64,000 nucleotides of DNA from Dehalococcoidia bacterium (GTDB taxonomy: Bacteria; Chloroflexota; Dehalococcoidia; Plut-88900). The stretch covers positions 2,912,001 through 2,976,000 of the forward strand of contig OZ240215.1 of NCBI GenBank assembly GCA_965197585.1, in the 5' to 3' direction. Under the pieces are notes generated by a model. That model saw only the letters and a list, made by a program, of their open reading frames with translations, ran no database searches and was not told the origin of the DNA. Numbering within the stretch: position 1 is the stretch's first letter; each line of letters begins with the position of its first letter. The position numbers and the translations under genes were made by a program. Of this stretch, positions 1 to 64,000 are shown in pieces.

Positions 1-1
1 T

Positions 2-1798
2 CAGGCGACCCTCCTCGGCCTCCTTCATCATGTCCGTGACCACCATCCCCTCTTCTTCGGGAATGCGTCCGCCCCAGGCCCGAGCGAACTTCTCCAGCGA
101 CTCGGCGTCAAAGTCCTGGTAGCCGGGCAGGTTGCTGGGTGTGCAGCCGGCGTCGCCGCAGCCCTGGACGTTGTTCTGGCCCCGCAGCGGCGAGATGCCG
201 TTCCCGGGCTTCCCCATCTGCCCCGAGACCAGCGCCAGGTTCAGCACGGCGTGGCAGTTGGCGGTGCCGTTGGTGTGCTGCGTGAGCCCCATGCCCCAGA
301 CGAAGCACGAGCCGCTGAAGGGAGGGCTAGCGTAGATACGTGCCGCCTCTATCATCTGCTCTTTAGGCACACCTGTTATCGACTCGACGAAGTCGGGGGT
401 GTACTTGTCGAGGGACGCCTTCCACTCCTCGAAGCCCTCGGTCCGTTCGGCTACAAAATGCTCGTCCGATAACCCCTCGTCGAGGATCACCTTTGCCATG
501 CCGTTGAAGAGCGCGACGTCGGTTCCCGGGCGCTCCCTGAGCCAGAGGTAGGCGTAGTCACAGAGGTCGATGCGCTTGGGGTTGATGACGATGAGCTTGG
601 CGCCGTACAGGTCTACGGCCTTGCGGAAGCGGGTCGCGGCCACCGGATGATTGGAGCTCGGGTCACAGCCTGCGATGATCAGGCAGCCCGCCTTTTCGTA
701 GTCCAGATAAGAGTTGCTGGTCGCCCCGCTCCCGAGAGACCTCAGCATCGCCTCAACCGACGGCGAGTGGCACAGCCGAGTGCAGTGGTCGATGCTGTTG
801 GTGCCCAACGCCATGCGCATGAACTTCTGGAGGATGTAGCCGTCCTCGTTGGTCGCCTTGGCGGAAGCCAGGGCGGCGGTGGCTCCCCGGTGCTCGACCA
901 GCTTTTCGGCGGTCAGGTCCAGGGCCTCGTCCCATGACGCGGGCGTGAGCTTGCCGTTCTTACGTATGAGGGGCGTGGTCAGCCGGTCGCCGTGGTTGAC
1001 GAAGGTCACCCCGAACCGGCCCTTAACGCACAGCTTGCCGAGGCTCGACTGGTTGTCAGGGTCGTCGTCGACCCAGAGGACCTTGTCATTGGCATCGGTG
1101 TTCAGCACGATCCCGCACCCGACCCCACAGTAGGGGCACACCGTAGAGGTCTGCTTTACGGCGTTGGCGGGATTCAGCTTCGGCTCGATCGCTCCCGTCG
1201 GGCAGGCTGCCACGCACGAGCCGCAGGACGTGCAGATAGACTCGGCGATGGGCTCGTCGGCGTACGTGCCTATGAACGCGTCCTGCCCCCTGCCAAGGAT
1301 GGCAATGGCCCCGATCTCCTGCAGACTCTGGCACGCCTCGACGCAGCGGCCACACATAATGCAGTCGTCCATCTCCACCGAAAAGAATGGGTTGCTGGCA
1401 TCGGTGTGGTCCCGGGCACGGGTCTCGTAACCGGGGGATAGCAGGTCGTGGAACTTGGAGGCGGTTTTCAGCTCCTTGTGCTCGGCTAGGGGTTCGCCGG
1501 GGGTCTCGGTGGGGAGCATTCCGAGAGTCAGGTCGAGGATGCCCTGGCGGATGCGCCGGACCTCGGGGCTGTTGGTTTGTACGACCATGCCCTCGGAGGC
1601 GGGAGTGTGGCAGGAGGCCGGGAACCCGCGTCGGCCCTCGACCTGCACAAGGCACGTCCGGCACGCCCCGATGGCGGGCATGGCCGGGTCCTTGCACAGC
1701 TGAGGCACATACACCCCGGCGGTGTTTATCACCTCCAGGATGGAGTTCCCCTCCCGTGCCTCGACGGCCATCCCGTCTATTGTGAGGTTTATGGTCAT
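2..1798 (-). CDS. fdhF: NAD-dependent formate dehydrogenase alpha-subunit-like molybdopterin oxidoreductase (FdhF type), C-terminus beyond left edge
   Basis: Manual translation from ATG 1798: MTINLTIDGMAVEAREGNSILEVINTAGVYVPQLCKDP..GACRTCLV (2Fe-2S); CIMCGRCVEAC and CTSCGSCVAAC ferredoxin motifs; CAPYCGVGC; active-site DHCTRLCH (Cys, not Sec); PLRGQNNVQG. Absent from ORF track because no stop lies in the window. Confidence 0.9.
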   Translation of the reverse strand, partial: MTINLTIDGMAVEAREGNSILEVINTAGVYVPQLCKDPAMPAIGACRTCLVQVEGRRGFPASCHTPASEGMVVQTNSPEVRRIRQGILDLTLGMLPTETPGEPLAEHKELKTASKFHDLLSPGYETRARDHTDASNPFFSVEMDDCIMCGRCVEACQSLQEIGAIAILGRGQDAFIGTYADEPIAESICTSCGSCVAACPTGAIEPKLNPANAVKQTSTVCPYCGVGCGIVLNTDANDKVLWVDDDPDNQSSLGKLCVKGRFGVTFVNHGDRLTTPLIRKNGKLTPASWDEALDLTAEKLVEHRGATAALASAKATNEDGYILQKFMRMALGTNSIDHCTRLCHSPSVEAMLRSLGSGATSNSYLDYEKAGCLIIAGCDPSSNHPVAATRFRKAVDLYGAKLIVINPKRIDLCDYAYLWLRERPGTDVALFNGMAKVILDEGLSDEHFVAERTEGFEEWKASLDKYTPDFVESITGVPKEQMIEAARIYASPPFSGSCFVWGMGLTQHTNGTANCHAVLNLALVSGQMGKPGNGISPLRGQNNVQGCGDAGCTPSNLPGYQDFDAESLEKFARAWGGRIPEEEGMVVTDMMKEAEEGRL

Positions 1799-1831
1799 GG
1801 TGTCACCTAGAAGTCTCCGGATTGACGCAAA

Positions 1832-2575
1832 TCAGACTGTACGAGCAGATTCCGCTGCTATATGTCCTGCCAGCTTCGACACGAACGCCCTCAACCCAGT
1901 TGAAAGACTTAGTTCCTGATACGCCCCTGTCTTTGAAGCGCTACGGGGTGACAGTATAAGGGTTGCCGCTGAATATATTTGTTCCAAAACCAATTTCTGA
2001 CAAAGCAAATGGTAACGTTCGGCGTAAGAAGCGCTTTGAAATTCGGGGAATACGGGATAATGAGGCGACGCTTCTTTAACAGGTGCTCGGGACCCGGAGG
2101 AATCTTCTAAGAGCATCAAAAATCCAACAAATGGGAGTGACGCTCCTTCACCGAACGCCCCTTCTCGAAAAGCCTTCCATAAGTCTACGGCATTACCTAT
2201 AGCTTCCTCCACCCGATTATTTGCATTGTTACCGAAAGAAGGACCTACCTGAGATTTGAACTCTATTACTGCAACCAAGTGCCCTTCATTGAGGACCAGT
2301 AGATCCCACTGCTTGGTAGGGCGAAAATATCCAGGCAAAGTCAAAAGCCGCCGACCACGCATAATTGTGGCGTCTTTAAGGCCATTAGCTTCTACTAAGC
2401 GAGTAACCATAGATGCAAAACCGTCCATATTCTTTCCGGCAGTAACGCTGGAACGTTCACCCTGATCCGATATCCCGCCTCGTTGTTGTTTTTGCCTTGC
2501 GATATCTCGGCTTTTCCAGAACGCCCTTACAGCTTGCCGAGCTTGCTGTTCGTAACCCTTAAGCCTTAGAGCCAT
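1832..2575 (-). CDS. PaeR7I/XhoI-family type II restriction endonuclease
   Basis: [55 protein letters not shown] family motifs; adjacent to a DNA methylase; lower GC. Confidence 0.85.
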
Positions 2576-2646
2576 CTCGCCTAATCACCCTAATCGTCGT
2601 CTTTAAGCAAAGTGATGACCAAAACAGAGTTGCCGCTCAAAATCAT

Positions 2647-3651
2647 CTAGTTAGCTTGCATCACCCTTGCAAGTGGGAGATGTGTTGCAAGACGGAATCT
2701 TGCACCTTCCAAGAACTGGGGTTCAATGTCTATACCCAGGCCGTGACGACCCCATGAGCCAGCTGCCAACAAGGTCGTGGCGGTCCCGCAAAAGGGGTCC
2801 AACACCGTATCTCCAACGAACGAAAACATGCGTACAAGACGTTCCGCCAATTCGAGTGGGAAGGGAGCCGGATGGTACTTCAGAGACTCGCCGCGTATAT
2901 TCCAGATAGACTGGAACCATTGGTGATGGCGATGCTCAGGTATAATAGATAGCACTCTTTGGGCATTCGTGGGCGAACGATAAGCTCGGGCCCCCTTCTG
3001 CCCCGGTTTCCGCTGTTGCAAAATGAATTCGATATCGTTCTTGATTATCGCATTGGGTTCGTACGGCTTGCCTAGAAATCCGCCACGGCCTTCTGATTCA
3101 TAAGATGCGTTAGCCGTCTTGTGCCATATTATCGGTGTCAGGTTGTCAAACCCCATCTTTCGACAGCTTTCCTGTATGCTTGCATGTAGCGGCATGGTTA
3201 CGTGGCGACCGTAGACTCTCCGCTTCAGACTGACGTCTCCCACCACTATCACAAGGCGACCCCCGTCAACTAACACACGGTGGCTTTCTATCCATACTTG
3301 GGATAGATTTTCTACAAATTCATCGTAATCATCTACGTGGCCTAGCTGTCCCTCCCGTATTGGATATTTTTTTAGGATCCAATAGGGTGGGGAGGTAACT
3401 ATCAGATGGACGCTCGCATCCGGTACAGTCGACAATAATCCTCTCGCGTCTCCGAGTAGCAAGGACTGTGTGGTTGGAATGCGACGCACGTGGTCTTCTA
3501 TTTCATCTGACAACTCTTTTGATTTGGCAATACGGGGGAAAAACGTTTGCGTGGAAATAACGTTACAAAGTGAAGCCGGGAGGAAGTCGTTCAAGGTTTC
3601 CACCCAATTCGGATCAGCTGTTACAACAGTTTGAGGCACTCGGTATTCCAC
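2647..3651 (-). CDS. site-specific DNA methyltransferase, N4/N6 beta class
   Basis: Catalytic VTSPPY precedes HPAPFP and SAM-binding VLDPFCGTATT (beta order). Confidence 0.9.
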   Translation of the reverse strand: MEYRVPQTVVTADPNWVETLNDFLPASLCNVISTQTFFPRIAKSKELSDEIEDHVRRIPTTQSLLLGDARGLLSTVPDASVHLIVTSPPYWILKKYPIREGQLGHVDDYDEFVENLSQVWIESHRVLVDGGRLVIVVGDVSLKRRVYGRHVTMPLHASIQESCRKMGFDNLTPIIWHKTANASYESEGRGGFLGKPYEPNAIIKNDIEFILQQRKPGQKGARAYRSPTNAQRVLSIIPEHRHHQWFQSIWNIRGESLKYHPAPFPLELAERLVRMFSFVGDTVLDPFCGTATTLLAAGSWGRHGLGIDIEPQFLEGARFRLATHLPLARVMQAN

Positions 3652-3657
3652 TCTACT

Positions 3658-5268
3658 TCAACCCCTCCCCACCCCCACCGCCTCCTCAAAAGCCTCTTTG
3701 AAATGGGCCAGCCCCGACCGCACGGGGCCCGGGGCCATCTGCCCGAGGCCGCATAGGGACCCGAAGCCTACCACGTCGTTTAGATAGGCCAGCTTCTCCA
3801 GCCCCGACCTCCCCTCCTCGCCCCTCTGCACCGCGCCGAGCAGTTCCAGCATCCGCTTCGTGCCCTCCCGGCAGGGTGTGCACTTGGAGCACGACTCCGC
3901 CGCATTGTACGCCGTCAGCCTCCTCACAACCTCCACCGGTGACACGCTGGTGTCCAGCACGGTAATCCCCCCCGACCCCAGGACCGCACCCTCGGGGTCC
4001 AGCATTCCGGGGCCGATGGGCACGTCCAGCATCGACTCATTGAGCAGCCCGCCCGACGGACCTCCTGCCACCACACCGATGACCTCACACCCATCCGGCG
4101 GCCCGCCCCCGATGTCAAACACGATCTCCCGGACGGTGGCCCCCATTGGCACTTCCACGAGTCCCGGCCTCCGCACCCGCCCGCTAAGCGATATCAGCTT
4201 TGTTCCGGGCGAGGGCTCGGCGCCTGGGTTGGACAGCAGCATCGGGAGATTGCACAGGGTCTCGACGTTGTTAATCACCGTCGGCTTGCCCCAGAGCCCC
4301 GACTCCACCGGGAATGGGGGTCTGGTCCGCGGCACGTTGCGCTGTCCCTCGATGCTGTTCATCAGCGCGCTCTCTTCGCCGAGAATGTATCCCCCCCCAC
4401 CCCGCCGCACCTCGATGTCCAGGTTGAAGTCCGTACCCAGCACGCCTTCACCGACGAGGCCAAGGTCTCGGGCCTGCTGCAAGGCGGTCTCGACACGCCC
4501 GGCAGCAGCGTTGGCCTCGCCGTTGACGTAGAGGTAGGTCTTGTCCGCGCCTATCGCGTAGGCGGCTATTGCCAGCCCTTCCAGGATCAGGAACGGCGAG
4601 CCTTCCATCACGTGCCGGTCCTTGTATATGCCCGGCTCACCCTCCTCGGCGTTGACTATCAGGTACCGGGGCCCGGGCCCCGCTGCCCGCGCTCCCTGCC
4701 ATTTGCGCCCCGCCGGGAAGTAGGCCCCACCCCTCCCTCGAAGGTCGGCCCTCAAGACCTCTTCGACGACCTGCTCGGGGGTCATGGAGTGGAGGACCTC
4801 GTTAAGGGTTGCGTAGCCGCCTCGGGACACGTAGTCGTCGATGTTGCCGGGTTCCATCGCCCCGACGTGCTCCATTACCCGCCGCTCCTGACCCTTCCAG
4901 AAACCGGGAAGGTCGCCGGTTGGAGGCCAGAGGACGGGCTTCCCCTTCCAGGTCGAAGAGGCGTCGGCCTGACCCGCTAGCCAGAAGCTAAGGATCGAGT
5001 TCACGTCTGCGGGGCCGACGTTGGTCAGCCGATAGGTCAGCCCTTCAGCCATCTCCACTATGACCACCGGAGCCTCGTGGCACGCGCCGTCGCACCCTGC
5101 CACACGCACGGGGGTCATCAGCCCCTGCTTGGCGACCGTGGCCTGCAGCAGGGACAGCACCGCCCCCGCCCCGACCGTGCGCGTGCAGCCGCCCAGCTGG
5201 ACCAGGGCCCTGGGAAAGCGGGTCCTCGCCTCACGGTCGGCGTTCGACTTGAGTTCCGAGTATCTCAT
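3658..5268 (-). CDS. NuoF/HoxF-like NAD(H)/FMN-binding diaphorase subunit with N-terminal thioredoxin-like Fe-S domain
   Basis: LRGRGGAYFPAGRKW, NAEEGEPG, GGGGYILGEESAL, NNVETL, ESCSKCTPCREG...SLCGLGQ. Confidence 0.9.
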   Translation of the reverse strand: MRYSELKSNADREARTRFPRALVQLGGCTRTVGAGAVLSLLQATVAKQGLMTPVRVAGCDGACHEAPVVIVEMAEGLTYRLTNVGPADVNSILSFWLAGQADASSTWKGKPVLWPPTGDLPGFWKGQERRVMEHVGAMEPGNIDDYVSRGGYATLNEVLHSMTPEQVVEEVLRADLRGRGGAYFPAGRKWQGARAAGPGPRYLIVNAEEGEPGIYKDRHVMEGSPFLILEGLAIAAYAIGADKTYLYVNGEANAAAGRVETALQQARDLGLVGEGVLGTDFNLDIEVRRGGGGYILGEESALMNSIEGQRNVPRTRPPFPVESGLWGKPTVINNVETLCNLPMLLSNPGAEPSPGTKLISLSGRVRRPGLVEVPMGATVREIVFDIGGGPPDGCEVIGVVAGGPSGGLLNESMLDVPIGPGMLDPEGAVLGSGGITVLDTSVSPVEVVRRLTAYNAAESCSKCTPCREGTKRMLELLGAVQRGEEGRSGLEKLAYLNDVVGFGSLCGLGQMAPGPVRSGLAHFKEAFEEAVGVGRG

Positions 5269-5738
5269 CGTTGCAATGGCATGTTTCGAGGCACGGACTG
5301 GAGGCGAGTCACCGCGTCCTCGGGGGTCAGCTTTCCGAAAGTCCCGCCTTCAAGCTCCATTGTCGGGGCCATGGCACATACGAAGAGGCAGGGCGCTTCT
5401 TCCAGAGTCAGCGCACCGTCGTCGGTCGTCTCCCCGACCCCGATACCCAGCTCACCACTGACCGCATCCAGGACCCGGGTCCCGCCCTGCAGGTAGCAGG
5501 CCAGGCCAGTGCAGACTCTCAATACGAAACGTCCCGGCTCCTTCAGCCGCAACTCCGGGAAAGAGGACGCTACGCCGTGCACCTCGCTCTTGGGGACCCG
5601 AAGGTAGGCCCCGATCTCCTCCATGGCCCACGCGGGTATCCAGCGCAGCCCTTCCTGGACGGCACACAAAGCCGGCAGCAGATAGGTCCTGTGTCGGGGA
5701 AAGCGGCCGAGAATCTCTTTTGTCTCTTCCCTGTCCAA
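5265..5738 (-). CDS. NuoE-like 2Fe-2S subunit
   Basis: VCTGLAC...APCLFVCAMAP; overlaps the nuoF-like gene by 4 bp. Confidence 0.9.
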   Translation of the reverse strand: MDREETKEILGRFPRHRTYLLPALCAVQEGLRWIPAWAMEEIGAYLRVPKSEVHGVASSFPELRLKEPGRFVLRVCTGLACYLQGGTRVLDAVSGELGIGVGETTDDGALTLEEAPCLFVCAMAPTMELEGGTFGKLTPEDAVTRLQSVPRNMPLQR

Positions 5739-5766
5739 AGCCCCTCCCAGCAGGGAATGGGGCCGA

Positions 5767-7557
5767 TTATACAGGTGTTTCGTTGGGTATGTTCAGGCCG
5801 AGCCCACGCACCGATTCCCGAGAGGGCAGCCCCTCCTCACCCCACCCCCGAGCCCCGTAATAGCCCGCAACCGTCTCTGCGAGACCGGACTCAGTCACCG
5901 CGCCGCCCTCGAAAACGCGGGATGGCAGGGTGTCGTCGTCCTGTTTCCAGCCCTCGCGAACGTTGAACGCCTTGCGGACCAGGTTTATCCGCTCCCCTGC
6001 TTTCCTCAAGCCCTCTGCGCCGATGTCGTGGCCCGTGGCCAGGCGGTAGACGTGGGCTGCTTCAGGATAGAAGTCATCCAGTGCTCGACGCACGAACTTG
6101 GACAAGACCAGTGAGTCGAGCACCGCGGCAAAATCTTCCGCCTCAGCGACCGCACGCCCGATCTCCGAGGCATCCGCCCGTTGCGCTGCATCGTCGCTCA
6201 GGTCGAAATCGTAGGCCGACGCCTTGTTGTGGCACGCGCCCCGTGGGCTGACCGCCAGGGCCAGGGCCAGGTGTCTCAGCCTACCCGGGTGATAGCCGGG
6301 CATCTCCAAGCCCTTGACGTGCATGGCCCACGACTCGGAGCCGTTCCCCGTGAGCGCCGAAGCCATCCGGCTACCTTCCCACAGGAGCTCCCCGACACCC
6401 TCCTTGCGACCTATCTGTTCTATAACAGCGAGGAGCTCAGGGCCTTGCCCGAAGCGCAGGTCCAGGCCGTTGGTGTCGGCGGGGGTGAGGATTCCTCGCT
6501 CGAAGGACTCCATTGCCCAGGCTATCGTGCCGCCTGCGCTTATGGTGTCGATACCGAGCTGATCGCTGAGCCCCGCGGCCCGGATCACGATGTCGGGATC
6601 ATCGATCCCGCACAGCGGCCCGAAGGCGAACAGGCTCTCGTATTCCAGCCGAGATTTCGTCCTCCCCCCCTTCGCCGAGTAGACGTGCTCCCACTCCCGT
6701 GACATATCCGACCCCGACTCCCGGCTCCGCCTCCGCTCCAGGCTCTCGACACTCAGGGACTCAGCGCCTTCGAAGGTGTACTGCCGGAAGTTGTAGGCCG
6801 GGAGCGCACCCGCCGCGTTGAGCTTCGCCAGGTTAGCCACGGTGCCCGGGCCCCGGTACTTGGCCGTCGACCCCGATTGCATTGCCTTTTCCAGCTTTGC
6901 AATAAGCTCGGCGAGCTCGGGGTCTGGTGGAGGTTGTGCCGTGGTCCCAGTGAAGGCGATGGCCTTCAGATTCTTGGCCCCCATCACCGCACCCGCGCCC
7001 GTCCTCCCCGCCTGCCGACCCCCGTTGCTTATACAGGCAAACCTGACCAGCGCCTCGCCCGCCGGGCCTATGGCCGCGACTTTGGCGTCGGAGTCGCCGA
7101 GAAGTGAGCTTATCTTCGCTGCCGTCTCCTGAGCAGACAGGCCAACTAGTGACGCTGCATCCAGCACCCTAACCGACTCATCGTCGATATACAGAAAAAC
7201 AGGCCCCGACGCCCGACCTTTGATCACCAGGGCGTCGAAGGGCATCCGGGACAACTCTTCCGCCACGGGCCCCGACGACAGGGAGTCGCCTACGAAACCT
7301 GTGAGAGGTGATTTGCAGGCCACCGCCATCTTCGAAGACCCCGGCACCCCTGCCCCGAGAAACGGGCCACGGGTGAAGATGAGTGGGTTCTCGGGGGAGA
7401 GGGGGTCGACGCCCGGCGGGCAGTGCTTGTAGAGCAGCCAGGCCCCCAGCCCCGCCCCACCTATGAAGGAGACCTGCTCCTCCATCGTGAGCGGCTCGAA
7501 GCTCGACTTGCCGCTGGCGAGGTCGATTACGAGAATTCGGCCATGATAGGCATGCAT
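5767..7557 (-). CDS. aldehyde:ferredoxin oxidoreductase (AOR/WOR) family protein, Fe-S cysteines substituted
   Basis: KSPLTG, IGPAGE, AGRTGAGAVMGAKNLKAI, EYE, LGIDTIS, HVKGLE, RGACH motifs. Confidence 0.9.
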   Translation of the reverse strand: MHAYHGRILVIDLASGKSSFEPLTMEEQVSFIGGAGLGAWLLYKHCPPGVDPLSPENPLIFTRGPFLGAGVPGSSKMAVACKSPLTGFVGDSLSSGPVAEELSRMPFDALVIKGRASGPVFLYIDDESVRVLDAASLVGLSAQETAAKISSLLGDSDAKVAAIGPAGEALVRFACISNGGRQAGRTGAGAVMGAKNLKAIAFTGTTAQPPPDPELAELIAKLEKAMQSGSTAKYRGPGTVANLAKLNAAGALPAYNFRQYTFEGAESLSVESLERRRSRESGSDMSREWEHVYSAKGGRTKSRLEYESLFAFGPLCGIDDPDIVIRAAGLSDQLGIDTISAGGTIAWAMESFERGILTPADTNGLDLRFGQGPELLAVIEQIGRKEGVGELLWEGSRMASALTGNGSESWAMHVKGLEMPGYHPGRLRHLALALAVSPRGACHNKASAYDFDLSDDAAQRADASEIGRAVAEAEDFAAVLDSLVLSKFVRRALDDFYPEAAHVYRLATGHDIGAEGLRKAGERINLVRKAFNVREGWKQDDDTLPSRVFEGGAVTESGLAETVAGYYGARGWGEEGLPSRESVRGLGLNIPNETPV

Positions 7558-7606
7558 TCGGGTTACTCTCGTGTGCCGGGCCCCGACGTATCTAGTTGTC
7601 GTTCGG

Positions 7607-8230
7607 CTAGGCTTGCGCCTCGAGGGACAGGGCTTTGTCCAGGTCTTCCTGGGTGTTGACGTTGAAGAAGCTCAAGTGGTGCGGGTCTATGAGATCGACG
7701 TCATCTTCTTCTACGAAGGCGACCCTGACCTCATCGAAAAACAGGGCGATTTTCAGGTCATTGCGTTTAAGCCGCTGCTCGATTGGCTCAAGGCAGCTCT
7801 TCGAATATATGGCGTGGAGGGGCTCGGGCCTGCCATTCAGCCTCGGGACCACGACGTCATAGTCGGGGGCCATGTCCAGCATGAAGCGGAGCAGGTCGGT
7901 GTTCAGGAAGGGCATGTCGCAGGCAACCACAATTCCGTAGTCGCCCCTCGCCGCCGAGAGGCCGGTGAATATGCCGCCGAGGGACCCGCTTCCCGGGTAG
8001 ATGTCGGCGGCGGTCCTGACCCAGGGTGGGAGGTCCAGGGCCTCGGCCCTCGACTCCTCGGCGACGACCACAATCGTCTCTGAGCTTACCTGGGAGAGCC
8101 TGCCGACCACCCGCTCGATCAGCGATTCCCCGCCAATCTTCTCGACGGCCTTGTTCCTCCCGAGCCGCCTGCTCATTCCCCCCGCCAACGCCACGCCGCT
8201 AACCTTGTCAGTCTGCCTTCCATTTAGCAT
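7607..8230 (-). CDS. mobA: molybdenum cofactor guanylyltransferase
   Basis: LAGGMSRRLGRNKA, GSLGGIFTGL, VACDMPFL, EPLHAIY, FFNVNT. Confidence 0.92.
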   Translation of the reverse strand: MLNGRQTDKVSGVALAGGMSRRLGRNKAVEKIGGESLIERVVGRLSQVSSETIVVVAEESRAEALDLPPWVRTAADIYPGSGSLGGIFTGLSAARGDYGIVVACDMPFLNTDLLRFMLDMAPDYDVVVPRLNGRPEPLHAIYSKSCLEPIEQRLKRNDLKIALFFDEVRVAFVEEDDVDLIDPHHLSFFNVNTQEDLDKALSLEAQA

Positions 8231-8276
8231 AACGAGGTCATTATAGCGACGGGGAGGGTGTCGGGACAAAGAAATC

Positions 8277-8366
8277 CCCTCTCCCTCGATGGGAGAGGGA
8301 TAGGGTAAGGGTGATTCCCTCGGGACGTGGGGCTGCTCGTGCTGAGCTTAGTCGAAGTATGAGCGG
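8277..8366. repeat. REP-like palindrome cluster
   Basis: CCCTCTCCCTCGATGGGAGAGGG and GCTCGTGCTGAGCTTAGTCGAAG; variants recur near 30.14, 31.32, 31.95 and 63.81 kb. Confidence 0.75.
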
Positions 8367-8385
8367 GGGGGGGGTGGCTACAAGG

Positions 8386-8730
8386 TTACGGGTGCCACCG
8401 CCCATCATTCGTACTGTTGTGTCTCGGATTACGTCCGTATCGTTTGCGAAAAGAGGCTAACTTAGCACTTTCAACGTTTTCGGCGGACTTTTGAGGAATT
8501 GCCCTTGTCTCGACTACTAGCCTGTCCCTCGGCCCTAGCTTACCAGCCTTGGAGTGCTCGACAGCCCGGCGGGATGGATTATTGGTAGTGCCAATATATT
8601 TGGTATAGCCCCTCGAATTCTTTATGGAATACTGGACCTTCTTCCCCGACCTTACCTGCCCTCTTCTTTTAGCAGCGCTTCCACTGCCCCGTCGAGAACT
8701 CCCTCGGTTTCCTCTATATCCCGTTGCCAT
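8386..8730 (-). CDS. small basic GIY-YIG-like nuclease
   Basis: QYSIKNSRGYTKYIGTTNNPSRRAVEH...ENVE; GGGGAG RBS; lower GC. Confidence 0.65.
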   Translation of the reverse strand: MATGYRGNRGSSRRGSGSAAKRRGQVRSGKKVQYSIKNSRGYTKYIGTTNNPSRRAVEHSKAGKLGPRDRLVVETRAIPQKSAENVESAKLASFRKRYGRNPRHNSTNDGRWHP

Positions 8731-8828
8731 CTATTGCTCCCCCAGATTGACTCTACAACTGCATTTATCCTACAAGCCAGACAACAAATATTCTACGCCA
8801 AAATATCCTCTCCATCGAGGGGCGAGTG

Positions 8829-9641
8829 CTAAGGCGACCGTGACTCCCCCACCCCCATCACCTCCCCGAGACCCGCGCTCAGAACCTCATCCACCCCCAG
8901 CCCCTCCCGAGGCCTGAACCTCAGTGAACGCCCTTCCCACGACAGCACATAGTCCTGTCTGCTGCCCGTGTCCAAGCGCCCGTTGCCGGAGGTTGCGCCG
9001 GTTATGGCCTGGAGAGCGTCGTTGATGCATCCATCGGGGCCCCAGGCGACCCTCAGTGCAGGCTCTTTCTTGGCGATGCCCCAGTGATGTATCGCCTGGT
9101 CGACCATCCGGGCCCCGAGGGCCGCACCCACACACCGCTCCCCATGAAAGTTCTCAGCCTCGAAAAGCATGTCCCGCAGAAACGACGCCTGATTTCGGTT
9201 CCCCGGGTGCTCAGTGTCCCTTGCCGTTCTCGCCGAGAAGATCGAGTCCCAGCCCGGCGAGTACCGCTTGATGTCGACTATCGGGGTGCCGTCTATCATG
9301 TCGAGGTGATCAAGCCTAACCACCCGGCCCTCGACTCCCAGCACCCGCGCCGAGGTGAGCCCTACCGGGTTCGGCCTGCCCGGCGACCTCATGCCGAACA
9401 CCCCCCTCCCCCGGCCCCCGTGCCTCGAAAGGCTCAGGCTCGTCCTGTCCGCCCTGTGGAACCAGCCCAGCACTATCAGGTGCGTGTTCGACTCTATTCC
9501 AGCCAGCCCAGCCTCGTATTCGGGATATATCTCGATGGACGCAGGTACGCCGTCGATGGGCATTTCATCCCCCTCCCCAACGGACGAGACAACCTTCCCG
9601 ATTGGCGTGACGCTGTACGTTCCGGCGGTCTCGCTGGTCAT
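8829..9641 (-). CDS. TsaA/TrmO-like SAM-dependent methyltransferase fused to an FmdE-like domain
   Basis: PIGKV, GVFGMRSPGRPNPVGLT, LDMIDGTPIVDIKRY; C-terminal AENFHGERCVGAALGARM...CINDALQAITGATSGNG. Confidence 0.8.
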   Translation of the reverse strand: MTSETAGTYSVTPIGKVVSSVGEGDEMPIDGVPASIEIYPEYEAGLAGIESNTHLIVLGWFHRADRTSLSLSRHGGRGRGVFGMRSPGRPNPVGLTSARVLGVEGRVVRLDHLDMIDGTPIVDIKRYSPGWDSIFSARTARDTEHPGNRNQASFLRDMLFEAENFHGERCVGAALGARMVDQAIHHWGIAKKEPALRVAWGPDGCINDALQAITGATSGNGRLDTGSRQDYVLSWEGRSLRFRPREGLGVDEVLSAGLGEVMGVGESRSP

Positions 9642-9645
9642 GTTT

Positions 9646-10830
9646 CTACTGCCCCTTCCAGAAGATCCGGTAGATCGTGCCGCTGCCGTAGTCCGCGACC
9701 AGCAGAGACCCGTCCGGGGCCTGTGCCACGTCCAGAGGCCTATCGATGCCTAACGCGAAGTCCGACACCTCCGTCCTGTAAGACTCCCCTTCCCTCTCAA
9801 GTTCCACTCGCACTATCTTCCGCCCCGTGTCTCGAAGGTGTGATCCCCACTGGGCGATGAACAGGCTGTTTGTGTATTCCGCCGGGAACATGGAACCCGT
9901 GTAGAAGACCAGCCCGTTCGCCGATGAACGCTCCTCCATCTCGGCGATGGGCGGGAGTGTACCCTCGCAGTTCGAGCCCTGCCCATCGCCCCAGCAGTCG
10001 GGCCAGCCGTAGTTCCCGCCGTCCACCAGCAGGTTTAGCTCCTCGGGGACGTGCAGCTCCAGCTCGTCTCTCCCGTTGTCCGCCCCAAACAGCGTGCCGT
10101 CTTCGGGATGAAAGGCGATGTCATATACGTTGCGCAGGCCGCTGGCGTAGACCCGGCGCCCGGTGCCGTCGGGGTTGATCTGCAGAATGGTTGCGCTCAG
10201 TTCGCTCCTCTCCCGGCAGGCGTTGCAAGTCGACCCCAGGGTCAGGTACATCTTCCCGTCGGGCCCAAAGGCCAGGCCGTTGTTCTGGTGTATCCCCGTC
10301 GGCAGCTCCGACACAATGGTCTCGACATCATCGGGCTGTCCGTCTCCGTCCGAGTCACGCAGCGCGGTCACCGACCCTCTGCTCGATACGTACAGCGTGT
10401 CTTCCCGGTGCGCCAACCCCAGCGGTGCGGGAAAACCGCGCGCGTACAACCCCACTGCGTCCGCCTCCCCGTCCGAGTCCATATCCCTCAAAGCAGCAAT
10501 CGTACCGTCCTGCTGACTCACGTAGACGACCCTGTCATCCGACACGGCAATGCTGGTCGGGTTGGAAAGCCCGAGAAAGAACACGTTGGCCCCGAAACCG
10601 GGCGGCACCGCCAGCCCCGCACCTCCCGCCACGAGACCTACGTCCTCTTCCACCATCTTCTCCATAGTTGGAGTGGGCTCTGCGGTCAGAGTTGGCTCCG
10701 CGGGTTTCTCGGTGGGAATCGGAGTGGCAGTCGTGTCCGATGCCCCGCACCCGATTACCACGACCGCAATAAGCAGCAGAACGAGAGCTACCGCTTGTAG
10801 AACTGTGAATGTTGGAAGTCTAGCTGCCAC
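9646..10830 (-). CDS. PQQ-dependent glucose/sorbosone dehydrogenase-family lipoprotein
   Basis: Lipobox VIGC, P/T linker, FGPDGKMY, ASGLRN, DNGRD, GGNYGWP, RPLDVAQAPDGSL. Confidence 0.85.
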   Translation of the reverse strand: MAARLPTFTVLQAVALVLLLIAVVVIGCGASDTTATPIPTEKPAEPTLTAEPTPTMEKMVEEDVGLVAGGAGLAVPPGFGANVFFLGLSNPTSIAVSDDRVVYVSQQDGTIAALRDMDSDGEADAVGLYARGFPAPLGLAHREDTLYVSSRGSVTALRDSDGDGQPDDVETIVSELPTGIHQNNGLAFGPDGKMYLTLGSTCNACRERSELSATILQINPDGTGRRVYASGLRNVYDIAFHPEDGTLFGADNGRDELELHVPEELNLLVDGGNYGWPDCWGDGQGSNCEGTLPPIAEMEERSSANGLVFYTGSMFPAEYTNSLFIAQWGSHLRDTGRKIVRVELEREGESYRTEVSDFALGIDRPLDVAQAPDGSLLVADYGSGTIYRIFWKGQ

Positions 10831-10985
10831 AAATAACCTTCGGATTGCGCATCCCCAAAGGCCATTCTACCAACTATCCTGGGCGTCTATGTACGAGCAT
10901 TGGTTGAAGGGAACTCGAAGTGGAAGGCGCTTTCCACCGCCTAAGGTCTTGTCGGAGCCCCCACCGCAAGGGCCTGTATTCGCAC

Positions 10986-11609
10986 CTAGCAGCCGATGGG
11001 TTTCGTGAAGTCGCCCTGGGCGTCGGAGAGTGTGCCGGGGAACAGGCTTGCGCTTAAGGGACCTCGGCGTAGCGGTCTGTACCAGGAGGCCGCATCGTGC
11101 AACTCGAAGCTCCGTCTACGGCTTGGGTCAAAGACCCCTATTTGCTTCCCCAACTTGGTTCGAGCCATCATGATGGGAAGCAGGAGGTCGGAGTCGTTGG
11201 AGATTACCACGGCCATTTCGTAGTCATTTTCGAAGCCGTCCATCAACAGGTAGGATGCGAGATTGACGTCGGAACCCTTCTCCTCGGTGTTGAGTATCTC
11301 GACAGTGCGCGGGCCGGTTTGAGGGTGCTTCGCCAAGGGTCTCCACTTGGTATTCACAAGGAAATATCCGTAGTGAATGCTCAGGTTTGGAACCGTTTGT
11401 AGAGCGCGAAGATAAGTCTGCTGGCGCTGCTGCTGCGTGGGGTCTCCAGGGCGGTTGACTACAAGGGCGGTGAAATAACGTATCCGGCCTATGTCGTGCT
11501 GGGGCAGCAAGAGCGCCGCCAGCTTCCCGACATCCAGCCAACGATATGGCGTACCCCGCAGGGCTCGATAGTAAACATTGAAGCCGTCAATATAGACGTT
11601 GGTGCGGAT
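10986..11609 (-). CDS. NYN (PIN-like) domain ribonuclease; start codon uncertain (ATC)
   Basis: RTNVYIDGFNVYY, EEKGSDVNLA, VVISNDSDL catalytic acidic motifs. Confidence 0.85.
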   Translation of the reverse strand: MRTNVYIDGFNVYYRALRGTPYRWLDVGKLAALLLPQHDIGRIRYFTALVVNRPGDPTQQQRQQTYLRALQTVPNLSIHYGYFLVNTKWRPLAKHPQTGPRTVEILNTEEKGSDVNLASYLLMDGFENDYEMAVVISNDSDLLLPIMMARTKLGKQIGVFDPSRRRSFELHDAASWYRPLRRGPLSASLFPGTLSDAQGDFTKPIGC

Positions 11610-11626
11610 GAGTGAATGTGTCCAAA

Positions 11627-11660
11627 TAAAAGCTAAGGCTGCCTTTCGGCAGCCTTGCGC
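11627..11660 (-). terminator. intrinsic terminator upstream of NYN gene
   Basis: AAGGCTGCC-GAAA-GGCAGCCTT followed by AGCTTTTATTT on minus strand. Confidence 0.6.
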
Positions 11661-11696
11661 CCCGCCGCCGAAGCGCACGGGGGGAGTACACAGACA

Positions 11697-11725
11697 ACTT
11701 TATAGCACGTCTAGATGTCTGTCAA
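11697..11725 (-). promoter_or_regulatory. sigma70-like promoter
   Basis: TTGACA-17 nt-TAAAGT on minus strand. Confidence 0.6.
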
Positions 11726-11769
11726 CCTGCAGCGTGACACACAGGCTTGGGTAGACTCGCGTTCTCCTC

Positions 11770-14700
11770 CTACTCTTCGACGGTAGGAATTGGCTTTGCA
11801 GGGGGCTCGGAACTGAGCCGCCCCACCACCCGACCCAATAGCCTCGGAATACTGTCGTTGAAGAGCATGTAGACAATTGGCAGTACCAGCAGCGTCAATG
11901 CCGTGGAACTGGTCAGACCCCCGATAACCACGGTGGCCAGCTCGGCGCTGATCAGGCCGCCGTTGCCCCCGGTTTCCACGGCCAGCGGCAAAAGCGCAAA
12001 ACTGGTGGTTATGGCAGTCATCAGGATAGGCCGCAGCCGCACCCGAGCCCCGGAGATAAGGGCGTCGTAGACTGTCAGGCCCCTGGCACGTTGCTGCTCG
12101 ACAAAGGAGATGAGCACTATCGCGTTGGTAACCACGATGCCGATGAGCAGCAGGACGCCCATCATGGCCGCAAGGCCGAGGGCCCGGTCCGTCACCGTAA
12201 GCGCTACCATCACGCCAACAAGGGCGAGGGGCAGCGTCAGGATGATGACCAACGGGTTCCGCAAGCTCCCTAAAGCCGCCACCATGACGAGGTAAACAAG
12301 GATGATTCCGACGGCCATCGCGGTGAATATGGCCTGGAAGCCTTCTGCAATGTCCGCGAAGATGCCGCCGCTGTTGACGGCGACTCCCGGCGGCAAGTCC
12401 AGCGCCGCAATCCTTTCGTCCACCAGGACGCCCACCGCCTGCGTGTCATCCGAGACGATATCCGCAATGATGCTGGCCGACCGACGTCCGTCCGTGCGGC
12501 TGATCGATACGGGCCCTTCCCGCAATACCGGCTCGGCCAGATCACCGAGGGGAGCCGCTCCGCCCGGTCCGACAATCATCAGAGAACCTAGCTGGTCGAC
12601 GCTGCCGGTGGATCGGGGGTCGCCGGTGAGTACAACGTCCACTGCTTCCCCATCTACATTGATCGATGTCACGCGCTGGCCGATTGTGTACTGGCTTATC
12701 TGAAGCCCGACCTGACGTGTGGTCAGGCCAATGCTGCCCGCCTTTTCCGGGTCCACCTCTATCGCCACTTCAGGCCGAGCCTCCGCCACGTCGCTTTCCA
12801 GGTTTACGATTCCGTCAATGACGCCTATGGAGGCTGCCAGTTCCTCGGTCACCTCGGAAATGTGGTTGTAGTTAGGACCCGTGACGAAGATCTCAACGCC
12901 TCCGGCGGGCGGCCCATCAGCTATCTCGGATATGCGCAGCGTCCGACCCGGCTTCTCGAATTCATCCCGCAGCGTTTCGGCTATGCCTTCCGGAGCGTCT
13001 CCCGAAAGCCGTATGAAGAAACTGGCCTGCTGCAGGCCCATGGGCCCGCCGGCCTCACCGGGACCGGTAAAGTCACCTCCGCCTATGATCACTGTGTACA
13101 CGTCGGACAGTTCGTCTACTCGAGTCTCGATCTCGGTAACGGCTTCCACGGTCTGCTCCACGCTGGAGCCGGGCGGCAGACTCAACTGGATCTGCAAGAA
13201 GCGGTCCCCGTCGCCGCCGAAGAGGTTAACCGGAATGGTGGCCATCAGGCCCAGGCTCCCGACGGTGATGACAGTTGCAGCAAGTAACGTCACCACACGA
13301 TGTCCCAGCGCCCACTTCAGGACGGTGAGGTATGTACGTTGCAGCCAGGTATCCTGTTGCGGCAGGTCTCCCTCGTCGCCTGCGCCCTCGGGCAGGTCGC
13401 CGGGGCGCAGGAGGAACGCTCCCAGGACTGGCACTGCGGTCAGCGCAACCAGCAGGGAGGCAATCAGCGCGAAGCTCACCGTCAGGGCGAAGGGCAGGAA
13501 GAAGGAGCCGACCAGCCCTTGAATGAAGGCCAGAGGCACAAAGACTACAACCGTGGTCATTGTCGAAGCGAAGATCGCAGGGCCGACCTCCCTCGTAGCC
13601 TCCAGCGCTGCCCGCCATCGCTCACGACCCCCCTGTATGTGACGATAAACGTTCTCCAGCACCACGATGGAGTCGTCCACGACCCGGCCCACGGAGATGG
13701 CCAGGCCTCCCAGCGTCATGAAGTTCAGGGTCATGTCCTGCCAGTTCATCAGCAGGATGCCGGTGAACACGCTCAGGGGTATCGACAGACCGATGACAAC
13801 GGTGGGGCGCAGCGTGTTGAAAAACCCACGCACGACCGTGGGGCGGATGGTCAACATGAAGGCAAAGACAACCGACACCGCAAATAGGAACCCGAACGTG
13901 CCCTCGCGGACAAGGTTGTCTATCTGGCCCTGGATTTCGGGGCCCTGGTCGGTCACTACTATTACGTCGACGTCGTCGGAGATGCCGTCCAGGTTGGCAA
14001 TGACATCGTTGACGGCGTTGGTGACGTCAACGGTGTTGGCTTCCGGTTCTTTTGACACGCTGACCGAGAGACCCGGTTTGCCGTTGGTTCGGGAGATGCT
14101 GGATGTCCGACCCGAGCCGAATGTAACGTTCGCCACGTCCGAGAGCCGCACCGGTCCTTCCTCGTTCACACCCACGACCAGGTTCCGCAAGTCGTCCACC
14201 GACTCCAGGGAGTGGGTGGTCTTTGCTATCACGGCCTGAGTCCCATCGAAGAGCAGACCGGCGGGGAGGGTCACGTTGTTGTCGCGAAGGGCGGAAGAGA
14301 CCTGGAAGAGGGATATGCCGTTGGCCGACATCTTTTCAAGGTCCGCAGTGACAATGAAGTTGCGGTCAACGTCCCCGACCAGCTGGACCTGCGTGACCCC
14401 CTCAATGTCCTCGATCTCCGGGATGATCAGGTCTTGCACCAGCGCCTGCACCTCGACGAGCGGCCTGTCAGACACCACGCCGAACTGGATCACGGGAAAG
14501 GCGTCAGGATCGAAGCGGCCCACGGTGGGGTCATCCACGGCGGCCGGGAAGTTCACGCCATTGAGGGCATTCTCAATAAACGCTTCGGCTGCGGCCATAT
14601 CCGTGCCGTATTTGAATGTAGCAAAGACCGCGGTGTTGCCTTCGGAGGACGTGGATTGAACGGTCTCCAGTCCATCGGCGCCCGAGATAGCCCGCTCAAT

Positions 14701-14901
14701 CGGGTCAGTGACATCGCGGACCACGGCCTCGGGGTCGGCGGACGGATAAGACGCAAATACCGTGACCAGTGGAAACTCGATTTGCGGGAACAGTTCCACC
14801 TGCATCGAGCGATAGGAAATCACGCCGGAGACCAGGACAAGAATGATCGCCAGAAGGGTAACGGTCGGGCGGCGCAAGGCGAATGCGGTAAGGAAGGTCA
14901 C
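11770..14901 (-). CDS. RND efflux permease (AcrB/SwrC-like)
   Basis: 1043 aa; GRVVDDSIVVLEN, GIVVTNAIVLI, RLRPILMTA motifs. Confidence 0.95.
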   Translation of the reverse strand: MTFLTAFALRRPTVTLLAIILVLVSGVISYRSMQVELFPQIEFPLVTVFASYPSADPEAVVRDVTDPIERAISGADGLETVQSTSSEGNTAVFATFKYGTDMAAAEAFIENALNGVNFPAAVDDPTVGRFDPDAFPVIQFGVVSDRPLVEVQALVQDLIIPEIEDIEGVTQVQLVGDVDRNFIVTADLEKMSANGISLFQVSSALRDNNVTLPAGLLFDGTQAVIAKTTHSLESVDDLRNLVVGVNEEGPVRLSDVANVTFGSGRTSSISRTNGKPGLSVSVSKEPEANTVDVTNAVNDVIANLDGISDDVDVIVVTDQGPEIQGQIDNLVREGTFGFLFAVSVVFAFMLTIRPTVVRGFFNTLRPTVVIGLSIPLSVFTGILLMNWQDMTLNFMTLGGLAISVGRVVDDSIVVLENVYRHIQGGRERWRAALEATREVGPAIFASTMTTVVVFVPLAFIQGLVGSFFLPFALTVSFALIASLLVALTAVPVLGAFLLRPGDLPEGAGDEGDLPQQDTWLQRTYLTVLKWALGHRVVTLLAATVITVGSLGLMATIPVNLFGGDGDRFLQIQLSLPPGSSVEQTVEAVTEIETRVDELSDVYTVIIGGGDFTGPGEAGGPMGLQQASFFIRLSGDAPEGIAETLRDEFEKPGRTLRISEIADGPPAGGVEIFVTGPNYNHISEVTEELAASIGVIDGIVNLESDVAEARPEVAIEVDPEKAGSIGLTTRQVGLQISQYTIGQRVTSINVDGEAVDVVLTGDPRSTGSVDQLGSLMIVGPGGAAPLGDLAEPVLREGPVSISRTDGRRSASIIADIVSDDTQAVGVLVDERIAALDLPPGVAVNSGGIFADIAEGFQAIFTAMAVGIILVYLVMVAALGSLRNPLVIILTLPLALVGVMVALTVTDRALGLAAMMGVLLLIGIVVTNAIVLISFVEQQRARGLTVYDALISGARVRLRPILMTAITTSFALLPLAVETGGNGGLISAELATVVIGGLTSSTALTLLVLPIVYMLFNDSIPRLLGRVVGRLSSEPPAKPIPTVEE

Positions 14902-15123
14902 TTGGCAGCTCCTGCTGTTCTGTCCTCTGCGGCAGAGGGTCGGTTGTGTAGGGTTATAAGACCGGGGGACACAAAGGAGGGTTGGCAGAACTTTGTGAAA
15001 TTCTTACCAATATTTTAGCACGATGTTGTAGCACAAGGATGGCCCGACTCTGAAACCTCAGCCTATCCTGGTTCCCGCCGAGTCCGTTGCCGTCATGTAT
15101 AATCCCAACGGAGCCTTCTCACC

Positions 15124-16119
15124 ATGACTTCCAACTACAACGGCAACCCCATGAAGGTCCGCATCGGCATTGGCCTTGGGTCCTGGCCCTTCGGCGCGAT
15201 CACCCCCGCCTCCGTCTTCGATTTCATAGACCGCTGCGAGGCCCTGGACATCGACTCCCTATGGCTCAGCGACCGGATCGCAGGCAGGGATGACATCATG
15301 GAACCTGTCACCTTCATGGCCTTCATGGCCTCCCGATTGCGGAACATGATGTTCGGCACCAGTGTTATCGTCCTCCCGGTGCGACACCCGGTCGTGCTGG
15401 CCAAGGAACTCGCCACCCTGGACCTGCTATCCGGGGGCCGGCTGCTCCCCGCCGTGGGCATCGGCCCGCCTACATCTGAGGACTTCCGGGCCACGGGCAT
15501 CGAGCAGAAGGGCCGGGGGCGTCGCACCGACGAAGCCATCCGCCTGATGAAGCGCCTCTGGACCGAGGACAGCGTCACCTTCCACGGCGAGTACTACTCC
15601 ATCGAGGACATATCCGTCACCCCCAAACCCGCTCAGGTCGGAGGCCCGCCCATCTGGATCGGGGGCAGGTCCAAGGCCGCATATAGACGGGCCGGCACCC
15701 TGGGAGACGGCTGGCTGTCGTCCAGCATAACCGTCGAGGAGACCCGCGAGGGAGTGAAGGCCATCAAAGGCTACGCCGCCGAGGCCAACCGGGAGGTCCC
15801 CGAGGACCATTTCGGCATCTACCTCCCCTTCCTCTTCACCGACAACCGTGCCCGAGACCTCGACATCGCCAGGCCCTTCCTTCACGGCAGGCCCGACGTA
15901 CCCGACTCCGCAATCTCCGCAGTCGGCAACCCGGACGAGGTGCGGGCTCGGGTGCAAGAATACATCGACCAGGGCGCTACCAAGTTCGTCATGCGGCCCG
16001 CCTGCCCCGGCAGCATGTGGTTCGATCAACTGGAGACCCTCGCCCGCGAGGTCATCCAGCCCATCCAGACCCCCTTCAGCGTTCGTGAGCGACAGAAACG
16101 GGCAGCCGCCGCCGGTTGA
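15124..16119 (+). CDS. LLM-class flavin-dependent oxidoreductase
   Basis: SLWLSD, RHPVVLAKELATLDLLSGGRL, PPIWIGG, GDGW. Confidence 0.92.
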   Translation: MTSNYNGNPMKVRIGIGLGSWPFGAITPASVFDFIDRCEALDIDSLWLSDRIAGRDDIMEPVTFMAFMASRLRNMMFGTSVIVLPVRHPVVLAKELATLDLLSGGRLLPAVGIGPPTSEDFRATGIEQKGRGRRTDEAIRLMKRLWTEDSVTFHGEYYSIEDISVTPKPAQVGGPPIWIGGRSKAAYRRAGTLGDGWLSSSITVEETREGVKAIKGYAAEANREVPEDHFGIYLPFLFTDNRARDLDIARPFLHGRPDVPDSAISAVGNPDEVRARVQEYIDQGATKFVMRPACPGSMWFDQLETLAREVIQPIQTPFSVRERQKRAAAAG

Positions 16120-16212
16120 CCCCCGACATGCCCTTTCCCTTCCATTGGAACCCCATAATAGAAGCTAGGATTTAGACAAACGCGGGCCGAAACCCGCACC
16201 CGGAGGTGTAAC

Positions 16213-17040
16213 TTGCCCTACGAAAACGTGCTATATGAGACCGACGGCCGCGTCGCGACTATTACGATGAACCGGCCCGACAAACTAAACGCCCTCAGCG
16301 AGGGGCTCATCGACGACATCGTCGCCGCAGCAGAAGAGGCGGAAGCCGACCGCGAAGTCCGCTCGATCATCCTTAAGGCCGCCGGCCGGGCCTTCTCCGC
16401 AGGCTACGACATTTCCCCAGGCGCACACGGCGACGGCTCCGACGACCTATACGGCGAGCTCATGCGCTTCCGCAAGACGAACATGCAGTGGGGCAAGCTC
16501 TGGAACCTCTCCAAGCCCATCATCGCTCAGGTCCACGGCTACTGCCTCGCAGGCGCCACAGACCTCGCTACCTCCTGCGACATGATCATCGCCGCCGAGA
16601 ACAGCACCTTCGGCCTCCCCGACGTCCGGGGCATCGAGTCGGTCGAAAATCACATGTGGACCTATCTGGTCGGGCCTCAGTGGGCCAAGCGCATGATGAT
16701 GACCGGCGACCCCATCGACGGCAAGACCGCCGAGCGTATCGGCCTCATCATGCAGGCCGTCCCCGCCGACGATCTGGACGCAGAAGTGAAACGCCTCGCC
16801 GGTCGGGTGGCCAACATCCCCCTGGAGCTTCTCGCCCCTCACAAGTCGTTGATCAACAAGGTCATGGGCCTCATGGGGCACGCGGTCGCCCAGCAGCTCG
16901 CCTTCGACACCGTGTCCATCACCCACTACTCGGACTCCCGCAAGAACTTCACCGCGATGGCCGAAAAAGAAGGCCTCCGAGCCGCCCTCCTCAACCGTGA
17001 CGGCCCCTTCGGCGACTACACCGCCCGGCCTAAGAAGTAG
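16213..17040 (+). CDS. enoyl-CoA hydratase/crotonase family protein
   Basis: MNRPDKLNAL, AFSAGYD, KPIIAQVHGYCLAG; TTG start after GGAGG. Confidence 0.92.
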   Translation: MPYENVLYETDGRVATITMNRPDKLNALSEGLIDDIVAAAEEAEADREVRSIILKAAGRAFSAGYDISPGAHGDGSDDLYGELMRFRKTNMQWGKLWNLSKPIIAQVHGYCLAGATDLATSCDMIIAAENSTFGLPDVRGIESVENHMWTYLVGPQWAKRMMMTGDPIDGKTAERIGLIMQAVPADDLDAEVKRLAGRVANIPLELLAPHKSLINKVMGLMGHAVAQQLAFDTVSITHYSDSRKNFTAMAEKEGLRAALLNRDGPFGDYTARPKK

Positions 17041-17078
17041 AGCCGATTAGAACCTACGCTATTCGCCCTTCGGCGAAG

Positions 17079-17112
17079 AAACACCGGCAATGCGTTGCAT
17101 TGCCGGTGTTTT
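17079..17112. terminator. bidirectional intrinsic terminator
   Basis: AAACACCGGCAATGC-GTT-GCATTGCCGGTGTTTT between convergent genes. Confidence 0.8.
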
Positions 17113-17300
17113 GGCTTTTCTCTAGGGTTGTGGGGCCACTCGTGCTTAGTCCGTCGAAATAGGAGCATCGAGACCAGACTTTGCCTTCTTAAGTACTAGG
17201 GCAAACTATAGCAATTGCACCAATTGTTGCTTAGTCAGTAAGTTATTGGCCTGACTTTAAGAGCATCCCTTAATGCGTATCTCGTAGCAATCATATTTGT

Positions 17301-18314
17301 CTAGACTTTATTTCTGGTCAAAAGGGTCAAGTCATTCCTAATGTGGAGTGTTGGAGTTTCGAACTTTGAGGGGTCTACACCTTCTACTTGAATCTGTTCT
17401 GGGGTGGCGACATTGGCAAACACAGCCCACGTTAATTTCGACTCAGTCTTTGCCTCGTAATACAAATACCGTTCCAAAGGTATGTGTGCTGTCAATCCGC
17501 CTTGATGCCTTGTCCACAGTTCCTTAACTAGCTCTCCAAATGGAGATTCCGCTCGGGCTGGGTGAACCAGATGGGGAAGTACTCTTTTGGCACGCGTTGG
17601 CGTGTACTGCTCAGACGCGGATATCGTTTGTGGGAGCAGCAGAGTACCCTCAAGAAACACAACTAGATCGGGACACAATACATCGTTGTTTATGTTGGCT
17701 ATGTTCTTTACATAGTGTCCTAGCAAAGTTGCTTTCGGGCCAGACTTGTGTGGCACCGATGGGTCTGGAAGAGTTATAGCCACGCTAGCTCTATCCGCCA
17801 AGACGAATCCGAAGATATCACCCTTATTGGTGTGGTCGCGGTGGAAGCCATGTACTGACCCAGACCCGTGGTCGCCATACCTTCTTCCGACATAGACCCC
17901 GTCTTTCGTCGTCACATAAGCCCTTTGTAACGCCTTCACTGATCGGATTTTCTCGAAGGAATCAGCCAGTTCTCGTTTTCCGATTGTGCTTTTAACTTCC
18001 CCCACTGCCAATACGCCTTCGGCAGGATAGTAAGTGGTTTCAGGGCTGTTGTTGATGCAGAACACGGGGCACAAATCCCTTTCGTAAAGAACGACATCCA
18101 TCTGCCGACTAGTGCCCCCTTTGGTGTCGATCACGCAACCGGAACCTACGCCAATCCCTCTGGGCAGTATCTGTTCGAGTCGTTCTCGAACGGGTTCCTC
18201 CATCGCATCCCCAACAAGCTCAGGCGTGGTAGCTTCACGAGCATTGTCGAACGCTCGGACGAGATCAAGGCCAATTCTTCTAACGAATTCAGCCGGGTCG
18301 AAAGTAGATTTCAT
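17301..18314 (-). CDS. DUF6602-like PD-(D/E)xK nuclease-fold protein
   Basis: GDAMEEPVR...LP...GSGCVID..GGTSRQMDVVLYE...PAEGVLAVGEVKS; low GC. Confidence 0.7.
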   Translation of the reverse strand: MKSTFDPAEFVRRIGLDLVRAFDNAREATTPELVGDAMEEPVRERLEQILPRGIGVGSGCVIDTKGGTSRQMDVVLYERDLCPVFCINNSPETTYYPAEGVLAVGEVKSTIGKRELADSFEKIRSVKALQRAYVTTKDGVYVGRRYGDHGSGSVHGFHRDHTNKGDIFGFVLADRASVAITLPDPSVPHKSGPKATLLGHYVKNIANINNDVLCPDLVVFLEGTLLLPQTISASEQYTPTRAKRVLPHLVHPARAESPFGELVKELWTRHQGGLTAHIPLERYLYYEAKTESKLTWAVFANVATPEQIQVEGVDPSKFETPTLHIRNDLTLLTRNKV

Positions 18315-18507
18315 ATTATTGGTCCTCTTACTTCCTTCTCAGATGCCGCCCGGAACCTGGGCCGCCTTGTGGCCAAGTATATAGTTTTCTAAAATACTGC
18401 ATGGAGATGGCACCCGCGTTCGCGTTGACTTGCCCCCATGCGGTTGCTATATTTCCCCCCAATTCCCGCACAGGCCGTAGTGTAGGCTAACCATAACCGG
18501 AGGCTGA

Positions 18508-19660
18508 ATGTACCTTCCCAGGATCAAGGAATTGCGTAGGGCCTACGGGTTCGAAGAAGTAGCCATCGTTCCGGGAGAGGTCACCATAAATCCGGAGCTC
18601 GCCAACACCACCTTCTCCCTTGGCCCCCACTCCTTTTCCATTCCCCTGATCGCCTCCGCCATGGACGGCGTCGTTGATCCCAACATGGCCATTATGATGC
18701 ACGAGTTCGGGGGGCTGGGAGTGCTCAACCTGGAAGGCATCCATGGCCGGTACGAAGACCCTGAGGACATACTTGAGGAAATATCCCACGCCTCCGAAGA
18801 CGACATCACACCCCTATTCCAGAAAATCTACTCCTCACCCATAAAAGACCAGGCAATCGCCGGCTGCATAACCCGCATCAAGGACTCGGGCGCGGTCTGC
18901 GCCGTCTCCGTCACACCCCAGAACACCAAGAGGGTCGCTCCCATCGCCGTCGAGGCTGGCGCCGACATCCTCGTAGTCCAGTCGACAGTCACTACTGCTC
19001 GACATGTCTCCCGCAGCTACAAGGGCCTCATATTCCAGGAGCTATGCCAGCAGCTTTCGATACCGGTGGTCGTCGGCAACTCCGTCGGGTTCAACACGGC
19101 CCTGGAGCTTATGGAGACAGGCATTGCCGGTCTGCTGGTGGGTGTCGGACCCGGCGCCGCGTGCACCAGCAGGGAGGTGCTCGGAATTGGGGTGCCTCAA
19201 ATCACCGCAACCCTCGAATGTGCCGCCGCCCGAGATGAGTACGTTCGCAGGACGGGACGAGACGTCGCCATCATCACCGACGGCGGCCTCAGGACTGGTG
19301 GCGACATCTGCAAGGCCATAGCCTCCGGCGCCGACGCCATAATGCTCGGCACCCCCCTCGCCCAGGCCCACGAGGCCCCCGGCCGAGGCTACAACTGGGG
19401 CATGGCCAGCCCCCACCCCGACCTCCCCAGGGGCACCCGGATCAAGGTCGGGACCCGGGGCTCGCTGAAAGAGATTCTCCTTGGCCCATCATCCGTCGCC
19501 GACGGCACCATGAACCTGGTCGGGGCCCTGCGCACGGCCATGGGCATGTGTGGCGCCCTGACCATCAAGGACATGCACCAGGCCGAGATGATCATCGCCC
19601 CCTCCATCAAGACCGAGGGCAAGGTCTTCCAGATGCAGCAAAGGGCCAACTCCCGCAACT
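18508..19660 (+). CDS. GuaB3-family IMP dehydrogenase-related protein
   Basis: RRAYGFEEVAIVP, ASAMDGVV, VGVGPGAACTSREVLGIGVPQ, ITDGG, WGMA; TAA read at 19658-19660 by my count (track gives 19662). Confidence 0.9.
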
Positions 19661-19816
19661 AATATCCGACCCCGTAATTCCCGGCTCCGGTCGGGCTGAA
19701 AGTCCGCCTTCGGCGGAGCGTGAATCCATTCCCCGGGCGGGGCCGCTCATCCTGAGCACCGTCGAAGGGTCGAGCGGGGGGAGGTATCACTAACGAGACC
19801 CACCAGGAGACCCACA

Positions 19817-20338
19817 ATGCGCGAAAGGCTCCTCCAAGGCGACCGCTTCCCGAAAATCAAGCTGGACCTGACAGACGGCTCGACTATCACACTCCCCGAC
19901 GAGGCCCCCGGACGCTACTTCGCGCTCCTCTTCTACCGCGGCGAGTGGTGACCTTACTGCAGGGTGCAGTTGGTCACCTATCAGAAAAGCATGGCCGAGC
20001 TGGAACAGCTTGGCGTGTACGTCATCGGGGCGACCATCGAAGACCGGGACACGGCGGCTCGTATGGCCGAAGAGGAGGGCATAACCTTCCCCATTGCCTA
20101 TGGAGTCACGCAAGAGAGCATCGGACCTCTCGCCCCTTTGTGGGGAGAAGAAAAGGGCTACGGCCTCACCGTCGAGCCCATGGAGTTCCTCGTGCGTCAC
20201 AACTTTGTAATCGGCTCCATGTACGCCTCGGGGCCGGTCGGGCGGATGGACGTCTCCCAGCTTATCCATTTCATCAAGCTCCGGGAGAAATCACGGCAGC
20301 GGGCCTTACACAGCACGGCTGCGTCGCGCGAACCTTGA
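19817..20338 (+). CDS. selenocysteine-containing peroxiredoxin-like (AhpC/TSA, redoxin) protein
   Basis: AGGAG RBS, ATG 19817, MRERLLQGDRFPKIKL...LLFYRGEW-U(TGA 19949)-PYCRVQL continuing in frame into track ORF 19964-20338. Confidence 0.85.
19949..19976 (+). promoter_or_regulatory. candidate bacterial SECIS hairpin
   Basis: TGACC..ACTGCA-GGG-TGCAGT..GGTCA stem-loop at the in-frame UGA. Confidence 0.65.
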
Positions 20339-20432
20339 TCGGATTGTTGAAGAAATGAATAAAGCGCCCTTCTTGGACGCTTTCAACTCTTGATTGAGGA
20401 GATGTGTGTTTGCTTCTTGGATTGCCAGCAGA

Positions 20433-20792
20433 TTAAAACGGTCTCCCACGTAATCGGCGTGGCAGCAGTTTCTGCCCCACTGGATCCACCATTAGGCCAA
20501 ACTCCTCCAGCGCCAAGGCTCCCAAAAGTGGCTCGCTATCCTCACCAAAAACCACCTGGCACACTTCCTCGCGGCCATCATAGGACATGAGCGCTCTTCC
20601 GATGGGATACTCCTTCAATGACCCATCGGCCATCTCCATCACTTCGCTCTTATATGGCTTGACCCCCGCCTTCTGCAATACAGAACTCGGGATCAGCGAG
20701 TAGTGAGCACCCGTATCTACCGTGGCCTTCACTCGTTGAAATGCGTTGCCTTCAATGTTAGCCACACCTATTGTTACCGAGAACATTCCCAT
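20433..20792 (-). CDS. clan AA (retropepsin-like) aspartic protease
   Basis: ATVDTGAHYS and PLLGALALEEFGL motifs. Confidence 0.85.
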   Translation of the reverse strand: MGMFSVTIGVANIEGNAFQRVKATVDTGAHYSLIPSSVLQKAGVKPYKSEVMEMADGSLKEYPIGRALMSYDGREEVCQVVFGEDSEPLLGALALEEFGLMVDPVGQKLLPRRLRGRPF

Positions 20793-21138
20793 AATTGTTG
20801 CCTTTTCCCTCATTATAACCGACTACATCTAATAACATAAAGTAATTAGCAGTTGCGTACTAGTTAAGGAAGCCTCTGCCACATACAATCCCTCTTCATT
20901 GTTCTGTCCTCCCTCCTCCCCAATTACTGAATTAGGGGCACAAGCATGCGCCAAGGTGTATGTGTATGCCCCTATTCATCTCTCCCCCTCTCCCTTAGGG
21001 ACTTTAAGGGAGAGGGGGATCAAGGGGGAGAGGGTTCCCTGCTGGCGATGGCAGGTGTGAAGAGTTGTTGACACCCCGACACCCCCCTCCCCATAATCAC
21101 CGCGTCCCATCTCCCCCGCCCAGCCAAGGAGGTCCAGC

Positions 21139-22125
21139 ATGTCCCCTTCCCAAAAAATGAAGAAACTCGTAGTCGTTGACGACGGTATCAGCACCATAAA
21201 AGTGGACGGCCTCGAGCCCTACGCCCGCACCCTCGCCGACGAGTTTGTCATCCACCGCGACGCCCCCGCCGACAACGAAGACCTCATCCAGCGCTGCCAA
21301 GGCGCCGACGCCGTGATTAACATCCTCTCCACCTCCGAGTTCACCCGAGACCTTATGACACGCTGCCCGGACCTGCGTGTCGTTTCCATATGGGCCGCAG
21401 GGGTCAACAACGTCGATCTGGACGCCGCCCAGGAGTTGGGCGTAACCATCTGCAACACCCCGGGTTACGGCAACTTCGGTGTGGGAGAGCACACGCTGGC
21501 CCTCATGCTGGCCGCGGCCCGCAACATGCACCAGGTCGACAGGCGGATCCGCCAGGGCGAGTGGGTCAAGGAACCCCTGGTGCAGCTTTACGGCAAGACC
21601 CTCGGGGTCCTGGGCGCGGGTCCCATAGCCCAGCGAGTCATGGAGCTAGGCCGGGTCATCGGTATGGACGTCATCGCCTGGACCCTGAACCCTTCACCCG
21701 AGCGCGCCGCCAAGTACGGAGTCGAATTCGTGGACGTAGACACCCTTTGCGAGAAGGCCGACGTGGTAGCCGCCATCATCGCCCTTTCGGACAAGACTCA
21801 CCACGTCATCGGGCGCAAGCAGCTGGAGATGATGAAGCCGAGCGCCATTGTCGTGAACACAGGCAGGGGCGCCCTCATCGACGAAGACGCTCTCTACGAG
21901 TTCCTGCGCGACGGCAAGATAAAGGCCGCGGGCCTGGATGTCTTCTCGACCGAGCCCCTCCCCGCCAAGCACCCCTTCACCGAGCTTGACAACGTCATCC
22001 TCTCGTCCCATGTCGCCGCCCACACCCCCGAGACCACCCTGGCCGGCGTCAAGATGTCCCTGGACAACATCGCCACCTTCCTCGAAGGCACCACCCAAAA
22101 CGTATTCTCCCCCGGCTTCCGGTAG
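21139..22125 (+). CDS. D-isomer-specific 2-hydroxyacid dehydrogenase
   Basis: GKTLGVLGAGPIA, VNTGRGALIDE, AGLDVFSTEP, SSHVA. Confidence 0.92.
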   Translation: MSPSQKMKKLVVVDDGISTIKVDGLEPYARTLADEFVIHRDAPADNEDLIQRCQGADAVINILSTSEFTRDLMTRCPDLRVVSIWAAGVNNVDLDAAQELGVTICNTPGYGNFGVGEHTLALMLAAARNMHQVDRRIRQGEWVKEPLVQLYGKTLGVLGAGPIAQRVMELGRVIGMDVIAWTLNPSPERAAKYGVEFVDVDTLCEKADVVAAIIALSDKTHHVIGRKQLEMMKPSAIVVNTGRGALIDEDALYEFLRDGKIKAAGLDVFSTEPLPAKHPFTELDNVILSSHVAAHTPETTLAGVKMSLDNIATFLEGTTQNVFSPGFR

Positions 22126-22140
22126 AAGAGGCGTTTATCC

Positions 22141-22170
22141 GTCATTCCGGCCACCGAGCCGGAATCCAGG
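22141..22170. repeat. GTCATTCC...GGAATCCAG REP-like element
   Basis: Same element at ~22602, ~23604 and reversed at ~31281 and ~32100. Confidence 0.8.
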
Positions 22171-22228
22171 GGTGGGGTGGGAGGGTCGCTTTCCGCCCTT
22201 CTACTCCACGTGGTAGTCTAAATATGTC

Positions 22229-22558
22229 ATGAACGACGCCATCGTCTTCGACAGCCACCGATTCGTCAGGAACCTCACTGCCAGCGGCTTTACCGAGCGC
22301 CAGGCCGAAGCGCTAGCCAACGAGCAGGTCCAACTCCTCAACGGAAACCTCGCCACTAAGACCGACCTCGCATCGGCTCAGACCAACCTTGAAGCGAAGC
22401 TCGCAGGCGTCAAGGCCGACCTCGAAGCGAAGAGCGCAGGCGTCAAGGCCGACCTCGAAGTGAAAATTGCAAACGTCCAAACCAACCTGTTGAAGTGGAT
22501 GTTCGCTGCCCTCATTGCCCAGGCCAGCGTAGTCGTGACGCTAATCAAGCTGCTCTAA
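22229..22558 (+). CDS. DUF1640/CCDC90-like coiled-coil protein
   Basis: FDSHRFVRNLTASGFTERQAEAL, LATKTDL, 11-aa repeats, C-terminal LLKWM hydrophobic helix. Confidence 0.75.
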   Translation: MNDAIVFDSHRFVRNLTASGFTERQAEALANEQVQLLNGNLATKTDLASAQTNLEAKLAGVKADLEAKSAGVKADLEVKIANVQTNLLKWMFAALIAQASVVVTLIKLL

Positions 22559-22601
22559 CAGCATCCAAGCCCCACCCTTCCCGACCCCCATCCCTACCTT
22601 C

Positions 22602-22703
22602 CGTCATTCTCGTGCCTCGACACGGGAATCCAGAGTCACCCACTCACGCGTCCACCCTCCAACCCCCCACCCGTTCACCCTGAGCCCCGTCGAAGGGTCG
22701 AGC
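22602..22703. repeat. REP-like pair (GTCATT..GAATCCAG plus CCTGAGC..GTCGAAGGGT)
   Basis: Second motif recurs at ~19745, ~24745, ~30200, ~32060, ~33040. Confidence 0.75.
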
Positions 22704-22725
22704 GCACCGAAGCACGCACAACCCC

Positions 22726-23559
22726 CTACCCGAACAGCGCCCTCCCCACCTCTCCCACCCCCTTCAAGTCGAAGGGCGGGTAGATGTCTAGGACGATCCT
22801 GTCGATCCCTTCCTCCTCCATCCGCGCCACGTAGCCCCTAGGATCGGATAACACGGCTTCGTCCAGCCTGTCGGAGATGGATATCTCGAACTGGTCCCTG
22901 GGCCGCCCGACTCTCGCCAGCTCTTCCAGCACGATTGGCCTTAGCTGCTTGAACTTCGGGTTCTCCTCGCCATCCCATCCCCGAGGCGCCTCGCAGTTCC
23001 ACCCGACCCCCACTCTCACAGCGTTCCTCGCCGACATCGGCCCCAGCCCTGCCACCATAACCGGGGGCACTGGCTCGGGGGCGGGAGTCGATAGGACGCC
23101 CTTAGCGCTGTAGTATTTGCCCTGGTAGCTGACCCGCTCGCCCGTCCACATGAGCCTCATCAGTTCCACGGCCTCCCCCACCCGTTCCACCCGCTCCCTC
23201 CCTGCCGGGAAGGGCCTGTTGAACCCGACCTGCTCCTTAGGTCTCGCCCCGGCGCCTATGCCCAGTTCGATTCGACCCCCGGAGATCTGTTGCACGGTGG
23301 CGACTGTTTTCGCCAGCACGTCCGGCGCCCGATTCAATACGTTGGAAACGAAGCTTCCCAGCTTGACGCGCTGAGTAGCCTCGGCCAGGGCAGCGAGGAG
23401 TGTCCAGCATTCCAGGACCGGCTCATCGTCGTCTTTGAAAGACAGTAGATGGTCCCACGTCCAGACCGACTCGAAGCCCGACGCCTCTGCGGCCAGCGCC
23501 GCCTCCCGGCACTCGAGGTACGTCGTCCCAAACGGCACTATGCAAATCCCGATTTTCAT
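22726..23559 (-). CDS. LLM-class flavin-dependent oxidoreductase
   Basis: SVWTWDH, ECWTLLAALA, ISGGRIELGIGAG. Confidence 0.92.
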   Translation of the reverse strand: MKIGICIVPFGTTYLECREAALAAEASGFESVWTWDHLLSFKDDDEPVLECWTLLAALAEATQRVKLGSFVSNVLNRAPDVLAKTVATVQQISGGRIELGIGAGARPKEQVGFNRPFPAGRERVERVGEAVELMRLMWTGERVSYQGKYYSAKGVLSTPAPEPVPPVMVAGLGPMSARNAVRVGVGWNCEAPRGWDGEENPKFKQLRPIVLEELARVGRPRDQFEISISDRLDEAVLSDPRGYVARMEEEGIDRIVLDIYPPFDLKGVGEVGRALFG

Positions 23560-23672
23560 TGATGGCCTAGTCTCCTATAACTCCGACCGACTCTTACCTA
23601 ACTGTCATTCCCGACTCCGATCGGGAATCCAGGGGCGGGGGTAGGGTCTCCTTCCCGGGGCGGGGCCACGCA

Positions 23673-24662
23673 TCACTTCGAAGGAAACAGCACGGCCAAC
23701 AAGTCAATAATCAGCTTGGCCGTAAACCGAGTCGTGGTCTCCGAGTGATCATACGGCGGGGCCACCTCCACGAAGTCGCACCCGACAATGTTCACCCGCT
23801 TCGCCAGCGCTATCAGCGCATCCCGCATCTCGAAGTAGTAGAGCCCGCCGGGTGCAGGGGTGCCCGTGCCCGGCATCTGCACCGGGTCCATCGCGTCGAT
23901 GTCGACGGTCAGGTAGACTTTGCCACCCGCAGGCACCTCCGCTATCGCCGCCTCGGGGCCCATGGCCCGGAACTGGTCAGTCGTGACTATCTTGACGCCC
24001 TTGGCTATGGCGTCCTCATACACGTCGGGCCGAGCCATGCGTATGCCCAGCGACGTTATGTTCCTCACGTTCGGCAGGTCGAAGCAGCGGCGTATCGGGC
24101 AGCCGTGGTGGTAGAAGGTGCCCTGGAGCTCGTGGCTGAAGTCTATGTGCGCATCGAAGTGGACCACGTCCAGATCGGCATAGCTGTCGAACCCCCGCAC
24201 TGCGGGAAAGGTGATCGAGTGGTCTCCCCCGACAATCACCGGAAAAGACCCCCGAGCCACTATCTGCCTCACTGCGTGGGTTGTCTTGGCATAGTTGTTC
24301 TCGACGTCCGACGGGATGATAGTCACGTCCCCGCAGTCGGCCATGGTGACGCCGCGGAGCATCATCTCCTTCCGGTCGATATCAAAGTAGCCCTGGGCCT
24401 CCTTGTCCTCGAAGGCGTCCATGTAGTCATAGATGCGGTTGACGTAGCGGATGCCGTTGGGCCCGAACCGGGCCCCGGGCCGGGCGTAGGTGCCCTGGTC
24501 GTACGGCACCCCCAGGAAAGCGACATCCGCATCCAACTCATCGATATTATTCACGAGCGGAGTACGGAAGAACGACATCGGCACCGCCCGAGTCGCGGGC
24601 CACGGCCCATCCCAAGTATCCTTCAGTTCGAGAGATCGGTTAGGCTCATGCTCGGCAGTCAT
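23673..24662 (-). CDS. agmatinase/ureohydrolase family protein
   Basis: RPGARFGP, GGDHS, HFDAHID, TVDIDAMDP...GTGTP, EVAPPYD. Confidence 0.92.
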   Translation of the reverse strand: MTAEHEPNRSLELKDTWDGPWPATRAVPMSFFRTPLVNNIDELDADVAFLGVPYDQGTYARPGARFGPNGIRYVNRIYDYMDAFEDKEAQGYFDIDRKEMMLRGVTMADCGDVTIIPSDVENNYAKTTHAVRQIVARGSFPVIVGGDHSITFPAVRGFDSYADLDVVHFDAHIDFSHELQGTFYHHGCPIRRCFDLPNVRNITSLGIRMARPDVYEDAIAKGVKIVTTDQFRAMGPEAAIAEVPAGGKVYLTVDIDAMDPVQMPGTGTPAPGGLYYFEMRDALIALAKRVNIVGCDFVEVAPPYDHSETTTRFTAKLIIDLLAVLFPSK

Positions 24663-24895
24663 ATATCACCTCCGCGTCAGTCGGGGCTAGGGGTGGGGAT
24701 TATACCTTGTGGGGGTGGGGGGTGGGGGAGGGGCAGGGGCCGCTCCCCCTGAGCAGCGTCGAAGGGTCGAGCGGAAGGGGAAGATGTTAACCATACAAGT
24801 ATGTCGTACAATCAACGAACAACCCTTGGCTCCATGCCCCGACAAACCGAACCCAACGTCAATAACGCCCTCGCCAACCTCCTGGAGACTAGTGT

Positions 24896-24961
24896 TTGAC
24901 TTTGCTCAATTAGGTCATGTACAGTGATAGACCCCTTGAGCATAAAATGATGATTGAGCAA
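24896..24961 (+). promoter_or_regulatory. putative promoter with TGCTCAA/TTGAGCA operator-like repeats
   Basis: TTGACT-18 nt-TACAGT; TTGCTCAAT 24902, TTGAGCA 24936, ATTGAGCAA 24953. Confidence 0.45.
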
Positions 24962-24998
24962 CTCAACACGCGTATGGCGCGAGCACAATAGATTGTAG

Positions 24999-25775
24999 GT
25001 GGGGGGACAAATGAATGAGCCCTCGTTGACTCACATATTTGGTGAGTGGAGTGTTGAGAGTCTTCGCTTAACTACCTTTCACGGGGTAAAGTCGCCGCCA
25101 CAGGGTTTATGGAGCGAGCTCATGGGGATAAACCCTGAATCGCAAGATTCCAGACCACGTGAGCAGTTTACTAGGGAACAAGGGGGCTTAGGAGAAAATC
25201 GGCTACTTTTGGAGACCCAAAGACAGCGCTTGGATTGGAAAGTCGTACCGTCTCCACCCCCATCTGTGAGCAACGGTGATAGTGACGTCCCCAATCTTCT
25301 AGCAGTAGAACAGGGTGTCGAGCTACTGCAAAATGCACTAACCGTCACTCTGAAACACATTTCACTGGTTAACAGGTTGGCCCTGGGGGTTGTCTTATTG
25401 AAGCTTGCCATGGATCCAAGCGAGGGAATAGCCACAATCGTGAAATACGTCCCTCATCTGGCATCAGCCTTACACGGGACATCTGACCTGATATATCAAA
25501 TTAACCGGAAGCGACGCTCCAGAGTGGCTCCTCATGTGGAGATAAACAGACTATGCAAGTGGACATTGGAGCAGTATCAAGGTGGTGCTTTACTTATATC
25601 GCCTTCTCAGGACCCGGTATTTCAACCTGACAAAACGCGATTTATTGCTAAGGCATCGCTGGATATCAATACAGTTCCTAGCGATACCGCAATCTCTACA
25701 AAGAGAATGCCAGCACTATTAGGGGAATTTATCGAATTGGCCCGTGAAGTTGCCATTAAAGGAGACATTTCATGA
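24999..25775 (+). CDS. hypothetical protein, TIGR04255-like
   Basis: Q..RLDW, VNRLALG and C-terminal LDINT pattern; low GC; ATGA overlap with next gene. Confidence 0.55.
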   Translation: MGGQMNEPSLTHIFGEWSVESLRLTTFHGVKSPPQGLWSELMGINPESQDSRPREQFTREQGGLGENRLLLETQRQRLDWKVVPSPPPSVSNGDSDVPNLLAVEQGVELLQNALTVTLKHISLVNRLALGVVLLKLAMDPSEGIATIVKYVPHLASALHGTSDLIYQINRKRRSRVAPHVEINRLCKWTLEQYQGGALLISPSQDPVFQPDKTRFIAKASLDINTVPSDTAISTKRMPALLGEFIELAREVAIKGDIS

Positions 25776-26509
25776 CCTTGGCAGAAGCTGGGCCTGGCAC
25801 ACTTAATCGTGGTCGAGGGCGCGATGACCATATGTTGCGTGCTTGGTACACGAACAAAATTCCATTTAACGGCGGTAATGTCTATGAGGTTGTACGCAAG
25901 TTGGAAAACAACGTAGTTGGGACATTGCCCTCGTCTCAGCAGGGTGACCAGCAGCAGGCTGATTACCGGGTAGTCGGCGAAATCTTGGCACATGACTTTA
26001 TAGTCCCGGTGCATTCGGGCACTATTGAAACTGAGCTCGAAGTCCGGGAATACCATGACATGGGGCGCACTTTCGTCATAGTTGACTTCATGGAACCCGA
26101 AGATGAGTTCCCATACGAATGTCAGGAAGTGATTCGGGAATTACGTGACAACGGGCGGCCTATCCTAGCGGACACCCTGCTCGACATGGTGCGAGAGATG
26201 CAAGAAGAGCCCCTTGACAGCGATGTAGTTATTGTCTCTTTGCGCGATATGGCCCGGTTCCTCATCGAAGAGCGTACAGTAGTAGACCCCATTGTCGGAC
26301 CCGACGGGAAGGGGGTTATGTACGCTCAATGGGAGATCACTGACGGTGGTGATCTAATTTTGGGTTTTCCAGGTTATGGGGAAGTCATTTTGGTCGCACA
26401 GAGGGATGAAGGCCCTAACGTCGAAGAGTTGGATATCAGTGACCGCGGCTTCCAAGAACGCATACTAGAGGAATATGGCTACCTCGTACCCCGCCGGTCT
26501 GCCTCCTAA
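25772..26509 (+). CDS. acidic hypothetical protein (possible antitoxin/immunity)
   Basis: Coupled ORF; C-terminal PIVGPDGKGVMYAQW..LILGF domain; very acidic. Confidence 0.6.
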   Translation: MTLAEAGPGTLNRGRGRDDHMLRAWYTNKIPFNGGNVYEVVRKLENNVVGTLPSSQQGDQQQADYRVVGEILAHDFIVPVHSGTIETELEVREYHDMGRTFVIVDFMEPEDEFPYECQEVIRELRDNGRPILADTLLDMVREMQEEPLDSDVVIVSLRDMARFLIEERTVVDPIVGPDGKGVMYAQWEITDGGDLILGFPGYGEVILVAQRDEGPNVEELDISDRGFQERILEEYGYLVPRRSAS

Positions 26510-26930
26510 AACCCCTCTGCCAGATTCTGACGATGTAGTCAGATATTGTTCACCTAGCAGATATGACCACAAAAACAATCGCCCCAAGGTAGGGGCGTTT
26601 ATTGCCGAGGGAAGGCCCCCTGAGCTATCTGTAAACCATCTACAGCATTACAAAGGTTTAAGCAAACCTACTGCAATGGCGCACGTCAGGGCCGAGGTTG
26701 ATGGCTACCTAACATTGAAACCCAAGGGGCGTTTCGTAATGTTTAACGTGGCGGCTATTAAGAACGAAGATCGCCGTCACAGCGTCGATCTCACCGTCAT
26801 ATACACACCAGAGCGTGATAAGCCATCGCACTCTTCCATTTATGTGCACCTGGATGAGGACGTGCCTAGGGTGGCGACTCTGTTAATGAGGCTGACGACT
26901 CGAGCCAATACGTGCCCAGCTGTAACCTAG
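26475..26930 (+). CDS. hypothetical protein, ADP-ribosyltransferase-like
   Basis: VVRYC...GAF...ELSVN...PSHSSI pattern; GAGG RBS; overlaps upstream gene. Confidence 0.55.
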   Translation: MATSYPAGLPPKTPLPDSDDVVRYCSPSRYDHKNNRPKVGAFIAEGRPPELSVNHLQHYKGLSKPTAMAHVRAEVDGYLTLKPKGRFVMFNVAAIKNEDRRHSVDLTVIYTPERDKPSHSSIYVHLDEDVPRVATLLMRLTTRANTCPAVT

Positions 26931-27248
26931 GCACACGGTTCACAAACCATGGCTAGGGACCCCGTTTATCTTTAAAGTGCCCTACTGTTAGCAAGTTGCC
27001 CTGTGTTGGAGTCCGGAATCTTACTTCCCTGAAACTACACAGGACACGACGCTTTCGGCAGATCTGTCTAGTGTCACGGCCCCGACCCTCCGCTCACTAT
27101 CCATCAAACTATGTATTGCCCTACTCAAGAAAAGAGCCCACGCGGCCCCACCCCCCACGCGCCCGAGGCCGCGCTGCACGAAATCATCGCAAAGCGCGGC
27201 CTTGGCATACTGTGAGGGCGAGGCTAGGTTGTTGGAGTCCTTCGCCCC

Positions 27249-27911
27249 CTATGCGCCCAACCGGAAGGGCGGATACCGGTCCGTCGTCAGCAGGAAGGCG
27301 TAGGCGCCGACGCGATAGCTCCACCGCATCACGCCAACCACGAACTCGAACATTCCTTGGGGATACCGGCCTGTGACCAGGATCAACAGCCAAGCCAGTA
27401 TCGTGACCAGAATGGCCAGGACCCCAAGAACGGCGAGAATTATGTAGTGCGGAATGGCCAACAGCCACTTGAAGATGGGCAGGATCCGGTTCAGATCAGT
27501 CTCGGCGTTCGGATACTCGATCCGCAGATGCACCGACTGCTCTTCGTCCGTGGAGGGATACTCGTCCCGGAGCACCAACAGAAACGACTCAATCCTCGCC
27601 GTGAACCGGCTCAACTCCAGGTTCCAGTCGAACCACCACTTGGGATACTTCTTGCGGAACACTATCATCAACAGCGGCCCGATAAACAAGATGCCGCCGA
27701 CAGAGATGGGCAGCAACGCCTCGTTCAGTTCCGGGCTCCCCGTGTCGAAGTAGCCACCTATGAAGGCACTCACCACGAGAATTGGTATCGACAGGATGAT
27801 TCGCAGCAATACCGACAGCCGGTTCCTCGACGCCTGATAATCGACGGATAACTGCACCGGATAGTCGGAACCCCCACCCCCCATATTGGAATTCGCTTCA
27901 CTCTGCGCCAT
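27249..27911 (-). CDS. DUF4389 membrane protein
   Basis: Duplicated NRL..R..L.IP and YP..F units; ends TDRYPPF. Confidence 0.8.
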   Translation of the reverse strand: MAQSEANSNMGGGGSDYPVQLSVDYQASRNRLSVLLRIILSIPILVVSAFIGGYFDTGSPELNEALLPISVGGILFIGPLLMIVFRKKYPKWWFDWNLELSRFTARIESFLLVLRDEYPSTDEEQSVHLRIEYPNAETDLNRILPIFKWLLAIPHYIILAVLGVLAILVTILAWLLILVTGRYPQGMFEFVVGVMRWSYRVGAYAFLLTTDRYPPFRLGA

Positions 27912-28083
27912 GAAAACCTCCCAAATTGAAATTCACACTCCCAGCCTCCAGGTCCATTCGCCGAGCATAGCAGAAAGAGGTCGCCCCGTTTTTCACCGTT
28001 CATGGCTGCGGAATAGCCCAACGGCTCCCTTGAATCTCACCCTCAGGCCTCTTACTCGACCACCGTCAACGACTCGTAGAACC

Positions 28084-28482
28084 CTAACCCCCCACCAACA
28101 CCACCCCCCGCATCCGAGCCAGTCTCCGGTCGAATGTGTAAAGAGGCGCAGCTCCCACCCGTTCCGCAGCCGCAAGAATCATCAGGTCCGAAAAACCAAC
28201 GCCTCCCTGCCGGTAGCGGTGCGCCGCCGCAACCACGTCATCCGCATTCTCGACTACGAGACTATCCGAAGCAGTCAGGTCCATCAACACCTCGGCAATC
28301 CGTGCACGAGGGAACCGGTAGCTACGCTCCAGCACCCATGCAGCCTCGATCACTACCTCGCGGCAAATGAAGCCTGGGGTGTCGGGAGTCAACTGCTCCA
28401 GCAGCGAACGGGCGGCCTCCGACTGTCCCGGGTCGTCCGCCACCAGGTAGCGTACGATCACGTTGGTGTCGACCGCCGTCAT
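28084..28482 (-). CDS. vapC: VapC PIN-domain toxin
   Basis: AVDTNVIVRYL, E..WVL, FSDLMI, YTFDRRL. Confidence 0.9.
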   Translation of the reverse strand: MTAVDTNVIVRYLVADDPGQSEAARSLLEQLTPDTPGFICREVVIEAAWVLERSYRFPRARIAEVLMDLTASDSLVVENADDVVAAAHRYRQGGVGFSDLMILAAAERVGAAPLYTFDRRLARMRGVVLVGG

Positions 28483-28712
28483 CCTTCACTCGCCCCCTCT
28501 GCGATGGCCTTGTCCATATCTTCCAGGCTCACCGACGGACCGCCGTACTTCAAGCTGCCGAACAGACGGCTCGTGGGCCGGACCGGCATTATCAGCACTC
28601 CCTCATCCAGGATCACGTAGCGCACCTTGTCCCCCGCCTTCACCGACAGAGATTCCCTCACCGCTTTGGGCAGCGTCGTCTGCCCCTTCACCGTTATGCT
28701 GGATTCAAACAT
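28479..28712 (-). CDS. vapB: AbrB/MazE-family antitoxin
   Basis: ITVKGQTTLPKAVRE.L....GD; 4-bp overlap with toxin; CCTTAC/GTAAGG operator-like repeats at ~28748-28792. Confidence 0.88.
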   Translation of the reverse strand: MFESSITVKGQTTLPKAVRESLSVKAGDKVRYVILDEGVLIMPVRPTSRLFGSLKYGGPSVSLEDMDKAIAEGASEG

Positions 28713-28859
28713 GAAATCACCCCTTCACATGGCAGTATGAGAAATGTCCTTACATTATAAACAATAGCAATGCCTTACGCTTAATTGTAAGGTTATCTTT
28801 TAACAGAGGGTCCGCTTACCCAGCCATCCGAGGCCCCGCGAGGAATCTGGGCCGGGGTC

Positions 28860-30134
28860 TGTACGACCGGGGACATGGGTAACAGTTAGACCGAGGACAT
28901 AGGTAACACTTTGACTGGGGTTTTGTCGACCCTTCTGGTGGGGTCATCAAGGAGCCCGATGATGAGGGGCCCGAACTGTATGGACCAGGTTCGTTCGTCT
29001 ATCTGGACCAGGCCGATGGGTTCGCCCCTGAGGGACTCGCTCACGTAGAGCATATCTCCCTTCCACTTGATCTGTCCGTTGCTGCGGACACTACGTACGG
29101 TGACACCGGCGTGGTACTCGGGCGAGCTGATACGTGTGGATAGGGTCTGATTGAGGGCGTGTACAGCCAGCTTGGTGGATGCCGACCCAGGGCCTCATGT
29201 GGCCTCTCGAAGTTGTAGGTGTGCCTGAAGCGTTCTAGGGCTCGCCGTTGTCGTCTCCAGTTGGCCTTTGGAGGCGAAGCGGCCTCGGCCTTGAGGGTTC
29301 GGTGAAGGCGCTCGATGCGTCCATTCTGTTCGGGGTGACCGGGCTCGATGCGTTCGGGTACGATCCCCAGCTTGACCCACCATGCGGATAGTGGCGAGAG
29401 GCTGCCCAGACCCACACCGGCGAAGGGTGGACCATTGTCGGTGCGTATGGCCCGAGGGGTGCCGTACTCTCGGAAGGTTCTCTCCAGAGAGCGCTTGACT
29501 TCCGGGCCGGCAGGGCAGTCGAGAGGGTCGCATACCAGTAAGTAGCGGGACATGGCGTCCTGGGCTGTCAGGGGGTCTATCCGCATTCCGTCATCCGTGC
29601 GGAACCAGCCCTTCAGGTCGATGGCCCACAAGTCATTGGGGCGCCGGGCATGGGCGAAGGGCTCACCCCAGCGTGTAGCCCTGCGTCGCCGCTTGCGCCG
29701 CCTCACCAGACCCACACGGTCCAGTATGGCGCCTGCAGTGCTGGAGGACGGCCAGGGCACGTAGGGCTCGATGGAATGCAACCAGGCGACGATCTTCTTC
29801 GGGCCCCATGTGGGGTGGGTGCGCTTCGCCTCGACGATACGCTCAGCCACCTTTGTGGGAGTGGCGTTGGGATGGCTGTGAGGAGCCCGGCTTAGGTCAA
29901 GTAGACCGTCATCACCATACGCCTCGTATCGGCCGATTATCTTGTAGCCGGTCTTGCGGCTGATCCCGGACTGGCGGCACAGCTCAGCGACAGTCTCCTC
30001 TCCCGCAGTGTGACGCTCGATAAACTGCAACCGCTCCGATTCTATGCTCGTGTCTTTCCAAGGCAACACATCTTCCTCCTCTGAGATTGCCTAATACAAT
30101 CCCACGATGTGTTACCTTTCTGCCCGGTCTGTAC
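28860..30134 (-). mobile_element. IS481-family insertion sequence (degenerate)
   Basis: Ends TGTACGACCGGGGACATGGGTAACA (with internal repeat) and TGTTACCTTTCTGCCCGGTCTGTAC; encloses transposase. Confidence 0.85.
28886..30069 (-). pseudogene. IS481 transposase with frameshift near 29135
   Basis: MPWK..HTH, WAIDLKG, RTDNGPPF, QNGRIERLHRTLK; expected C-terminus RISSPEY..VRSNGQIKWKG..EPIGL..FGP..VLPMSSV* is in another frame. Confidence 0.8.
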
Positions 30135-30246
30135 CCCCCCAGCCCTCTCCCATCGAGGGAGAGGGGATAAGGCGGCCCCACACCACTGCCGCTCTTGAGA
30201 CCCTTCGACCCGGCTCAGGGCGAGCGGAATGCCCAACCCTGGATTC

Positions 30247-31280
30247 TCTAGACTCACAAACGAAGTGCAACACTTGGTTAAGGTGTTGTCATGGGAAAGA
30301 GTTATGGACATGTCACCATTGAAGAGCGATGTGAAGTGGCCCGACTACAAGCCGCGGGATACTCAGTCCGCCAAATCGCGGCAAGTCTGGATCGCTCGCC
30401 ATCGACAGTTGCTCAGGAGCTGAAGCGCAATGGTTCAAGAACCCAGGGATACGAGCCCAGGTATGCGTACCAACAGGCGCATGCCCGGCGATGGAGCGGG
30501 TCCCGGTTGGAGCGGGACAGGGGTCTGCGGGAGCAGGTGCTCTGTCGGCTCAAGCAGGGCTGGTCTCCGGAGCAGGTGGCGGGTCGGCTGGCGATGGAGT
30601 CAGGCAAGAGGGTCATCTCCCATGAGAGCATCTACCGCTTCATATATGGCCAGATGGCTCGTAAGAAGGAGTATGGGTGGAGACACTACCTTCCTCGAGC
30701 CAAGTCGAAGCGGGGCTGGCGAGGGCGCAAAGGGGGCAGTCCTGCCTCCTTCATGGCTATGCGGCGCCCGATTGCCGAGCGTCCGCAGAGTGCTGCCGAC
30801 CGCCGGACTCCCGGGCACTGGGAGGCGGACCTGATGCTGTTCAGGACATATGAACATGCGGTGCTGACCATGCACGAACGCTATTCCCGCATCCTCATAG
30901 CGCTCAGGCCCCCTGGCAAGGCATCCAGGCCCATCGCAGGGGCCATGTCGCAGGTGCTGGGTCAGTTGCCGCCTGAATGGCGACGGACGGTGACCTTCGA
31001 TAACGGGACCGAGTTTGCACTCCATTACCGGCTCCACGAACTGGGCATCGAGACCTTCTTCTGCGATACCCACTCCCCCTGGCAGAAGGGCGGGGTGGAG
31101 AACGCTATAGGCCGGTTGCGGCGAACTCTGCCCCGCAAGACGGACTTGGCGGCGTTGCCGGAGAAACGGTTTACGCAGCTGATTCAAGCGTACAACAATA
31201 CCCCGCGCAAGTGTCTGGGCTACAGGACCCCGGCAGAGATCTTTTTTGAAAGCGTGTTGCACTTGAAATGTGAATCCACA
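30247..31280 (+). mobile_element. IS30-family insertion sequence
   Basis: Imperfect IRs TCTAGACTCACAAACGAAGTGCAACAC / GTGTTGCACTTGAAATGTGAATCCACA; TTC duplicated on both sides. Confidence 0.9.
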
Positions 31281-31301
31281 TTCCTGCCTCCGCAGGAATG
31301 A
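30291..31301 (+). CDS. IS30 transposase
   Basis: WSPEQVAG, SHESIYR, GHWEAD, TFDNGTEF, SPWQKGGVEN, NNTPRKCLGYRTP. Confidence 0.95.
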   Translation: MGKSYGHVTIEERCEVARLQAAGYSVRQIAASLDRSPSTVAQELKRNGSRTQGYEPRYAYQQAHARRWSGSRLERDRGLREQVLCRLKQGWSPEQVAGRLAMESGKRVISHESIYRFIYGQMARKKEYGWRHYLPRAKSKRGWRGRKGGSPASFMAMRRPIAERPQSAADRRTPGHWEADLMLFRTYEHAVLTMHERYSRILIALRPPGKASRPIAGAMSQVLGQLPPEWRRTVTFDNGTEFALHYRLHELGIETFFCDTHSPWQKGGVENAIGRLRRTLPRKTDLAALPEKRFTQLIQAYNNTPRKCLGYRTPAEIFFESVLHLKCESTFLPPQE

Positions 31302-31384
31302 CGGTTATGTAAGAGTGGGATCACCCTCACCCTAGCCCTCTCCCGTCGAGGGAGAGGGGATAAAGCGGCCCCTCGCAACCCCGC

Positions 31385-31867
31385 CTAGGCCCGGGCGTTG
31401 TAGAGCTGGATGGTTAGCTCCATGTGGCCGATGTGCTGGGAAAGCTCGTCGATGGTGTGGACGAGGGTCCACCTTTTGAGTCGGGGCCCGAGGGTGTCGA
31501 CGGCGCTCTGCTCGGTGAGGGATGCGGGGTCCAGGTTGGCTAGGACGTCGGCGGCGATGGAACGGGTCTCGGAGATGACGTCGGCGATGGTCCTGCGGGC
31601 GCCCCAGAAGTTGATCTCACCGTTGGCGTCGACTTGGGCCACGAACTCTGTGTCCCGCTGCCGGCCTACTTCCTTGCCCGTCAAACCCTGGGCCACCCAC
31701 CATCGGACGACGCCGCACATGTGGGCGGCTAAGGCCGCGACGGAGTTGGTGTCGGCGTCCAGGGGTTCCCAGTTGACGGCGTCGGCGGAGAGAGAAGCGG
31801 CGTGTTCGTCCGCTTTCTTCAGCAGCTTGTCTATGAAGTGGGCGTAGCCTTCAATTTCGGGGTTCAT
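31385..31867 (-). CDS. DinB/DUF664-family protein
   Basis: NSVAALAAHM..V..W, RDTEF, HTIDELSQHIGH. Confidence 0.8.
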   Translation of the reverse strand: MNPEIEGYAHFIDKLLKKADEHAASLSADAVNWEPLDADTNSVAALAAHMCGVVRWWVAQGLTGKEVGRQRDTEFVAQVDANGEINFWGARRTIADVISETRSIAADVLANLDPASLTEQSAVDTLGPRLKRWTLVHTIDELSQHIGHMELTIQLYNARA

Positions 31868-32142
31868 GGTTGTACCTCCAAGTGCTCTTTAGTAAGTGTA
31901 TCTTGCATCTCTTGTGCGATCCAAATCAACTAACCACCACCCCCGCTCATACTTCGAGAGCCTCAGCACGAGCGGCCCCGGCCCCTCCAACAGAGTCTAT
32001 GCAAAGGTCTCATTGAGGGAGAGGGGACAGGACACTCCCCACCCCCATTCCGCTCTTGAGACCCTTCGACCCGGCTCAGGGCGAGCGGATCCCTGCCCCT
32101 GGATTCCCGATCGGAGTCGGGAATGACGGAGGTTGGAGTCTA

Positions 32143-32928
32143 CTATTCTAGGCCTTTGCGGAGGTCCTGGAACATGGTCTCGGCGAGGCCGGTGACATCC
32201 GGGAGGGAAGAGTGGGCGGTGACGTCGTTCTGGAGGGGAGTGATGGAGATGTAGTCGTTGGAGACGGCCCAGATGTCGGTGCCGGGCTGAATGGTCCAGT
32301 TGGGGCGGGAACGGTTGATCCAGTAGTAGAGGCGTCGGGGGTCATTGCCCTCCTCGACGACCTCAGTGTAGGAGCCGTCGGCGAGGCAGGTGACCTTTAC
32401 GCCCTTCAACTGGGCCAGGGGCTTGTTGGGGACGTTGACGTTGATGAGGGCTCGGGGCGGGAGCTTGCCGTCCCGGGCCTTGGCGGCGATGAGGTAGGCC
32501 ATGCGGGCCGCGACCGAGAAGTGAACGTCGTACAGAGCAGTGACGGAGACTGCGAGGGAGGGGATGCCTCGGAAGAAGCCGTGCAATGCCGCCCCGACGG
32601 TGCCTGAAACGAAGACGTCGTTCCCCAGGTTGGAACCCGTGTTGATGCCGGAGACGAGCAGGTCTATCTTCCCTTCGACCAGCTTCTCGGTGGCAAGTAT
32701 CACGCTGTCGCCGGGTGTGCCCTCGACAGCGTAGGACTTGATGCCCTCCCGGCTGAACATGGTCGGGGCCATGCGTACGGCGTGGTGCAGGGTCACGGAG
32801 CTCCCGACGCCGCTCTGCTGCCTGTCGGGGGCGACGACTACCACCTCGCCTATCTCTTTAAGGCTATCGGCGAGGGCCCAGAGGCCGGGGGAGGATATGC
32901 CGTCATCGTTGGTGACCAGTATCTTCAA
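32143..32928 (-). CDS. surE: 5'/3'-nucleotidase SurE
   Basis: KILVTNDDG, VAPDRQQSG, GTPGD, SGINTG.N, SGTVGAA; start at TTG 32928. Confidence 0.95.
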   Translation of the reverse strand: MKILVTNDDGISSPGLWALADSLKEIGEVVVVAPDRQQSGVGSSVTLHHAVRMAPTMFSREGIKSYAVEGTPGDSVILATEKLVEGKIDLLVSGINTGSNLGNDVFVSGTVGAALHGFFRGIPSLAVSVTALYDVHFSVAARMAYLIAAKARDGKLPPRALINVNVPNKPLAQLKGVKVTCLADGSYTEVVEEGNDPRRLYYWINRSRPNWTIQPGTDIWAVSNDYISITPLQNDVTAHSSLPDVTGLAETMFQDLRKGLE

Positions 32929-33269
32929 GGTCAGGGGTGCTCCGTGTTTGGGGGGTGGGGAATGCGGGGAGATTTTAGCATAGTGGGGGGTGGGGTTTGG
33001 ACGGACGAGACGGATTGGCGGTGCGTGGGCCCCCCGCTCGACCCTTCGACGGGGCTCAGGATGAGCGGCCCATCTGCCCCAGGGACGGCAACCACGAGGA
33101 GCTTGTCTCAAAAGTCGCACCACGCCCCACTTCTCGCTTTTTTACGACTTGGATTCGTGCCTACGGCACCCGTCGCACTGGTCAAGAATATCCAATCGGG
33201 CTGTGTTTAATGGCCTTATGAGACAGGCTCCGAGGGTTTGCCCCTACAGGGGAGGGATGAATAGACAGA

Positions 33270-34106
33270 TCAGATGGAGAGGGGGAGGTTGTCTATGAGG
33301 CGGGTCTTGCCTATTTGGACGGCGAGGAGGGCGAGGGTCCCGTCCTGTACGGTGGTGAGGTCTTCGAGGGTGTCGGGGTGGGCGATGGTTGCGTAGTCGA
33401 GGCGGGCGAGGGGTTCCTGGTTGATGATGCGGGCCATCTCGGCCTTGATGTCGGGGCAGGAGAGAGTGCCCTCGCGGCAGAGGGACTGTGCGGTGTCGAG
33501 GGCCTTCCAGAGGACGGTTGCGGCCCGGCGCTGGTCGGGGTCAAGATAGACGTTTCTGCTGCTGATGGCCAGGCCGTCGGGCTCACGGACGGTCGGGACG
33601 CCGACCACTTCCAGGTCGAAATCGAGGTCTCGGGCCATGCGCTTGATGATGACGAGCTGCTGGGCGTCCTTCTGCCCGAAGTAGGCCCTGTCCGGCTTGA
33701 CGATATGGAATAGCTTGGCCACGACTGTCGCCACCCCGACGAAATGTCCGGGCCTCGAAGCGCCCTCGTGGAGGTTGGCGATAGGGCCGGGGTCAACCTT
33801 GGTCTCGGCGCCCGGCCGGTACATCTCGTCAGGCGTGGGAGTGAAGACCAGGCTGACGCCGGCAGCTTCGAGCATGCTTAGGTCGCGGTCTAGGTCCCGG
33901 GGGTAGGAGGTGAAATCCTCGCCGGCACCGAACTGGGTTGGGTTGACGAAGATGGAGGCGGCTACGATGTCATTCTCGGCGGCGGCGCGCTCGACGAGGG
34001 CCATGTGTCCCCGGTGGAGGTAGCCCATGGTCGGGACGAGGCCGAGGGTGCCGGGGGTTGAGGCCCGGGATGTTCTGAATGCGGTGATGGTGTCCAGGAC
34101 CTGCAT
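33270..34106 (-). CDS. panC: pantoate-beta-alanine ligase
   Basis: VPTMGYLHRGH, SIFVNPTQF, RPGHF, FGQKDAQQ, SSRN, RLIDN. Confidence 0.97.
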   Translation of the reverse strand: MQVLDTITAFRTSRASTPGTLGLVPTMGYLHRGHMALVERAAAENDIVAASIFVNPTQFGAGEDFTSYPRDLDRDLSMLEAAGVSLVFTPTPDEMYRPGAETKVDPGPIANLHEGASRPGHFVGVATVVAKLFHIVKPDRAYFGQKDAQQLVIIKRMARDLDFDLEVVGVPTVREPDGLAISSRNVYLDPDQRRAATVLWKALDTAQSLCREGTLSCPDIKAEMARIINQEPLARLDYATIAHPDTLEDLTTVQDGTLALLAVQIGKTRLIDNLPLSI

Positions 34107-34118
34107 ATGCGGGGAGGG

Positions 34119-34955
34119 CTAGGCGTACTGCAGGAGCTCGGAGAGAACGCTGGGATCCATGGTGAAGCTCTGCTTCTCGGTAGGGAAGCTAGACCCTCGG
34201 ACGTCGTCCCGGTAGCGGGCTATGGCGTCGGCGGTGGAGCTGCCGACGGACGCGTAAGTGCGTGCGTGCCTGGGCGTGTAGTCGGGGCAGGTGGCGAGGA
34301 TGTCGTTAATTACCTGGACCTGGCCGTCGCAGTAGACACCGGCGCCGATGCCGATGGTCGGGACGGAGACTCGCTCGGTGATGAGTTGGGCCAGGGGTGC
34401 GGGGACGCATTCGAGGACTATGGAAAAGGCACCGGCGTCCTTGAGGGCCTTGGCGTCCCTGAGAAGCTGGGCCGCCTTCTCGGGGGTCTTGCCCTGGCAG
34501 CGGTAGCCACCGAGCTGGTTCACCGACTGGGGCGTGAGCCCGATGTGGCCCATGACCGGGATGCCGTTCTCGACGATGTGGTGGACGGTGTCGGCGACGG
34601 ACTCCCCACCTTCGAGCTTGACGGTCTGGGCTCCGCCCTCCTGGAGAAGTCTCGCGGCGTTCGTAAGGGCTTCCTTCTTCCCCTGCCGGTAGCTCATGAA
34701 GGGCAAGTCGGAGACGATGAGGGAGCGTTTGGCGCCCCGGGCCACGGCCTTGGTGTGGTGGACCATGTCATCCATGGTGACGAAGACCGTGGACTCGTAG
34801 CCGAGGACGACCATACCAAGGCTATCGCCGACGAGGATCATGGGAATGCCAAGCTCGTCAAGCAGCTTTGCGGTCGGGTAGTCGTAGGCGGTGAGCATGG
34901 GGATCTTCTCGCCGTTACGTTTCATCTTGATGATGGATGCCGTGGTAGTCCGCAT
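34119..34955 (-). CDS. panB: 3-methyl-2-oxobutanoate hydroxymethyltransferase
   Basis: MLTAYD, ILVGDSLGM, KLEGG, GHIGLTPQ, TIGIGAG..CDGQV. Confidence 0.97.
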   Translation of the reverse strand: MRTTTASIIKMKRNGEKIPMLTAYDYPTAKLLDELGIPMILVGDSLGMVVLGYESTVFVTMDDMVHHTKAVARGAKRSLIVSDLPFMSYRQGKKEALTNAARLLQEGGAQTVKLEGGESVADTVHHIVENGIPVMGHIGLTPQSVNQLGGYRCQGKTPEKAAQLLRDAKALKDAGAFSIVLECVPAPLAQLITERVSVPTIGIGAGVYCDGQVQVINDILATCPDYTPRHARTYASVGSSTADAIARYRDDVRGSSFPTEKQSFTMDPSVLSELLQYA

Positions 34956-34965
34956 TCGATTCTCC

Positions 34966-35273
34966 TTGCCATGCACCTTGCTACCTACGGGCCAGGGTCT
35001 CCTCCCGGAAAGGAAGGGAGAGAGAGTTGTATCTGAGGGACACCCTCAGACTCCCGGCAAAGGGGCTCTGCCCCTCTGCACACGCCGTATTTCGGTAGGC
35101 TGTCAATACTCCAGGAACCCTTGTCATGCACCTTACTACCTACGGGCCAGGGTCTCCTCCCGGAAAGGAAGGGAGAGAGTTATATCTGAGGGACACCCTC
35201 AGACTCCCGGCAAAGGGGTGGGGCCCCTCTGCACACCCTGTATTTCGGTAGGCTATCAATACTCCGTGAACCC
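34966..35273. repeat. tandem direct repeat, 2 x ~155 bp, upstream of panB
   Basis: ATGCACCTT.CTACCTACGGGCCAGGGTCTCC...TATTTCGGTAGGCT.TCAATACTCC at 34971 and 35126. Confidence 0.9.
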
Positions 35274-35275
35274 GT

Positions 35276-36250
35276 TTAGACGTTAACCTTCAAATCTGAT
35301 ACTGAGGGGACGCCCCCCAGGCCCGAGGCCTTGACGACGGCTTTGACTATGGCGCTGCTGAGGGCTCGGGCGGCGGCGGCGCCGAAGGGGGTGACGTCGG
35401 GGACGGGGGTGGCTTTGCCGGTGGAGAGGGCGAAGACGACGTCGCCGTCATACATGGTGTGGGCGGGGCGTATGGCCATGGCGAGGCCGTCGTGGGCCAT
35501 CTGGGCGACCTTGTTGGCCTGCTCCTTGGTGAGGGGGGCGTCGGTGGCGACGACGGCCAGCGTTGTGTTGCGCAAGGCCGAGGCCTCTGCGGGGGCAGCC
35601 GCGCTCTCCAATAGATCGACGCTGTCCAGGAAGCCGAGGTTGTCCGCGCCTCGGGGGCCGGCGATGAGGTTGCCGGTCTCGGCGTCTACGATACTGCCAA
35701 GTGCGTTGACTGCGACTAGGGCCCCGACGACGTAATCGCCAACCCGTCGGCTGGAGCAGCCGAGGCCGCCCTTCACAGCACGGTCGGGGCCGAGGGCCTT
35801 GCCGACGGTAGCGCCTGTTCCTGCACCCACGGAGCCCTGGGCGGGGGCCGTTGAGTCGGCGGAGACGCAGGCCTGGTAGCCGTTCTCGGGGCGGGGGCGG
35901 ACGGTGGGGTCGCCGATAGCCAGGTCGAAGAGGATGGCCGAGGCGACTATGGGTACGACACCGACGCCCACGGGATAGCCTATGCCACGCTCTTCGAGGT
36001 AGGTCATGACGCCGTCGGCGGCGGCGAGGCCGTAGGCGCTGCCTCCGCTGAGGACGACGGCATGGGCTTGCTGGACGAGGTTAAGGGGTCGAAGAAGGTC
36101 GGTCTCACGGGTGCCGGGTGCGGCGCCGCGAACGTCGACGCCGCCGACCGCGCCGTCGGGGCAGAGGACTACGGTGCAGCCCGTGACGGCTACGGAGTCG
36201 GTGTAGTGACCGACCTGGAGGCCTGGTACGTCGGTAATCGTGTCGTACAA
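35276..36250 (-). CDS. P1/DmpA-family (S58) aminopeptidase
   Basis: ITDVPGLQVGH, GVDVRGAAPGTRET, LSGGSAYGL, VGAGTGA, NTT, HTMYDGD. Confidence 0.92.
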   Translation of the reverse strand: MYDTITDVPGLQVGHYTDSVAVTGCTVVLCPDGAVGGVDVRGAAPGTRETDLLRPLNLVQQAHAVVLSGGSAYGLAAADGVMTYLEERGIGYPVGVGVVPIVASAILFDLAIGDPTVRPRPENGYQACVSADSTAPAQGSVGAGTGATVGKALGPDRAVKGGLGCSSRRVGDYVVGALVAVNALGSIVDAETGNLIAGPRGADNLGFLDSVDLLESAAAPAEASALRNTTLAVVATDAPLTKEQANKVAQMAHDGLAMAIRPAHTMYDGDVVFALSTGKATPVPDVTPFGAAAARALSSAIVKAVVKASGLGGVPSVSDLKVNV

Positions 36251-36466
36251 CAAAAACCCTCGCAACCCGACCGCGAGGGTTCGCTATACCTGTATTTTCA
36301 ACCCGGTCCGGCTCTATATGGATGCCGGCCATTGGGTCTATGTATGGCTCGGGGCTGTGATGCTTACCGCCGCTCGCGGTCGGCTGCGGGGGCTATTGTA
36401 GCGGGTGGCGGGGTGGGGTTCAAGCCCGTGGACTCGTTCGGTGGGTTAGTGGCTCGCCGGGCTCTT

Positions 36467-37114
36467 ATTCAGTCCTCCTGAGGCGGGTCCTCCATAGGCG
36501 GATGTTCCCCGCCTATGACGGACTTGCAGCATATTCGATTGTGGGGGGGTGGGGTTTGCACTCTCTCTATTGGGTTTTGGGTAGGCGATGGAAGGTCCGG
36601 GACTCGGGCGCGGGGGGCGGGATACGAGCCTGGTTCAGCCCCGTGTTTCTGTGGATACGTGGCAGACAAGCGAGAGGGCCTTCGCTTGAGGGCATCTCTA
36701 CCACCAGTTTTGGCTGACCCACTCGGAGGGGTGGGGAGCACGTTTTCTCGCTGCCGTCGCTGGTTGTATGGGGGTCTCCGAAGGGAACGACGGGGGAGAT
36801 GTTTCCAAGGGCGTAAAGGCCCGAGGTGTTTGGCCCGGCGTGAGCGGGGCTCATTTGGGCAGGGCTCCTTTGAGGGGAGCGTGCCGCTTAAAATTGTGGA
36901 CCATCCATCGCCTTGGAGTCAGGGAAGGGGCACGGGACCCGGTGGGATGAGGAGATGGCGCCGTTTTCCGCCTGAGGCGGACGTACCGGCTTGTGCCGCG
37001 GACCTGCGCGAGGGCCGTTGGGATGGGCTGGGGCGTTGAGTCCTCTGTCGGGTCGGGTGGGCTTCCCTAGGTTTTTGGTTCCTCCTTGGTGAGTTAGGGT
37101 GGTGTTCGAACGGT
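36467..37114 (-). ncRNA. putative large structured non-coding RNA cassette, copy A
   Basis: No credible ORF; promoter upstream; leader, closing stem and tail shared with 58148-58858. Confidence 0.55.
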
Positions 37115-37118
37115 GAGT

Positions 37119-37147
37119 ATAATAGCACTAATGTTCACATGGGTCAA
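37119..37147 (-). promoter_or_regulatory. sigma70-like promoter of cassette A
   Basis: TTGACC-17 nt-(TGc)TATTAT; conserved in copy B. Confidence 0.65.
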
Positions 37148-37548
37148 GGGGTTGGTGTCACACTTGGGAGAGGGACACCGCCCCAGATTCCTCGCGGGGC
37201 ATCGGAATGACACGGGGAAAGGGGATCCGCCCCAGCCCCACAGGGGAACCCTCACCCCCTTAATCCCCCTCTCACGCCACAGGCGCACGCCCAGGCGCAT
37301 CTGCGACATCTTCGACCCTTAGAGCCTTCAAGGGAGAGGGCGAGATAAGAACAGAGGCCCACGTGCGTGCAGAGCACGCACGTGGGCCTCTAGTTCAGTA
37401 CTGGGGGGAAAGGGGATGGATTCCCGATCGGGGCGGGAGGGGGGAGAAGAAGGGCGTAATGGCAAAGGATGAGGTGGTATATGGGCAGGCGTTTTAGATC
37501 CCTCGCGGGGCATCGGGATGGGAAGAGGAGTCGGGGGTGAGGGTTCGG

Positions 37549-37577
37549 TTGACACTCCCATAGCGTGGACTTAACAT
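37549..37577 (+). promoter_or_regulatory. tRNA operon promoter
   Basis: TTGACA-17 nt-TAACAT. Confidence 0.65.
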
Positions 37578-37615
37578 TTAGGCTGGTTAAAGGTGCGCCT
37601 TAGGCACTCGAGGCC

Positions 37616-37692
37616 GGGCGGTTAGCTCAGTTGGTTAGAGCGCTTGCTTCACACGCAAGAGGTCACTGGTTCGAGTCCAGTATCGCCCACCA
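37616..37692 (+). tRNA. tRNA-Val(CAC)
   Basis: Cloverleaf; CTTGC-TTCACAC-GCAAG; GGTTCGAGTCC; encoded CCA. Confidence 0.95.
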
Positions 37693-37709
37693 TGAGGGTG
37701 CGGTTAAGG

Positions 37710-37796
37710 GCCGAAGTGGCGGAACGGCAGACGCGCTGCGTTCAGGGCGCAGTGTCCCACGAGGACGTGTGGGTTCAAATCCCACCTTCGGCACCA
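37710..37796 (+). tRNA. tRNA-Leu(CAG)
   Basis: CTGCG-TTCAGGG-CGCAG; long variable arm; GGTTCAAATCC; CCA. Confidence 0.95.
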
Positions 37797-37858
37797 ACGC
37801 TTGGAAGGTCGGCATCGGCAGTTGAAATAGCGGACGGTAAAGTGTCTGCGACGAAGAT

Positions 37859-37935
37859 GCGCTTGTAGCTCAGTTGGATAGAGCGCTGCCCTGCGGAGGC
37901 AGAGGTCGTGGGTTCGAGCCCCGCCAAGCGCACCA
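37859..37935 (+). tRNA. tRNA-Arg(GCG)
   Basis: CTGCC-CTGCGGA-GGCAG; GGTTCGAGCCC; CCA. Confidence 0.93.
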
Positions 37936-37950
37936 TTTCACCCGGGAATG

Positions 37951-38027
37951 GGGCGATTAGCTCAGTTGGTGAGAGCGCTTGCCTTACAAGCAAGAGGTCA
38001 CTGGTTCGAGTCCAGTATCGCCCACCA
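37951..38027 (+). tRNA. tRNA-Val(TAC)
   Basis: CTTGC-CTTACAA-GCAAG; CCA. Confidence 0.95.
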
Positions 38028-38099
38028 GGCCGAACCAGACCTTCTAGGTATAGTATATACACCCCTAAAACCCTATTGTTGAACCGCGAACGGGCAGAA

Positions 38100-38750
38100 A
38101 TGGGATTGCAGATGAGCAAACTGTATTGGACGAAAGGTCCGGCATATGTAAGTGTTTACTGGGCATCACCGCCATCTAAAGACATTGCACTAGAAGTGAT
38201 ACGTATCTTGGAAGAGTTTCGGTCTCAATGTCAGAGACTCTGGTTTGCGTTCGACGGTATGATGAATGGCCGCCCCCTAGCTGTTCAGCGCTTCAAAGAA
38301 ATGAATGGAAAGAGGGACAACAGGCTTTCTGTTGGGAACCAATTTCCTGATCAAGAACAGAGCATTGGGAATTCGACCATCGCCCAGATCAAATTCGGAG
38401 AGCTAGTTGACGCCATGGCTGAGGGCGGTGAGTTCGAACAATTAAATGCAAAGGCATATCTTGTGTTTATCGATGCCATTTGGGAGGACTCAGTGCGTAC
38501 AAGGATTGCGCAAATCCTCGAAGTTGAAGAGCGGGATGTCAAGTGTGATCTCTTGGCTGACCTACGACGTTTGCGAAACCTAGTACTTCACCGCAGTGAG
38601 AAAGCTAAGCAAGATTACTTGGAGAAGGCCACATTGCTGCCTCAGATTTGGGATGTGAATCCCGATGATGTGGTCATTACTACTTCTATGTTACATGCCT
38701 TGGTTGAGCAATTGAATGCAGTGCAAATTCATGTAGGTAAGGCGACTTGA
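38100..38750 (+). CDS. hypothetical protein with HEPN-like RxxxxH motif
   Basis: DAIWE...DLRRLRNLVLH; low GC; start at ATG 38100 or 38112. Confidence 0.6.
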   Translation: MGLQMSKLYWTKGPAYVSVYWASPPSKDIALEVIRILEEFRSQCQRLWFAFDGMMNGRPLAVQRFKEMNGKRDNRLSVGNQFPDQEQSIGNSTIAQIKFGELVDAMAEGGEFEQLNAKAYLVFIDAIWEDSVRTRIAQILEVEERDVKCDLLADLRRLRNLVLHRSEKAKQDYLEKATLLPQIWDVNPDDVVITTSMLHALVEQLNAVQIHVGKAT

Positions 38751-38905
38751 AGGCTGCCCGCCGTGTGCCGCCGAGATGGATCACATTTGTCCGAACTGCT
38801 GCGGGGAGACCTCGGAGGGGGTGAGGGGTGGGCATGAAGAGGTCCGATATCTTTTGATAGGCGATTGACTATCCCTTACACGAGTAAATAGAAGAGGATA
38901 TAGCC

Positions 38906-39835
38906 ATGACATGGCATAGAGCTATACCCGACGTCGACTCCTGGCAGCCTGCGGAGGGTAAGGACGACACACTTCGGAATTCGTTAATGGTCACGTGTCA
39001 ACTCGTACAGGCACGTATCGCTGCGCGGGCTGACGCTGAGATTAGGTTCAATATACGGAACTTTGATTCTGGCTCTGCATTGGAAGATATCGTACGCGAA
39101 GAATTGACCGACCTTCTTCCAAATCGCTATGAGGTCTCTGCGGGGGTAATCAACGATCGCATGGGACGCACGGCTGGCGACTGTGATTTGATTGTACGAG
39201 ACCCCAATTGGTCTCCTGTGATCAAAACTGGTGCAACCGGTCAGTCCCGACGGTTTCATTTCCCAATCGAAGGGGTGTATGCAGTAACGGAGATTAAACA
39301 AACTCTCGGGCGCAAAGAATTAGATGCAGCCATGAAAAAGTTAGTTATGGTTGCTAGGCTCGTGCGGCCAGAAAATCCCTACGGACATATAACCGAAAAT
39401 CAACACATTACTGATTTCGATAGGCCAGGTGCTACACTTAATCCCCTCCATACGACAATTTTCGCCACCAGACTTCCAAACCGTACCAAATTCGATGATG
39501 TTGTTAATCGCTTTGCAGAAATCAATGCTAAGCTGAGCCGAAAGGATATGGTGAAGATGCTTTGCGTGTTAGGGCATGGCACAGCTTGGTATTCAGTCGA
39601 GAGTGGTGATCCGTACAATGCGACGTACATGGCTGATGGAAACAGGCAATTAATAATGCAAATTAACCACAAAGAGCCTAAGAACTCTTTCTATCGCTAT
39701 TACGTGGAGATCTTGGGACACCTAACGCGCTCAGTGCTAAGGCTCCACGAAATATCGAACATTTATGGTGAGCCACCACCGCCTAGGGACACTCGATCCT
39801 TCCCAAAAGCTGCATTTAATGCAAACGGAGCATAA
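38906..39835 (+). CDS. DUF6602-like PD-(D/E)xK nuclease-fold protein
   Basis: GSALEDIVRE.L..LLP.RY.V.AGVIND..G.TAGDCDLIV...PIEGVYAVTEIKQ. Confidence 0.7.
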   Translation: MTWHRAIPDVDSWQPAEGKDDTLRNSLMVTCQLVQARIAARADAEIRFNIRNFDSGSALEDIVREELTDLLPNRYEVSAGVINDRMGRTAGDCDLIVRDPNWSPVIKTGATGQSRRFHFPIEGVYAVTEIKQTLGRKELDAAMKKLVMVARLVRPENPYGHITENQHITDFDRPGATLNPLHTTIFATRLPNRTKFDDVVNRFAEINAKLSRKDMVKMLCVLGHGTAWYSVESGDPYNATYMADGNRQLIMQINHKEPKNSFYRYYVEILGHLTRSVLRLHEISNIYGEPPPPRDTRSFPKAAFNANGA

Positions 39836-40032
39836 TTGGAGGTGAAGAGTGCTAGGGCCTGTCGCTTTGTGGGGCCAAGAAAAGTTGCTTGATGGGCAGG
39901 CGTTTGAGATTCCTCGCGGAGCCTCGGAATGGGGGGGAACCTTGGGATGATGGGGAAGGGGGGCTTTCGGATGACAGGTGTCGGGGAGGGTGCTATAAAG
40001 GCGGGCGGGGCGCTTAGATAAGGGGAGGGCCA

Positions 40033-40431
40033 ATGGGTGAAGGGAAGATTTTCGACTGGGATGGGGTGGAACCGTTGCCTCCCGACGAGCGGTATCCGGG
40101 GGTAAGGGCAAGGGTGGTGGATGGGAAGAATATGCAGCTGATCTGGGCGGAGTTCCAGCCCGGCAGCTCCTATCCGCTCCACTCCCATGAGCGAGAGCAG
40201 TTCAGCTTCATGCTGAGCGGGCGGATGCGGCTAACGGTGGGGGACCAGGTATCGGAAATCGGGGCGGGGGATATGTGGTATGCGCCGAGCAACGTGGAGC
40301 ACGGGGGCGAAATTTTGGGTGACGAGCCGGTGGTATTTGTCGACGCGTACTCTCCTCCCCGCCCAAAAGCTCAAAGAGGGTGGAGAGCAGATGTCGGGGC
40401 AGTTGGGAATCGGGATAACCCTTCTGCCTGA
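40033..40431 (+). CDS. cupin domain protein
   Basis: HSHEREQ...LSG...GDMWYAPSNVEHG. Confidence 0.88.
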   Translation: MGEGKIFDWDGVEPLPPDERYPGVRARVVDGKNMQLIWAEFQPGSSYPLHSHEREQFSFMLSGRMRLTVGDQVSEIGAGDMWYAPSNVEHGGEILGDEPVVFVDAYSPPRPKAQRGWRADVGAVGNRDNPSA

Positions 40432-40550
40432 GGCGCACGCCCAGGCGCATCTTCGACATCTCCGACCTTCCGCCTTAGGCGGACTGTAAGCGCGGGGCCT
40501 CGGGATGACAGTAAGTTGAGTCTTGGAATGATAAGTAAAGGGAGTCGGGT

Positions 40551-40937
40551 TTGTTGATTGTGTGGGTTGGGGCGGGGGGTGTGGTGGGGGCTGTGGCGCG
40601 CTACCTGGTGGTGGTTTGGCTCAATGGTGGGATGGGCGGGGTAGGGTTTCCGTATGGGACGCTGGCTGTGAACGGGGTGGGGTGTTTTCTTATCGGGCTG
40701 GTTGTGGGGTTTGCGGAGGCGCATAGGCCGCTGAGCCCCGAGGTCCAGGCATTCCTTGTCATAGGCGTTCTCGGGGGGTTTACGACGTTCTCGGCGTTCG
40801 GGATGGATACGATCAGGTTGTTCAGGGACCACGCCTACCTCGCAGGCTCGGCTAACGTGTTGCTGCAGGTGGCGGTGGGGCTGGGGGCGGTGGTGGTCGG
40901 GCTTCGGGTCGGGCAGGCGCTCAAGGCCGTGTGGTAG
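40551..40937 (+). CDS. crcB: fluoride channel CrcB/FluC
   Basis: GG..GA.ARY, FPYGTL.VN, G.LGGFTTFSAF. Confidence 0.95.
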   Translation: MLIVWVGAGGVVGAVARYLVVVWLNGGMGGVGFPYGTLAVNGVGCFLIGLVVGFAEAHRPLSPEVQAFLVIGVLGGFTTFSAFGMDTIRLFRDHAYLAGSANVLLQVAVGLGAVVVGLRVGQALKAVW

Positions 40938-41098
40938 CCGAGGGTAAGGCGCCCACGAGTGACGCCCTTACGGGGGAAAGGAACAGGCCCCTCTCCAGAT
41001 TCCTCGCGGGGCCTCGGGCATGTTCGTTTGGGGAGCCTTGCCACGGACTGGGCCCTGGGCTAGAGTCGGGCTATGCATCCCTTGCGAGGAGGACTTTG

Positions 41099-42325
41099 GT
41101 GATGATTGATGGTCGAGCGTTGGCGGAGGGGGAGGGGTGGGGGCCGGCTTTTTCTGCCGAGGAGTATGGGGATCGGGTCGAGAAGGTGCGTCGGGAGATG
41201 GGGTGCCGGGGAATCGACCTTCTGCTGGTCTCGTCGCCGCCCAACATCACATACCTGACGGGCTACGACATGATCTGGTACTACCTGACCAGCCCCGTGA
41301 GCGTAGCCGTTCACGCCGAATCCGGGCAGACACTATTCTTCGAGGTGCCTTATCATCAGCCGACCGTCGAGTGGCACGCGGTGGTCGACGATGCGGAGTA
41401 TTTCCGGGATGGGCTGTCTCCTGCCGAGTCGATAATCAGTGCGCTGAAGGGGCGGGGGTGGGTTAAGGGGAACGTGGGTGTCGAAGAGTGGAGCCGGGCG
41501 CCGAGCGGGGTGGTAATCAACGAGATAAAGCAGGGCCTGGCCGGTGCGGGCGCGAATGTCGTGGACGGATCGTGGGTCGTGGACCGGGTCAGGCTTATCA
41601 AGTCGGCGGCGGAGGTAGAGGTGATGCGGAAGGCGGCGTCCATAGCGGACAGGGCCATGGAGACGGTGCGCGGACACATTCGGCCGGGAGTAACGGAAAT
41701 CGAACTGGCAGGTGTCGTGCTGCAGGCAATGATGAAGGAGGGCGGCGGAGACCCAGCGATCCGCGCTGCGGTGAGGTCAGGGCCGAGGTTCGGGGCACGG
41801 CACTCGGCGCCCAGCCACCGGAAGCTGCAGCAAGGCAACCTGGTGTGGATCAACCACTGCGGGTCATATCATCGATACCACGCGGACCTGGGTCGGCTAT
41901 TCTCGCTGGGTGAGCCTTCGCGGAACTGGAGGTGGTTGATGGACAAGACGTGCGGGAGCGTCGATCACGTGATTTCGAAGGTGCGGCCGGGGGACCCCAC
42001 GGGAGTGGCTCAGAAAGCCATGGACGAGTACGTAGACTCGATGGGGCTGCGGCCCTATGTGGCCTACGTGAGCGGGTATAACATGGGGATTGCGATACCG
42101 CCGGATTGGGTCGGGCACACGTTTATCGACCCGGACACGGGCTTCGAGACAGCGAGCTACGATCCGGGCATGATCACGAACTATGAAAACCTGTTCACGG
42201 TTCTCGATTCCGACCCCGGCTGGAAGGGTGGCACGGGCGGCGGCTTCATCGAGACGATTCTGATGACCGACACGGGCCTCGAGACACTCTCAGGGTTGGG
42301 CAGGAACGTGACGGTTATCGAGTAG
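41099..42325 (+). CDS. M24 Xaa-Pro peptidase/creatinase-family hydrolase
   Basis: FSAEEY..R, NITYLTGY, RLIKSAAE, RYHADLGR. Confidence 0.85.
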   Translation: MMIDGRALAEGEGWGPAFSAEEYGDRVEKVRREMGCRGIDLLLVSSPPNITYLTGYDMIWYYLTSPVSVAVHAESGQTLFFEVPYHQPTVEWHAVVDDAEYFRDGLSPAESIISALKGRGWVKGNVGVEEWSRAPSGVVINEIKQGLAGAGANVVDGSWVVDRVRLIKSAAEVEVMRKAASIADRAMETVRGHIRPGVTEIELAGVVLQAMMKEGGGDPAIRAAVRSGPRFGARHSAPSHRKLQQGNLVWINHCGSYHRYHADLGRLFSLGEPSRNWRWLMDKTCGSVDHVISKVRPGDPTGVAQKAMDEYVDSMGLRPYVAYVSGYNMGIAIPPDWVGHTFIDPDTGFETASYDPGMITNYENLFTVLDSDPGWKGGTGGGFIETILMTDTGLETLSGLGRNVTVIE

Positions 42326-42465
42326 GGTGGGGGGTAGGCCCAGCCCCAGATCCCTCCCGCCTCGGCGGACTTTCAGCACGGGGCCTCGGGATGACACGGT
42401 TGGGGGTGGGGGGATTCCCTGTACTATCGAGTGCAGGTAGAACAAGGCGGGATGGAAGGTGACCC

Positions 42466-44193
42466 ATGGTGGGTGTGATTGCAACGCTGGTGGCCCTTGC
42501 GGCCATTGGTCTGTTGTTCGTGCTGGACCCCGGCGGGGCTATCGCCGAGAGTGGCTTTCCCGATTTCCGGGAGATGGACTGGAAGCAGCTGACAGCCTGG
42601 GGCTTCCGGACGATTGGCGTGGGCGTCGGGGCGCTGCTCTCGCTGTTGCTGTGGCTCAAGTTTCGGTCCTGGAAGGAGATCAAGTACCCGGGCTCATCGG
42701 AGCCGGTAACCCGGCAGCCGAGCGAACTGTCGGCGGCGGCGGTGTCGGTGCTGGAAGGCCGGACGGTCAGCGACCGAACGCTGCTGGCGGCGATAGTCGA
42801 GATGTGCCAGCGCGGCACGCTGCAATTGGAGTGTGTCGGAGCAGAGGGAGGTTACCGGTACCGGCTATCGAAGAAGGGGTCCGCGCAGTTTGACTGGGAG
42901 CAGTTGATTTGCAACAGATTGCCAGCGCGCCCCACAACGATTCAAGAGCTGCACGACGTGATAAACGAGCGGGAGGATGTCATCGGCGACCAGTTGGGGA
43001 AGCACCTCCAGGGCCGGGGCCTCTTCGATGACAACGCGATGCGGGTAATGAGGGAACATGGAGGTGATGGGTTCGAACTGGAGTTATTGGCCGGGATTTT
43101 GCTCGGCGTTGGCGGCGGGTTTTGGACGGCTTTATGGCTGTTCCAATGGTGGGCGAACTCCCTGATCGGCGCGGCGATCGGCTTCATATATTTGTTGGTT
43201 GCGATGTCGACGAACGTGGGTAAGCTGCGGCCAACGGACGCCGGGGCATATGAGATAGGTCAGTGGCTTAGTTTGAAAGAATCCCTGCCCAGACCTGACC
43301 GTCCTCCCGGTCGGGACGAACCCGACTCCATGTTGGCCTATGCTATCGCACTGGATGCGGCAAAGCCCTGGCTGGATGTCTCGGTCCCGGCCCCATCATG
43401 GTTCGGCTCAGGTGAGGCAGCCTCCCTGGGGGCCCACGACCTGGGCTTGGCCTATCACGGCTTTATGTCCGCACCGGCGTGGGGTCTCGCCGGACGGTCC
43501 TCAGGCGCGGCAGAAGCGGCAGCGGGGCCGGGCAGCGAGGCAGAGCAGGAACTGATGCGGTACATCGGGGAGGCTGAAAGGACGGCGAATAGCGAGGTCG
43601 GTGGGGGAACGGTGTATGAGAGACCACTAGCTGAGGGCGTCACGCGTGAGTCGGAGGCGCGAGGGGAAACAATGACAGATCCATCGAGTTCGCCGCTGGA
43701 CTATCGGAAGTACCGGGTTGCGGGGCAGGTAGAGGAGCCGCCGAAGGGTGGAGGGGGGTGCGGCAGGTGCTGCAAGTGGGTGTTCCGTCTGCTCGGCGTG
43801 GGGGTGCTGGTCGCGGCGGCCGTGATTGGCTACAACCTGGTCTCACCGGCTGTCGAACCGTGTCCGGAGAACTCTCCGACTATCCCGCCACCCGGGCCGT
43901 TACTTGCGGTGCTTGACGTGTACGTGGACGAGTGCGTGAGCGTTGACGGGGAGGTGGTGTCGCAGGGTGTCGGCGAGCTGGTGGTGGAGATGGACCGGGG
44001 AGATTTCGTGCAGTGGGTGCTAGTCCGTGGACCGGAGGAAGTCTTTGAGGGGGTTTTCGTAGGCGAGAGTGTTCACGTGACCGGACGGATCGGGGAGGAT
44101 GAGGAAGCGGGATACGTGGTCCATTACGGAGTGGACCGCGGGTGGTGGGGGAATCTCCGGGAGAATCTGCCGGGGGACGTTTTCTCGCCGTAG
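42466..44193 (+). CDS. DUF2207-like membrane protein with C-terminal OB-fold-like extension
   Basis: P..LS...V..L, AAIVEMCQRG.L, LAYAIALD, PSWF; several TM segments. Confidence 0.6.
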   Translation: MVGVIATLVALAAIGLLFVLDPGGAIAESGFPDFREMDWKQLTAWGFRTIGVGVGALLSLLLWLKFRSWKEIKYPGSSEPVTRQPSELSAAAVSVLEGRTVSDRTLLAAIVEMCQRGTLQLECVGAEGGYRYRLSKKGSAQFDWEQLICNRLPARPTTIQELHDVINEREDVIGDQLGKHLQGRGLFDDNAMRVMREHGGDGFELELLAGILLGVGGGFWTALWLFQWWANSLIGAAIGFIYLLVAMSTNVGKLRPTDAGAYEIGQWLSLKESLPRPDRPPGRDEPDSMLAYAIALDAAKPWLDVSVPAPSWFGSGEAASLGAHDLGLAYHGFMSAPAWGLAGRSSGAAEAAAGPGSEAEQELMRYIGEAERTANSEVGGGTVYERPLAEGVTRESEARGETMTDPSSSPLDYRKYRVAGQVEEPPKGGGGCGRCCKWVFRLLGVGVLVAAAVIGYNLVSPAVEPCPENSPTIPPPGPLLAVLDVYVDECVSVDGEVVSQGVGELVVEMDRGDFVQWVLVRGPEEVFEGVFVGESVHVTGRIGEDEEAGYVVHYGVDRGWWGNLRENLPGDVFSP

Positions 44194-44486
44194 GGTTGGG
44201 GGAATCCTCGCGAGGGAGGGGGTGGGGGGCTGGTAGAGCCAACCAAGCTGGACAAAAGCGAGAACTTTTTCGCGCAGATTTGTTTTGGGTCTATATTCAA
44301 GCCTTTATCCCACCTTATCGGGCAAAGTGATCAACGAAGACAGAACTGGCATGTCGGTAACAGCTGCGGGCAACCAGATTGACAATGGGCAGCATTGGCC
44401 GGTACTGTTTCGATGGTAAGGCGGGCATTTTGTGCTCCGTATACGCCAATGTTACCAGGCCAACGAGGAAGGGGTGTGACCGCGAG

Positions 44487-46862
44487 GTGATTGGTAAAAC
44501 CATAACTGAGTCGGCTGGCGTCTGGCGGTCGCTTGGAATTCCAATACTGCTCTCCCTGCTGATCGCCCTGGCTGCCTTGGCCTGCATCGACCCGGAGCCG
44601 GTTGGGGTAGCCCCAACGCAGCCACCTGAGCGGCCTGCGGCGACGACTTCACCCGCACTGACGGAGGCCCAGGGGGCTGCGACCGCTGCCGCACCCACTC
44701 CCGAACCCACTCCAGCGCCACTCGAAGAGATCAACTTCGCGGGTGTGGTCACGAGAACCAACCTGCCAAGCCAGGTGCAAATCGTCTTTTCCCTCAGGGA
44801 CCAGAACGGGCACGCAATAGTTTTACCGGCGGAGGATGTGCAGAGAGCCACCAAGATATATGAGTGCGAGTCGAGGACAGAGGAAGGATGCAGACAGGGG
44901 ACGGAGGACTGGGAGGAGATCGACTATACGGAGACCAGCTTCTTCGTTCACACAGCGGAGAACTTCGACCTTGAGGTTGTGTTCGTGCTGGACTTCACCA
45001 ACAGCATGGCCCAGGCGAGGCTTCCTGACGGACGAAGCGGCATTGCGGCCATGTTGGAGGCCTTCGGCGGGGGACTGGGTGTACTGCCGGACGCCCACAG
45101 GATCGGTGTCGTCGAGTTCCACGACAGGAACGCAGAGCCGGGAGTCCTATCAGCCCTCACAACGAATCGCCAAGCCATTCGCGACAGCACCTCTCAGTTC
45201 TCTCAAAGCGGCTTCGATCCCGGCTCGTCGAGGGTCTGGGACAGTGTGGTCTCCGGGGCAAACCTCTTCTCCACCTTCGCGCAGAACCCGCGCGCCATCA
45301 GGGCACTGGTGTTCCTCTCCGACGGGAGGGACACGAGCAGCGTCAATACGCGCGATGATGCTCGAATCCACGCACAGGCCCTCGATGTCCAGCTCTATGC
45401 CTTGGGCGTCGGCGAGGTCTTTCAGGAGGAAGAGTTGAGGGAGATGGCCGGTTCGACCAGAGGCGGATACTACCCGGTGCACGATGTATCGCTGCTTCAG
45501 GAGCAGCTTCAACTCCTGGTCAACGACCTGCGCGGACAGTATCAGCTTAGCTACATCACATTGAGAAGAACTGGCGAATACAGTACCCGAGTAGAGGTCG
45601 AATTGGACGGCGTTATAGGTAGCCTGCAGACCGCTCCCCTCCATGCAGCCACCTTCTTCGGCCCCGACAACCAGGGGGCCATCCAGTTCGATCCGCCTTC
45701 CATTGACCGCAACGAAGGCAAGGCTACGATCTTCGTTCGCGCACTCCACATGCCGAGGAACATCGATCGGGTCCGTTTCAAGGTCGACACATTCAAGCCG
45801 GTCCAAGTGGACTTGGTGGCGGGGCAAGATGGTGGGCTGCTGGACGGTTGGAACCTGTCAGGACCTGACACAGAGGGCTTTTATGAGGTCTCCTCGCCTG
45901 TTCCCGTCGAGTTCGGCAACTTCGGACTACTGTTCCGGCTGACGATATCCGATGTTATCGAGGAAAGCTTGGAGATACCGGTCGAGTTCGACAACACGAT
46001 ATACACCGCAGGAAAGAGTCTGGAGCGTACGACATTCATCGCCATAGGTCAGACGCGGATAGCGTTTACTAACGATCGAGACGGGAATTGGGACATATAT
46101 GCCATGAACTCCGATGGATCGGGCGAGACAAGACTGACGGAGCAGTCCGGGTATGATTGGGGCCCGGTTTGGTCTCCCGACGGTCAGCTTATAGCGTTTG
46201 CTTCCGAGCGAAACGGAGACTGGAATATATTCGTGATGAATGCCGACGGGTCGGGCGTGACACAACTGACGAACCATCCTGGATATGATGTGGAACCCGC
46301 CTGGTCCGCCAGTGGGGAACAAATAGCGTTTTCCTCTACCGGTGACGAAGGCCCAGATATATACGTGATGAACGCCGACGGGTCGGGCGTGACACAACTG
46401 ACGAACCATCCCGGATATGATGTGGAACCTGCCTGGTCTCCCGATGGTCGGCTTATAGCGTTTGCTTCAGATCGTGACGGGAATGTGGACACAGTGGAGA
46501 CTGGGGACATATTCGTCATGAACTCCGACGGATCGGACGTGAGGCGATTGACTGACAATCCCTTGCAGGATAGGTCTCCAGCCTGGTCGCCCAGTGGGCA
46601 GCAAATAGCGTTTTCCTCTAGCCGGGACGGAGACTCGGAAATATATGTCATGAACGCCGACGGGTCCGACGTGAGGCGGTTGACAGACAATCCCGGGTGG
46701 GATGGGTCTCCAGCCTGGTCACCCGGTGGGAGGCAAATAGCGTTTTCCTCTGAACGGGACGGAGACTGGAATATATACGTCATGAACGCCGACGGGTCGG
46801 GGTTGAGGCAGTTGACAGACAATCCCGGGAGGGATGTGGATTTAGACTGGTCACCTCAATAG
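44487..46862 (+). CDS. lipoprotein with VWA domain and TolB-like PD40 beta-propeller
   Basis: Lipobox ALAC; VLDFTNSM, LSDGRD MIDAS; six PAWSPDG..IAF.S.RDG..IYVMNADGS repeats (46060-46860). Confidence 0.85.
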   Translation: MIGKTITESAGVWRSLGIPILLSLLIALAALACIDPEPVGVAPTQPPERPAATTSPALTEAQGAATAAAPTPEPTPAPLEEINFAGVVTRTNLPSQVQIVFSLRDQNGHAIVLPAEDVQRATKIYECESRTEEGCRQGTEDWEEIDYTETSFFVHTAENFDLEVVFVLDFTNSMAQARLPDGRSGIAAMLEAFGGGLGVLPDAHRIGVVEFHDRNAEPGVLSALTTNRQAIRDSTSQFSQSGFDPGSSRVWDSVVSGANLFSTFAQNPRAIRALVFLSDGRDTSSVNTRDDARIHAQALDVQLYALGVGEVFQEEELREMAGSTRGGYYPVHDVSLLQEQLQLLVNDLRGQYQLSYITLRRTGEYSTRVEVELDGVIGSLQTAPLHAATFFGPDNQGAIQFDPPSIDRNEGKATIFVRALHMPRNIDRVRFKVDTFKPVQVDLVAGQDGGLLDGWNLSGPDTEGFYEVSSPVPVEFGNFGLLFRLTISDVIEESLEIPVEFDNTIYTAGKSLERTTFIAIGQTRIAFTNDRDGNWDIYAMNSDGSGETRLTEQSGYDWGPVWSPDGQLIAFASERNGDWNIFVMNADGSGVTQLTNHPGYDVEPAWSASGEQIAFSSTGDEGPDIYVMNADGSGVTQLTNHPGYDVEPAWSPDGRLIAFASDRDGNVDTVETGDIFVMNSDGSDVRRLTDNPLQDRSPAWSPSGQQIAFSSSRDGDSEIYVMNADGSDVRRLTDNPGWDGSPAWSPGGRQIAFSSERDGDWNIYVMNADGSGLRQLTDNPGRDVDLDWSPQ

Positions 46863-47338
46863 CTTGGAGCTAAGCGCACAGCTATGATGAGGACAAATGA
46901 ACGAATTTTGTGGTCGACAGGATATTGACCGTTTTTGACTATGGCTGTCGCGGCATGCGGGGATAGGTGACCAATCGTGGCGACTCAGGGGCAGTGGTTC
47001 TGAGAGTGGTTGCTACGGCTTCGCCTGATACGTTAGAGACTGAAGCAGCAGATGGGACTGCGTCGGCAGCGCTCTTCAAGGACAGGGAGCGCTCTACTGC
47101 GCCGAAGTGACTTTCGACATCGAGGCCCACGATACGCACTGCTTCTCTAATCGGGCCATCGAACATGCAGCCCCATCCTACCCCCGGTGCTACCATCGGC
47201 TACAAGCGCTACTCCACCCCGTAAACCCTGTCCGTTGGTGCAGCTACTGGGCCATATTGCCGCCGTCGGGGGTCATGGTGTGGCCAGTGACGAATTAGGC
47301 AGCCTCGGAGCGTAGCCTCGCACCTGCCCCGCCAAGGG

Positions 47339-48919
47339 TCAGGTAGACGCCCGGCCGCGGCGGAGGGAGCGGCCGGGGAGGGTTCCGGTGTGGTTGCCGT
47401 TGTCTACTACGAATCGGCCGTTTACCAGGACGTGCTCGATGCCTGTGGGGTATTGCTTTGGCTGGTGGCGCGTGGCGGGAGACTTCACGGTGGCCGGGTC
47501 GAAGATGACGATGTCGGCTTTCATGTTGTCGAGGAGCAGGCCCCGGTCGGGTATGCCCAGGCGCAGGGCCGCGAAAGACGTCATCTTCCTGACCGCCTCC
47601 TCCAGGGTGATGGCGCCCTCGTCCCGGACGTAGTGGGAGAGGATGGTGGGGAAGGTGCCGTAGGTCCTCGGGCTGGGATAGTCGCCCAGGAGGAGGGCGT
47701 CGGTGCCGACCATGGTGAGAGGATGGGTCATGAAGTCGGGCAAGGTGGACAGGTTCGGGCCGGGTGAGACGTAGGAGGTCTGAAGGTCTTCGTCGAGGAG
47801 GATGTCGCACAGGGCGTCTACCTCGCTCTTGCCCATCATCTCCGCAATCTCGGCGACGGATCGGCCCTCGAACCTCTGGTTGTGGGGCCGCTTGAAATAG
47901 GTCAGCCAGATGTCGTGCCACGAGCCGGTGCCCCGGGCACGGACCTCGTCCCTCAGGCGCTCCCGGCCCTCGTCGGAACGGAGGACTTCCTTGAGCTTTC
48001 TCGGGCCTCCGTTGTGGGCCCACTGGGGGAACAGGATCAGCGCCCGGGTGCTGCTGTACTCGTAGGGATAGCAGTCCATGGTCACGTCCTGCCCGGCGTC
48101 GGCGGACCCCTCCACCAGGTCCAGGAGCTGACGGGCACTCCCCGGATGGGTGATTCGCTGATAAAAGTGGGTGAGATGGCAAGGGAGGCCCCCTCTTTGG
48201 CCGATCTCCAGCGCCTCTTTAACCGGATCCAGAAACCGATCGCCGAGGGTGTTGCGCAGGTGGGTGTGATAGATGCCCCCCAGCCGGGCGGCTTCCTCGG
48301 AGAGACTGACGAGCTCATCGGTGTTGGCGTAGCTGCCTGGGGGATAGTCGAGACCCGTGGATATGCCGAACGCCCCCTCCTCAAGCCCCTCGCGCATCAT
48401 GGCCCTCATGTTGGCGAGATCGGCGTCGGTGGCGGGCTTGTCGTCCCAGCCCATGGCGCAGATCCGGATGGGGGAGTTGCCGATGACGTAGGCGATGTTC
48501 ACGGCGACCTTGTTGTCGAACATGGACAGGTACTCGGCGACGGTAGACCAGCGGCCGGGGAGGGGTGGCGACCCGTCCAGGCCCGAGTTCAACTCGACGA
48601 AGTCCAGGAAGTCCTCGTGAGACGTGAAGGGAGCGTAGGAGTTGCCGTCGACACCCACGAGCTCGGTGGTGATGCCCTGACGGACCTTGGGATGGTGCTC
48701 GGGCTCGGCGAGGATGACGAGACCCGTGTGGGCGTGCATGTCGATGAACCCGGGACAGACAACCTTGCCGGTGGCGTCGATGGTCCGGAGGGCCTCGATA
48801 TGCGAGTAGTCGCCCCGGAATATGACGACGTTCTCACCCTGAACGCCCACTCCGGCGTAGAAGCCGGGGTTACCCGTACCATCGACCACCAGTCCGTTCT
48901 TGATCAAGATGTCCAACAA
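47339..48919 (-). CDS. D-aminoacylase (N-acyl-D-amino-acid deacylase)
   Basis: PGFIDMHAH, QGITTE, STGLDYPPG, PRTYGTFP, EEAVRKMTS, ADIVIFDP. Confidence 0.92.
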   Translation of the reverse strand: MLDILIKNGLVVDGTGNPGFYAGVGVQGENVVIFRGDYSHIEALRTIDATGKVVCPGFIDMHAHTGLVILAEPEHHPKVRQGITTELVGVDGNSYAPFTSHEDFLDFVELNSGLDGSPPLPGRWSTVAEYLSMFDNKVAVNIAYVIGNSPIRICAMGWDDKPATDADLANMRAMMREGLEEGAFGISTGLDYPPGSYANTDELVSLSEEAARLGGIYHTHLRNTLGDRFLDPVKEALEIGQRGGLPCHLTHFYQRITHPGSARQLLDLVEGSADAGQDVTMDCYPYEYSSTRALILFPQWAHNGGPRKLKEVLRSDEGRERLRDEVRARGTGSWHDIWLTYFKRPHNQRFEGRSVAEIAEMMGKSEVDALCDILLDEDLQTSYVSPGPNLSTLPDFMTHPLTMVGTDALLLGDYPSPRTYGTFPTILSHYVRDEGAITLEEAVRKMTSFAALRLGIPDRGLLLDNMKADIVIFDPATVKSPATRHQPKQYPTGIEHVLVNGRFVVDNGNHTGTLPGRSLRRGRAST

Positions 48920-49042
48920 GGGCGCACCTCCTGTCACAGGTGAAAAGGGTCGGAGGGAAGTTAGCACCTGGGGTGTCGGGAAGGCAAGAATGGGTGTGTA
49001 GGGAGGACTTGGGCGGTGATGGATGGGCGAGCTTTGGGGCAG

Positions 49043-49810
49043 CTACTGGGCCATGTAGCCGCCGTCGAGGGTCATGGTGTGGCCGGTGACGAATGAAGCG
49101 GCGTCCGAGCATAACCAGACAACGGCCTCGGCGATCTCCTCGGGTCTGCCCATTCTGCCCATGGGGGTCTGGGAGACCATCCTTCGCTCCAAATCGGGGT
49201 TGGCCTGGATTCTGGGGATGGTCATGGGTGTGAGGATGTAGCCGGGGCATACGGCGTTGATCCGTATGCCGGCGGTTGCGTATTCCAATGCGGCGGTCCT
49301 GGTTATGCCGACGACCCCGTGCTTGGCGGCGTTGTAGGCGATGTACCCGCCGTGGCCTGCCAGCCCGTAGATGGAGGCCGTGTTGACTATGGCTCCACCG
49401 CCCTGCCTCTCCATGACGGGAATCTCGTACTTCATGCAGAGCCAGACGCCCTTCAGGTTGACGTCGATTATGCGGTCCCACTCTTCCTCTCGGTAGTCAG
49501 CGGTCTTGGCGACCTCACCCCCGACACCTGCGTTGTTGAAGGCGCAGTCTAATCTTCCGTAGGTCTGCACTATTCTGTCGATGACCGAGGCTACGTTGTC
49601 TGCCTTGGTGACGTCCAGCTCGAACACTGTGGCGCTGCCTCCAATGTCTTCTATCATGCAGGCTGTCTCTGCGGCACCGGTAGGCTCCCGGTCTGCAATC
49701 GCTACCCTAGCCCCTTGGCGGGCGAAAGCGAGGCTCGTGGCTCGGCCGATACCGGAGGCGCCACCTGTAACCAGAGCTACTTTATCCCTAAAGATATCCA
49801 TCATTTGCAA
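49043..49810 (-). CDS. short-chain dehydrogenase/reductase
   Basis: TGGASGIG, NNAG, YNAAKHG. Confidence 0.95.
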   Translation of the reverse strand: MQMMDIFRDKVALVTGGASGIGRATSLAFARQGARVAIADREPTGAAETACMIEDIGGSATVFELDVTKADNVASVIDRIVQTYGRLDCAFNNAGVGGEVAKTADYREEEWDRIIDVNLKGVWLCMKYEIPVMERQGGGAIVNTASIYGLAGHGGYIAYNAAKHGVVGITRTAALEYATAGIRINAVCPGYILTPMTIPRIQANPDLERRMVSQTPMGRMGRPEEIAEAVVWLCSDAASFVTGHTMTLDGGYMAQ

Positions 49811-50155
49811 GCTCCTTGTTCCAGGTGGGCAATGGCACGGGGGTCGTTGGTGTGGTGCATGTCTTTGGTGGGGACAGGAGGACTATCGATGGTCGGCTCA
49901 TGGACGACAGAATAAGACTGGGATGTTGAGAAGACAACAGGGAGGGGGGCGGGGGGATGGTATTACAGGCGGGATCCCAAGGGTACGGCGACACTTGGTG
50001 GTGGTTGTTTCAGCGTCCACGGCTGTCTTCGGGCATAATGATGATGTAGAGGCGATGGTGTATTGCGGGGAGCAACGACTAATCCCAGCGCGAACAAATT
50101 GCCATGGGTCTCGAGACTCCGCCCAGCGCCCGAGCAAGAGCTTACCGGAGGTTTT

Positions 50156-51409
50156 ATGACTGTCACAACTAAACATCGCAGCGCCCAGAAAGACGTAATG
50201 CTCCACTTCGAGACTGCGGCGGCGCGGCTCGGGTTGGACTCGGGGACATGCCAAATGCTGCGCGAACCGTGGCGCGACCTGAGGGTATCGCTGCCGGTGC
50301 GGATGGACGACGGGCGCATTGAAGTTTTCCACGGATATCGTGTGCAGCACAACGGGGCTCGGGGGCCGTACAAAGGAGGCGTGCGATACCACCCACGGGC
50401 CGACGAGGACGAGGTGCGGGCCCTGGCATCCTTGATGACCTGGAAGACCGCACTGCTGGACCTGCCCTTCGGCGGGGCCAAAGGTGGCATTCAGCTTGAC
50501 CCACACGCTCTGAGCGAGCGGGAACTCAATGCAGTCACCCGACGCTACACTCAGAATATCGAACACCTTCTTGGACCCTACAGGGACATTCCCGCTCCCG
50601 ACCTCGGCACCAACGCCAACACCATGGCCTGGATTATGGACGAATATAGCCAGACCCACGGCTACACGCTGCCGGTTGTGACCGGCAAGCCGGTGGAGGT
50701 CGGCGGGTCGGTGGGTAGGGAACAGGCCACGGGGCGCGGGGCCCTGTACGTGCTGCAGGAAGCTGCCAAGGACATGTCGCTGGACTTGGCCAAGGCGCGG
50801 ATAACCGTCCAGGGTTTCGGGAACGTGGGGTCGTGGTTCTGCCGACTGGCCCATCAGGCGGGCTCGCAAATCGTGGCAGTGGCCGACGTTCGGGGTGCGG
50901 TACACAACAGCGCCGGATTGAATATTCCCGAGCTGGTCGAGTTTGTGTCCGGCAATGGCTCGGTGGAGGGGTTCCCGGGGGGCGAGCGGTGTGCGCCGGG
51001 CGACATCCTGGAAATGGATGCCGACGTATTCGTTCCCGCCGCTATAGAAAACGTGATTGGAGAGGAAGAGGCGCGTCGGCTCCCGGTGCGATTAGTCCTG
51101 GAGGCTGCCAACCATCCCACCACTCCCGAAGGAGACACGATATTGCAGGAAAGGGGTGTGCAGGTACTTCCCGACCTCCTGGTAAACGCCGGCGGCGTTA
51201 CGGTTTCCTACTTCGAGTGGACGCAAAACATCCAGCAGTTCGACTGGAGCGAGGAACGGGTCAACGAAGAGCTGTACAAGCGGATCGTGCCAGCCTACCA
51301 CGGCGTAGCCGAAAGGGCCCGAGAAAGCGGGCTGTCGCTGAGGCAGGCAGCCTTCGATATCGGGGTGGAGCGGGTGGCCCGCACGGTACAGCTGAGGGGT
51401 TTCGTTTAA
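50156..51409 (+). CDS. gdhA: Glu/Leu/Phe/Val dehydrogenase (glutamate dehydrogenase)
   Basis: GYRVQHN.ARGPYKGG.R, GGAKGG, DIPAPD, VTGKP, QGFGNVG, NAGGV.VSYFEW. Confidence 0.93.
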   Translation: MTVTTKHRSAQKDVMLHFETAAARLGLDSGTCQMLREPWRDLRVSLPVRMDDGRIEVFHGYRVQHNGARGPYKGGVRYHPRADEDEVRALASLMTWKTALLDLPFGGAKGGIQLDPHALSERELNAVTRRYTQNIEHLLGPYRDIPAPDLGTNANTMAWIMDEYSQTHGYTLPVVTGKPVEVGGSVGREQATGRGALYVLQEAAKDMSLDLAKARITVQGFGNVGSWFCRLAHQAGSQIVAVADVRGAVHNSAGLNIPELVEFVSGNGSVEGFPGGERCAPGDILEMDADVFVPAAIENVIGEEEARRLPVRLVLEAANHPTTPEGDTILQERGVQVLPDLLVNAGGVTVSYFEWTQNIQQFDWSEERVNEELYKRIVPAYHGVAERARESGLSLRQAAFDIGVERVARTVQLRGFV

Positions 51410-51533
51410 GCGGGGCTCGGGAGGGCGAGAGGCGTTTTTCTTCCAGGGGGAGCCCGTTCTGCCCGTGCGCCATCAAGGGACGTGACGGTCCTCTCTTGAC
51501 ACGTTTGGGCCTCAAGGCCCTACCGTACAATTG

Positions 51534-52034
51534 CTAGTTGCTGTCGCCGTTGCCTGAAGCCCGCATCCACATGCTCTGGCCGACGATCACCAGCCACGAT
51601 ACGCCAACGGAGGCGAAGTAGGCCGTGTGCGAGAAAAGGACATCCGGGCCGGTCGCCGTAACGACGTTCGAGAAGGCGAATACTGTGAATATGATGGCGC
51701 TGATGAAGAGCCCCAGCAGTATCCACGGCTGACGCGCTGCCGAACCGGTTCGCATGAAGAACTGTATCAAGGCCCATAAGAAGATGACCCCGACGAGCAG
51801 TTCAAAGGCCGCCGTGAAGTAGAAGGCAAACTCGCCGAGACTCGTGCCCCAGCCCATCTTGTCCAGGGTGACGGTGAAGAAGTTTGTGTCGCCCTTCTCG
51901 GCGAATTTCACGCCGATGTGGACGCCGGGAATCACCTTGGCTAATCCGTTGGCGAGCCAGAAAAGCATCCAGAAGATGACTATCCCGAGCTCTAAAGAAC
52001 CCACTCGGACTACATAACTCTTCAAAGCACCCAT
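51534..52034 (-). CDS. four-TM membrane protein (DoxX-like)
   Basis: Hydrophobic helices, FWLANGLAK; AGGAGG RBS. Confidence 0.65.
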   Translation of the reverse strand: MGALKSYVVRVGSLELGIVIFWMLFWLANGLAKVIPGVHIGVKFAEKGDTNFFTVTLDKMGWGTSLGEFAFYFTAAFELLVGVIFLWALIQFFMRTGSAARQPWILLGLFISAIIFTVFAFSNVVTATGPDVLFSHTAYFASVGVSWLVIVGQSMWMRASGNGDSN

Positions 52035-52142
52035 CGCACGACCTCCTTGAGCTACTGCAGCGTCAGGATCCCGATGGCCGGATTATGAAGGATTTGTGGA
52101 TGAGGGGGCAAGGGGGGTGGGGTGGGGAGGTGCGGTATAGGT

Positions 52143-53000
52143 TTATGTGAGTGCGCTGGTTCCGGTGGTCTGGTCTTTGTTCAGTTTGCCGACTGCCGCC
52201 TTTATGGTCTCGGTTATGGCGTCATGAGGGACAACGACGCCGAGGCCGGAGTTCTCTTCGAAGATCATTCTCGGGCGGTCGGTCTGGGTGCTGACTGCGA
52301 TTTCCTGATAAGGGATATAGGCGGAGACCATGCCGATCAGCCCAGACCTGCAGTTAGGTTTTGTTCCTTCAATAGTGAGGGTCTCGGGCTTGAGGACGAC
52401 CGGGCCTCCACTGTTGCCGGGATAGATGGAAGCGTCTATCAGAAATGTTTGAGCATTGCCCTTGATCCAGTCCTGGGCCCGGGCGAAGATTCCCTGGCGC
52501 ACGATCGCGTAGTTCCGTTCATCGCCTGCTTCCCCCAGGGGAAAGCCCAAGACAAAGACCCCATCGCCTTCGCTCACATCGATTGCACGCAGTTCATCAC
52601 GGGTGTAAGTGTGCTCACCGGCGGCGAAGAAAAAGAACTCGATGCCGTCTGCCCGCAGCCGGTCGGCATTGACGGGCAGGACCGCCACGTCGGCTTCCTG
52701 GTGAATTGTCCAGGACGTAGAACCGTCGGGCTCTTTCAATAGTATCGGGTAAGTATGGGAAACGGCGCCCATGGGCCTGTTGAAGCGCGCATGCATCGTC
52801 GTGCCACGGTCACGCGCCTTGGTGAATACGTGCCGATTGGTTACAAGAAAAGTCCAGTATGTGGGCATACCGTTCTGGTCTTTCGCCTGGGTAGGATACC
52901 CGTACATGAACCCGGTCCCCATAAATCGAACTTGTTTGTCCTGGGCCTGCATTCCCAAGGCAACAACCGAGTTCATAAAGGAAGGAGGGATTAAGGCCAT
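52143..53000 (-). CDS. trypsin-like serine protease, no signal peptide
   Basis: GTGF, LVTNRHV, DVAVL, GFP, PGNSGGPV. Confidence 0.85.
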   Translation of the reverse strand: MALIPPSFMNSVVALGMQAQDKQVRFMGTGFMYGYPTQAKDQNGMPTYWTFLVTNRHVFTKARDRGTTMHARFNRPMGAVSHTYPILLKEPDGSTSWTIHQEADVAVLPVNADRLRADGIEFFFFAAGEHTYTRDELRAIDVSEGDGVFVLGFPLGEAGDERNYAIVRQGIFARAQDWIKGNAQTFLIDASIYPGNSGGPVVLKPETLTIEGTKPNCRSGLIGMVSAYIPYQEIAVSTQTDRPRMIFEENSGLGVVVPHDAITETIKAAVGKLNKDQTTGTSALT

Positions 53001-53286
53001 TGTGTCACCTGCTTTTTACTTAGCTACAAATCTTTGGCCTTCAAATGCCCCCATCGAGCGAGTTAGACAGGTCAGATTTTCTGGATAGTTCTCTATTTTC
53101 AATTAGATTATACCGGTGAATGCGGGCGGCCAATTTGTCGGGTGGGGGGAAGGTCGGGATGAACGGTAGGTTGCAGCGATTAACGATTTACCGGGCCTGT
53201 GATAACCTACGGCACGTTGAAGGGAGCCGGGGGTGATTCCGGACCTAGGGTTCGGGATGTAACTATCGGCAATTCGGATCACGGAG

Positions 53287-54366
53287 ATGGTACAGATGCG
53301 TCTTCTAATAACAGCGATATTACTTATAGCTCTTGTACTGACGGCTGTGGCGTGCCAGGGGGATGTCGGGCCTGAGGGGGAACAGGGGCGCGCCGGGCCT
53401 CCGGGTCCTGCGGGGCCGCCCGGACCTGCAGGACCGACGGGCCTCGCGGGCTCGCCCGGACCCCAAGGCCCCGCCGGGCCTCCGGGGCCCCAGGTAGAAG
53501 CTGTCCCCATGGATATTGATGAGGATGCCCTCATGGGCTTCTTTGATCTGTTCGGGGCGGGCCTTGCTGAGGGCTTGGGGGAGGCCGTGCCGGAGCCCGC
53601 GCCTGCGAAGTACGAAGTCGAGGAGTACACCCAGTGGTTCGTAAAGCAAGCAATCGAGAAATACAAGGCTGAAGGGTTGGAAGCGACCGTTGACTACTAC
53701 AACACGCTTGAGAGCGTGGACGGGCAGTGGTACATGTTCATAAGCGACCAGAGCGATACGATGATTGCTCACGGCGGCAATCCCGACCTGATTGACCGTC
53801 CCGTGTCGGCGGCTGTCGGGCCGAACAACTACCCTGCAGGTGATGCGGTAGTAGCGGTTGCCGACGAGGACGGCGAGTGGTTCAGCTACACGTTCCCGAA
53901 TCCCGCTGCGGGCGGGGTCGAGACGAAGCATTCCTGGATGGTGGAGTACGACGGGTTGACCTTTGGATCGGGGTGGTATGAGGCGGGGCCAATGAAGTCC
54001 GACAACCCGGCGTACACGCAGTCCTTCGTGCAGTCGGCGATAAGACTCTACGATGCCTTGGGGCGTCAGGCAACCGTCGCCTACTACAACACCGTCGAGA
54101 GCGTGGACGGTCAGTGGTACGTGTTCATTGTGAACGAGGAGGGCTACACGATAGGCCACCACAATCCGATGTTCAGGAACCGGGACCCGGCGGCCCGCGT
54201 GGACTCCACGGGGTACTTCTACGGCGGTGACTTGTTGTCTGCCACAGAGGCCGGGCGGTGGGTGGACTATGTACTGCTCAACCCGGAGACCGGGGACGAG
54301 CGTCAGAAACATACGTGGGCGGTGCTGCACGACGGGCTGATATTCGCCTCGGGGTGGTACGAGTAG
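53287..54366 (+). CDS. lipoprotein with collagen-like repeat and two single-Cache domains
   Basis: Lipobox AVAC; 15 Gly-X-Y; duplicated [14 protein letters not shown]...W..Y...NP..G....KH.W....DGL.F.SGWYE. Confidence 0.85.
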
Positions 54367-54627
54367 AGGGCAAGCGGAATCGACAAAGGCCACTTGTCCT
54401 TTGGTAAACCTGACGCGGCTCGGGGGGGGGGCGCCCACGAGGAGCCTGTCTCAAAAGGGAGGGGTGGGGCACCGTGGATGGAGGTGGACGGTACTGCAGG
54501 CTGGACCGTTGAACTTAGTGAGGGCGAGTAAACGCTAGCGGTCCAAGACTGCCCACCAATGAGTTTGCGATGCTGTACACTTGGCCTGCCTCGCTAGCAT
54601 AGTAGTGCGAACTCTCAGGCGGCCGGG

Positions 54628-56379
54628 GTGCAATTGGCCTCAGTAATTCGCGAAAACGAAAACGTACTTTACGAACCGGATGAAAAGCCCCCTCACCTGG
54701 TAGCGCTGGGGGCGGGGATCCAGGCTTCTGCGATCATGGTGACGCGTGTGGTGGTGACAGTGGTGATAGTGGCGCGGATAGCTGATCAACCAGAGAGCTA
54801 CGTCTCTTGGGCCGTGTTTGCGGCCTTGGCGGTGAGCGGGGTCATCACAGCGCTGCAGGCCGTCAAGATCGGGCGTGTAGGGGCGGGGCATGTACTAATT
54901 ATGGGCACGTCCGGGGCGTACATAGCCGTCTGCGCAGACGCGCTGAGCGAGGCGGGCCCCGCAACCATGGCGAGCCTCATCCTGGTCTCATCCCTGTTTC
55001 AGATTCTGCTGGCTTCCCGGCTATCGCTGCTTAGGCGGATATTCACGCCGGTCGTATCGGGCACGGTAATCATGCTGATAGCTGTTACGATCATGCCGGT
55101 GATGTTCGACATCCTGAATGAGGTCCCGGAAGGCGTTTCCAAAGGGGCCGCTCCCATTTCGGTGGGTGTGACCATTCTGGTGGTGGCGGGGCTCGTGCTG
55201 AGGGGGCCCCCGGCCTGGCGGTTGTGGTCACCGATAATCGGAATAGCGGTGGGCTCCTTAGCGGGTGCACCCTTCGGCCTATACGACGTGGGACAGATAC
55301 TGGACGCTCCGTGGGTTGGAGTACCGATGGGATCGTGGCCGGGGCTCGACGTAACCCCGGGCACGGAGTTCTGGGCACTGCTTCCTGCTTTCGTATTGTT
55401 CACTGCAGTCAGTTCCATAGAAACAATCGGGAATTCGGTGGCTATCCAGAGGGTGTCCCAGCGCAGGCCACGGGCGACGGATTACCGGGTGGTGCAGGGG
55501 GCGCTGAACGCCGACGGAGTGGGGAAATTTCTATCGGGCTTCGCGGGGACGCTGCCCAGCACGCCCTACGGAACAAGCGTAGCCATGGCGGAGGTGACGG
55601 GAGTCTCGGCCCGGCGGGTGGGGGTCATCATCGGAGCGATCTTCGTGGCAGTGGCATTCTTTCCAAAGTTTACGGCCGTGTTGATCGCGATCCCGGCCCC
55701 CGTGGCTGCCGGCTTCTTGACGGTCCTCATCGGGTTGCTGTTCGTGCAGGGAATGAGAGTCATAATTCAGGACGGGGTCGATCACCGAAAGGCCGTCCTT
55801 GTAGGGATGTCTTTCTGGCTGGGAACGGGGTTCCAGAACGGATGGATATTCCCTGAACTGCTGGGAGAAGGCTTCCTGGGCATTCTGCTGGGCAACGGGA
55901 TGACTGCGGGGGCGATGATTGCGGTAATAATGATGGTGTTTCTGGAGTTGACAAGCCCCCGACGAAAACGCTTGAGGGTTGCCCTGGATATTGAATCCCT
56001 GCCAAAGTTGAATGATTTCCTTGAGGAGTTTGCAACGAAGGCCGGATGGGACTCCGAGTCGATGCAGCGGCTGAGATTGGTCGGGGAGGAGACGTTGACC
56101 AGCCTGCTTTCCGCAGAAGGCGACGACGTAGACAGAGACAAACCACATAGTTTAAGTGTGAGCGCGCGGGCGACAGGGGAAGGGGCGGAACTGGAGTTTG
56201 TATCGACGGTAGGGGAGGAAAACCTGGAGGACAGGCTGGCATACGTGGGAGAATCAGTGGAAATCGCCGACACTCGTGAAATATCCTTCCGGCTGCTGCG
56301 TCATTATGCGTCGTCGTTACGCCACCAGAAGTACCACGGCATGGACATTGTCACGGTACACGTGGACAAGACTCGATAG
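54628..56379 (+). CDS. NCS2 xanthine/uracil permease with C-terminal HATPase_c-like extension
   Basis: IFTPVVSGTVIMLI, SIETIG, TGVSARRVG, FFPKF..IP.PV; ~140-aa soluble tail. Confidence 0.85.
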   Translation: MQLASVIRENENVLYEPDEKPPHLVALGAGIQASAIMVTRVVVTVVIVARIADQPESYVSWAVFAALAVSGVITALQAVKIGRVGAGHVLIMGTSGAYIAVCADALSEAGPATMASLILVSSLFQILLASRLSLLRRIFTPVVSGTVIMLIAVTIMPVMFDILNEVPEGVSKGAAPISVGVTILVVAGLVLRGPPAWRLWSPIIGIAVGSLAGAPFGLYDVGQILDAPWVGVPMGSWPGLDVTPGTEFWALLPAFVLFTAVSSIETIGNSVAIQRVSQRRPRATDYRVVQGALNADGVGKFLSGFAGTLPSTPYGTSVAMAEVTGVSARRVGVIIGAIFVAVAFFPKFTAVLIAIPAPVAAGFLTVLIGLLFVQGMRVIIQDGVDHRKAVLVGMSFWLGTGFQNGWIFPELLGEGFLGILLGNGMTAGAMIAVIMMVFLELTSPRRKRLRVALDIESLPKLNDFLEEFATKAGWDSESMQRLRLVGEETLTSLLSAEGDDVDRDKPHSLSVSARATGEGAELEFVSTVGEENLEDRLAYVGESVEIADTREISFRLLRHYASSLRHQKYHGMDIVTVHVDKTR

Positions 56380-56398
56380 GGGTCCGGTTACCTGGACC

Positions 56399-58090
56399 CT
56401 ACTTCCTGCGGGGGGTGCCGCCCTTGCTGATCTTCCCCCAGGTGTCCCTGAGCGAGACCGTGCGGTTGAACACCGGCGATCCAGTCTCGGAGTCCGGGTC
56501 CACGGCGAAGTAGCCAAGCCGCTCGAACTGGAACCTTTCGCCCGGGAGGGCATCGGAGAGGCTTGGCTCGACCTTGGCGTCGGCGACGACTTCCAGCGAA
56601 TCGGGGTTCAGGGTCGAGAGGAAGTCTGCTTCCTCGTCGGGGCGCTCCGACGTGAAGAGGTGCTCGTACAGCCGGATCTCTGCCTCTACGGCGTGTCTAG
56701 CCGAGACCCAATGGATCGTGCCCTTCACCTTCCGGCCGTCGGGCGACTGTCCGCCGCGGGTCTTGGGGTCGTATGTGCAGCGCAGCTCGACGATCTCACC
56801 GGCGTCGTCCTTGACCACGTCGGTGCAGGTGATGAAGTAGCCGTAGCGCAGCCGGACCTCGCGCCCGGGGGCGAGGCGGAAGAATTTTTTCGGCGGGTCC
56901 TCCATGAAGTCGTTCCGCTCGATGTACAGCTCCCGGGAGAAGGGCACCTTGCGAGATCCCGCGCCGGGGTCTTCGGGGTTGTTAACGGCGTCAAGGTGCT
57001 CGACCTGCCCATCGGGGTAGTTTTCGATAACCACTTTGAGGGGCCTCAGGACGGCCAGCACTCGAGCCGCCCGCGTGTTCAGGTCGTCGCGGATGGCGTG
57101 TTCCAGCAGGGCGATTTCAATGACGTTCTGCCTCTTGGCAACCCCGACCAGATCGCAGAACCGGCGTATGGACTCCGGCGTATAGCCGCGCCTGCGAAGG
57201 CCGGCAAGGGTCGGCATCCGGGGGTCGTCCCAGCCGCTCACATGCCCCTCGTTGACGAGCTGGGCCAGTTTGCGCTTGCTCATCACGGTATGGCTCATAT
57301 TCAGCCGTGCGAACTCGATTTGCTGCGGGTGGTAGATGTCCAGGGCGTCGAGGATCCAGTCGTAGAGGGGCCGATGGTCCTCATACTCCATTGTGCAGAT
57401 CGAGTGGGTGACACCCTCCACGGAGTCGGATTGCCCGTGGGCGAAGTCGTACATGGGGTAGACCACCCACTTATCACCCGTGCGGTGATGCGGCGTCTTC
57501 AGGACCCGGTACAGAACGGGGTCCCGCATGTTGATGTTGCCGGAGGACATGTCGATTCTGGCCCGCAGGACTCGCTGCCCTTCGTTAACCTCGCCGTTCT
57601 TCATGCCTTCGAATAGGGCCAGGTTTTCCTCGACGGAGCGGTTCCTGTAGGGGCTCTCGACACCCGGCTCCGTGAGGGTGCCGCGGTATTTGCGAATCTG
57701 CTCCTGGTCCAGGTCGTCGACGTAGGCCTTGCCCTTGTTGATGAGGTCGATTGCGAAGTCGTAGAGCTTGTCGAAGTGGTCGGAGGCGAAGTAGAGGTGC
57801 TCGCCCCAGTCCCAGCCGAGCCAGCGGACATCCTCCAGGATGCCGTCGACGAACTCCTCCTCCTCTTTGGCGGGGTTGGTGTCGTCGAAGCGCATGTGGC
57901 AGCGGCCACCGTACTCCTGGGCCAGCCCGAAATTGAGGCACATGGACTTGGCGTGGCCGATGTGGAGGTAGCCGTTGGGCTCAGGCGGGAAGCGGGTGAT
58001 GACCTGTCCGCCGAACCGCCCGGAGGCGTTGTCGGCCTCGACGGCGGAGCGCACGAAGTCCAGGGAGGGTTTGGTTTCGGTTTCAGTCAT
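56399..58090 (-). CDS. glnS: glutamine-tRNA ligase
   Basis: [45 protein letters not shown]. Confidence 0.97.
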
Positions 58091-58147
58091 GGTGTTGGTC
58101 GGCGATTTGATGCCGACACATTATAGTCGGGTGGAAGGGGGAGGGGG

Positions 58148-58858
58148 ATTCAGTCCTCCTGAGGCGGATCTTCGATTGTGGGGGTTTTGATTGTTTTGTT
58201 GGTAGGGGGTTGGCGATGGAAGACGTCCGTTGAGCCTGTCAGCCTCTACGCTCGTGCGGTGTTCCGGCTGTCGGGGGCCTAGAGGGTCCGCTCCGCGGGT
58301 GAGGAGGAGGGACTTGCAGCCGGCCGCACCCTAGCGCTCGATGGAGGGCTCCGACTGCCCGGGCAGACAGTCAGGCCTTGACCCCGCCTCTGAATGCCCG
58401 CAGGCATGATGGGGGCCAGTGATCGGGCAGTAGCCCCCTCAGATATCCTATGTTACGTGGGCCACCCGAGGGTCTAGGCGGCCCATCAGCCCCCTGCTTG
58501 ATATGGCGTAAGCTCGCAAGGCGGGCCAACCTCCGAGAGGTAGTCTCGGCCGGGGATAGCCGGTCCGCTACCCCATGCTTGATATAGCGTAAGCTCGCTG
58601 CTAACCGACCACCGAGACGGCGTCTCGGCGGGGTATGGCCGGTCCGCTATGGCTCTGTCCAGGGCGTCTTTCCATCGCCTGGGTAGGGAAGGGGCACGGA
58701 ACCCGATGGGATGAGGAGATGGCGATTGTCGCTTGAGCCGCGGGCCCCGTGTATGGGCCGTTGGGATGGGCTTGGGCGTTGAGTCCTCGGGTGGGTCGGG
58801 TGGGCTTCCCTGGGTTTTTGGTTCCTCCTTGAGATAGTTAGGGTGGTGTTCGAACGGT
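58148..58858 (-). ncRNA. putative large structured non-coding RNA cassette, copy B
   Basis: Paralog of 36467-37114 with a different interior. Confidence 0.55.
58491..58649. repeat. tandem ~80-bp structured repeat (2 units) inside cassette B
   Basis: CCCC.TGCTTGATAT.GCGTAAGCTCGC...CCGAGA..TCTCGGC...GCCGGTCCGCTA at 58491 and 58571. Confidence 0.85.
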
Positions 58859-58862
58859 GGGG

Positions 58863-58892
58863 ATAATAGCACGGGTGTGCGAGTCGAGTCAA
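58863..58892 (-). promoter_or_regulatory. sigma70-like promoter of cassette B
   Basis: TTGACT-18 nt-(TGc)TATTAT. Confidence 0.65.
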
Positions 58893-59287
58893 GGGGCTGA
58901 TTGCACACTTGGGGGGACACCGCCCCAGCCCCACCGGGGAACCTTCACCCCCTTGATCCCCCTCTCACGCCACAGGCGCACGCCCAGGCGCATCTTCGAC
59001 ATCTTCGACCCTTAGGGCCTATAAGGGAGAGGGGGAGGGAAGAACAGAGGCAGATGTTGGCGCTTCTGCGCCAACGTCTGCCTCTAGTTCAGTACTGGAG
59101 AGAGGAGGGATGGATTCACGAAAGGGGTCGGGAATGACGGGGGGGGTCGGAGGGGGTGGGGGGGTGAGCCCGACGGATGGTCGCTCAGCATTGGCAAGGG
59201 GCGTTGTCATAAAGTAGATGTCGACCTGGTTAGGTAGTGAGTGTGCCGCAGATTAGAGCCTCCTAACGACGTGAATTGTATACAGTG

Positions 59288-61216
59288 TCATGCACTGCTC
59301 GGGCTACTGAAATCAACACCTATGGATTTTTCTTTACGTTTCAATAGTTTTCTTAGGATCCAGTCTCGTACCTGTTTGCGAATGCCTTTTAGCGTAAGAC
59401 CGAACCAACGATTTAGTAACGTTAGCGCTCCTACCATGACAATAAATGGGACGGCTATTATTCCGGCTATGGAAGATACGGTCAAAGAAACAATTACACT
59501 AGCTGCAATGTCCCCAACCATAAGGAGTCCAATCAGGACAGCTAGAATGTTCGCATATATCTCTGCCCGTCTGCTACACTGCCAATACACATTCTTCTTA
59601 AGCTTGCTATAGCGATTATAGGATATCGTTAATTCTTCACGTGTCCTTTGGTGCTCCTTTTGCTCCGCAGCGAGTTTATTAGCTTCCTCTTTTTTTATCT
59701 CATTAGACACACGCTCTAAGGTCTCAGTGACGGTCTCCTCAGTCAGAGCACTGTCATCGCCAAGTGTCAGATGCATTAGCTCACGGTGTACCAGAGGACT
59801 GGATCTGAGCAGTTCATGATCTCGCACTGTTATGGATCCACGCTGTTGAAGCCTTTCGATTTCCTTCAGGTACTTGCCTAATAGTTCCTTTGAAGGCTCT
59901 AAAGCAGCATAGGAGAACGCCAACAACTGAGTCATCGGTATAGAAGGTGCCCCCATGGGAGCTTTCAACCATGCAATGTTTGCCAAGGTGAATTCATGAA
60001 TCACGCTTGATACATTTCTCGACGACATATGCTGTTGGCCGAAATCCCAAGCGGCCCTTGCAAAGCCGCGGTTGCTTGTTACCAGAACGGCGTGGGAATC
60101 CTCGAGGTTAGAAACTGGTGCATCTGCTCTTAGTGCGTAAATGCTTCTTACAGAATTGATATCGTACTCCCTAGCACGAGGATTGTGATACTGCACTTCT
60201 TCATCAAGAACATATTCGAACATAGTTTCATCTATCTGGAATTTTTCAATGTACTTGGGTGTTATAGCTATTTCTATTCCACTCTTAGCAAGTTCCTCGT
60301 TGAGAGACTCAGCGAGTAACAGAATGTCTGACTTTGTCAGACTACGCTTTCTGGCTTCATAAACTATGACTCCACGAGGATCCAGATCATACAGGTGGCT
60401 AGCAGCACTGTAGAGGACACTCCGTAGTTCATCGCGGGAATGCGAAAAAGCAGCGACTCTGCCTTTGAGGTTAGTAACTAGGCCAATTAGTTCCTTGACT
60501 GCGGCTTGCTTCGCTTCGCCGTGGCTTCCAAGGCTACTCACGAGTAGGGGTGTATCGAGGTAAAAGGTGACATTCCGGTAATTGCTGTTGGAGCTCTGGA
60601 GGTCAGGACACATCAATGCGTTAGCGAGCATGTGCCCCTGCACTAATATAAGGAAACTGTCGAAACGTTCTGGACTTGTTGCTTGTAAATGTTGAACGTA
60701 GTGACTAACTAATACGATTCTGGAAGGATGTGTACCATTAAGGTCGGGGATAGCTGTACCTCGTAAGTAGGAGCGCAAGCACTGGATATTGAAGTTAGAC
60801 AAGAATGTACATATCGCCTCTACGGCCGCTTCCTCGTTGCAAAGTGGCTTTGCAGTTTCCTTAGAGAATGCTAGCAATTCATTCACTACTGCTTGAATAT
60901 GACGTCGCGCTTCCGCTTGTTTGGACTCGATCTGAGGATCCGGCACATTACCGGATTTGCGGTATATTCCACTGTCTCTTTTAATGAAATTCCGCTTTGC
61001 GATACGTCTCAAGACAATACCAACAATGTGTTCGGGAATCTCTAGGCCGAAGTCGTCTCTAATTGATTGGCAGACTCCTTTACTTGTGATAGGCCCATCG
61101 TTGTGATGAAACAAAACCTGGAGAACGAAAGGCTTGAGGTACTCGAAGTAATCTCTCCCTTGATCAATATTTACTTTCAGTATTGCTAAGCTAGTAAGTG
61201 TGTTAGTGGTCATCAA
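59288..61216 (-). CDS. low-GC hypothetical protein with PIN-like domain, coiled coil and C-terminal TM helices
   Basis: FYLDTPLL...DEL...DINS...LVTSN; two hydrophobic helices near C-terminus. Confidence 0.65.
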   Translation of the reverse strand: MMTTNTLTSLAILKVNIDQGRDYFEYLKPFVLQVLFHHNDGPITSKGVCQSIRDDFGLEIPEHIVGIVLRRIAKRNFIKRDSGIYRKSGNVPDPQIESKQAEARRHIQAVVNELLAFSKETAKPLCNEEAAVEAICTFLSNFNIQCLRSYLRGTAIPDLNGTHPSRIVLVSHYVQHLQATSPERFDSFLILVQGHMLANALMCPDLQSSNSNYRNVTFYLDTPLLVSSLGSHGEAKQAAVKELIGLVTNLKGRVAAFSHSRDELRSVLYSAASHLYDLDPRGVIVYEARKRSLTKSDILLLAESLNEELAKSGIEIAITPKYIEKFQIDETMFEYVLDEEVQYHNPRAREYDINSVRSIYALRADAPVSNLEDSHAVLVTSNRGFARAAWDFGQQHMSSRNVSSVIHEFTLANIAWLKAPMGAPSIPMTQLLAFSYAALEPSKELLGKYLKEIERLQQRGSITVRDHELLRSSPLVHRELMHLTLGDDSALTEETVTETLERVSNEIKKEEANKLAAEQKEHQRTREELTISYNRYSKLKKNVYWQCSRRAEIYANILAVLIGLLMVGDIAASVIVSLTVSSIAGIIAVPFIVMVGALTLLNRWFGLTLKGIRKQVRDWILRKLLKRKEKSIGVDFSSPSSA

Positions 61217-61583
61217 ATCTTCCTGAGACTGCGGAACTTGACTCTGCCCCTATCCCTGAATCTAATCTATGCCTGTGATGGCGAGGGAACTGGGCTAGTA
61301 TGAGGATTCTAAGAGGCCACAATTATGGATCTGATTATACCCTTCCTCTCTACATATCTACATGGGCCGAACCATGGCTTTACCGCTCAGTGGGAGCCTG
61401 ACATCATATGGGGTTCCCCTCTTCTACAGCAAAGAACTTTTGGCCAAAGATCCCGTTAGAATAAACGTATGCCTTCGTGTTCCGACGGGAGGAAGCCCAA
61501 CAACCGAGACCCGATGAATTCACCCACCCCAAAACACCCCCCCACTCGTAACCCCACCCCTATCTCCACGTTAAAGTATATGC

Positions 61584-62990
61584 ATGAACTCTTTTAACCG
61601 CGTCCCTAGACTTGTCTTATTCGTCCTAGCCGCCCTCGTGGCCCTCGCCCTCGTGGTGGCCTGTGGTGGTAGTGAGCCGACGGCGATGCCGACTTCGACG
61701 GCTGTGCCCACCACCCCGCCCACGGCGACCCTCGCTCCGACTCAGGAATCCACGGAAGCTCCCACGCCGACTCCGGACCCCCTTGCGCAGAGGGTGTGGG
61801 ATACGGCGGTGATGCTGGCGGAGGAGTTGAGCCCCAGGGAGAGTGCAACGGAGGAGGAGCTTAGGGCGGCGAAGTATTTGGCGGGTCGGTTCTCGGGGTG
61901 GGGGTATGAGGTGGGGTTGCAGGACTTTGAGGCGGTGGAGATTAGTAGGGCGACCCGGCTGGTGGTCACGGGGCCGGGGGATGCCGTGGAGGGGTTGGCG
62001 CGTCTCGGGTTCAGGGACGGCGAGGGTGTATGGATGTTTGCCTTTCCGGCGGACCCGTCATCCCTGGCCGAGGAGGGGTACAGGCTGGAGGGAGACCTGG
62101 CGTACGCGGGCCGGGGCACGGGGGAGGACTTCTCGGGGGTCGACCTTAGGGGCAAGATCGCGCTGATAGAGGGGGGTGGGGGGGTGTCTTTGAGGGAGAA
62201 GGTGGAGGGCGCTGCGGAAGCCGGTGCCAAGGCAGCGGTGATATTTAATGAGGAGACCAATGCTGGGGCGTCCTGGGAGAGATTGTACGAAGAAACGATG
62301 ATTCCGGCCATCGGGATCGGGAATCGGGAGGGGCGGGGGTTGTTGCGGGCTTTGGAAACGGGGGGCACCGTGGAGGTAAGGGTCTCCAAATCGCCGTTGG
62401 CGCAACAGCCGTCCCGGAACGTCGTCGCAGAGCTGGAGAATGACATAGAGAACGACGAGACGCTGATAATCGGGGCGCACTACGATACGACGCCCGATTC
62501 TCCCGGCGCCAATGACAACGGCAGCGGCGTGGCGGCGGCCCTGGTCGTTGCGGAAGAGCTATCGGACGACGAGCTTCCCTTCGACCTGAGGTTCGTGCTT
62601 TTCGGGTCGGAGGAGATAGGGCTTAACGGCAGCTTTGCGTATGTCGGGGGGCTGGGGGAGGGGGGGTCGGAGAACATATTGGCGATGATTAACCTGGACG
62701 TGGTGGGGACGGGGAAGCTGACGGGGATTGGGTCGGACAGCATGGTCGAGTTGTCGGTGGAGACGGCGTCGGATATCGGTTTCGAACTGGGCACTGTGGA
62801 CCTTGGTGCGGGCTACGGCTCCGACCACATAGCCTTCATGCTGGCCGGCATCGACGTTATCTTCCTGTTCGCCGACGACGTGACCTACATCAACTCGCCC
62901 CTGGACACGCTGGAGCACCTGCAACCCGAGCCTCTGGCGCAGAGTGTCGAGTTGACGCTGGAGATAGTCGAGCGGCTGGCGGAGCAATAG
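61584..62990 (+). CDS. M28 aminopeptidase lipoprotein with PA domain
   Basis: Lipobox VVACG; GKIALI; GAHYD, PGANDNGSG, FGSEEIGLNGS, NLD, SDH. Confidence 0.92.
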   Translation: MNSFNRVPRLVLFVLAALVALALVVACGGSEPTAMPTSTAVPTTPPTATLAPTQESTEAPTPTPDPLAQRVWDTAVMLAEELSPRESATEEELRAAKYLAGRFSGWGYEVGLQDFEAVEISRATRLVVTGPGDAVEGLARLGFRDGEGVWMFAFPADPSSLAEEGYRLEGDLAYAGRGTGEDFSGVDLRGKIALIEGGGGVSLREKVEGAAEAGAKAAVIFNEETNAGASWERLYEETMIPAIGIGNREGRGLLRALETGGTVEVRVSKSPLAQQPSRNVVAELENDIENDETLIIGAHYDTTPDSPGANDNGSGVAAALVVAEELSDDELPFDLRFVLFGSEEIGLNGSFAYVGGLGEGGSENILAMINLDVVGTGKLTGIGSDSMVELSVETASDIGFELGTVDLGAGYGSDHIAFMLAGIDVIFLFADDVTYINSPLDTLEHLQPEPLAQSVELTLEIVERLAEQ

Positions 62991-63084
62991 GGAAATTGGA
63001 GTGGGTCGGGGGTTATCAGAATGGCTGAGGGTGGGATAGAATTGTCACAAATCGCTCGGTTCCTCGGAGGGAGAGAACAGTACA

Positions 63085-63735
63085 ATGCTTAGATTTGCTG
63101 AAGAGATCATCCTGATCCTGCTGGACGACGAGGATGGCAAGTTCGTGCGCGTGCCCAGATGGTCGCTCAACTACGCCCTGGCCGGGGGTGTGCTGATGGA
63201 CCTGGCGATGGAGAACCGCATCGACACGGACATCGAGAATCTGATGCTGATCGACTCCACGTTTGTCGGGGACAGCCTGCTTGACCCGGTGCTGGCCGAG
63301 ATAGCGGAGGAGGAGCAGAAGGACATCCGTTACTGGCTCGAACACATCGCTGAGAAGGCTTCCGAGATCCGGGAGGAGGCGCTTAGCCGGCTGGTGGCGG
63401 GCGGCATCCTGGAACGGCAGGACGACCGTTTTATGTGGATGTTCAGGTCTAGGCGCTATCCCATGATCGATGGCGAGGCGGAGCGGGAGGTGAAGCTGCG
63501 AATCATGGAGGTCCTGTTCAGTGACGAAATCCCCGACCCCCGGGACATTATGATCATCTGCCTGGTGGATGCGTGCGGCATCTTCAAGGAGCTGCTGTCT
63601 CGGCGGCAGTTGGGACAGGTCGCGCCGCGTATCGAGCAGGTGCGGAAGCTGGACCTCATCGGCCAGGCGATGTCACAGGCGATCCGGGATATCGAACTGA
63701 CGGTGATATCGTCGATGCAGCCGCATCTTTACTAG
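63085..63735 (+). CDS. GOLPH3/GPP34-family phosphoprotein
   Basis: FAEEIILILLDDE.G, LAGGVLMDL...RI, L..L...GIL, RRYP. Confidence 0.85.
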   Translation: MLRFAEEIILILLDDEDGKFVRVPRWSLNYALAGGVLMDLAMENRIDTDIENLMLIDSTFVGDSLLDPVLAEIAEEEQKDIRYWLEHIAEKASEIREEALSRLVAGGILERQDDRFMWMFRSRRYPMIDGEAEREVKLRIMEVLFSDEIPDPRDIMIICLVDACGIFKELLSRRQLGQVAPRIEQVRKLDLIGQAMSQAIRDIELTVISSMQPHLY

Positions 63736-63759
63736 GACGTATTACAAGGGATAAAGAGG

Positions 63760-63792
63760 AGCGCCGCTCGGCTTAGCCGGGCGGCGCTTTTT
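63760..63792 (+). terminator. intrinsic terminator
   Basis: AGCGCCGCTCGGC-TTA-GCCGGGCGGCGCT then TTTT. Confidence 0.8.
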
Positions 63793-63910
63793 GTATGGGG
63801 GGGAATCACCCTCACCCTAGCCCTCTCCCATCGAGGGAGAGGGGACTGGACCTCCCCTCCGCCGCCAGGGATAAGGTTTATGCAGAGGACTCATCGAGTT
63901 AGAGAGATTA

Positions 63911-64000
63911 CTAGTTGAAGGAGCTGATGGCGTCTTCCTGGGAGTCGCTGATCTGGATAATCTGATCGAAGCCGCTGACCGAGAAAAGCTCCCTGACCTG
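63911..64000 (-). CDS. STAS-domain anti-anti-sigma factor, C-terminal fragment
   Basis: QVRELFSVSGFDQIIQISDSQEDAISSFN*. Confidence 0.7.
   Translation of the reverse strand, partial: QVRELFSVSGFDQIIQISDSQEDAISSFN

What the first reader, a model, noticed from the sequence alone, without database searches (positions are those of the whole stretch)
36467..37430. Paralogous non-coding expression cassettes with constant frame and swappable structured cargo (copy A; copy B at 58148-59120)
Seen: two loci 22 kb apart share, on the minus strand, a TTGAC-17/18-TGcTATTAT promoter, a ~180-190 nt C-rich leader (ACCGTTCGAACACCACCCTAACT..AAGGAGGAACCAAAAACC.AGGGAAGCCCACCCGACCC...CGCCATCTCCTCATCCCA.CGGGT.CCGTGCCCCTTCCCT), a long-range stem and a tail (CCCCCACAATCGAA..CCGCCTCAGGAGGACTGAAT). 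The stem core GGCGATGGA/TCCATCGCC is constant while its inner extension changes on both arms together (A: GGTCC/GGACC, arms 36898-36913 and 36583-36598; B: AGACG/CGTCT, arms 58662-58679 and 58212-58228). Between the arms lie unrelated hairpin-rich interiors of ~300 nt (A) and ~430 nt (B). The AAGGAGG has no start codon after it. ~280 bp of upstream palindromic DNA is also shared. Inference: a family of large ncRNAs in which a processing-type stem (as in rRNA operons or retron a1/a2 arms) releases or presents exchangeable RNA modules; I recognise no named family. G-U pairs favour the minus strand in several cargo hairpins but the plus strand in parts of the leader, so a folded ssDNA/cDNA or non-autonomous mobile element remains possible.
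Basis: partly seen in the sequence, partly recalled or inferred. Interest (0 to 1): 0.9.

Follow-up and report, generated by a model that had tools for sequence, protein, structure and literature searches.

The report
Promoter-homing mobile elements carrying structured RNA genes
The two loci are members of a family of dozens of protein-less jumping DNA elements in an uncultured sponge-associated bacterium; each carries its own strong promoter and a long folded RNA with an exchangeable middle part, and they insert just in front of host gene promoters.

Summary
Copies A and B belong to a family with 57-58 copies in this 3.43 Mb genome. A covariance model of the leader finds 23-70 matches per genome in all 9 genomes of the genus and none in 148 other Dehalococcoidia genomes searched.

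Each unit has a conserved sigma-70 promoter, a C-rich leader of about 190 nt, a 10-17 bp long-range stem around a 305-546 nt non-coding cargo (16 sequence clusters), and a CA-rich tail.

Many copies also have imperfect terminal inverted repeats and a 5-bp target duplication. They sit exactly 5 bp upstream of a TTGAC (-35) box of a host promoter. A sister species holds an exact empty site.

At orthologous sites whose flanks are 95-99.7% identical, the interior has been replaced in 4 of 10 pairs. The "swappable cargo" is therefore real and arises between fixed ends.

There is no Rfam match, no coding signal, no reverse transcriptase and no TnpB. Contigs from RNA libraries cover cargo A.

Best reading: a non-autonomous DDE-type (IS481-like) element whose passenger is a promoter-driven structured RNA gene. 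What the RNA does is unknown.

The parts
37190..37430 (-). Copy A: upstream repeat modules (REP-like palindromes, including a 19-bp-stem terminator-like hairpin at 37352-37392). These are separate repeats found at many other sites.
   Evidence: The 'up' query gave 65 blastn hits genome-wide, often without a leader beside them. Hairpin found.
37119..37164 (-). Copy A promoter module: GTGTGACAC, CCCC, -35 TTGACC (37142-37147), 17 nt, TG + TATTAT (37119-37124).
   Evidence: The motif GTGACAYnnnYCYMTTGAY occurs 66 times in the genome, 48 of them heading family copies.
36913..37112 (-). Copy A leader RNA (predicted start near 37112): 5' palindrome GTTCGAAC, SD-like AAGGAGG (37081-37087), and a conserved domain closed by GGGAAG/CUUCCC and GAGGA/UCCUC.
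   Evidence: Model R1 scores this copy 171 bits.
36897..36912 (-). Copy A 5' arm of the long-range stem (GGCGATGGATGGTCCA).
36599..36896 (-). Copy A cargo (298 nt), hairpin-rich and non-coding. Largest cargo cluster: 26 members, 11 in this genome.
   Evidence: RNA-library contigs cover it.
36584..36598 (-). Copy A 3' arm (GGACCTTCCATCGCC).
36459..36583 (-). Copy A tail: CA-rich linker, CACAATCGAA, hairpin modules, then CCGCCTCAGGAGGACTGAAT.
36429..36458 (-). Copy A right-end inverted repeat (GGCGAGCCACTAACCCACCGAACGAGTCCA), a diverged version of the family right end.
36395..36428 (-). Host target: CGGGC (the 5 bp next to the end), then the resident promoter TTGAAC-17-TACAAT of the Peptidase_S58 gene (35276-36265).
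   Evidence: The same junction is seen in G001 and G002, and the site is empty in G004.
58900..59120 (-). Copy B: upstream repeat modules shared with A.
58863..58892 (-). Copy B promoter: TTGACT-18-TATTAT with TG.
58680..58856 (-). Copy B leader RNA.
   Evidence: R1 scores it 180.8 bits.
58663..58679 (-). Copy B 5' arm (GGCGATGGAAAGACGCC).
58229..58662 (-). Copy B cargo (434 nt) with an internal ~80-nt duplicated hairpin unit. Its cluster has 18 members, 6 in this genome.
58212..58228 (-). Copy B 3' arm (GGACGTCTTCCATCGCC).
58148..58211 (-). Copy B tail. It has no right-end repeat. The glnS start lies about 58 nt downstream.

Best explanation
A and B are members of a genus-restricted family of non-autonomous, transposon-like elements (about 0.7-1.1 kb, no ORF) whose passenger is an RNA gene.

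SHOWN:
- The elements have imperfect terminal inverted repeats (TGATCCCGTTCACATAGAGGGGTGACA ... GGTGTGTCACTAATCTACCGAACGAGTACA).
- They make a 5-bp target duplication.
- They sit exactly 5 bp upstream of a TTGAC-type -35 box of a resident promoter, mostly co-oriented with the downstream gene.
- Presence is polymorphic between species, and an exact empty site exists.
- Each carries a conserved extended -10 sigma-70 promoter, a conserved leader, a universal long-range stem, a variable structured non-coding cargo, and a CA-rich tail.
- At orthologous insertions the interior has been replaced while the ends and flanks stayed the same.

INFERRED:
- Movement is catalysed in trans by a DDE (rve) transposase of the IS481 kind. 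A 1056-bp IS in the same genome has a related end and also a 5-bp duplication.
- The -35 box is chosen because it resembles the (T/G)TGACA motif inside the element's and the IS's own ends.
- Interiors are exchanged by homologous recombination or gene conversion between copies, with the conserved promoter/leader and tail as homology arms.
- The RNA is made from the C-rich strand.
- The RNA is protected at its 5' end by a start-less SD (STAB-SD type).
- The RNA may be cut by RNase III at the 10-17 bp stem, so that the cargo becomes a separate stable RNA.
- Transcription may end by Rho in the C-rich, G-poor tail.

What the RNA does, for the element or for the cell, is not known.
For: Copy number and range:
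- 57 leader copies by blastn.
- Model R1 finds 58 matches in G000 and 23-70 in each of the 8 other genomes of the genus. It finds 0 in 3 other genera of the family and 0 in 145 other genomes of the class.

Mobility:
- 30 elements with both ends, at about 20 distinct sites in 5 genomes. The 5-bp flanks are identical at 5/5 positions in 15 and at >=4/5 in 23. Mismatched-pair control: 12 of 870 at 5/5.
- Right-flank positions 6-10 read T 28/30, T 23/30, G 27/30, A 18/30, C 17/30.
- 22 of 27 right ends are followed by a hexamer plus TAnnnT at 16-18 nt. The same holds for 6.7% of all 5946 TTGAC pentamers.
- The G000 copy at 3362432(-) is absent from G002, where a single GAGGC is followed by TTTAAC. 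In G000, GAGGC flanks both ends.
- Locus A is empty in G004 and G007, a remnant in G003, and occupied in G001, G002, G005, G006 and G008.
- Distances between left and right ends in 5 genomes are 734-1131 bp only.

Ends:
- Left against right end: 6 of 2000 shuffles score as high.
- Right end against the left end of the IS: 0 of 2000.
- The IS has a 5-bp duplication and an rve_3/rve transposase whose best NCBIfam hit is IS481.

Interior exchange:
- In 4 of 10 orthologous pairs, flanks are 72-99.7% identical but stem+cargo is only 44-52% identical.
- In one pair the identity breaks just after GTGACAT and resumes in the tail, and the rare left-end variant TTATCC is shared.

RNA gene:
- Promoters found by scan and conserved in the alignment of all 57 copies.
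- Leader structure: 92.6% of cells paired against 41-63% when slid; 7 pairs changed on both sides; 0 of 500 shuffles reach the covariation score.
- Cargo folds have 40-125 pairs, with 3-9 pairs changed on both sides per cluster.
- Single-sequence folds of A and B both give the leader domain plus the closing stem, z = -4.65 and -2.58.
- Core stem: G.U 34 against A.C 3.
- No codon periodicity (p 0.13-0.95), and most indels are not multiples of 3.
- Contigs of 4 of 4 RNA-library runs (one study) lie on 36579-36966, with pieces of 119-209 nt showing 0-1 differences.

Host enzymes present: Rho, RNase J, RNase III.

Tail composition: C 37%, G 15%.
Against: - No autonomous element with these ends was found in any of the 9 genomes.
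- The left end is not significantly like the IS end (817 of 2000 shuffles). The ends of three other rve IS types are not similar either.
- The IS's transposase scores below NCBIfam's IS481 cut-off (184 against 224 bits).
- Only 13 of the 57 G000 copies were recovered with both ends at the thresholds used. About 27 have a right end. Copy B has neither end, and copy A lacks a recognisable left end.
- The long-range leader helices never vary, so covariation neither supports nor refutes them. RNAalifold proposed a different pairing for the SD region.
- The RNA evidence is contigs from RNA libraries. They give no strand, no ends and no level, and DNA carry-over is not excluded.
- Conservation of the interior may owe much to gene conversion rather than to selection. 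Copy A against its G005 orthologue: cargo 99.7% and leader 89.8% identical, while third codon positions of the neighbouring gene are 80% identical.
- RNase III cleavage, the STAB-SD effect and Rho termination are inferences from sequence and from the presence of the enzymes.
Confidence: 0.7

Rival explanations
1. The elements act mainly in cis as portable 'strong promoter plus long 5' leader' cassettes. Transcription from the element's promoter reads through the tail and right end into the downstream host gene. The stem or STAB-SD shapes the stability of that mRNA. The cargo is largely irrelevant.
For: - By a crude longest-ORF rule, 42 of 57 copies are co-oriented with the next gene, and 24 of 27 of those with a right-end match.
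- No intrinsic terminator lies between tail and downstream gene in A or B.
- In B the scan finds no other promoter upstream of glnS within 57950-59250.
- Promoter-bearing MITEs that drive neighbouring genes are known (passages in PMC10969869).
Against: - The resident promoter is left intact right behind the element in 22 of 27 cases, so the host gene does not need the element's promoter.
- The tail is rut-like (C 37%, G 15%) and Rho is present.
- A cis role does not explain the conserved, compensated leader hairpins or the 300-500 nt structured cargos.
- No RNA contig was seen to bridge tail and gene, but contigs cannot show absence.
Confidence: 0.3
2. The RNAs are trans-acting functional RNAs of the cell: a new class of large structured ncRNA, with a common leader domain that binds a protein or acts as a ribozyme and variable cargo domains with different specificities. 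Mobility is secondary.
For: - The promoter is conserved in all 57 copies.
- The leader has invariant unpaired stretches (ACUCAACG, AGCCCAUCCCAA, GGCNCAAGC) and compensated hairpins.
- The family is kept in all 9 species of the genus at 23-70 copies.
- Cargo clusters are shared between species.
- RNA-library contigs lie over cargo A.
Against: - The family is restricted to one genus.
- Presence or absence differs between close species.
- No 9-mer is shared by more than 5 of the 16 cargo clusters.
- No associated protein gene was found.
- High copy number and gene conversion can mimic conservation.
Confidence: 0.25
3. A retron-like, cDNA-based or rolling-circle (HUH) ssDNA element: the stem is an a1/a2-type or origin-type structure, and copies arise through RNA or ssDNA intermediates.
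For: - A long-range stem encloses a variable structured part.
- There are many hairpins.
- The right end is more widespread than the left end, which resembles one-ended transposition.
Against: - No RVT_1 match in the genome (0 candidates) and no TnpB.
- The promoter lies upstream of the transcript start yet is copied with the element.
- Inverted ends plus a 5-bp duplication and an exact empty site fit DDE cut-or-copy-and-paste.
- HUH families (Y1/Y2) were not searched.
Confidence: 0.03
4. Decayed protein genes or remnants of full-length insertion sequences with no RNA-level role.
For: Stop-free stretches of 72-182 codons exist in the cargos, as expected in C-rich DNA.
Against: - No 3-base periodicity of variable columns in 6 of 6 clusters, and gap lengths are mostly not multiples of 3.
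- No start codon follows the SD in 0 of 133 leaders.
- Compensatory pair changes are present.
- No similarity to the IS interiors was seen. The cargo queries hit only family-type units.
Confidence: 0.03

Closest known systems
Correia elements (Neisseria) and other promoter-bearing prokaryotic MITEs (MITEAba12, BrickBuilt, QMITE1)
   Same: Both are non-autonomous, bounded by inverted repeats, make target duplications, have many copies, lie mostly just upstream of genes, and carry sigma-70-type promoters. Some give rise to small RNAs (passages of the review PMC10969869).
   Different: - This element is 734-1131 bp, not about 100-300 bp.
- Its interior is a conserved leader domain of about 190 nt plus a stem-closed 305-546 nt cargo with compensatory changes.
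- Its interiors are swapped between copies.
- It inserts at a fixed 5-bp distance from a -35 box.
- RNase III processing of Correia transcripts is recalled, not read here.
Mobile insertion cassettes (MICs, e.g. MIC231 of the Bacillus cereus group; recalled, not read here)
   Same: IS-type ends flank a passenger that is not a transposase, and the cassette is moved in trans.
   Different: The passenger here is an RNA gene with its own promoter, not a protein gene. No matching autonomous IS was identified, only one with a related end.
IS481-family insertion sequences
   Same: - TG...CA termini, a short duplication and an rve-type DDE transposase.
- The resident 1056-bp IS has a 5-bp duplication, and its end aligns with the family's right end (0 of 2000 shuffles).
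   Different: - The family encodes no transposase.
- The left end is not significantly similar to the IS end.
- The IS targets a REP-like hairpin (ATTCC), whereas the family targets the 5 bp before TTGAC.
- The transposase is below NCBIfam's IS481 cut-off.
rRNA operon leader with an RNase III processing stem (textbook knowledge, recalled)
   Same: The order is the same: strong promoter, leader, then a long-range helix that brackets the mature RNA. RNase III is encoded in the genome.
   Different: - The cargo is not rRNA.
- This genome's own 16S gene has an unrelated promoter and processing stem.
- Cleavage is untested.
Large structured bacterial ncRNAs (OLE, GOLLD, ROOL, HEARO; recalled)
   Same: Both are several hundred nucleotides long, highly structured and non-coding, and some occur in many copies or are linked to mobile DNA.
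   Different: No match to any of the 4227 Rfam families, even at E <= 10, other than noise. The family is restricted to one genus. The architecture is a modular frame plus cargo.
STAB-SD 5' stabiliser (cry3A mRNA, Bacillus thuringiensis)
   Same: An SD-like sequence near the 5' end with no start codon. It is complementary to the 16S 3' end (CCUCCUU). RNase J is present. The mechanism was read in passages of PMC4113751.
   Different: The organism and context differ, and the effect on stability has not been tested here. The SD may instead be one strand of an internal helix.

Membership tests
MITE / non-autonomous IS derivative | Terminal inverted repeats | tested here: met
   Left against right end: 6 of 2000 shuffles score as high. 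Both ends were recovered in 13 G000 copies and in 17 copies from 4 other genomes. Copy A has only a right end and copy B has neither.
MITE / non-autonomous IS derivative | Target-site duplication and an empty site in relatives | tested here: met
   5-bp repeats are identical in 15 of 30 and match at >=4/5 in 23 of 30. Exact empty site in G002. Locus A is empty in G004 and G007.
MITE / non-autonomous IS derivative | No transposase inside | tested here: met
   No coding signal. All left-to-right end distances are 734-1131 bp.
MITE / non-autonomous IS derivative | Small size (usually under about 300-500 bp) | tested here: not met
   734-1131 bp. The usual size range is recalled, not read here.
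MITE / non-autonomous IS derivative | A parent IS with matching ends in the same genome | tested here: inconclusive
   The right end resembles the end of the 1056-bp IS (0 of 2000 shuffles) but the left end does not (817 of 2000). Other rve IS types are not similar.
Retron (msr-msd) | Adjacent reverse transcriptase | tested here: not met
   PF00078: no match in the whole genome, which is 92% complete.
IS200/IS605 TnpB omega-RNA | TnpB gene present, and no inverted ends or duplication | tested here: not met
   PF07282: no match. The element has inverted ends and a duplication.
Any Rfam family | Score at or above the gathering threshold | tested here: not met
   Only 4 tRNAs in the window. At E <= 10 the best hits on A and B are far below threshold and lie on unrelated families.
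RNase III processing stem (rRNA-type) | Long-range helix bracketing the released RNA | tested here: met
   57 of 57 copies have both arms. Uninterrupted paired runs of 10-17 bp in 109 of 139 elements.
RNase III processing stem (rRNA-type) | Cleavage in the stem, and mature ends at the stem | not testable with these tools
   Only contigs of RNA libraries were available. The RNase III gene is present.
STAB-SD 5' stabiliser | SD-like sequence in a 5' region that does not start translation | tested here: met
   133 of 139 leaders carry it, and 0 of 133 have a start codon 4-13 nt downstream.
STAB-SD 5' stabiliser | Protection from 5'-3' decay by a bound 30S subunit | not testable with these tools
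   RNase J gene present. No decay data.
CsrA-sponge RNA | CsrA protein in the organism | tested here: not met
   PF02599: no match.

The most novel reading that the evidence does not exclude
The family is a new kind of bacterial mobile element: a DDE-mobilised 'RNA-gene transposon' that homes to sigma-70 promoters, at a fixed 5 bp from the -35 box. Its conserved leader domain of about 125-190 nt is a functional RNA, for example a self-processing RNA, a transposase cofactor or a host-factor-binding module. That domain would serve as a common platform for a library of exchangeable structured cargo RNAs, shuffled between loci like cassettes.
Probability: 0.2. Interest if true: 0.85.

Novelty: new variant of a known kind. 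Interest (0 to 1): 0.6.

Why it matters
If the reading holds, three points are of wider interest.

1. It would be a bacterial transposable element with a precise preference for the position 5 bp upstream of -35 hexamers of real promoters. Of 27 right ends, 22 are followed by a complete promoter-like site. This recalls the way some eukaryotic elements home to transcription start regions. It also offers a natural tool for tagging promoters in an uncultured lineage.

2. The passenger is not a protein gene. It is a promoter-driven RNA of about 650-750 nt with a conserved domain and a stem-closed variable domain. MITE-derived small RNAs are known, but a modular RNA gene of this size is not among the cases I read.

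3. Interiors are replaced between fixed ends at orthologous sites whose flanks are 95-99.7% identical. That makes this a clean natural system for studying gene conversion among dispersed repeats.

The family makes up about 1.3% of a 3.4 Mb symbiont genome. Because it sits in front of many housekeeping genes (glnS, uvrA-like, tRNA, a remnant at groES), it may shape expression across the genome. If instead the RNA has no function, the finding is an unusually large and well-defined MITE-like family, which is ordinary in kind.

Tried and rejected
**Known RNA families.** Rfam at gathering threshold on the window and at E <= 10 on both loci gave only tRNAs and noise. This included a 14.7-bit 'twister-sister' hit in B's leader (E = 8.7) that has no counterpart in A.

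**Phage or viral origin of cargos.**
- blastn (distant mode) of A and B against 50,697 phage records: no match.
- The 28-nt leader pattern in viral contigs: 0 stretches.
- In metagenome contigs: 5 short contigs of one assembly.

**CsrA sponge.** The leader and tail hold many GGA motifs, but there is no CsrA gene.

**Retroelement or TnpB guide RNA.** No RVT_1 and no TnpB.

**rRNA-operon relative.** The single 16S and 23S genes are unlinked, and the 16S has its own unrelated promoter and stem.

**Coding.** Rejected.

**A shared core motif in all cargos.** No 9-mer is shared by more than 5 of the 16 clusters.

**A 5'-3' panhandle.** In the fold of A the 5' GUUCGA pairs with the tail's UCGAAU. Copies with other 5' palindromes keep the same tail, as seen by eye. 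I therefore treat this pairing as chance.

**Other rve-type IS as parents.** Their ends are not similar, though their boundaries were set crudely.

**Purifying selection from the A/G005 orthologue pair.** Cargo is 99.7% identical against 80% at third codon positions. I do not use this as evidence of function, because the pattern is mosaic (leader 89.8%) and conversion or recent exchange explains it equally well.

**Read laying: parts without cover.** The tail (36467-36578), most of the leader, and the flanking coding bins 35608-36241 and 38144-44483 had no or almost no contig cover in the four RNA runs. With contigs at depth 3-6, this says nothing about ends, read-through or relative expression.

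**Literature.** Four searches found no description of this family. Supplementary files were not consulted.

Full report
**1. What is at the two loci**

On the minus strand, A (window 36429-37164 plus upstream repeats to 37430) and B (58148-58892 plus repeats to 59120) share upstream repeat DNA, a promoter, a leader, a stem core and a tail. Their interiors are unrelated.

The promoter scan calls TTGACC-17-TATTAT (A) and TTGACT-18-TATTAT (B), both with an upstream TG. Dinucleotide shuffles give 0.2-0.3 such sites per region.

Rfam has nothing at these places.

**2. It is a large family**

- blastn with the promoter+leader finds 57 copies in the 3,429,519-bp single-contig genome.
- All 57 have GGCGATGG (at most 1 mismatch) at the same offset, and CCATCGCC 317-519 nt downstream.
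- The promoter is conserved in all 57 aligned copies: GTGACAY, CCCC, TTGAC, 17-18 nt, then an extended -10.
- From promoter to tail the 57 units sum to about 45.5 kb, or 1.3% of the genome.
- The same promoter module also heads some 18 further units with other leader types. At least one of these uses the same closing stem.

**3. Range**

- DNA search: 8 of 8 other genomes of the genus have many copies. None was found in 3 other genera of the family or in 29 genomes of the class.
- A covariance model of the leader (R1: 172 positions, 21 pairs) finds 58, 42, 54, 23, 70, 52, 42, 41 and 37 matches in G000-G008. It finds none in the 3 other genera of the family and none in 145 further genomes sampled from the class, 110 genera in all.
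- Record titles call the carriers 'MAG: Dehalococcoidia bacterium'.
- The RNA runs that hold the sequence are labelled sponge metagenome.

**4. Anatomy of the RNA part**

*5' end of the leader.* The leader begins with a short perfect palindrome that differs between subfamilies: GTTCGAAC, GGTCTAGACC, GACTAGCTAGTC or GATTGGCCAATC types.

*SD-like motif.* An A(A/G)GGAGG follows in 133 of 139 leaders, and none of these has a start codon behind it.

*Conserved domain.* Next comes a conserved domain. In single-sequence folds of both A and B it is closed by GGGAAG/CUUCCC and GAGGA/UCCUC.

*Test on 60 diverse leaders.*
- 92.6% of cells are paired, against 41-63% when the partners are slid.
- Seven pairs, all in two local hairpins, show changes on both sides.
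- 0 of 500 shuffles reach the covariation score.
- The long-range helices never vary, so they remain untested.
- RNAalifold alone preferred pairing the SD with CCUUC.

*Closing stem.*
- It has an uninterrupted paired run of 10-17 bp in 109 of 139 elements.
- It comes in two co-varying extension classes.
- In its 8-bp core it has 34 G.U against 3 A.C. That points to the C-rich strand as the folded strand.

*Cargos.*
- The 139 elements fall into 16 cargo clusters.
- The six largest clusters fold into 40-125 consensus pairs, with 3-9 pairs changed on both sides.
- They show no codon periodicity (p 0.13-0.95), and their indels are mostly not multiples of three.
- No 9-mer is shared by more than 5 clusters.

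*Tail.* It is A 36.5%, C 37.3%, G 14.9%. No intrinsic terminator follows in A or B.

**5. It is mobile DNA**

*Ends.* A subset of copies begins with TGATCCCGTTCACATAGAGGGGTGACA and ends with GGTGTGTCACTAATCTACCGAACGAGTACA. The two ends are imperfect inverted repeats (6 of 2000 shuffles score as high).

*Target duplication.* There are 30 elements with both ends, at about 20 distinct sites, because several sites are shared by G000, G002 and G005.
- The 5 bp on either side are identical in 15 elements and match at 4 or more of 5 positions in 23.
- Mismatched pairs give 12 of 870.

*Target site.*
- The five bases after the duplication read TTGAC: T 28, T 23, G 27, A 18, C 17 of 30.
- 22 of 27 right ends are followed by a hexamer plus TAnnnT at 16-18 nt. 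The same holds for 6.7% of all 5946 TTGAC pentamers and 1.5% of random positions.
- That scan's loose pattern also gave 33 unrelated hits, none with a -10. I set those aside by comparison.

*Empty sites.*
- The G000 copy at 3362432(-) is missing in G002, G005, G003 and G001.
- G002 shows the exact empty site, with a single GAGGC followed by TTTAAC-17-TAAGGT. The host promoter therefore predates the insertion.
- At locus A the site is empty in G004 and G007, holds a remnant in G003 and is occupied in six species.

*No autonomous version.* None was found. All left-to-right end distances in five genomes are 734-1131 bp.

**6. A candidate helper**

- The genome has 29 rve-type matches, no RVT_1 and no TnpB.
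- One IS of 1056 bp occurs about 20 times at roughly 99% identity. It always lies in the REP-like hairpin GTCATTCC|GAGGCTCCGCGAGGAATC, with a 5-bp duplication ATTCC.
- Its left end aligns with the family's right end (score 9; 0 of 2000 shuffles). The family's left end does not match it.
- Its transposase has rve_3/rve/rve_2 domains. Its best NCBIfam match is IS481, below the curated cut-off (184 against 224 bits).
- Both kinds of ends contain (T/G)TGACA about 20 nt inside. This resembles the TTGAC of the target. I infer that the enzyme is drawn to end-like sequence, but this is not shown.

**7. Interiors are replaced between fixed ends**

- Among 10 orthologous pairs (G000 against G002 or G005), four have stem+cargo identity of only 44-52% while most flanks are 91-99.7% identical.
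- In the pair with 99.7% and 99.1% flanks, identity ends just after the left end's GTGACAT and resumes in the tail. Both copies share the rare left-end variant TTATCC. It is therefore one insertion whose interior was later exchanged.
- At locus A the same right junction (ACA|CGGGC TTGAAC) holds three different cargos in G000, G001 and G002.
- The glnS locus (B) is likewise occupied in G000, G005, G001 and G002, with different spacing between leader and gene.
- Recombination between the conserved leader and tail is the simplest cause, but that is an inference.

**8. RNA evidence**

- Contigs from 4 of 4 RNA-library runs (one study) lie on 36579-36966.
- Individual pieces include 190 nt with 0 differences and 209 nt with 1 difference.
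- Short pieces also lie on 36989-37046.
- Contigs give neither strand nor ends, and DNA carry-over cannot be excluded.

**9. How it most likely works**

*Shown:* a promoter-bearing, protein-less, inverted-repeat-bounded element that duplicates 5 bp and lands directly in front of -35 boxes.

*Inferred:*
- It is mobilised in trans by an IS481-like DDE transposase.
- The C-rich strand is transcribed from the internal promoter.
- The start-less SD, complementary to the 16S 3' end seen, binds 30S subunits and shields the 5' end from RNase J. The gene is present. The mechanism was read in passages of PMC4113751.
- RNase III (gene present) may cut the closing stem and free the cargo.
- Rho (gene present) may end transcription in the tail.

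The role of the RNA is open. The rivals are a cis promoter/leader cassette and a trans-acting RNA family.

**10. Comparison and novelty**

The nearest known things are promoter-bearing MITEs such as Correia and the MITE-derived small RNAs of Coxiella (passages of PMC10969869). Also close are mobile insertion cassettes (recalled).

The present family differs in five ways:
- its size;
- a conserved structured RNA gene as passenger;
- the frame-plus-cargo build;
- the replacement of interiors at fixed sites;
- the exact promoter-proximal target.

I file it as a new variant of a known kind. Four literature searches found no description of it.

Noticed in passing
G000:C1, e.g. 1248220-1249275; about 20 copies (outside the window): A 1056-bp IS481-like insertion sequence, about 99% identical between copies, always inserted in the same REP-like hairpin (GTCATTCC|GAGGCTCCGCGAGGAATC) with a 5-bp duplication ATTCC. 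It is a REP-targeting IS that looks recently active.
   Followed up: partly
window 30140-30166 and 31335-31360: REP-like palindromes CCCTCTCCC-NTCGA-GGGAGAGGG carry by far the highest RNA-contig depth of the 19-kb stretch apart from the tRNAs. Many loose ends and joints lie there, so many paralogues or other organisms contribute.
   Followed up: no
window 36254-36282 (-): A terminator-like hairpin lies between the Peptidase_S58 gene's promoter (36395-36423) and its coding region. The 159-nt stretch is 98.7% identical between G000 and G005, while third codon positions are 80% identical. It may be an attenuator or riboswitch. Only sub-threshold 'pan' and 'His_leader' Rfam hits were found.
   Followed up: no
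G000:C1:683850-684520 (-), and similar units at 62860, 1590859, 2280200, 3022084, 3035253, 3062928, 3386770: A second leader type (…CAGGCCCGAC…GTCGGCCCTAA…) uses the same promoter module. At 684 kb it also uses the same closing stem (AGCGATGGAAGGTCC…GGACCTTCCATCGCC). There it is followed by a small ORF beginning MPRGGRRPGAGAPKGNYNAFKHG.
   Followed up: no
G000:C1:3404960-3405080: A solo left end of the family (38 nt identical to the consensus) sits directly upstream of the groES-groEL promoter and its CIRCE operator.
   Followed up: no
G000:C1:659340-660640: A different rve-type IS (423-aa ORF) is inserted into family copy 660618+, just upstream of the element's own -35 box.
   Followed up: no
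G000:C1:680161-681758 and 3105501-3108636: The genome has a single 16S and a single 23S rRNA gene about 2.4 Mb apart, so they are unlinked.
   Followed up: no
window 37352-37392 (-): A 19-bp-stem palindrome with a T-rich trail lies directly upstream of copy A. The same module sits upstream of B at about 59041-59092. It is a terminator-like insulator between the divergent tRNA cluster and the element.
   Followed up: no
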